In this document: positions 1 through 20,842 of the stretch, piece by piece
Layout: each line of letters begins with the position of its first letter
Numbering within the stretch: position 1 is the first letter of the stretch
Source of the DNA: Candidatus Micrarchaeota archaeon
Lineage (GTDB): Archaea; Micrarchaeota; Micrarchaeia; Norongarragalinales; SBBD01
Length of the DNA: 20,842 nt
Direction of reading: 5' to 3'
Assembly (NCBI GenBank): GCA_038046605.1
Contig: JBBSVW010000023.1
Span: forward strand, 53,870 to 74,711
Position numbers and translations under genes: made by a program
The notes under the pieces: model-generated
Seen by the model: only the letters and a program-made list of their open reading frames with translations
What the model was told of the DNA's origin: nothing
Database searches by the model: none

Positions 1-30
1 CCCCCCCCACAAGAAAATATTAATCCCCAA

Positions 31-678
31 TCAGATTTTTAGCTTCTTTTTCAGGGCGGCAAATATCTCTTGGGAAATTTTGCCCTTTGTTTTGAGCGTA
101 CCATTTTGAGCACAATTAATCACAATCCATTTCCCCCTAATTGCTTCCCTCAGGTATAGGCTGCGCACCTCCTCCTGGTAGCAAATGTCCCTTTCATGGA
201 TATCAATTTTTTCTCCGCGCGAAATCAGCAATTTGCGGGAAACTGCTACCGGAAGGTTCAGGAAAATAACGGCATCAGCGAAAGGCAGGCGGCCTTCCAC
301 GGAATTGAACCATCCGATAAACTTTTCCCTTTCCGCCTTGTTTGCAATTTTAGCCGCCTGGTAGAGGTTGCTTTGGGAGTAGCGGTTGCAGATGATGTAT
401 TTGCCAGATGTTAGCATTTTTTCCAGCTTACCCAGGTACTGGTAGCGGTCAAGGGCATAAAGCAGGGAAACAGCCTCGGGGCTTAGCGCATCCCTTCCCC
501 CAAGCCCACCCTGCAGGTAATCCTTTATCAATTTGCCAAATTCGCTACCGTAGGTTGGAAAATTTATTATTTCTGCGTTCTGTCCGCCGATTGATCCCAG
601 TTTTTCCGCCAATAATTTTGATTGCGTTGCCTTGCCTACGGCATCCGTGCCCTCTATTACGATAAGTTTTCCGGCCAT
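31..678 (-). CDS. tmk: Thymidylate (dTMP) kinase
   Basis: LIVIEGTDAVGKATQ P-loop, FPTY, LLYALDR, IICNRY (DRY variant), DIHERD lid. ATG at 678; alternative GTG at 687 overlaps the upstream stop. Confidence 0.93.
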   Translation of the reverse strand: MAGKLIVIEGTDAVGKATQSKLLAEKLGSIGGQNAEIINFPTYGSEFGKLIKDYLQGGLGGRDALSPEAVSLLYALDRYQYLGKLEKMLTSGKYIICNRYSQSNLYQAAKIANKAEREKFIGWFNSVEGRLPFADAVIFLNLPVAVSRKLLISRGEKIDIHERDICYQEEVRSLYLREAIRGKWIVINCAQNGTLKTKGKISQEIFAALKKKLKI

Positions 679-683
679 ATATT

Positions 684-1727
684 TCACATAAAAGTATGAA
701 CTATCACCGATACGAACGGAATCAATAAATTGTCATCAATGTGGAAGTCAAGAGTTTCTATGATGGCAAGTATTGCGGAATAGGTTAGCGCCGATAGGCC
801 AATAAAGGGAAAGGCCGCAATGGAAGCCGCCGCAAAAAAGGCAATTGCCCCCTCCCAGCTTTTCTTTCCATTCCAAATGAGGCGGTTTTTTCCCCATTTC
901 ATCCCAATCATTGTCGCCGCCCCATCCCCGGCGGCAAACATCGCAATTGCCCCTAGCATGAAATTGAAATTGCCCGAATATGAAAGTATCATCAGGATGC
1001 CAACAAGGTACATCAGCGGCCCCCTGCCGGGGAAGATGTCGTTTTTCCTATCGAATTTGGCTAAAATATGATTGAAAGGCCCAATCCACATTCCAAGCAT
1101 ACGCATATTGATTAGCATCATGCCTGAAATCAGGAGCGCAAGAAGGATTAGTTCAACCGATAAAAGCCCCTCTTGATTCAGTCCAAAAAAGTAAAGCATC
1201 CCAATTATTGCAAAACCGCCAAGGATGTGGATTATCTGCCGGCCATTTTCCAATAAGGCAAGAGAGCGATTCTTTTTTTGCCTATATTTTTCCGCTTGAT
1301 TATGCAACCTCTCGAGTGCAAAGTAAACAAAAAGGCCAAGCGAAATGCCCCCAACCACCTGGTTTAGGGTATGCACCCCTAGGTAAATGCGCGAAAAGGC
1401 AATCAATACCGAAAGCGGAAGGAACATGAAAAAAGCGAAGCTGCCAAGGGTTGCCGCGGGAAGCAGGATGGACGTAATCGTATGTCCCGAGGGGAAGCCG
1501 TAATCGGTGCAATCAACAAGGGCGGGAAGGATTTTGCAGGGCCTATCCTCCTGGTAGAAGGTCTTGAGGGTGGCGGTTAGGATGATCACGACAAGGAAGG
1601 AGAGGATGAGGATGCGCCGGTTCCTCGAAAATGCAAGTGCCAGAAGGGTCAGGAGGAGGATTATGGGATAATAGTCCTTCTCCAAAATTACGGATATAGA
1701 CCTAAGCGCGATCTCAATAACGTTCAT
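684..1727 (-). CDS. Membrane fusion protein: N-terminal PAP2 phosphatase plus C-terminal dolichol/polyprenol-kinase-like (CTP_transf_1) domain
   Basis: PAP2 motifs KxxxxxxRP (KTFYQEDRP), PSGH, SRIYLGVH. C-half has RQIIH, GDGAATMIG..WG, KKSWEG and DDNL, typical of dolichol/phytol kinases. Confidence 0.85.
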   Translation of the reverse strand: MNVIEIALRSISVILEKDYYPIILLLTLLALAFSRNRRILILSFLVVIILTATLKTFYQEDRPCKILPALVDCTDYGFPSGHTITSILLPAATLGSFAFFMFLPLSVLIAFSRIYLGVHTLNQVVGGISLGLFVYFALERLHNQAEKYRQKKNRSLALLENGRQIIHILGGFAIIGMLYFFGLNQEGLLSVELILLALLISGMMLINMRMLGMWIGPFNHILAKFDRKNDIFPGRGPLMYLVGILMILSYSGNFNFMLGAIAMFAAGDGAATMIGMKWGKNRLIWNGKKSWEGAIAFFAAASIAAFPFIGLSALTYSAILAIIETLDFHIDDNLLIPFVSVIVHTFM

Positions 1728-1780
1728 GGAAGGGGTAATCTTTTGCTTTTAATAAACATTGGCAGTTGGCATTGGGCAGG

Positions 1781-1789
1781 TTTAAAATA
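1781..1789 (+). promoter_or_regulatory. Candidate TATA box for tRNA-Met
   Basis: TTTAAAATA about 50 nt upstream of the tRNA 5' end. Confidence 0.4.
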
Positions 1790-1878
1790 GGCTTTTTTGT
1801 ACTCTTTTTATTCTTTCCCAGCTCTAATCTTCGTTGCTGCCTAGGTAACTCAGCTTGGTTAGAGTGCCAGACTCATAA

Positions 1879-1939
1879 GGAATACCCTTACGAGTTATGA
1901 GCTAAAAAAAGCGATGATAAATAATGGGCATTCGTGGCA
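1879..1939 (+). other. tRNA intron 1 (61 nt; position 38/39, or 37/38 if shifted by one)
   Basis: Interrupts the anticodon loop. Relaxed BHB: TCAT(1873-76)/GTGG(1934-37) central helix, then GAATACCC/GGGCATTC intron helix. Confidence 0.85.
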
Positions 1940-1960
1940 TCTGGAAGCCGAGGGTTCAAA

Positions 1961-2103
1961 TGTCTGCGGCGGGGGAAGCATCCCCCTTGAGCAGACTGCC
2001 CGCTCCCCCTCTTGGAGCGCAGTTTGTTTTGATTCGCGCAGGTTTTTCTTTGGCGCGGAGCCATCGCACCTTTCTTTGAAAAAGAAAGGGGCAAGGCGGA
2101 AAA
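1961..2103 (+). other. tRNA intron 2 (143 nt; non-canonical T-loop position, best fit 59/60)
   Basis: BHB-like: GAGGG/CCCTC outer helix, TTCA/GGAA central helix (one mismatch), two AA|T bulges, GTCT/AGGC inner helix. Four internal hairpins. Boundary can slide up to 4 nt because AAAT is repeated. Confidence 0.8.
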
Positions 2104-2147
2104 TCCCTCCCTAGGCATTTTATTTTTCCTTAAATAAAAGTGGCAAA

Positions 2148-2759
2148 ATGGATCAAAAGGTTGTGCCAATTATCCTGATTGCGCTAGCCATGCTCATCTC
2201 CTTCAATTTGGGCTATTTGCTCCTTCCATCCCCAAAGGCAATTTCGTTTAGCGCGCCGGCAATTGGCTCGCTTGGAAAGGGAAGCCTGATAGATTTTGAG
2301 ATGCGCATCACGCAAGGAAGCGGCAAAACCCTTGTCAATATACAGAATGCGGATTTCAAGGAGGATGTGGAAAATGCCCTTCGGAAGGCCAGGTTCAATG
2401 CGGATAGGTATTTGGGGATCTCATCTGGGCATTTTGATATTTCGCTATCCGTCAAGGGGGAGGGAAACATGGTTTCAGGTGAAAGCGCAGGAGGCATGTT
2501 TGCGGTTGCAATAGTTGCGCTTGCTACTGGAAGGGAACTTCGGAACGATGTTATCATAAGCGCCGTAATTTTGGAGAATGGCAACCTGGAGGAAGTCGGG
2601 GGAATTGAGGAGAAGATAATTGCTGCAAAAGAAGGCAAGCGGAATGTGTTCCTTGTTTCATCGGGGCAAAAAATCAAGGACGAGCAGGAAGTAACGCAGG
2701 GGATACGCATCATCCGCGTCAGGAACCTTGAGGAGGCAGTAAAATACCTCTTGAAGTGA
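2148..2759 (+). CDS. Membrane-anchored, ATPase-less Lon-like (S16) serine protease
   Basis: N-terminal TM; VSGESAG catalytic Ser motif; VGGIEEKIIAA catalytic Lys; C-terminal VRNLEEAV. Confidence 0.85.
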   Translation: MDQKVVPIILIALAMLISFNLGYLLLPSPKAISFSAPAIGSLGKGSLIDFEMRITQGSGKTLVNIQNADFKEDVENALRKARFNADRYLGISSGHFDISLSVKGEGNMVSGESAGGMFAVAIVALATGRELRNDVIISAVILENGNLEEVGGIEEKIIAAKEGKRNVFLVSSGQKIKDEQEVTQGIRIIRVRNLEEAVKYLLK

Positions 2760-2835
2760 ATGATTATTTTCTGATGGTTCGGCTGGCCAATCCAACAACG
2801 TTTATAATGGCAAAAACGTAATTTGTTTGGTCGAT

Positions 2836-3393
2836 ATGTGGAGGGTAATTGCAGCGTTCCTACTTTTGCTTGTGCTAGCTGCAGCAGCGGCAATCAAAAG
2901 GGAGGGATTCTACTGGATTTTCGCCCTTTTTTGCGCATTCCTTGGGATTGGCATATTCATCTATTTGACGGTCATCGTAAGGAAGGATAAGGAGCATAAA
3001 ACCGAATTGGCCGACATCAAGAATGCGATGGGCCAAACAGCATTCGCATACGGAATTGGCTCGAACTCGAATGGAAGCGATGAACCCAAGTCTGTTCCAG
3101 TGATTGAAACATACAACATATCCCAGCCGGGGCATCCAGCTGATTCGCCCCAGCCAAATGAGATCCACGTGCCAGAAGTTGAAATGCCAAAAGTTGAAAC
3201 TGCGCAAATTGAAAAAATTGAAACTGCGCCCATTGGCCAAAATGCGGATGGCTCCAATAAGCTGCATAGCCAAACGGAAAAGGAATACGATGAAATAAAA
3301 GCGGGCGATGGGGATTTTGGCCAAACCGCGCCCGACCTGGCGGCAATTATTGCAAAAATTAAGAAGGATCAGGATGATGGAAAAGCAGGCTAG
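2836..3393 (+). CDS. Hypothetical membrane protein (2 TM plus acidic low-complexity tail)
   Basis: Two hydrophobic segments, then a P/E-rich tail with short (V/I)E repeats. ATG at 2836; stop overlaps the trmI stop. Confidence 0.7.
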   Translation: MWRVIAAFLLLLVLAAAAAIKREGFYWIFALFCAFLGIGIFIYLTVIVRKDKEHKTELADIKNAMGQTAFAYGIGSNSNGSDEPKSVPVIETYNISQPGHPADSPQPNEIHVPEVEMPKVETAQIEKIETAPIGQNADGSNKLHSQTEKEYDEIKAGDGDFGQTAPDLAAIIAKIKKDQDDGKAG

Positions 3394-4046
3394 CCAAGTT
3401 TGGTTCTGATGCGTTTTTCCCTTCGATTTGATTTGGTATTTTCGTTTCTTTCCCTCTCGAATTCTTCCTCGGAAACCTTATTTAGGAACACAAGGAAAGC
3501 CGTGAAAATGAGCCCAGAGTTTTCCGGCCGGCTTCCGTAACTTCTGATTTTCCAATCGCGAATGAATGCATCTGTCACGCGTTCAACCCTAAGTTTCAAC
3601 CTCTCGGCTTCCATCACGAATTTGCCTGCCTGCTCCACATTTGGAAGGTACCCAACGATCCAGCCGCCCATTTTAAGCGATTGCTTTGCATGAACCAGGA
3701 CTTTTTCGCTCTCTGCCATATCCAGTGTGATCAGATCAGCTTCGGTTTCATCAAAACCTTCGAATGCATTTTTCTCCTTGAGCTCTATGACTTTGTCCAG
3801 CCCTGCCATTGCAATATTTTTCCTTGCCAATTCCGCAAATTCGGGCCGGTTCTCATAAGTGGTGATTTTTCCTTCCGGCGCAACGATGCTACCAAGATGG
3901 ATAGCCAAATAGCCGCTGCCGGCGCCGGCATCAATCACCCTATCGCCGCTTTGCAAACCGGTCAAACCAGAGATTAGTGAGGCATCCTTAAGAGTGATGA
4001 TCTGCGGGCCGCGCTTTAATTTTCTCCAGTTGCTGCTATCGAACAT
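3390..4046 (-). CDS. trmI: tRNA (adenine-57/58-N1)-methyltransferase, TrmI/GCD14 family
   Basis: KRGPQIITLKD, SAM motif VIDAGAGSG, YENR.EF..LA..N, TLDM, YLPNVEQ, RP....IFTAFL. Confidence 0.9.
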   Translation of the reverse strand: MFDSSNWRKLKRGPQIITLKDASLISGLTGLQSGDRVIDAGAGSGYLAIHLGSIVAPEGKITTYENRPEFAELARKNIAMAGLDKVIELKEKNAFEGFDETEADLITLDMAESEKVLVHAKQSLKMGGWIVGYLPNVEQAGKFVMEAERLKLRVERVTDAFIRDWKIRSYGSRPENSGLIFTAFLVFLNKVSEEEFERERNENTKSNRREKRIRTKLG

Positions 4047-4073
4047 AACACGTATCCCTCGAATTAGAAATTT

Positions 4074-5333
4074 TCAACTTATTATTTCTTTCAGTGCAAC
4101 AGTCGCATAGCTTCCGGAAGGGAGGGAGAATTTTAGCCGTATTTTCCTCTTTCCGGCCTTCTCATATTCTTCGCAGGCAAAATCCTTCAGGTAAACGAAA
4201 TTGGGGCGGAAGGCTCCCTTGGAGTTCAACTCCGGCGTGCTTTTCATCACGAATTCCTCCTTTTTGATTTTCTCCTTTGCCAGAAGTTTCTCCTCATCCT
4301 TCGAAAGCACGGTTTGGAAACCGATTAATTTGCCCAAAATTACGGCACGATTTTTGGCTATTAGTTTTTTGACCTCATTTGCCTGTACCCTTGATTCGAT
4401 TTTCAGGGGCATCTCAACTTTTGGGAACCCAAGTTCATTCAATTCGCAATAATAATCCCCTATTGCCGGCTTTAGCAGCTTTCCCTTCTTAATGCGCGCC
4501 TCCAATATTTTATTGAACAGCTCGCTCTGGTAGGCGTGGATGAACAATAATTGCAAGCTCCTATGCAATTTCCGAAATGCGCCAAGGAAATCATTTGGGT
4601 TTTTTGAGAGATGGAAGAGCATATACTGCTCATGCCTGAGATAGCGCGGGAAAGTGTTTAGCGCCTCATGGAAATTCATGCTCTTTTCCAGAAGCCTCCT
4701 TGCCTTCGAGGAGGATTCATCCTTTTCACCCTCATCGGTGTAGCATAGGTAGTTTAGAACAGCCTCCTTGAATTTGCCTTGAATTAGGAATTTGCCAACA
4801 GTTGCGGTATTCTTCCTCGCGCTCCCAAACCGCTGGTCGCCAAAAGGGTTGGGAATTGCATAATTTTGCTTTTTGAGCATAGTTTCGATTCTTTCGGCGC
4901 TTAAATGCTTGAATTGCGCGCTTCCAATATTTTCTTCGGTAAGAATGATGGTAAAGCGGTTGCCGGAAAGCGCCCCCAATTTCACCTTGTCATTTGCAAT
5001 CCATGCCCCAAGTATTTTCATATCCCTAATGCCCAGGGATTGAAGGCGTTTTGGCTCAACTGCGAATGCGCTGCAAAGCTGGGTGGTGATTGCGTTCCTA
5101 TCCTTGTTCCCGGCGAAATTGATGCGGCTGGAATTGATGTGCAGCCTATCGGCAATTTGCCGGATTGCATTGCTTGTAGTCCAGAGCTTTTTTTGCAACG
5201 CAAATACGGTGAAGAAATTGTTCGTGCTATGAAGCTTTTCATCGGGGCGCAAATAGGGCTTGTCGAGCTCGATCACATCCCCGTTCAATGCGATCTCCTC
5301 TACGATGAAATCTTCAGGTGCGAATTTAAACAT
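4074..5333 (-). CDS. truD: tRNA pseudouridine(13) synthase TruD/Pus7
   Basis: PEDFIVEE, FAGNKDRNAITTQ (catalytic Asp), GNRF, PNPFGDQRFG, HAYQSELFN, FSLPSGSYAT. Confidence 0.96.
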   Translation of the reverse strand: MFKFAPEDFIVEEIALNGDVIELDKPYLRPDEKLHSTNNFFTVFALQKKLWTTSNAIRQIADRLHINSSRINFAGNKDRNAITTQLCSAFAVEPKRLQSLGIRDMKILGAWIANDKVKLGALSGNRFTIILTEENIGSAQFKHLSAERIETMLKKQNYAIPNPFGDQRFGSARKNTATVGKFLIQGKFKEAVLNYLCYTDEGEKDESSSKARRLLEKSMNFHEALNTFPRYLRHEQYMLFHLSKNPNDFLGAFRKLHRSLQLLFIHAYQSELFNKILEARIKKGKLLKPAIGDYYCELNELGFPKVEMPLKIESRVQANEVKKLIAKNRAVILGKLIGFQTVLSKDEEKLLAKEKIKKEEFVMKSTPELNSKGAFRPNFVYLKDFACEEYEKAGKRKIRLKFSLPSGSYATVALKEIIS

Positions 5334-5356
5334 ATTGAAGATTTAATTCGCCAAAG

Positions 5357-5413
5357 TAAATAAAGGGGTAGAGGCGACTACGAGTAGGGGAGTTACTCCC
5401 CTAGAGGTGTCAA
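5357..5413 (+). mobile_element. Hairpin element E1 (IS200/IS605 right-end-like, non-autonomous)
   Basis: GAGT + perfect hairpin AGGGGAG-TTA-CTCCCCT + AGAGGTG + TCAA; homologous to 9825-9940. Mobility is inferred. Confidence 0.55.
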
Positions 5414-5416
5414 TTG

Positions 5417-5448
5417 CTTCAGGTTGGAACTTGAACATTGAAGAATTA
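5417..5448 (-). repeat. Diverged second copy of the truD 5' end (direct repeat of 5312-5344)
   Basis: CTTCAGGTTGGAACTTGAACAT vs CTTCAGGTGCGAATTTAAACAT (18/22), then TGAAGA(A/T)TTA. Encodes MFKFQPE vs MFKFAPE. Confidence 0.8.
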
Positions 5449-5459
5449 GGCTATTTCAG

Positions 5460-5467
5460 ATTAAAAA
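5460..5467 (-). promoter_or_regulatory. TATA-like box upstream of the orphan truD start copy
   Basis: Minus strand TTTTTAAT about 22-29 nt upstream of the ATG at 5438 (leaderless spacing). Confidence 0.4.
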
Positions 5468-5472
5468 CCGCT

Positions 5473-5991
5473 TCAAATGTCATATTTTGCCAGGTATTTG
5501 ACGCCAAAATCAGTCGAATACCAAAACCAATCCGCAAAAGCGTGGGATCCATACGCTATGGCTGCGAGAACTGCAATTTCCAACGAGCCTGAAAAAACGA
5601 ATGCAAACATTGCAAAAAGTAGAATGTACTCGATTGACAAAAGCCATTTCCCCTTTGAATACCATTCTTTCCTGAATTCCGATCGTGGATGCTGCTTATA
5701 CTCCGGCGGCGAATAATACTGCGATTTGAGGAAAAGCAAAAGGAGGATTGCGGCAATTCCGGCAAAAAGGCCCATTGCCCAATCTCCGGAACTCGTAAAA
5801 CCAAAAACATAGGCTGCGCCAAATGAAATTAGGGCGGCACCGATGAATTCCCATTTCTCATGCGTAAAATCGGGGAAAAGGCCGCCGAATACCGCAAGTA
5901 TCCAGACAGGCAGGGAAAGCTCGACATTCATTGCAGATGCACTCCACATGACAAGGAGGAAAGTTAGGATGAAATGCGACAGCGGGCCCAT
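5473..5991 (-). CDS. Putative membrane-bound metal-dependent hydrolase (YdjM-like)
   Basis: N-terminal H (LSHF), GGLFPD..H, C-terminal SHAFAD (HxxxD); multiple TMs. Confidence 0.6.
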   Translation of the reverse strand: MGPLSHFILTFLLVMWSASAMNVELSLPVWILAVFGGLFPDFTHEKWEFIGAALISFGAAYVFGFTSSGDWAMGLFAGIAAILLLLFLKSQYYSPPEYKQHPRSEFRKEWYSKGKWLLSIEYILLFAMFAFVFSGSLEIAVLAAIAYGSHAFADWFWYSTDFGVKYLAKYDI

Positions 5992-6050
5992 AGTAAGTAA
6001 TACTCACGGAAGGGTTTTTTTAACGTAGGGGATAACACTTGTTGGATAGC

Positions 6051-7598
6051 ATGGCAGCATACAAGCCAACAGGCAAGGATTGGGTATGGGCGCACAGGAG
6101 GAACATGTCCCTCCTTCAGGTGAACATATTTGCCGATGGGCTCGAAGGGAAGGGCTATTTCCCGGCAGTCAGGTTCAACCGCAAAAATTACCTGGCAAGG
6201 ATTGTGAAGGGGGAGGGCGCCTACATTTACTACGATAATGGCGAGCTGAAACGAAACACACAAGCATTCCATAGGGATATGACAAATGGCAGGTGCACAC
6301 CCAAAAAATTAAGGAGGCTGTCGGAGAGGTTTTTTTCCGATGCGAAAATTGCGGTTGGAGAATTTAGGGGAAACCTTGCGGATATGGATAATGCCGCATT
6401 GCTTTTGCGATTCAAAAAATTCAGGCGGGCAATGACAATTGGCCCGATAATTACAGTGCAATTGTGGGGCATCGAATCTTGCTGGGATCCAAAATTTGCC
6501 CTCCCAAAATTCCTTGAAAAACGACTTGGAAAGTTGGGGAAGGCAAATGATTACCAAAAATGCATCGAAATTCTTTCAGCCGGGGAGGGGAAGAGCATTC
6601 CGCTGCTGGAAAGGGAAAGTTTCCTTTCAATTGCATGCAGGATGAAAAATAATGATGAGGTAAGAAAAGCAATCCAAGCCGGTTCTGCAACCAAAATCAA
6701 GTCAGCATTTGAAAAATATCCCAAGCTGGAGAGGGATTTTAGTAGGCACATTAACGAATTCGCATGGACAACAACCGAATACCAAAGCGAGCCATGGGGC
6801 AGGGGAAAATGGCGGTTAGCAATGCGCCGTGAAATGGGAAGGGATTGCAAAAATGAGCTGGATGAACTTTTGCAACGCCAAAAAAATGCAGTCGAGGAAA
6901 ACAGGAAGTTGTTGAAAAGATTGCAGCCTCCTGAAAAAATAATGCGCATCCTCCTTAACCTTGAGGAATTCATCCGGCAGAGGGATTGGGCAAAGGGGGA
7001 ATATTCGGCAATTTACCTGAAATGGCAGCCGCTTCTTAACGAATTGGCACGGAGGATGGGATGCAGGGTGGAGGATGTTACTGCGCATACCCTGGATGAA
7101 ATTGAAGAGTTCCTAGAATCAGGCAAGAATATCCCTGGAGAGGAAATTGCTCAAAGGAAACGGGGCTGCATTGTTATTTCCATTGGTAAGCCGTTCCATG
7201 CTCATTCAAATGGGCTATTGGAAATTGAAAGGAAGGAAAAATTGGCACCCGAAGGAATTGAACCAAAAAACCGAACCGAAGTATTTGGAATTGTGGGTTC
7301 GTCTGGCTATGCAAAGGGAAGGGCAAGGGTGGTAAGGGCGCCCGAGGAGATTGATTTGGTCAAGAATGGGGAAATCCTAATCACGTACATGACCACCATG
7401 GAATTCACGCCGGTTTTCAAGAAAGTTGCTGCGGTCGTGACAGACGAAGGCGGGCTCTCATCACATGCGGCCATTGTAAGCAGGGAATTCGGGCTTCCGT
7501 GCATTGTTGGCACAAAGCGGGCAACTAAAGTTTTCAAAACGGGGGATATCGTCGAGGTAGATGCAAGAAAAGGAATTGTGAGGAAAATCACCCCTTAG
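6051..7598 (+). CDS. PEP-utilising enzyme mobile (His) domain protein with large helical N-terminal region, no recognisable ATP-grasp domain
   Basis: C-terminal AKGRARVV..GEILITYMT..AAVVTDEGGLSSHAAIVSREFGLPCIVG. ATG at 6051. Confidence 0.85.
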   Translation: MAAYKPTGKDWVWAHRRNMSLLQVNIFADGLEGKGYFPAVRFNRKNYLARIVKGEGAYIYYDNGELKRNTQAFHRDMTNGRCTPKKLRRLSERFFSDAKIAVGEFRGNLADMDNAALLLRFKKFRRAMTIGPIITVQLWGIESCWDPKFALPKFLEKRLGKLGKANDYQKCIEILSAGEGKSIPLLERESFLSIACRMKNNDEVRKAIQAGSATKIKSAFEKYPKLERDFSRHINEFAWTTTEYQSEPWGRGKWRLAMRREMGRDCKNELDELLQRQKNAVEENRKLLKRLQPPEKIMRILLNLEEFIRQRDWAKGEYSAIYLKWQPLLNELARRMGCRVEDVTAHTLDEIEEFLESGKNIPGEEIAQRKRGCIVISIGKPFHAHSNGLLEIERKEKLAPEGIEPKNRTEVFGIVGSSGYAKGRARVVRAPEEIDLVKNGEILITYMTTMEFTPVFKKVAAVVTDEGGLSSHAAIVSREFGLPCIVGTKRATKVFKTGDIVEVDARKGIVRKITP

Positions 7599-9090
7599 AA
7601 ATTATTCTTATTGTTCCAATATTGGCGTTAACTTCTATGAGATCCCCATCTTTTAGGATTTTGGTAGCAAATTTTGTTTGGAGCACCGTAGGTGTTTTGA
7701 ACTCCCTTGCAACCGTAGCCGCATGGGATATAAGGCCGCCCATATCCGCCACAATTGCGGCAGCGAGCTTCAAGTATTGTGTGAGCTCAGTAGAAATATC
7801 GTGAGATACCAAAATATCGCCCTTGCGGAACTTATGATGGTCTTTTTGAGAACGAATTATTCTTACAATTCCGATTACTTTTCCGGGATAAACTGCAAGG
7901 CCCCTTAATTCTTGGTTTTGAGCTATCACTTCCTTGCGGATTAGCTTTTTTGCCATTAAGTATGCGCTTTTTCCCGAATAGATGGTTATTTCCCCATTTA
8001 CCATAAGGACTGCTCGCTCACGCATCCTTTTCAGCATCATATTCCTATCTGCCTTCCTTTTTTTCTTGAGCAGGTAGGCAATTTCATCTGGCACAAGGTA
8101 TTGCACCTCAAGCCAGGTAAGCCCCAGCCGTTTTCCAATTTCAGTCATTAAGGGGCGCATTAGGAAAAGTGCATTCACCATGATTTCCTTCGTATGGTCA
8201 AGCACAATTGCCATTTGCTGCATTGCTTGGACCAGCGCTTTAAATTTTCCATTTGGATGCTTCAAGAAAAAGCGCTTTTGTTCGTTTAGGACCGCCCTTA
8301 ACATTGCCTTTGGAGATTTGGATAACCCCACCATGCCTTCAAAATTTGCCATCCTCTTTCTTAGTTGCAAACGGTAATCGTTTACTACCCATGGATCCAT
8401 CATATATTCCATATGGAACCAGCCGCATTCCTTTTCGAGTCGATGTAGCCCATCGATTGCGTTCTTTGAGGAGATGAAACGGTCAAACTCCCTAGTTGCG
8501 GGCTTTCTTTTTGAAAAATGGCCGATGAATTCGGATTCAATTTCCCAAAATAACTGCTCCTCCTTTTGGGGCAGGCTCTGGCGGGGCGGAACAAGAAGCA
8601 TTGAGGAAAATTTCAATAGGCTTTGGGGGTCAGCACGTTCTTTACGGCTAAGCGTTTTTTCCAATTCTTGGTTGAAATAGTCTTTCATGTTTTGGGCAAT
8701 CAACCCAAAAATCATGGGTGGGTGGTTCAGGAAGGCACGGCGGTATGCAAACTCGAGTTCGTAAATAAGCTGCGCATTCGAAACGCCCCGGTACGATTTA
8801 TTTAGCCTTTTTTGAAGTTCGGCAAATGGTTTTTGATAGAAAGCAATCAAATTCTTGAAAAATCCCTCCGAATATCTACCTTTTTCAAATTCCCGCAATT
8901 GTATTTTGAGAAGTTTACCAAATTCGTCCTCCCTTAGGCAAAAGGCGGCCAATTCTCCCCTAGCATGGGTGAAAAAATTATGGAATTTGACATCAGTACC
9001 TGGCATCTGCTCATTCATAACAAATGCCGCGCCATAATTCGAAAAAAGCGGCTTGTTGCGGGAGCCTATATCAAAATACTTGGCAGCCAT
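7588..9090 (-). CDS. Second PEP-utilising mobile (His) domain protein, convergent paralog
   Basis: C-terminal PGKVIGIVRII..GDILV..AAIVADMGGLISHAATVAREFKTP. Shared mid-region motif (GWFHMEY..DPW vs AWTTTEY..EPW); 11-bp 3' overlap. Confidence 0.85.
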   Translation of the reverse strand: MAAKYFDIGSRNKPLFSNYGAAFVMNEQMPGTDVKFHNFFTHARGELAAFCLREDEFGKLLKIQLREFEKGRYSEGFFKNLIAFYQKPFAELQKRLNKSYRGVSNAQLIYELEFAYRRAFLNHPPMIFGLIAQNMKDYFNQELEKTLSRKERADPQSLLKFSSMLLVPPRQSLPQKEEQLFWEIESEFIGHFSKRKPATREFDRFISSKNAIDGLHRLEKECGWFHMEYMMDPWVVNDYRLQLRKRMANFEGMVGLSKSPKAMLRAVLNEQKRFFLKHPNGKFKALVQAMQQMAIVLDHTKEIMVNALFLMRPLMTEIGKRLGLTWLEVQYLVPDEIAYLLKKKRKADRNMMLKRMRERAVLMVNGEITIYSGKSAYLMAKKLIRKEVIAQNQELRGLAVYPGKVIGIVRIIRSQKDHHKFRKGDILVSHDISTELTQYLKLAAAIVADMGGLISHAATVAREFKTPTVLQTKFATKILKDGDLIEVNANIGTIRIISKG

Positions 9091-9279
9091 AAAGGATCAA
9101 TAATGAATAAATTAGGAGCGTATTTAAGCTTATTTTTCCTAATAGCTTAGCTCTTGGTTCTAATAGCTATGGTTAGTATCAATATGCTTGCCAAAGTGAT
9201 TGATGGGAATTGGAGATAGGATTTTAAGAGCAAGGATTAATTCTTCTTTGCAAATGAACTTAATTGCTAAAGTGGTAAT

Positions 9280-9810
9280 ATGGAACTCCTCCCGATCTCA
9301 AAATCAACCGCAGACGCGCTTACGAAGAACGCATCCAGCCTCCTTAAGCAGGTGGAAAAGAAGGGCGAAGTCAAAATCAAGCTCAATAGCGATGGAAATT
9401 TGGAGCTTGACGGGGAGAGTGGCAACATCTGGGCAGCTGAGCAGGTGATCCGTGCGCTTAATTTTGGCTTTTTGCCACAGCAGGCTTTTAAACTTTTCAG
9501 CGATAACTACTTCCTCGAAATCATAGACCTAGCCCTTGTGCTCTCAAACCAAAAGGCAGTTGATAGATACAAGGGGCGCATAATTGGCGCAGGTGGGAAG
9601 GCAAAGGCAACGCTTACAGAGATCACCGGCGCCTACCTTGCCATTTCGGGCAACAAGGTTGCGGTCCTTGGGGAGTACGATGATTTGCAGCTTGCAAAAG
9701 AGGGGATTTTGCGCCTTTTGGAAGGCTCGCCGCATACGGGAGTATACAATTATCTGGAAAAGAAGAATAGGGAAAGGAAGTACAACATGAAGGGAATTGA
9801 ACGAAAGTGA
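9280..9810 (+). CDS. KH-domain RNA-binding ribosome biogenesis protein (Dim2/Pno1/Krr1 family)
   Basis: IRALNFGF.P..AFKL, RYKGRIIGAGGKAK (KH GxxG), LLEGSPHTGVYNYLE; upstream of top6B as in the conserved archaeal cluster. Confidence 0.9.
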   Translation: MELLPISKSTADALTKNASSLLKQVEKKGEVKIKLNSDGNLELDGESGNIWAAEQVIRALNFGFLPQQAFKLFSDNYFLEIIDLALVLSNQKAVDRYKGRIIGAGGKAKATLTEITGAYLAISGNKVAVLGEYDDLQLAKEGILRLLEGSPHTGVYNYLEKKNRERKYNMKGIERK

Positions 9811-9824
9811 AGGAATTTTATTCA

Positions 9825-9940
9825 TAAATAGGAAGGGGAGAGGCGACACGAGTGGGGAACGCTTCCAGAACCTTCGAGGTTCTGGGCGTGCTAAGAACCC
9901 TCGGGGTTCTGACGCAACGTAGTTGCCCCATAGGTGTCGA
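9825..9940 (+). mobile_element. Hairpin element E2 (homolog of E1 with an expanded two-hairpin apical insert)
   Basis: TAAATAGGAAGGGGAGAGGCGACACGAGT-GGGG...CCCC-ATAGGTG-TCGA. Inner hairpins CCAGAACCT/AGGTTCTGG and AGAACCC/GGGTTCT. Confidence 0.55.
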
Positions 9941-9987
9941 AGATTCGGGAAAGGAAGTACAACATGAAGGGAATTGAGCGCAAGTAA
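9939..9987 (+). repeat. Diverged second copy of the KH gene 3' end (direct repeat of 9762-9810)
   Basis: 44/49 identical with a 31-bp perfect core (9947-9977 = 9770-9800). Encodes KIRERKYNMKGIERK* vs KNRERKYNMKGIERK*. Confidence 0.95.
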
Positions 9988-10089
9988 TTTGTGAAAAAAC
10001 GGAAATAAAAAAAGGAAGGAATTAAGAACAACTAGTATACTCATCAAAACCTGCAAAAATTAGTCATAAAGCATTAGTGGTTTTACCAA

Positions 10090-12000
10090 ATGGTTCAAAA
10101 CAAGCCAGACCCCAGGGAAATGGCAAGGAATGCAATGAAGCTAGCGGTCACCAAATCCGACCAGAAAAGGGATGCAGATAAGGCATCACAAACAAAGCCC
10201 GTAAGCAGCAGTGCTGGCACTCAGGGCGCTGCCGCAGCAATAAAATTGGATACTGGATCGACCCCAAAAGGAGCAGCTGGCGTTAGCAAGGAGCAATCAT
10301 TTGAGGAACTAGAGCACCAGCTTGCAAAGGATTACAAGGAGTATTCCGTTGCTGAATTCTTCAAGAAGAACAGGCAAATGCTGGGCTATTCCGGAAAAGT
10401 CCGCTCATTAACAACAATCATCCATGAATATGTAACAAATTCCGTTGACTCCGCGGAGGATGCAAAAATATTGCCCGACATCAAGGTGGAAATCCAAGAG
10501 CTTAACGACCACCTGAAGGTAATTGTCGAAGATAATGGGACTGGAATCCCAAGGTCCAAGGTTGGAAACGCGCTTGGAGAATTGCTTTCTGGAACAAAAT
10601 TCCACCAAAGGAGGCAAAGGAGGGGCCAGCAAGGAATTGGGGCAAAGGGCGCAACGCTTTTTGCGCAGATCACTACCGGTAAGCCGACAAAAGTCAAAAC
10701 CAGCATTGGCAACTACAAAATTTTTGAGTGCGAAATCTCAATTGATGTCAAGAAGAATTCGCCCATAATCACTAATGAAAGGGAATATAGCGGAAATTAC
10801 CGCGGAACGCGCATAGAGGCCGAATTTGCGGAGGTCACATACAACAGATCCGAATATTCGGTGTACGAGTATTTGAGGATGACGGCTATAGCAAATCCGC
10901 ATGTGCAAATAACACTTATTGAGCCAACCAAGGAAATAATCGTCTTCCCAAGGGCTAGCACCAAAATACCGCCCAAGGCGAAGGATTCCCTCCCACATCC
11001 GCTAGGAATTTCAACATCGGATCTAATGGATATGGCGCTTATTTCCCCAAATCGGAAGATTTCATCCTTCCTTCAGCAGGAATTCACTAGGGTTAGCTCG
11101 GATAAAACAAAGGAGTTGGAAACGCTTGTGAATGCAGGAATCGAGCCGCAGATAACGATTTCGGGGCATAAAGAGCCAAACCCAGAATACCTGGATTTTG
11201 GAAGGCAGCCGGGCACCATGCAATGGCCCCAAGCCGAGCGCATTGTTGCAGCGTTCCAGAAAGTCAAATGGATAGCTCCGGAAACAGATGTTTTGATCCC
11301 AATTGGAGAAGAGCAATTGCAAAAGAGCCTAAAGAACCTGCTCAATCCCGAAACCATGAAAATTGTTGTGCGAAAGCCGCACGTGTTTAGGGGAGGCATT
11401 CCATTCATGGTGGAGGCTGCAATCGCATATGGAGGGAAAGCCGGTGGGGAAGCATCGGCAGCGCAAGCAAAGTCAACTGAAAAAGCGCCCGGTTTGCAGA
11501 GGGTTGGGGAGGTATTGAGGTATGCAAATTCCGTTCCATTGCTATTTGATGCCGGTAGCTGCGCAACCATGGAAGCCGTAAAGAGCATTGATTGGGCAAG
11601 GTATGATTTGCGCAAATGGGAGGAGATGCCAGTTTCTATTTTCATCAATTTCGTTTCCGTCTATGTGCCATACACCGGCGCTGGAAAACTCGCGATTTCA
11701 CAGGAGGAGGAGATCATTGAGGAGATTAGATCCGCGCTCATGGAATGCGCGAGGGATATTTCAATGTACCTCCATTCGCTGCAAAGGGTGGAGGACCAGG
11801 AGAGGCGAAGGCAGATATTCTTCCGATACATCGGGGAGGTTGCTGAGGCGCTCCACGATATCAAGGGAACAGTTGAAAAAGTCAAGATACAAGAAAAGCT
11901 CCGGAAAATTGCGGAGGAGCGCACTAAAATTGCTGAGCAGGAAGAGGAATTGGAGGAAATTGGCGTAGATGAGGATATGAAGAAGGAAGAGGGGGAGTAA
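10090..12000 (+). CDS. top6B: DNA topoisomerase VI subunit B
   Basis: SVAEFFKKNRQMLGY, GHKL motifs EYVTNSVD, DNGTGI, GTKF..QRRGQQGIG; transducer RYANSVPLLF. Confidence 0.97.
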   Translation: MVQNKPDPREMARNAMKLAVTKSDQKRDADKASQTKPVSSSAGTQGAAAAIKLDTGSTPKGAAGVSKEQSFEELEHQLAKDYKEYSVAEFFKKNRQMLGYSGKVRSLTTIIHEYVTNSVDSAEDAKILPDIKVEIQELNDHLKVIVEDNGTGIPRSKVGNALGELLSGTKFHQRRQRRGQQGIGAKGATLFAQITTGKPTKVKTSIGNYKIFECEISIDVKKNSPIITNEREYSGNYRGTRIEAEFAEVTYNRSEYSVYEYLRMTAIANPHVQITLIEPTKEIIVFPRASTKIPPKAKDSLPHPLGISTSDLMDMALISPNRKISSFLQQEFTRVSSDKTKELETLVNAGIEPQITISGHKEPNPEYLDFGRQPGTMQWPQAERIVAAFQKVKWIAPETDVLIPIGEEQLQKSLKNLLNPETMKIVVRKPHVFRGGIPFMVEAAIAYGGKAGGEASAAQAKSTEKAPGLQRVGEVLRYANSVPLLFDAGSCATMEAVKSIDWARYDLRKWEEMPVSIFINFVSVYVPYTGAGKLAISQEEEIIEEIRSALMECARDISMYLHSLQRVEDQERRRQIFFRYIGEVAEALHDIKGTVEKVKIQEKLRKIAEERTKIAEQEEELEEIGVDEDMKKEEGE

Positions 12001-12080
12001 TAGAATTGGCAAGGATCGGTAAAATCGGAAAATGAATTTCAGGGAGATCATCAAATTCGAAATAAATAGGTAACAATTAT

Positions 12081-13217
12081 ATGGCAGAAAAGAAGGACAT
12101 CGGCGGAATGGCAAAGCGCGAGAAGAATCGCGGGGAGATACTGGTTAGGATTGGCAAGTTCGCAGATGATCTTGTTGATGAAATTGAAAAGGGCGACAAT
12201 CCGCATATCGATATTCCGGTCCGGGGGAGCAGCAATGTGGCTTTTGATGAGAAGAACAAGAAAATCGTCCTTGGAAGCAAGGTTGCAAAGAGGTATTTGT
12301 TCAATGTTTCACATGCCAGAAGGTTCATGCAAACTATGCTTGTTGCAAGCTATGTGAAAAAAGACCTTTTGGAAAACAATTTGACGGCAACGCTCCGGGA
12401 CCTTTATTATGCCAAGAAAAGGACGATCCATGGCACAAAGGAGGATACGATTGATGAGCAAAAGGAATCCGACCTTGCAATTGTGGATTTTGAAGTGGCC
12501 CTTGATACATTCAGGGAAATGCTGCACCTGCGTGCCGAGCCTAAGGGCAGGATGGCTGGCATGATGACAATTAAGGATTATGTGCGCGAAAGGGAATCGC
12601 TTATCGATCTTAGCAAGCTTGGATCCGGCGGGCTTGCAGTCCCCTCTATTGTCGAGCAAATCGAATTTGTGGATTATGATTTGGATTATGTGCTGGTTGC
12701 AGAGAAGAATGCCATCTTCGATAGGCTCAATGAGGACGAGTATTGGAAGAAGAATAAATGCCTATTGTTGACAACCGCAGGGCAGGCGGCAAGAGGGGCA
12801 CGCAGATTATTGCAAAGGCTAAGCACGGAATTGAAACTACCAATTTTTTGTCTCACAGATGCAGACCCGTACGGGTGGTACATCTATTCAACAATGAAAT
12901 ACGGAAGCATGGCACTTGCGCACGAATCCGAAAGGCTGGGATGCAAAGAGATGAAGTTCCTTGGGATGAGCATTTCGGATATCGAGCACTATGATTTGAA
13001 GGCGGTCACAATCAAGGCAAAGGAAGTCGACATAAAGCGCGCAACTGAAATGAAGGCGTACGATTGGTTCAAGGCAAAGGAATGGCAAAAGGAGATCGAC
13101 AAATTCCTGGATAAGAAAATAAAGGCCGAAATCCAGTCCCTTAGCTCTAAGAACCTGCAATACATCTCAAACACTTATTTGCCGGAAAAGATTAAGAATC
13201 AAGACTTTTTGCCGTAA
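12081..13217 (+). CDS. top6A: DNA topoisomerase VI subunit A (Spo11 family)
   Basis: TLRDLYY (catalytic Tyr), TOPRIM VAEK and TDADPYG, KAEIQSL. Confidence 0.97.
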   Translation: MAEKKDIGGMAKREKNRGEILVRIGKFADDLVDEIEKGDNPHIDIPVRGSSNVAFDEKNKKIVLGSKVAKRYLFNVSHARRFMQTMLVASYVKKDLLENNLTATLRDLYYAKKRTIHGTKEDTIDEQKESDLAIVDFEVALDTFREMLHLRAEPKGRMAGMMTIKDYVRERESLIDLSKLGSGGLAVPSIVEQIEFVDYDLDYVLVAEKNAIFDRLNEDEYWKKNKCLLLTTAGQAARGARRLLQRLSTELKLPIFCLTDADPYGWYIYSTMKYGSMALAHESERLGCKEMKFLGMSISDIEHYDLKAVTIKAKEVDIKRATEMKAYDWFKAKEWQKEIDKFLDKKIKAEIQSLSSKNLQYISNTYLPEKIKNQDFLP

Positions 13218-13332
13218 TAAGTTAGCTGTAAGCGGGCACAGGCAAATATCTTTTTCCACCCAATACAACCGCTATCACTTTCATCCCCATCCCCTTAAAA
13301 TTCCACATATCATTATTCCTAGAGGTGGTTTT

Positions 13333-13611
13333 ATGGCTAGCAAAAAGAAATTACTGGTAATGAACAGTTTGGACCTTGTTTCAACAGGTCAGTTCAGCGC
13401 GGCAGTAATGGCAGTAACCGGCTTTTTTCTGGGGCTATTCCTTGGACTCGCAACCGCGATTTCAAATCCACTCGTTGGCGTGATGATGATAATTGGCATC
13501 CCCATTTTTTATGGAATATTGGGATTCATATCGGGCTTATTGACCGGCCTTGTTTACAATTTATATGCAGCAAGGTTTGGCGGCATCAAATACGAAGTAA
13601 CCGAACTGTAA
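13333..13611 (+). CDS. Small membrane protein (DUF3566-like)
   Basis: GAGGTG RBS; hydrophobic helices; C-terminal YNLYAARFGGIKYE pattern. Confidence 0.7.
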   Translation: MASKKKLLVMNSLDLVSTGQFSAAVMAVTGFFLGLFLGLATAISNPLVGVMMIIGIPIFYGILGFISGLLTGLVYNLYAARFGGIKYEVTEL

Positions 13612-13618
13612 ATTCTTA

Positions 13619-14206
13619 TTAGACGCCAAGCCCGGCCCGAACAAAGCTCACGGCAACCGCAATCAGCAAAAGGCCCATCACTCTCGAGCTTATTTCGACG
13701 ATGTTTTGGCCAAATAGCTTCAATAGCTTTTGCGAATTGAGGAGGATTATCCAGTTTGCAAACAGCGCGGCGCCGGCGGCAACCAGGGTAAGCAGGATGC
13801 CATCGGAGGCCGCAAGCACTATCACGCTCGTAATGACCCCCGGGCCGGTGATGAGGGGAACGCCGATGATGGTCGCCGCAACGTGGTAATCCTTCGTTGC
13901 TTTTTCCTTCTTCTCCCAGCCGAAAACCAGTTGTGCGCCCAGGATGAGAAGCACTCCGCCGCCGGCGATCTTGAAATCCGAGAGGCTGATGCCGAAAAAA
14001 TGCAAAATAGTGTTTCCGAAAAACAGGAAAAGCAAAACTACGCCGGTGGCGACCATGAGCGCCTGGTTCGCGGCCTTGATGCGGTCCCCGGATTTGAATT
14101 TTGCGGTCAATGAGAGGAAGACCGGAATGCTCGCAAACGGGTCCATGATGGCGAACAGCAGCACGAACGCCTGCAGGAACGGCCCAACGGGAAAGGATTC
14201 GAACAT
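13619..14206 (-). CDS. MarC-family integral membrane protein
   Basis: LFAIMDPFASIPVF, FKIAGG, PLITGPG, RVMGLLL. Confidence 0.92.
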   Translation of the reverse strand: MFESFPVGPFLQAFVLLFAIMDPFASIPVFLSLTAKFKSGDRIKAANQALMVATGVVLLFLFFGNTILHFFGISLSDFKIAGGGVLLILGAQLVFGWEKKEKATKDYHVAATIIGVPLITGPGVITSVIVLAASDGILLTLVAAGAALFANWIILLNSQKLLKLFGQNIVEISSRVMGLLLIAVAVSFVRAGLGV

Positions 14207-14262
14207 GGAAGGGGTATACTCCGCATCTTAAAAATTATATCGCTTTTATTTTTGGGGGGAAA

Positions 14263-15156
14263 ATGGGAAAAACGCAGCAGCTATTTGACAGGAATTTGGG
14301 GAAGTTCGGTAAGATAGCGGAGGAAAGGGCAATAATTGCACTGCAGGACGATGCGAAACTTGATATTACAACTAAAGCGCTAGGCTTGGCGGGGAAGGCG
14401 CACGCATCAATAATCGCCGAAGAAGCCGGCGTATTATGCGGTTTGCTTGAGGCGAAGGCGGTTCTGGATGGATTGAGGCTGAAGGCTAATTTTCGCGAGG
14501 GGGGCAAATTCCTGAAAGGAGACGCGATATTGGAGATTGAGGGGAATATCGCCGAAATTCTCAAACGGGAGAGGACGGCGCTCAATTATTTGCAAGTGCT
14601 AAGCGGGATTGCAACGGAAACCCGGAAATTGGCGGAAAGGATTGGAATCGGGAGGGTGGCTGCCATCAGAAAAAACCATCCCCTGCTCACAGAATCCGAA
14701 AAAAGGGCGGTGCAAATGGGAGGGGGGCTCACTCACCGAATCAATCTATCGGATGGCTACCTCATCAAGAACACGCATTTGGAATGGCTTGGGAAAAAGG
14801 AGGGGCTAAGTGAAAGGGAAGCGGTAGGGGTTGCTGTGGAAAAGGCGCTTGCGTACCGTAAAAAATCCAAACATAAATATTTTGTCGAGGTGGAAATAAT
14901 GAGTTTGCAAGAAGCGCTTGCGGCTGCGCAAACAAAGGCGGATGCAGTTTTGGTGGACAATCAGAATCCAGTTCATTTTGCACAAATCGCCTCCGCAATC
15001 AGGAAAATCAACCGAAAAATCATAATCGAGGCGAGCGGAGGCATAACTCCGGGGAATGCGAAAGCATATTTGAAGGCGGGGGCGGATTTTGTTAGCATGA
15101 GCTATTTGGTTATGCGAAGCAGGCCAATTGGTATGCATTTAAGGCTTATTTATTGA
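14263..15156 (+). CDS. nadC: Quinolinate phosphoribosyltransferase (nicotinate-nucleotide pyrophosphorylase)
   Basis: DITT, ERTALNYLQ.LSGIAT, RK, HR..L.D..LIK, EVE, LVDN, EASGGIT. Confidence 0.88.
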   Translation: MGKTQQLFDRNLGKFGKIAEERAIIALQDDAKLDITTKALGLAGKAHASIIAEEAGVLCGLLEAKAVLDGLRLKANFREGGKFLKGDAILEIEGNIAEILKRERTALNYLQVLSGIATETRKLAERIGIGRVAAIRKNHPLLTESEKRAVQMGGGLTHRINLSDGYLIKNTHLEWLGKKEGLSEREAVGVAVEKALAYRKKSKHKYFVEVEIMSLQEALAAAQTKADAVLVDNQNPVHFAQIASAIRKINRKIIIEASGGITPGNAKAYLKAGADFVSMSYLVMRSRPIGMHLRLIY

Positions 15157-15188
15157 AGGACTTATTTTATTTTTAAAAAAGGAAACAA

Positions 15189-15335
15189 TCATCCATCCAG
15201 CATCTTTGCTAGCTGCTTGCTCCAGACCTTGTTTGGGGTGCGCCGAACCCACGCGGCGTATTGCCTGATGAAATCCAGCCTTTCCTTGGAATTTTGCCTT
15301 TTCGCCTTTGCAAGTTCCTTTAAAGAGATTTTCAT
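15189..15335 (-). CDS. Unannotated 48-aa basic helical protein coupled to the nucleotidyltransferase gene
   Basis: MKISLKELAKAKRQNSKERLDFIRQYAAWVRRTPNKVWSKQLAKMLDG*. Its ATG overlaps the upstream TGA (ATGA, 15332-15335). Confidence 0.7.
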   Translation of the reverse strand: MKISLKELAKAKRQNSKERLDFIRQYAAWVRRTPNKVWSKQLAKMLDG

Positions 15336-15940
15336 ATTCCTACCAATTTAGCTTTTGTTGATTCTGATATATTAAAGTTGCCCATGAACTTTCGTATCTC
15401 GAGTATGTCGAGCTTGCCTTTGAGCAACTCCAGAAGATAGACTGCATCCTCAATATCCTTATCCGAGCCTAAATAGGCTTTATAGGCTATTTGCAGCTCA
15501 AGGGGCGAAATGAACAGTTTTTCACCATTCAATACCAGTTCGATACGCTCATTTAGTGAATATTCATCCAAACGGTTTTTTGGGAATTTCATCTCGACAT
15601 TTGGGATGAATTGGCCCTTAAGGCAAAAGCGTAGCGCGGTTTGATTCAGCAAGTATCCGGTAAATGCTAAGTCTGGGGTTTTGGCATTGATGCAATCGAA
15701 CCCGTCCTTCTCAAGGGCGTTCCAAAGTGATGTGAATTTTTTCTCATTGATTTTTCCCATGAACAAGTCTACATCCTCCGTGTTCCGGCTCCTTCCGAAG
15801 GCGAGGGCGACGTAGCCGGAGACGAGAACGTAGGGGATTTCCAGCTTATCGAGATGGGAAACGAATTTCAAGGTGAATTTGTCAATTGCGAACCACTCCC
15901 GGTTCAGGACAATTTTCTTTTTCGAGTAGGAGATTTCCAT
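15332..15940 (-). CDS. Nucleotidyltransferase-fold protein (DUF6036/AbiEii-like)
   Basis: YVLVSGYVALAFGRSRNTEDVD (G..A....R.T.D.D), IAYK....SDKDIEDA. Start at ATG 15940, with an AT-rich TATA-like box about 25 nt upstream. Confidence 0.75.
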   Translation of the reverse strand: MEISYSKKKIVLNREWFAIDKFTLKFVSHLDKLEIPYVLVSGYVALAFGRSRNTEDVDLFMGKINEKKFTSLWNALEKDGFDCINAKTPDLAFTGYLLNQTALRFCLKGQFIPNVEMKFPKNRLDEYSLNERIELVLNGEKLFISPLELQIAYKAYLGSDKDIEDAVYLLELLKGKLDILEIRKFMGNFNISESTKAKLVGI

Positions 15941-16179
15941 GCAATAAAAGCGCCAGAGGAGGTATTTAAGCGCTTTGCATGGTGCGTTCTGCCGGAAGGG
16001 AAAAAAAAGTAAATCTGCCAAATAACCTAAAATCGCCCATTTTCTCAATCCGGCTATTTATACCTATGCCTTCCGGGCAAGATATTTATTCCCGTTTTTT
16101 GAAATAGCATTGCTGATTTAGGGGGGTTTTAGGCAAATTCAAGGCTTAGGAGTAACAAGAATTTGGGGTGAAAACAACC

Positions 16180-16443
16180 ATGTCCGATAAGGAATACCAA
16201 GTCGAGATAACAATTGAAAGCAAGCCAGTGCTTAAGGATCCGGAAGGGGCGGTCATCGCCAACGATCTGATGCGCAAGCATGGTTTTGAAATGGTGGAGG
16301 GCGTTCGGATGGCAAAAGTGCTGCGCGTGAAGATGAAGGCGGCAAATGAGAGGAAGGCAGCTGAGATTGCGGAAAAAATGGTAAAAGAGCTCAGATTGGC
16401 AAACCCCGTAGCCCAAAATTATACGATTTTGGTGAAAAAGTAA
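16180..16443 (+). CDS. purS: FGAM synthase subunit PurS
   Basis: KPVLKDPEG, VRMAK, LANPVAQNY; GGGGTG RBS before ATG 16180. Confidence 0.93.
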   Translation: MSDKEYQVEITIESKPVLKDPEGAVIANDLMRKHGFEMVEGVRMAKVLRVKMKAANERKAAEIAEKMVKELRLANPVAQNYTILVKK

Positions 16444-16510
16444 GAAAGTAATGGTAAGCAAACAGTCCCAATACATTACCAACTAAACAAAATATGCGTG
16501 ATTCATAATT

Positions 16511-17227
16511 ATGCCAAGGATTGCAATCATCCAATTTCCTGGAAGCAACTGCGACTTTGACGCATACCACGTGCTAAAGGAGGTCATGCACCTCAATGCG
16601 GAGCTTATATGGCACACCGAATTCAAGGAGAGCAAATACGAGGCGGCAATCCTGCCGGGAGGGTTTGCTTATGGGGATGCCCTTCGGGCAGGGATCATTG
16701 CAGCGTACTCACCTGCAATGAAGGAAATCAAGAAAATGGATAGGGAAAAAAAGCCAATATTAGGCATTTGCAACGGATTTCAGATTCTTACCGAAGCGCA
16801 GCTTTTGCCAGGGGCGCTTCTTCGCAATGCCTCTACAAGGTTTGTTTGCAAATGGATAAGCATGCGTGTGCTCACATCAAGAAGCGCGTTCACAAGGAAA
16901 TTCGCAAAGGGGGATGTGCTCCAAGCCCCAACTGCGCACTGGGAGGGCAATTACTATATTGAGCCAGAAGGGCTAAGGTCGCTATACCAGAACGATCAGA
17001 TCCTCTTCAAATACTGCGACGAGAAGGGGATGGATTTCCCTGGCACTAACCCTAATGGGGCGCTTGACAATATTGCCGGCATTTGCAACCTCGAGGGGAA
17101 TATTGCAGGATTGATGCCGCATCCTGAAAGGGCTTCAGAACGGATCTTGAACCCCTTCAAGAACGAGAAGGCGAGGATCATTTTCGAGAGCATGAGGGAA
17201 TTTTTGACCGGAAGGAGGGTTGGATGA
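16511..17227 (+). CDS. purQ: FGAM synthase glutaminase subunit PurQ
   Basis: FPGSNCD, PGGFAYGD.LRAG, GICNGFQIL, MPHPER. Confidence 0.97.
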   Translation: MPRIAIIQFPGSNCDFDAYHVLKEVMHLNAELIWHTEFKESKYEAAILPGGFAYGDALRAGIIAAYSPAMKEIKKMDREKKPILGICNGFQILTEAQLLPGALLRNASTRFVCKWISMRVLTSRSAFTRKFAKGDVLQAPTAHWEGNYYIEPEGLRSLYQNDQILFKYCDEKGMDFPGTNPNGALDNIAGICNLEGNIAGLMPHPERASERILNPFKNEKARIIFESMREFLTGRRVG

Positions 17228-17435
17228 TATTATGGATAGGATGCAAAACATGAAACTGGGATTCTACCTGGGCTCTTTTTTCCTCGCAGTGGCAGCCGCA
17301 TATTTCTATTACCAGGATCCGGCGCAAACATTGATGCCGGCAATTCTTTTGCTTGTCGCATTCTCAGACCTGTTCGTTTTTCATCTTTACCTAAAACCGA
17401 TATTGGAGAAGCAATATGAAAGTAGCAAACATTGA
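17220..17435 (+). CDS. Small 2-TM hypothetical protein within the pur operon
   Basis: GGAGG RBS before TTG 17220 (alternative ATG 17232); two hydrophobic helices; overlaps purQ and purL. Confidence 0.55.
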   Translation: MDDIMDRMQNMKLGFYLGSFFLAVAAAYFYYQDPAQTLMPAILLLVAFSDLFVFHLYLKPILEKQYESSKH

Positions 17436-19629
17436 AGTTGACCTAACAAAGGCAGAAATGAAGCACATCACCGGCAGGCTCGGAAGGGAGCCATCCACTG
17501 TGGAAGCCGGAATGCTCGATGTAATGTGGAGCGAGCATTGCTCATACAAGAGCTCGCGCCCTCTTCTCAAACTTCTCCCAACCGAAGGCAAGCGCGTGAT
17601 TTTGGGGCCGGGATATGATGCAGGAGTTGTCGATATTGGCGATAACCAGTGCATCGCATTCAAGGTGGAAACTCACAATCACCCATCCGCAATTGATCCA
17701 TATTCGGGAGCGGCAACAGGAATTGGGGGAATCATAAGGGACATACTTTCCGTTGGCGCAAGGCCAATTGCGCTGGCAGATCCCTTGTTTTTTGGTAGGC
17801 TCAGCTCCCCGCATTCGAGATGGCTGATGAATTACGTTGTGAGGGGGATCGGGGATTACGGAAATTGCACCGGCATTGCAACAGTAGCCGGTGAAACGAA
17901 TTTCGACCCCTCTTATGAACGAAACGTTCTGGTAAATTGCGCATGCTTCGGGCTCGTTGACAGGGACAAAATCATTTATGGCAAGGGAAAGGGCGCAGGG
18001 GATCTTTTGATTTTGGTTGGAAGCGCAACTGGAAAGGATGGAATCCATGGAGTAACTTTTGCAAGCAAGAATCTGCATGGGAAAAGCGAGGATGAAAGGC
18101 CAGCTGTGCAAATACCAGATCCGTTCCTCAAAAAAATGATCATCGAAGCAACCCTTGAAGCGCTTAAAACCGGAAAAGTGCGCGCCGTGAAGGATTTTGG
18201 GGGAGGCGGGCTTACATGCGTTGTTTCGGAAATCGCGCACAAGGGAGGCTTGGGAGCGGATATTGAAGTATCGGAGGTGCATCTGCGCGAGCCGCTTTCC
18301 GCATTTGAAATCATGCTCTCCGAATCGCAGGAGAGGATGATTTTCTCGTGCCTGCCAAAGGATCAAAAAGTCCTTGCAAAGGTTTTCGAAAAATACGGGC
18401 TCACATATAAAATCATCGGAAAGCTCACGAAGGAAAAAAAGCTCGTTGTTCGGGATAATGGCAAAATCATAGCCGACCTTCCGGTTGATCTGCTAACAGA
18501 TGTGCCGACAATCGATTTGCCTTCTAAAAAACCAGCCTACCTCGAAAAGAAATTAAAGGAGAAAAAGCCCAACTCCCCAATTAATCTAAATGACGTCATG
18601 ACCAAAATGCTCCAATCTGAAAATATCGCAAGCAAGCACTGGATTTACGAGCAATATGATACGGAAGTTGGCGATAGGACGGTCATCAAGGATGGGGAGG
18701 GCGATGCCGCCGTACTTCGAATCGGGGATAAAAAGGGGATTGCAATCAAAACGGATTGCAATTTTAAGCACTGCTATTTGGATCCGCATGCGGGTACAAT
18801 GGGAAGCGTCCTGGAGGCGGCAAGGAATGTTACGGCTGTTGGCGCAATTCCAATTGCGGTTGCGGACAACTTGAGCTTTGGCAACCCAACTAACCCGGAG
18901 GTATTCTGGCAGTTTACGGAAAGCGTGAAGGGTATGGCGCAAGCGTTAAAGGTTTTGGGCGTTCCGGTTATTGGAGGGAATGTTTCATTCTACAACGAGG
19001 ATGATGTTTCACACGTTGCAATCAAGCCAGCGCCGGTGGTTGTGATGCTAGGCCTTCTTGAAAGCCTGGAAAACATAATGACTTTGGAATTCAAGGCAGC
19101 GGATGATGCGATTTTGCTCGTTGGGGAAACCGGGCTTGAGCTTGGGGGAAGCGAATATTATTCCGTACAGTTTGGAATTGACGGAGGAACCCCACCGGCA
19201 GCGGATGCAGAGGAGGAAAAGATAACCATGGCTTTTGTGCACGAGGCAATTAAGCGAAAAATGCTAAATGCGTGCCATGATGTATCCATGGGAGGGCTTG
19301 CAATTGCACTTTCCGAAATGAGCATTAAAAGCAACCTTGGGGCAAGCGTTTTCCTAAACGATGTGCTGAAAAAAGCAAAGAATTTGGAAAGCGACGACAT
19401 CCTCTTTTCAGAAAGCTACGGCAGGTTTGTGATTACAAGCAAAGAGCCCCAAAAGCTGATGAAATTTGCGCAGGAAAGGGGTGTAAAAATCGCAATGATT
19501 GGAAGGGTAAGCGCCGATAAGCGCCTAACCATTATCGATTCGCCGGAATCCCATAAAAAGGTCGTTGATTTGGCAATAACATCCATGAGGCAGGATTTCG
19601 AAACGTCGATTGAAAGGAAGATGGGATGA
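17416..19629 (+). CDS. purL: FGAM synthase subunit PurL (small form)
   Basis: WSEHCSYKSS, ETHNHPS, GAATGIGGIIRD, DFGGGGL, SESQERM, GGNVSFYN, HDVSMGG. Confidence 0.98.
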   Translation: MKVANIEVDLTKAEMKHITGRLGREPSTVEAGMLDVMWSEHCSYKSSRPLLKLLPTEGKRVILGPGYDAGVVDIGDNQCIAFKVETHNHPSAIDPYSGAATGIGGIIRDILSVGARPIALADPLFFGRLSSPHSRWLMNYVVRGIGDYGNCTGIATVAGETNFDPSYERNVLVNCACFGLVDRDKIIYGKGKGAGDLLILVGSATGKDGIHGVTFASKNLHGKSEDERPAVQIPDPFLKKMIIEATLEALKTGKVRAVKDFGGGGLTCVVSEIAHKGGLGADIEVSEVHLREPLSAFEIMLSESQERMIFSCLPKDQKVLAKVFEKYGLTYKIIGKLTKEKKLVVRDNGKIIADLPVDLLTDVPTIDLPSKKPAYLEKKLKEKKPNSPINLNDVMTKMLQSENIASKHWIYEQYDTEVGDRTVIKDGEGDAAVLRIGDKKGIAIKTDCNFKHCYLDPHAGTMGSVLEAARNVTAVGAIPIAVADNLSFGNPTNPEVFWQFTESVKGMAQALKVLGVPVIGGNVSFYNEDDVSHVAIKPAPVVVMLGLLESLENIMTLEFKAADDAILLVGETGLELGGSEYYSVQFGIDGGTPPAADAEEEKITMAFVHEAIKRKMLNACHDVSMGGLAIALSEMSIKSNLGASVFLNDVLKKAKNLESDDILFSESYGRFVITSKEPQKLMKFAQERGVKIAMIGRVSADKRLTIIDSPESHKKVVDLAITSMRQDFETSIERKMG

Positions 19630-19768
19630 ATTTTCAGGGGGCTTTGTCCGATATGGCAAGAGTTTCGATAACTGATCGCTTTTTGCGCCAACCCATTCAG
19701 CCAAGGTTTAATAAATCCCTTTTCCAAAATACTATTCTCTGATTTTTGCTGTTTTGCGGGCTGAATTT

Positions 19769-20842
19769 ATGGGGGAAAACATCCGCGAGAAATGTGGGGT
19801 CATAGGGGTATACTCCAAGTCAGGCGAAAGCGGCCAGGTTCCTTATGATATATACAACGGGCTTATTTCGCTCCAGCACCGCGGGCAGGAAAGCGCGGGA
19901 ATTTCCGTTGTTTCAAATGGCAAGCTGGCAACAAAAAAGGACATGGGCCTTGTTTCAGATATTTTCAGCACGGAAGATATTGAAAGGCTAGCCGGGAAAA
20001 TGGGGATTGGGCATGTGCGCTACTCCACAACCGGAAGCTCGACAATTGATAATGCCCAGCCCCTCATCCACAAGGAAAGGGGACTGGCTGTTGCCATCTC
20101 ATTCAACGGCAATATTGTCAACTATGAAGAGCTTAAGCAAAGGTACGAAAACCTCCATCAGATGCCTTTTTCGTGCTCCGCCGATACCGAGCTTATTGTG
20201 AAGATGTTCACTAAGGAGCTAAAGGCGCTATTGCAAAAGGAAAGGAAGGAAAGGCACGGAAAGGCATTGGAAACCACAAATGGCAAAGGCGAATTTAACA
20301 AGAACGGAGAAAATCCGGAATACGGGAAGGGGGGCATTGGAAAAAATACCAATGGCAATAATTCCGAAATAGCCCCAATCGAGCATTTTGATTTCTCAAC
20401 AGAATCCTACTTCAAGGCAATGGAAAGCATAATGAGGCAGCTTGTTGGGGCATATTCTGTTGCACTTCTCGTGAGCGACGGCACTTTGGTTGCGGCAAGG
20501 GACCCCAAGGGCTTCAAGCCTTTTTGCCTTGGGAGGAAAAAAACCCTTGTTGATGACCTGGTTTTCATTGCAAGCGAAACATGCGCACTTGACGCGCTTG
20601 ATGCGCAATATGATAGGGACATCAAGCCCGGCGAAGTTGTGGTAATCAAGAACAACAAATTGGAGGCGCGCCAGCTCTTCAACGAGAGGCATGCACATTG
20701 CATGTTCGAATGGGTGTATTTCTCAAGGACGGATTCGGTGATTGAGGGAAGGCCCGTTTATGATGTGAGGGTCAGGCTGGGGGAGGAGCTTGCGAAAGCC
20801 TTCAAGCGCGAGATTGACGTCGTGATTCCAATTCCGGATTCC
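19769..20842 (+). CDS. purF: Amidophosphoribosyltransferase (runs off the window end; absent from the ORF track)
   Basis: Translated from ATG 19769: MGENIREK-CGVIG (propeptide plus N-terminal Cys), LQHRGQESAG, GHVRYSTTG, NGNIVN, GAYS, RDPKGFKP, CMFEWVYFSR, PIPDS. Confidence 0.96.
   Translation, partial: MGENIREKCGVIGVYSKSGESGQVPYDIYNGLISLQHRGQESAGISVVSNGKLATKKDMGLVSDIFSTEDIERLAGKMGIGHVRYSTTGSSTIDNAQPLIHKERGLAVAISFNGNIVNYEELKQRYENLHQMPFSCSADTELIVKMFTKELKALLQKERKERHGKALETTNGKGEFNKNGENPEYGKGGIGKNTNGNNSEIAPIEHFDFSTESYFKAMESIMRQLVGAYSVALLVSDGTLVAARDPKGFKPFCLGRKKTLVDDLVFIASETCALDALDAQYDRDIKPGEVVVIKNNKLEARQLFNERHAHCMFEWVYFSRTDSVIEGRPVYDVRVRLGEELAKAFKREIDVVIPIPDS

Follow-up and report, generated by a model that had tools for sequence, protein, structure and literature searches.

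The window analysed here, a 20,842-nt stretch of a Micrarchaeota genome of 1.64 Mb (G000), carries two short hairpin elements, E1 and E2, each lying between two copies of the end of a core gene. The first is found at truD, which encodes tRNA pseudouridine synthase D (4074–5333, minus strand; ORF list, Pfam TruD 335.8 bits). The working truD start falls within the first copy of the duplicated sequence (X1, 5312–5345), which is contiguous with the gene and comprises a leader of ~12 nt, the start codon and the first 7 codons. There follow, on the plus strand, the A/T-rich 5' arm of E1 with its TAA stops (5346–5364; family arm consensus) and a 47-nt core hairpin with covarying helices and the 3' end GGTGTC (5365–5411; regex and nhmmer family search). 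The second copy (X2, 5417–5448), placed by flank alignment and by its match to the truD start of relatives, is a truD start that has been displaced, looks older and adjoins the gene's native upstream region. The two copies are identical at 27 of 34 aligned positions, and the local alignment of left and right flanks scored 37 (p = 0.0015 against 1376 left/right flank pairs drawn from different loci of the same genome). By translation, a 31-codon upstream ORF (5343–5438, minus strand) begins at the displaced start codon, runs through E1 in reverse complement and terminates 9 nt short of the ATG of the working truD, in a frame identical to that of truD.

The second element lies at the 3' end of a gene encoding a KH-domain protein (KRR1/PNO1-like, dim2-type; 9280–9810, plus strand; ORF list, Pfam KH_KRR1_2nd and KH_PNO1_2nd). 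On the same strand, the first copy is made up of the last 15 codons of the working gene and its TGA stop (9762–9810), and the second is a displaced gene end with a TAA stop of its own (9939–9987). Repeat search aligned 47 nt of the two at 91% identity (9762–9808 and 9939–9985, spacing 177), and none of the 1376 null pairs reached their flank alignment score of 78. Between them are a degenerate 5' arm (9811–9834), assigned from its position, its A/T-rich, stop-rich sequence and, by eye, its likeness to the family arm, and a 104-nt core hairpin that also ends in GGTGTC (9835–9938; family search; RNA fold −53 kcal/mol, z −4.0). The apical loop of this core houses a nested double-hairpin repeat module (~9858–9925) with 7 further genomic matches (blastn, E at most 0.001) and matches in relatives.

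A preliminary description of this DNA had recognised both elements as homologous and co-oriented, which holds. Their limits needed correction to the cores given above, each preceded by an arm, and what had been read as a differing apical hairpin is, in E2, a separate multi-copy module. The description had also raised the possibility of chimeric assembly. For E2, an independent 206-nt Logan contig (run X2) covers 9771–9976 with zero differences and thus places KH copy 1, the element and copy 2 on one molecule; for E1, two Logan contigs abut at 5383/5384 within the repeat, with one duplicate copy on each.

A family of structured elements with duplicated insertion sites

E1 and E2 are members of one family with at least 38 copies in the host genome, where a regex search gave 39 matches, 38 of them usable, and nhmmer gave 97 at E ≤ 1, 49 of these below 1e-4. 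The insert is non-coding, 45–135 nt long, and consists of an A/T-rich, stop-rich 5' arm (~20 nt) and a two-helix structured core (~46 nt) with a fixed 3' end, ..GGTGTY. Across 58 cores, 95.5% of cells are paired compared with 85.9% in shuffles, and the covariation score was 0.337 versus 0.153, a value that 0 of 500 shuffles reached and that slid controls (≤0.118) did not approach. Pair 13:55, for example, is GC in 40 cores, AU in 17 and CG in 1, and pair 17:52 is AU in 48 and CG in 9. A symmetric 3x3 internal loop separates the two helices, and 25 U-G pairs at one core position define the strand of the element.

The family is narrowly distributed. With a 25-nt core pattern allowing at most 3 mismatches, for which the reversed control gave 0 matches, we found the element in all 11 genomes of family f1 and in none of the 30 from sister families. 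Among 185,579 species genomes, a degenerate pattern had 41 matching stretches, spread over 10 assemblies; nine of these assemblies are titled Candidatus Micrarchaeota or Norongarragalinales, and the tenth, with 7 of the 41 stretches, is titled "MAG: archaeon isolate". Rfam gave no match at gathering score in the window and none at E ≤ 1 in 5300–10000, and we found no publication describing this element.

The layout noted at both loci, in which a working gene end is followed by the element and a second copy of that end, is general: a direct duplication of the insertion site brackets 48 of 104 copies, at loci in 11 assemblies including one 7-contig genome. Flank similarity was significant (p < 0.01) for 16 of the 38 copies in G000 and for 32 of 66 matches in ten relatives, so that the proposal of a duplicating element, which the preliminary description had made to depend on further copies with duplications of their own, stands. 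In the other 56 copies no duplication was detectable; the 22 nt upstream of these share the arm consensus, and the arm is kept in most family copies. Duplications are 14–99 nt long (median 49; at least 30 nt in 39 of the 48 pairs and shorter in 9), and the second copy begins no more than 8 nt past the core in all 48, directly at its end in 36. The duplicated sequence differs from locus to locus. Identity within pairs forms a continuum from 100% to 70%, with 20 of 48 at 94% or above and 9 at 100%; these identical pairs show that the duplication is, at birth, copied from the resident target.

Most element loci are species-specific, the insertion site being empty in 4 of 5 relatives at the KH gene and in 8 of 9 informative relatives at an ATPase gene. 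At three loci different species have the left boundary of the duplication in common, with element subtypes that differ and within-species copies that resemble each other. Elements are also found in series: in 11 of the 48 cases a resident element lies directly 3' of the second copy, and one array (G000:C73:31340–31860) holds up to five gene-end copies with a different element subtype after each.

Divergence between copies and the origin of recoded gene ends

In 36 coding pairs we counted 76.5 synonymous and 39.5 non-synonymous differences, giving a pN/pS of 0.127 and a synonymous share of 0.66, where equal rates would give ~0.5 and 0.31, respectively (binomial p = 1.8e-14 under a drift model). 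The ratio was 0.089 once 5 doubtful frames were removed and 0.10 in the 19 pairs below 93% identity, while the 17 younger pairs showed 6 synonymous and 6 non-synonymous differences. At the locus C34, 12 of 19 codons differ synonymously and one amino acid differs. The differences in old pairs therefore resemble those left by purifying selection, and the earlier contention that they are too synonymous for a decaying duplicate is borne out.

Outgroups were available for four loci, and at three of them it is the working copy that has changed. By-eye comparison places the relatives' codons in the displaced copy at truD, C90 and C34, with the working copy derived; at truD, the displaced copy corresponds to the gene start of all four informative relatives (G001–G004) and the copy on the gene-body side is derived. 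The KH locus has two polarisable sites, both derived in the displaced copy and one of them non-synonymous. Judged from these comparisons of sequence, spare copies look like preserved older versions of gene ends rather than decaying junk.

The explanation we favour, to which we assign roughly an even chance of being correct, is that the element is a non-autonomous, lineage-restricted mobile hairpin that generates a long target duplication, and that later recombination replaces the working gene end and leaves the spare as a fossil. The element would be copied into new sites with its fixed 3' end and a variable 5' junction within the arm, and the same event would re-copy 14–99 nt of resident target, so that the site would be present on each side of the element. 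In a tightly packed genome an insertion would be expected to survive only if one gene remains intact, which is why the duplicated stretch usually contains the stop or the start of a gene or the end of a tRNA. We infer the chemistry of insertion entirely: it may be carried out by host replication or repair, through template switching or break repair at arm microhomology, with no element-specific transposase. Microhomology at the arm is seen, for example, at G000:C55:21479, and native target ends resemble the arm at p < 0.05 in 9 of 33 cases and at p < 0.2 in 20 of 33, relative to a control of random genomic words rather than matched gene ends.

Synonymous recoding would, on this favoured explanation, arise after insertion, as the working copy is swapped for diverged working alleles through equal or unequal homologous recombination with related lineages, the highly conserved element providing a nearby block of identity and the displaced copy merely keeping the older allele. 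The presence of RadA in G000, a 90.7%-complete genome in which MutS was not found, adds to the plausibility of recombination, and in another DPANN population homologous recombination is described as concentrated around transposons (PMC5905446). Several observations weigh against the scheme. We found no donor allele among the relatives compared, which are only 66–80% identical at these loci, or in a metagenome scan, which returned species-level relatives only. Recombination between sequences 15–27% apart is normally inefficient, and the polarity of the KH locus is opposite to that expected. In addition, species that share a left boundary but differ in subtype would require element turnover or refreshment of the spare copy, and a duplication was detected at fewer than half of the copies (48 of 104).

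One possibility raised in the preliminary description is that the element itself supplies a recoded gene end. The polarity of truD fits this proposal, but it fits later recombinational replacement equally well, and the identical and near-identical pairs speak against the proposal. In its fullest form, which we regard as rather unlikely, the mobile unit would be a foreign gene end together with the element. On reaching another lineage, this unit would enter the corresponding gene through homology at the gene end and would be joined at its other side through the fixed 3' end of the element; the incoming end would then take over as the working end, with the native one pushed downstream. The derived working copies and native-like displaced copies at truD, C90 and C34, the resemblance of both copies to working alleles, the array of up to five gene ends with distinct subtypes and the fixed 3' junction would all follow. 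However, with 9 of 48 pairs identical and 20 at 94% or above, most recent events copy resident sequence; such a unit could not colonise a new gene, yet most loci, the KH and ATPase sites among them, are species-specific; orthologous loci carry different subtypes; and neither the relatives nor the metagenome scan yielded a donor. It is similarly doubtful, though conceivable, that the element goes beyond parasitism and serves as a portable, near-invariant identity block with a defined 3' end that lets diverged Micrarchaeota lineages exchange core-gene termini, and spreads by carrying replacement ends.

We consider it improbable that the copies diverged in situ, by ordinary mutation following a long duplication, perhaps at a raised rate close to the hairpin and with selection acting as a filter on the working copy, while the displaced copy is young or slow to change. 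The continuum of identity and the equal numbers of synonymous and non-synonymous differences in younger pairs are consistent with such a process, as is the finding, by eye, that 5 of 6 derived synonymous changes in the C90 working copy are transitions from G/C to A/T; across the whole set of pairs, 107 sites are weak in the working copy and strong in the spare, versus 80 in the reverse direction (p = 0.057). The overall transition bias is weak, however (73 versus 54), the synonymous excess, seen for instance at C34, is far from that expected at equal rates, and the working copy would have to change many times faster than the spare.

Search for a mobiliser

No transposase, integrase or reverse transcriptase goes with the element. 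The lack of such genes was first claimed for the window; in the whole of G000, profile searches gave no match to RVT_1, TnpB or Phage_integrase (PF00589). Of the 11 genomes with the element, 5 have Y1_Tnp, as do 9 of the 30 without it; G002, which has 20 pattern matches, and G003, which has an identical 52-nt pair, lack it. The G000 gene (C9:24297–24650, 148 aa, 88.8 bits) is ~1.1 kb away from a long copy of the element, and another in G008 lies ~1.3 kb from a copy. This proximity, together with a hairpin whose U-G pairs point to a defined, selected strand, would suit a REP/PATE-like repeat that the Y1 transposase of the genome, of IS200/IS605 or RAYT type, mobilises in trans. We nevertheless judge such movement highly improbable: the gene belongs to the IS200 type (NF033573, 88.2 bits) rather than the RAYT type, scoring 21.8 bits with NF047646, for which the cut-off is 80; its distribution is patchy; and 48 of 104 copies carry a target duplication, which Y1 transposition is not known to make. 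That the gene ends of two strains were stitched together across the repeat is scarcely credible, since, even though the genome was assembled from a metagenome into 106 contigs and the Logan contigs at E1 end inside the element, one contig spans E2 without a difference, the architecture recurs at 48 loci in 11 assemblies, and 9 pairs are identical.

Significance and relation to known systems

These loci constitute a natural data set for insertion with long target duplication, with about 50 dated events in 11 genomes, for a process previously known from single restriction-modification insertions in bacteria. They indicate that in DPANN archaea a gene-end copy left behind by an insertion can remain codon-perfect even as its working counterpart turns over. 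As each locus carries an internal reference allele, allele replacement, or local hypermutation, becomes directly testable in uncultivated, ultrasmall archaea. In annotating these genomes, duplicated gene tails, short ORFs that run through an element, and contig breaks are explained by the elements. Should the terminus-exchange reading be true, each exchange would push the prior terminus downstream, and the loci would preserve earlier working alleles in their order, as many as five in the C73 array.

Several known classes share features with the element. Miniature inverted-repeat elements (MITEs) of archaea and bacteria, such as the SM elements of Sulfolobus and Correia elements, are likewise small, non-autonomous, multi-copy and mobile. 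The element described here differs in lacking terminal inverted repeats (its ends are an A/T-rich arm and GGTGTY, and its inverted repeats are the internal helices), in having duplications that are long and variable rather than short and fixed, and in that no parent IS with matching ends was found. The REP/BIME/REPIN repeats of bacteria are also short, structured, multi-copy extragenic hairpins with a conserved stem, lineage-restricted and located at gene ends; they are associated with a RAYT, which is not found here, and REPs are not known to come with 14–99-nt target duplications. PATEs derived from IS200/IS605 insert beside a fixed short target word without target duplication, whereas long duplications are present here and, by eye, no fixed word lies left of the arm. 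A diversity-generating retroelement (TR/VR), marked by a reverse transcriptase and by adenine-specific differences between its repeats, does not fit, given the lack of RVT_1 and the frequency of A in copy 1, 76 of 232 mismatches compared with 707 of 2247 aligned bases. An archaeal bulge-helix-bulge intron has two 3-nt bulges on opposite strands with a 4-bp helix between them; by eye, the core instead has the symmetric internal loop.

Integrative elements at tRNA or gene 3' ends, which duplicate an att site and bring a replacement end, share the order of working end, insert and displaced copy, as well as tandem arrays. Their integration depends on a site-specific recombinase and a single fixed att site, whereas the duplicates here are locus-specific with no constant core across loci, and the search of G000, which covered tyrosine recombinases, gave no PF00589 match. 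In Rhs and CdiA toxins, successive C-terminal tails are displaced downstream as arrays of orphan tips, and displaced gene tails are kept as an array here too; the toxin tails are different toxins with immunity genes, while those described here encode nearly the same peptide of housekeeping genes.

The closest likeness is to insertion with long and variable target duplication, reportedly described by Nobusato et al. in 2000, for which we know of no accepted mechanism. As characterised by Furuta et al. (2010, PMC2853133), such duplications are direct, variable in length, over 30 bp, tens of bases long and often over a gene 3' end, and the insert holds no transposase or integrase. The duplications here are similarly direct, variable, tens of bases long and at gene ends, with no mobility gene in or beside the insert. 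Known inserts of this kind are kilobase-sized restriction-modification gene sets, mostly in naturally competent bacteria and seen as single events, whereas the insert described here is a small, non-coding archaeal hairpin present in dozens of copies, whose old duplicates have diverged synonymously.

Two elements in the window and the family they belong to

The window (C23:53870-74711 of the source genome, G000) contains two copies of the element, E1 and E2, both on the + strand as the preliminary description had reported, and each consists of an A/T-rich 5' arm followed directly by a hairpin core. E1 lies just outside the start of truD (4074-5333, - strand), with an arm of 19 nt (5346-5364) and a core of 47 nt (5365-5411). 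E2 follows closely on the stop codon of a KRR1/PNO1-type KH gene (9280-9810, + strand), with a degenerate arm (9811-9834) and a core of 104 nt (9835-9938); both cores end in GGTGTC. The apical region is indeed the sole large difference between the two copies, and it is due to a separate double-hairpin repeat inside the E2 loop (approximately 9858-9925), which has seven other matches in the source genome (G000) at E at most 0.001 and also occurs in relatives. A similar insert occupies the loop of an element copy on G000:C60 (contigs of the source genome are written in this way). Between E1 and E2 lie convergent paralogues with PEP-utilising mobile domains (6039-7598, + strand, and 7588-9090, - strand) that overlap by 11 nt.

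Using a two-anchor regular expression, we found 39 copies in G000 (1.64 Mb, 106 contigs, 90.7% complete) and used 38; the 39th, on the minus strand of G000:C73 (approximately 13865-14005 in reverse-strand coordinates), is broken by an N run and stands outside all counts. A profile built from 14 copies gave 97 nhmmer hits in this genome at E<=1, in part halves of long variants, and 49 below 1e-4. Short copies measure 45-53 nt and long variants 89-135 nt, the latter carrying additional hairpins behind the first helix strand or within the apical loop, and most copies share a 5' arm of ~20 nt ending in TAA-rich words. One copy (G000:C100:2540-2599) lies ~500 nt upstream of radA (C100:3097-3813), and a paralogous flank with another copy is found on G000:C5.

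The element appears to be confined to a narrow lineage. A 25-nt core pattern (up to three mismatches) matched all 11 genomes of one family, namely G000 and ten relatives (numbered from G001), and none of the 30 genomes that represent ten sister families in the same order, while the reversed pattern, used as a control, gave zero matches. In a scan of 185,579 species genomes, a degenerate core pattern matched 41 stretches in 10 assemblies. Candidatus Micrarchaeota or Norongarragalinales appears in the titles of nine; 7 of the stretches come from the tenth, whose title reads simply 'MAG: archaeon isolate'. Rfam gave no match at the gathering score or at E<=1, and we found no description of the element in the literature on Micrarchaeota/Norongarragalinales and DPANN repeats, supplementary files apart, or by terms within PMC12892359.

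We assessed structure in an alignment of 58 distinct cores, made up of E1 and 57 short cores of relatives to the exclusion of other G000 copies. Standard pairs filled 95.5% of the cells of a two-helix structure, compared with 85.9% in shuffles, and the covariation score was 0.337 compared with 0.153; neither value was reached by any of 500 shuffles. Because the copies are related, this control overstates significance, and the stronger structural evidence is the slid controls, in which covariation was at most 0.118, together with the three pair types at one position. The outer helix displays full compensatory change, one of its pairs being GC in 40 copies, AU in 17 and CG in 1, and another AU in 48 and CG in 9. 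At a further pair, U-A and U-G occur in 25 copies each; as U-G corresponds to a C-A mismatch on the opposite strand, selection acts on the strand shown, whether as RNA or as single-stranded DNA. Energy by itself does not single out E1 with its arm (RNA fold z -1.66, with 15 of 200 shuffles folding equally well); the value for E2 is z -4.02.

Other structural identities were considered and rejected. By eye, an arm-to-core pairing taken from the fold lacks covariation across copies. We also dropped the idea that the 5' G-run, which co-varies with the apical stem in some subfamilies, forms a purine triple helix with it: four copies violate the rule (again by eye), and subfamily descent accounts for the others. 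BHB introns, ribosome hopping and integron attC sites were likewise discarded. In alignment A1, the core 5' segment (G-run plus TAGAGG, columns 2-11) recurs as a direct, not inverted, motif in the 3' stem strand (C-run plus TAGAGG, columns 42-51); variants of the 5' G-run tend to accompany apical-stem variants there, and a single A-to-G in the core 5' segment is accompanied by an A-to-C in the internal loop in most copies.

Duplicated gene ends beside the element

Comparing the 90 nt to the left of each core with the 90 nt to its right, against a null of left/right pairs taken across different loci, we detected flank duplication at p<0.01 for 16 of 38 copies in G000 and for 32 of 66 regular-expression hits at 60 loci of the ten relatives, a few of these hits being nested, alternative matches to a single copy. 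Across the 48 pairs, the second copy always starts no more than 8 nt past the last base of the core (0 nt in 36), and the first stops 0-58 nt short of the core, with the arm, whole or truncated, filling the gap. Duplications are 14-99 nt long (median 49, mostly 20-69); identity is complete in 9 of the 48 pairs, at least 94% in 20 and below 85% in 17.

By our own frame assignment, the duplicated part is the 3' end of a co-oriented gene in 27 pairs and the 5' end of an opposite-strand gene in 9. The other 12 are tRNA ends, non-coding stretches or inner array units without a script-anchored frame; by eye, six of them are tRNA ends (C26, C9:23058 and loci L111 and L114-L116), among which is an intron-bearing tRNA that ARAGORN did not call. 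Opposite-strand tRNA 3' ends adjoin several copies (G000:C26, C9:23058, C106, C82 and C55:12455), two of which duplicate 20-37 nt of the tRNA end. At the 5' end of truD, a 31-codon ORF (5343-5438, - strand) opens at the displaced start, crosses the reverse complement of E1 and ends 9 nt ahead of the true start codon in the same frame; its counterpart at G000:C90 seemingly ends at the true start codon in an ATGA overlap (by eye). Such upstream ORFs at 5'-end insertions could provide translational coupling across the element.

An element of a different subtype directly follows the second copy in 11 of 48 cases, and at G000:C73:31340-31860 a gene for a pilus or secretion ATPase ends in five successive tail copies, separated by four different elements, with frame and stop codon kept in all five.

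Orthologous sites were occupied in some relatives and empty in others. The KH site is occupied in G002, with a left boundary differing by 6 nt, and empty in G001, G003, G004 and G005; the ATPase site is occupied in G003, with the left boundary found in G000, and empty in 8 of 9 informative relatives; and the C90 site is empty in G002, G005 and G006 and filled in G001 and G003 at an identical left boundary. The C34 site is occupied in G003 with a different boundary, the truD site in G002 with no recognisable second copy, and G006 and G003 have a common boundary at one further gene. At shared sites the element subtypes differ and both copies within one species have species-specific residues in common, which argues for turnover at occupied sites. 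New elements may enter beside resident ones, and recombination between copies may remove units.

Recoding of older pairs and its origin

The old pairs show that both sequences evolved as working gene ends and that the working copy, joined to the gene body, is usually the changed one. Synonymous recoding, claimed from the two loci of the window, proved real across the family: for the 36 pairs with a frame taken from the adjoining long ORF, the Nei-Gojobori method counted 76.5 differences at 277 synonymous sites and 39.5 at 1127 non-synonymous sites (pN/pS 0.127). If the working copy were constrained and the spare copy beyond the element drifted, a pN/pS of ~0.5 and a synonymous share of 0.31 would be expected; the share actually came to 0.66 (binomial p 1.8e-14). 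The ratio was 0.089 after removal of five doubtful frames, 0.10 in 19 pairs below 93% identity, 0.092 at 3'-end cases and 0.227 at 5'-end cases. Drift could account for the 17 younger pairs, in which just 6 differences are synonymous and 6 non-synonymous (p 0.18). Of 19 codons at G000:C34, 12 show a synonymous difference and a single one changes the amino acid.

Mismatches are not adenine-specific (copy 1 has A at 76 of 232, and A makes up 31% of aligned bases), which rules out a DGR-type process. The weak/strong polarity (107 vs 80, p 0.057) and the transition polarity (73 vs 54) are too weak to support a claim of deamination or hypermutation. By fifths of the duplicate, mismatches number 16, 3, 14, 14 and 21 in 31 pairs at least 85% identical, and 12, 28, 46, 48 and 30 in the 17 older pairs; local alignment trims the ends of the duplicates.

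Polarity was read by eye over short stretches. In truD, relatives carry the displaced copy's second codon and glutamine codon (G001-G004, four of four informative; the G005 contig ends), which makes the working copy derived; the displaced copy runs on into an upstream sequence whose alignment with G001 is recognisable. In a conserved block at G000:C90, six or seven sites of the displaced copy agree with relatives, and the working copy has derived synonymous states, mostly G/C-to-A/T. C34 leans the same way (four sites vs one, with several ties). At the KH locus both polarisable sites are derived in the displaced copy.

Our leading explanation, to which we give about even credence, has two stages. 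The element would insert with a long duplication of the resident target; diverged alleles from relatives would then replace the working end through homologous recombination, and the spare copy would remain as a fossil. RadA is present in G000, MutS was not found in this 90.7% complete genome, and in another DPANN population recombination has been reported to cluster around transposons (PMC5905446). The C-terminal 249 aa of the G000:C73 ATPase, used as a query against metagenomes, retrieved 66 loci, with no close strain and no donor allele among them, the nearest being species already in our comparison set (92% and 83% protein identity).

The first idea put forward for these loci, that the element itself carries in the new, recoded end, would fit a derived working copy; young pairs are identical, from which we conclude that the resident target is the template of the duplication, and we regard the idea as unlikely. 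Somewhat less likely still is change in situ at a far higher rate in the working copy.

Insertion and comparison with known systems

At inserted elements the 3' junction is constant and the 5' junction variable, the latter lying where arm-like sequence occurs in the target. For example, the identical pair at G000:C55:21479 has a 6-nt word at the end of the target that is found again before the portion of the arm that was retained. Compared with random genomic words, rather than matched gene ends, native target ends were arm-like at p<0.05 in 9 of 33 cases and at p<0.2 in 20 of 33. When a resident element is present, the new duplication stops exactly at the first G-run of that element. RVT_1, TnpB and Phage_integrase had no match in G000 (90.7% complete). 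From the fixed 3' end, the 5' end set by microhomology, the long and variable re-copied stretch and the lack of an enzyme gene, we infer that insertion probably proceeds by copy-choice or break repair with host enzymes.

A Y1 transposase is an improbable inserting enzyme. G000 does encode a single Y1_Tnp, of IS200 type and not RAYT; the gene is found in just 5 of the 11 genomes with the element and 9 of the 30 without it, and it is absent from G002, with 20 pattern matches, and from the 7-contig G003, which holds an identical 52-nt pair. The G000 gene (148 aa; locus L031, G000:C9:22797-26150) is ~1.1 kb from a long element copy, with a 277-aa ORF between them, and that copy adjoins an apparent tRNA gene end not called by ARAGORN.

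An assembly artefact is scarcely credible: one independent Logan contig spans 9771-9976 with zero differences, so the E2 arrangement is not an assembly chimera. No Logan contig skipping an element, as an empty-site allele would, was seen in four runs, two of which (X3 and X6) had too little coverage to be informative; the single joint observed, 5389 to 9865, connects E1 with E2 and looks like a repeat artefact.

REP/RAYT repeats, MITEs, att-duplicating integrative elements and Rhs/CdiA displacement arrays each have one trait in common with the element, which lacks defining traits of each. The closest described process is the 'insertion with long and variable target duplication' of bacterial restriction-modification genes (PMC2853133).

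Follow-up and report, generated by a model that had tools for sequence, protein, structure and literature searches.

Hairpin elements bordered by duplicated, mainly synonymously diverged gene ends in a family-level lineage of Micrarchaeota

We analyzed a stretch of 20,842 nucleotides (the window) from the genome of a Candidatus Micrarchaeota archaeon, termed G000 and 90.7% complete. The window contains an intact ribosome-biogenesis gene for a KH-domain protein, whose product matched the Pfam families KH_KRR1_2nd (4.2e-08) and KH_PNO1_2nd (7.9e-07) and which has orthologues in 41 of 41 related genomes. The final 16 codons and the stop codon of this gene, termed DR1, recur further downstream as DR2, a copy devoid of an upstream gene body, with a start-to-start spacing of 177 nt (Table 1). 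The order of the KH gene and the following topoisomerase VI gene is conserved in relatives. The repeat was detected over 47 nt at 91% identity and, with the stop codons included, comprises 49 nt with five differences, AAT/ATT (N/I), AGG/CGG, GAA/GAG, CGA/CGC and TGA/TAA, confirming what a preliminary description of this DNA had listed. Its ungapped score of 35 is far beyond chance, as 30 shuffles of the flank scored no higher than 11.

Exactly 128 nt (9811–9938) separate the two copies. Compared with 38 copies from G000, this insert follows the plan of an element family, in which the left arm is purine-rich and precedes a GGCGACAC...GGTGTC hairpin whose right end is precise, and a right-justified comparison of the arms revealed that the arm at the KH locus is a shortened version of the conserved family arm (...ATTCGCAGAAGTAAATAAGGGGGTAGA). 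The right end is equally precise here: DR2 begins directly after the terminal GGTGTC (offset 0), so that the second copy indeed starts at the element end as previously described. Because the element lies just outside the gene and the second 49 nt lie behind its right end, the KH gene stays whole and DR2 is presumably an untranslated orphan. The segment 9805–9945, including the insert, folds with −54.5 kcal/mol (z = −4.0), which none of 200 shuffles equalled. Searching Rfam at E up to 1 yielded no match at the element, with one unrelated frameshift-site match elsewhere in the window, ARAGORN reported no tRNA in the window, and open reading frames across the insert gave no Pfam match, the insert being non-coding.

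Table 1 Features of the KH locus (positions in the window).
Feature	Position	Strand	Remarks
KH-domain gene, archaeal Dim2/Pno1/Krr1-like	9280..9810	+	intact ORF, 176 aa
DR1, functional copy of the gene end	9762..9810	+	KNRERKYNMKGIERK, stop TGA
Element left arm	9811..9841	+	AT-rich, then purine-rich (...ATTCATAAATAGGAAGGGGAGA)
Outer hairpin GGCGACACGAGTGGGG ... CCCCATAGGTGTC	9842..9938	+	5' half 9842-9857, 3' half 9926-9938
Nested insert in the hairpin loop	9858..9925	+	two-hairpin module CCAGAACC..GGTTCTGG / AGAACCC..GGGTTCT
DR2, orphan copy of the gene end	9939..9987	+	KIRERKYNMKGIERK, stop TAA
Topoisomerase VI subunit B, native downstream neighbour, outside the element	10090..12000	+	

The KH insert is a copy of a multi-copy, non-autonomous, non-coding hairpin element and not an integrase island. 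G000 contains 38 curated copies of the outer element (50 by a looser rule), and a profile search for the two-hairpin module found 17 loci at E < 1e-5. Within the outer hairpins of the copies on contigs C9 and C13 this module lies in the opposite orientation, indicating that it nested there independently. Among the short copies 59 of 60 are distinct, their stems being preserved by compensatory changes, and in 68 of 74 copies a purine directly follows the right end of the hairpin. The conserved arm comprises ~28 nt and is non-palindromic. Its core, TAA[AG]GGGGTAG, occurs 22 times in G000; at 17 of these sites a hairpin start of the GGCGACAC type follows, and the five remaining sites printed are variant stem-loops. 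A run of N adjoins one of the arm-core copies. We considered that the arm may be a native target motif rather than part of the element. In G000 the strict arm motif never occurred without a hairpin, which speaks against this, but in some relatives the repeat takes in an arm-like stretch, so that the arm may still be native there. The pattern GGCRACACGNGKRGGGG was present in G000 (16 exact matches) and in six of six other genomes of its family, compared to one of 294 other genomes in a sample of the phylum and no match for the reversed control. As far as searched, the element is confined to one family-level lineage of Micrarchaeota. A single exact match of the pattern in viral contigs lacked the hairpin and was set aside as a chance match.

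The association with a duplicated gene end is a recurrent property of the family. For 15 of the 38 G000 copies the flanking repeat scored above all shuffles with DR2 starting 0–6 nt past the right end, and with relatives included 35 of 74 copies exhibited such a repeat, with lengths of 14–80 nt. Of these 35 loci, 28 have an open reading frame of at least 60 codons that extends into DR1 from the side of the arm, namely 18 gene 3' ends and ten 5' starts of genes on the opposite strand, and tRNA ends are likewise duplicated next to element copies. In G000 and its relatives the repeats differ from one element copy to the next, which leaves no att core common to them. DR1 and DR2 do not differ at all in ten of the 35 pairs; at C55:21488, for example, 36 nt are identical and the arm supplies the stop codon. 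A unique spacer of variable length (0–40 nt) separates DR1 from the conserved arm. At the C18 locus, near-identical 50 nt are followed by a diverged but homologous tail. Furthermore, gene end, arm and hairpin recur together as tandem units at C73, C9:49136/49240, L071 and L062, and the repeat includes the arm in several relatives (L062, L085, L076, L066). We had suspected that the differences cluster toward the arm and spare the junction, but the counts in the two halves (60 versus 75) did not uphold this.

We analyzed the character of the differences in 28 repeat pairs and obtained 68 synonymous and 40 non-synonymous codon differences (63% synonymous). The null share was 21% (sd 3.7%) and the observed value was reached in none of 5000 simulations, so that the excess of silent changes first described for the KH locus is no accident of this locus. 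Relative to the 35% synonymous changes expected with only one copy under selection, the deviation corresponds to P = 3e-9. For the KH locus alone, random change would give at least four synonymous changes among five with a probability of 0.008, which rises to 0.054 if only one copy is selected. Clear period-3 patterns of differences were exhibited by C34, C53, C73 and C90; purely non-synonymous pairs also occur (C9-928 and L076, each 0:3), and C100 has three amino-acid differences. Since the differences are mainly synonymous or at wobble positions across the family, the spare copies appear to have diverged while they were functional gene ends. Judged by their sequence, the orphan copies are not neutrally decaying target-site duplications. 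At the KH locus itself, three of the four silent changes fall in a lineage-specific tail (GIERK plus stop) where constraint may be weak, the N-to-I change of DR2 hits a residue conserved in seven of seven genomes of the genus and resembles ordinary decay, and for the two 5' differences the state of the relatives is found in DR1, not in DR2. DR1 carries an A at four of the five differences, which had suggested a diversity-generating retroelement. This candidate was discarded, because G000 contained no RVT_1 match and because an adenine bias was absent, with A in DR1 at 44 of 140 differing sites compared to an A composition of 32%.

Comparison with relatives showed the KH site to be empty in nine of the ten relatives listed, G001 and G005 having a single gene end without insert, and G002 to have a 39-nt hairpin with its own repeat. 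The larger island that had been considered for this site in relatives was therefore not found, nor was an integrase island. Both KH copies carry the derived stop-loss extension (GIERK plus stop) that is absent from G001, G005 and G006, and as the extension is common to both, the duplication is younger than the split from G001 (82% protein identity). We observed recurrence at the same gene ends in different genomes: at the KH gene in G000 and G002 (two of 11 genomes listed), at an Hsp20 gene in G000 and G003 (two of six) and at an ATPase gene in G000 and G003 (two of ten), in the last case with the junction at the same codon. At the Hsp20 locus of G003, DR2 ends with KIE plus stop as in its sister genome G002 and DR1 with KIN plus stop.

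The most elaborate arrangement was found in G000 at C73:31334-31866, where the end of a secretion-ATPase gene is present in five in-frame copies with four hairpins, each different, between them. All five encode ...YLAKPLLKK plus stop, with pairwise nucleotide identities of 67–86%, and the synonymous to non-synonymous differences between orphans are 7:2, 8:2, 7:1, 8:1, 9:0 and 3:1. The junction codon is identical in three units. Based on 30 nt per unit, u1 and u3 are nearest to the G005 allele (27 and 25 of 30 nt) and u4 to the G006 allele (23 of 30), and u5 shares 26 of 30 nt with G006 and 21 of 30 with G005 by manual count. For the KH locus no donor allele was found: a scan of metagenome contigs with the KH protein gave one locus at 78% identity, and a scan of genome contigs gave five loci, none closer than 83%, with no matching foreign allele. 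The proposed assignment of donor and recipient lineages failed, with the GIERK tail present in both copies and the relatives' 5' state in DR1.

The reading that we regard as best, close to even chances and slightly below them, is that alleles of different lineages were joined at the right end of the hairpin, much like C-terminal displacement. Donor DNA from a related lineage would bring gene end, arm and hairpin as one piece. On its left side, homology inside the gene would drive recombination with the resident chromosome, and on its right side an illegitimate or microhomology-based join would connect the hairpin right end to a point 14–80 nt inside the resident gene end. Such a join would push the resident gene end downstream, and repeated rounds would build stacks of orphan ends. 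In the KH copy, the two-hairpin repeat landed in the loop of the outer hairpin. We infer the recombination between lineages, the identity of either copy as the import, and a cutting agent at the hairpin right end. C-terminal displacement and homology-facilitated illegitimate recombination are reportedly the subject of work by Jackson in 2009 and by de Vries and Wackernagel in 2002. As presented in the parts of PMC5361080 considered here, displacement at Rhs, CDI and T6SS effector-immunity loci leaves orphaned 3' regions, for which homology-facilitated illegitimate recombination was proposed: the gene end of a foreign strain is anchored by upstream homology and the old end is pushed downstream, and repetition yields strings of orphan ends resembling the functional alleles of other strains. 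There, the ends encode different toxins or immunity proteins and diversification is the point, whereas here the housekeeping genes concerned, those for the KH protein, Hsp20, the secretion ATPase and tRNAs, retain the same peptide, and every border coincides with the right end of a small hairpin element. The coding-like orphans across the family, the affinities of the C73 units to G005 and G006 and the KIE and KIN ends of G003 point toward displacement; the KH orphan is without a foreign match. Against displacement, ten of 35 repeats lack any difference, the outcome expected of a simple duplication in situ, some pairs differ only non-synonymously, no donor allele was found for the KH locus, where DR1 shows the relatives' state at the two 5' differences, and the N-to-I change of the KH orphan is decay-like. 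Displacement also does not account for a join invariably placed at the hairpin right end, and according to PMC5361080, recombination, whether homologous or illegitimate, between DNAs 10–30% diverged over ~50 nt is inefficient in the bacteria measured.

Ordinary transposition is an unlikely but serious alternative. An enzyme with a long, variable staggered cut would insert arm and hairpin and duplicate 14–80 nt in situ, only insertions with a duplication spanning the gene terminus would survive, and later differences would stem from mutation and the occasional overwriting of either copy by recombination with element-free relatives. The geometry is indeed that of a target duplication, with DR2 0–6 nt past a precise right end; the identical repeats, including clean cases such as C55:21488, and the two junction-near, decay-like changes in the KH orphan fit as well, and insertions accompanied by long target duplications are a documented class (PMC2853133). 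In-situ divergence, however, predicts at most about 35% synonymous differences compared to the 63% observed (P = 3e-9), and the differences between the C73 orphans are synonymous too. Transposition moreover leaves the unique 0–40 nt spacer between DR1 and arm unexplained and would need a strong target preference to return to the same gene ends in sister species (three of three genes examined). In searches of G000 for reverse transcriptase, tyrosine integrase and Y1 transposase, the only candidate enzyme was one IS200-type Y1 transposase gene (Y1_Tnp, C9:24297-24650), whose immediate flanks contained other stem-loops and no hairpins of the gene-end element family; the IS200 family is not known to duplicate its target. 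Replication slippage or template switching at the hairpin, with re-priming upstream to give a tandem of gene end, arm and hairpin and later loss of the second hairpin, we consider improbable. Such tandem units exist at the four loci named above, the repeat takes in the arm at four loci and three C73 units have the same junction codon, but the hairpins differ within one stack, most loci have a single hairpin, and slippage yields identical copies and therefore cannot give synonymous-only divergence.

A use of both copies is very improbable, in which the RNA would lose the insert, translation would skip over it, or the orphan would be translated as a small open reading frame, with selection acting on DR2 in place. 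The orphans keep frame and stop codons, the KH spacing of 177 nt equals 59 codons and the GTG within GGTGTC is in frame with DR2; against this, DR1 ends in a stop and the insert has in-frame stops, visual inspection of the junctions showed no bulge-helix-bulge motif, neither Rfam nor, for open reading frames across the insert, Pfam gave a match, and the spacings modulo 3 over 35 loci (10/10/15) reveal no frame bias. In integrative elements, attP may bring along a substitute for the target gene's 3' end, and a scar of such an element, whose integrase recombined an attP bearing a replacement end with the KH gene before most of it was deleted, has a slimmer chance still. Functional end, insert and displaced end reproduce the attL/attR layout at protein-gene targets, both ends differing yet being coding-competent, and the near-identical 50 nt with diverged tail at C18 resemble a crossover core followed by an element-borne end. 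The parallel to gene-end replacement drawn in the preliminary description fits a diverged but functional copy and breaks down for an integrase-type element: G000 has no Phage_integrase match, the ten relatives listed have no island, cargo and a common att core are lacking with target sites and repeats differing by copy, and 35 loci would need 35 separate deletions leaving the same hairpin. Least probable of all is an assembly artefact, by which two gene-end alleles or a separate small circle collapsed into a tandem. Logan contigs of two groundwater samples from a single study (three runs, X1–X3) contained the KH insert in pieces of 206, 147 and 207 nt, which cover 9771–9976, 9830–9976 and 9771–9977 with zero differences. 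The pieces start in DR1, or in one run shortly after it, cross the insert and end in DR2. These contigs break at a 31-nt identical core and hence cannot by themselves order the graph or show a unit-less allele or a circle; within that limit, neither a joint missing the 177-nt unit nor a circle junction was seen. The tandem arrangement at the KH locus is based on the assembly and contigs rather than on reads. Nevertheless, the depth of the insert piece in run X1 matches the upstream flank (6.3 versus 6.44; downstream flank 3.5), the piece was recovered in two samples without differences, and the same architecture is found at 35 loci in eight genomes. Runs X5–X7 of a second study gave only small shares, which represent other copies of the two-hairpin module.

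Several known systems share single features with this family. An insertion with long and variable target duplication was reportedly noted by Nobusato et al. in 2000. The class described by Furuta, Abe and Kobayashi (2010; PMC2853133) comprises, in the parts of the paper considered, insertions with long, variable target duplications of more than 30 bp that are site-unique, single-copy in insert-less relatives and often overlap a gene 3' end or a tRNA gene, with inserts free of mobility genes and a mechanism given as unknown. The KH locus fits this class in having a 49-nt repeat that is single-copy in G001 and G005 and no Pfam-matching open reading frame in the insert. The inserts of that class are kilobase-sized restriction-modification genes in bacteria, no archaeal case having passed the screen, whereas the element here is a non-coding hairpin of 50–130 nt with dozens of copies per genome; likewise, the synonymous divergence of the repeats found here has no counterpart in those parts of PMC2853133. 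REP, BIME and REPIN elements with their RAYT transposases are GTAG-tagged palindromic repeats and, as covered in the portion of PMC3733652 used, resemble the present family as short GC-rich palindromes with many diverse copies at gene borders, compensatory stem changes and arrays. GTAG is found at the 5' side here as well (GGGGGTAGA before the hairpin, GTAGGGG in the inner stem), being present in arm and inner stem of most copies, with the window copy showing GAGAG and GAGTGGGG instead. The unit here, however, is longer and has a conserved non-palindromic arm, and a search of the 90.7% complete G000 revealed no RAYT gene with these hairpins at its flanks. To our knowledge, REPs have not been reported with long duplications of a neighbouring gene end. 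Rickettsia palindromic elements are small, non-autonomous, structured, taxon-specific repeats that nest and are tolerated at or inside genes. MITEs, which are similarly small, non-autonomous, structured and taxon-specific, nest in one another and are tolerated at or inside genes, are defined in the part of a MITE census considered (PMC11602168) by terminal inverted repeats of at least 10–15 bp and duplications of 2–10 bp, whereas here the duplications reach 14–80 nt and the left end (arm) is not the inverse of the right end (GGTGTC). The literature searched on Micrarchaeota and DPANN repeats and mobile elements did not describe the element family; the supplementary tables of PMC11602168 might list such repeats. 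Taken one by one, small hairpin repeats, long duplications of a target and the displacement of gene ends are known, and their combination is undescribed in the literature searched.

Together, these data describe a combination in which a tiny non-coding element leaves essential genes intact, their termini being either carried or copied by it, and the spares retain coding-type sequence. For genome analysis, the elements break assemblies and create spurious small open reading frames and seemingly split genes in Micrarchaeota MAGs. If alleles of different lineages were indeed joined, the family would provide direct genomic evidence of frequent DNA exchange among ultrasmall episymbiotic archaea, the stacked orphan ends would be natural markers of who recombined with whom, and a structure-specific break or join at the hairpin would be the key step. 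A further-reaching view, possible though rather doubtful, is that the hairpins mark an undescribed archaeal DNA movement, in which a gene terminus and its hairpin would travel between diverged lineages without an element-encoded enzyme, using the host gene as homology handle. With every arrival the resident gene end would be displaced, leaving dated stacks of fossil alleles, from which the history of recombination between lineages of uncultivated DPANN archaea could then be read.

The 3′ end of the KH-domain gene is present twice, as a 49-nt direct repeat in which the functional copy (DR1) closes the gene and an orphan copy (DR2) lies behind a short insert. The preliminary description had let the second copy start exactly where the element ends, which our coordinates bear out, with DR2 beginning right behind the terminal GGTGTC, and its list of five differences between the copies matched ours exactly. 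The repeat tool delimited 47 nt of 91% identity at a spacing of 177 nt; the score of the repeat is 35, compared to at most 11 in shuffled flanks. Neither a tRNA (ARAGORN) nor an Rfam family was found in the insert, and the ORFs crossing it on both strands had no Pfam match; the stretch 9805–9945, which includes the insert, is predicted to fold with −54.5 kcal/mol (z = −4.0), a value equalled by 0 of 200 shuffles. The DR1–insert–DR2 piece was recovered with 0 differences in Logan contigs from two samples, and in sequencing run X1 its depth equalled that of the upstream flank; these contigs stop at a 31-nt identical core, and an empty allele or a circle is compatible with them. The insert is very probably a copy of a hairpin element with a long gene-end duplication.

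Features discussed in the text, with positions in the window unless another contig is named
Feature	Position	Description	Basis
tRNA-like sequence	1838–2030	CAT anticodon loop (...CTCATAA...), long insertions	
Gene	6039–7598 (+)	519 aa	
Gene	7588–9090 (−)	500 aa	
KH-domain gene	9280–9810	176 aa; last part is DR1	ORF; match to KRR1/PNO1-type KH domains
DR1	9762–9810	functional gene end	
Insert between DR1 and DR2	9811–9938	128 nt	
Inner layer of the insert	9858–9925	two-hairpin module	profile
DR2	9939–9987	orphan gene end	
Secretion-ATPase gene-end stack	G000 C73:31334–31866 (locus L100 2535–3067)	outside the window; 774-aa gene	

Elsewhere in the window, the two convergent, slightly overlapping genes each contain only the C-terminal PEP-utilizers (swivel) domain by Pfam. 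The tRNA-like sequence, behind which a T-arm-like GGGTTCAAAT follows, could be a multi-intron tRNA; ARAGORN called none in the window.

The insert is repeated in its own genome, G000 (1.64 Mb in 106 contigs, 90.7% complete), and comprises two nested layers. A profile of the inner two-hairpin module finds 17 loci in G000 at E < 1e-5. The outer layer is a separate family with a conserved, purine-rich left arm (~28 nt, with ...TAAGGGGGTAGA at its end) and, behind it, the hairpin GGCGACACGNGTAGGGG-loop-CCCCTANAGGTGTC; in G000, 38 copies were curated from 41 regex candidates after dropping two without hairpin and one nested duplicate, and a looser rule gives 50. In the copies on contigs C9 and C13 the module sits inverted inside the outer hairpin, thus there were at least two nesting events. 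G000 has 22 occurrences of the strict arm motif, 17 of which run into the GGCGACAC-type hairpin start, with variant stem-loops at the five others. In one arm copy a run of N stands directly behind ...GAGGGGGTAGAGGC, an assembly or scaffold break inside the element, and the copy numbers are therefore lower bounds.

Among the short hairpins of G000 and its relatives, 59 of 60 are distinct, with compensatory changes preserving their stems (such as GACAC/GTGTC, AACAC/GTGTT and AACCC/GGGTT); at one inner stem pair, G-C and A-T occur in 26 copies each. Directly past the right end GGTGTC/GGTGTT, 68 of 74 copies have a purine (38 G, 30 A), which points either to an element longer by one base or to a preference for purines in the joining. 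The exact pattern, with 16 matches in G000, is present in 6/6 other genomes of its family and in only one of the other 294 genomes in a sample of 301 from the phylum (reversed-pattern control, 0); the one exact hit among viral contigs lacks a hairpin. The hairpin element is non-coding and specific to its family, and a second repeat is nested in it.

Long repeats at the flanks are a family trait. Of the 38 copies in G000, 15 have a direct repeat above all 30 shuffles, with DR2 starting 0–6 nt past the right end, and four further copies have the second repeat copy 13–33 nt away. With the copies from 22 loci of relatives added, 35 of 74 have such a repeat, 14–80 nt in length. An ORF of at least 60 codons enters DR1 from the arm side in 28 of these 35 loci (in eighteen the 3′ end of a co-oriented gene, in ten the 5′ start of a gene on the opposite strand; a few frames, at tRNA flanks, are spurious), and tRNA ends are likewise duplicated at some copies. 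The intact terminus always lies on the arm side, 14 to 66 nt from the hairpin, and the orphan always behind GGTGTC; some genes now terminate in the TAA of the arm. The duplications are long, leave the gene whole and recur at orthologous sites.

The mostly silent differences noted in the preliminary description hold up as an excess over 28 repeat pairs, whose codon differences are 68 synonymous to 40 non-synonymous (63% synonymous). Random placement of the same numbers and kinds of change gave 20.9% (sd 3.7%), and 0 of 5000 simulations reached 63%. A functional copy restricted to silent changes beside a freely drifting orphan would give at most ~35% synonymous by our calculation, and is rejected (P = 3e-9). 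Contigs C34, C53, C73 and C90 show differences at every third base; the counter-examples, C9-928 and locus L076, both have 0:3 (synonymous:non-synonymous), and the frames at two tRNA flanks are spurious. Neither an adenine bias nor a polarity along the repeat was found among the differences, nor a frame bias in repeat spacing. The orphan gene ends carry the signature of purifying selection. At the KH locus itself, 4/5 differences are synonymous (P = 0.008 for random changes, 0.054 if DR1 alone is selected), one change in the orphan (N to I) is of the decay type and hits a residue conserved in 7/7 genus genomes, and comparisons with metagenome contigs, genome contigs and relatives yielded no foreign allele matching either copy.

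In the stack on contig C73, the secretion-ATPase gene is followed by four different arm-plus-hairpin units, one hairpin holding a further nested insert, and by four extra copies of its last 11–17 codons. Each of the five copies keeps the frame and terminates in ...YLAKPLLKK plus a stop (TAA, TGA, TAA, TAA, TAG), at 67–86% nucleotide identity. Orphan compared with orphan, the synonymous:non-synonymous counts are 7:2, 8:2, 7:1, 8:1, 9:0 and 3:1; since two non-functional copies cannot diverge in this manner in place, the orphans were working gene ends during their divergence. In the terminal 30 nt, the allele of relative G005 comes nearest to units u1 and u3 (27 and 25 matches) and that of G006 to u4 (23); a manual recount for u5 gave 26 matches to G006 and 21 to G005.

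The same gene ends carry elements in sister species. At the KH gene, two of the 11 family genomes compared (G000 and G002) have an element, each with a repeat of its own; that of G002 is a single 39-nt hairpin with a ~37-nt repeat, whose copies differ at two silent positions and whose orphan has lost one codon. The larger element that the preliminary description wanted looked for in relatives did not appear, as the other nine sites are empty, including G001 (82% identity) and G005 (78%). The nearest genomes by KH protein have 83% and 78% identity. Both G000 copies share the stop-loss extension GIERK*, absent in G001, G005 and G006, so this duplication is younger than that split and independent of that in G002. 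Just past the KH stop of G006 (L032), the intergenic stretch includes ...GGCGGGCATCCCAAAC..., similar to the motif at the right end of a different hairpin subfamily (GACCAACCC...GGGTTGGTC type); an element lost from this very site may have left it.

The Hsp20-like gene has elements in G000 (C34, locus L086 1417–1600; 61-nt repeat with 11 synonymous and 1 non-synonymous codon differences) and G003 (L093), with differing junctions; in G003 the orphan ends KIE*, as in its sister G002, and the functional copy KIN*. At the ATPase gene, the repeat of the G003 element is 4:0 synonymous, and its junction falls on the codon used in G000; the site is empty in eight other relatives, and the G001 contig ends too early for assessment. 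By rough estimate, recurrence at 3/3 genes examined is unexpected from ~40–50 elements over ~1600 gene ends.

RVT_1 and Phage_integrase had no match in G000 (90.7% complete), with positive controls found in 3/14 and 14/14 named genomes, respectively. Its sole Y1 (IS200-type) transposase gene, a GC-rich gene standing by itself, is at C9:24297–24650 (within C9:22797–26150, locus L057); a family-type arm and hairpin with a ~50-nt insert lies ~1.1 kb away, and other stem-loops lie in the immediate flanks. Next to the gene lies a 277-aa ORF in which visual inspection suggests a LAGLIDADG-like motif.

Among described footprints, the closest is an "insertion with long and variable target duplication" (PMC2853133), for which that source reports most cases in naturally competent bacteria and leaves the mechanism open. 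The closest described process is one in which incoming DNA, anchored by upstream homology and joined illegitimately at its far end, displaces the 3′ end of a gene (PMC5361080). No description of this hairpin family turned up in the literature that we searched. New here are the family-wide synonymous-bias test, the five-fold gene-end stack, the recurrence at orthologous gene ends and the reading of the orphans as displaced termini. The two copies at one locus would be diverged functional alleles from different lineages, joined at the right end of the hairpin. The evidence for such an inter-lineage origin is thinner at the KH locus itself than across the family, and the full mechanism is a tentative proposal that we consider quite possible, at slightly less than even chances.
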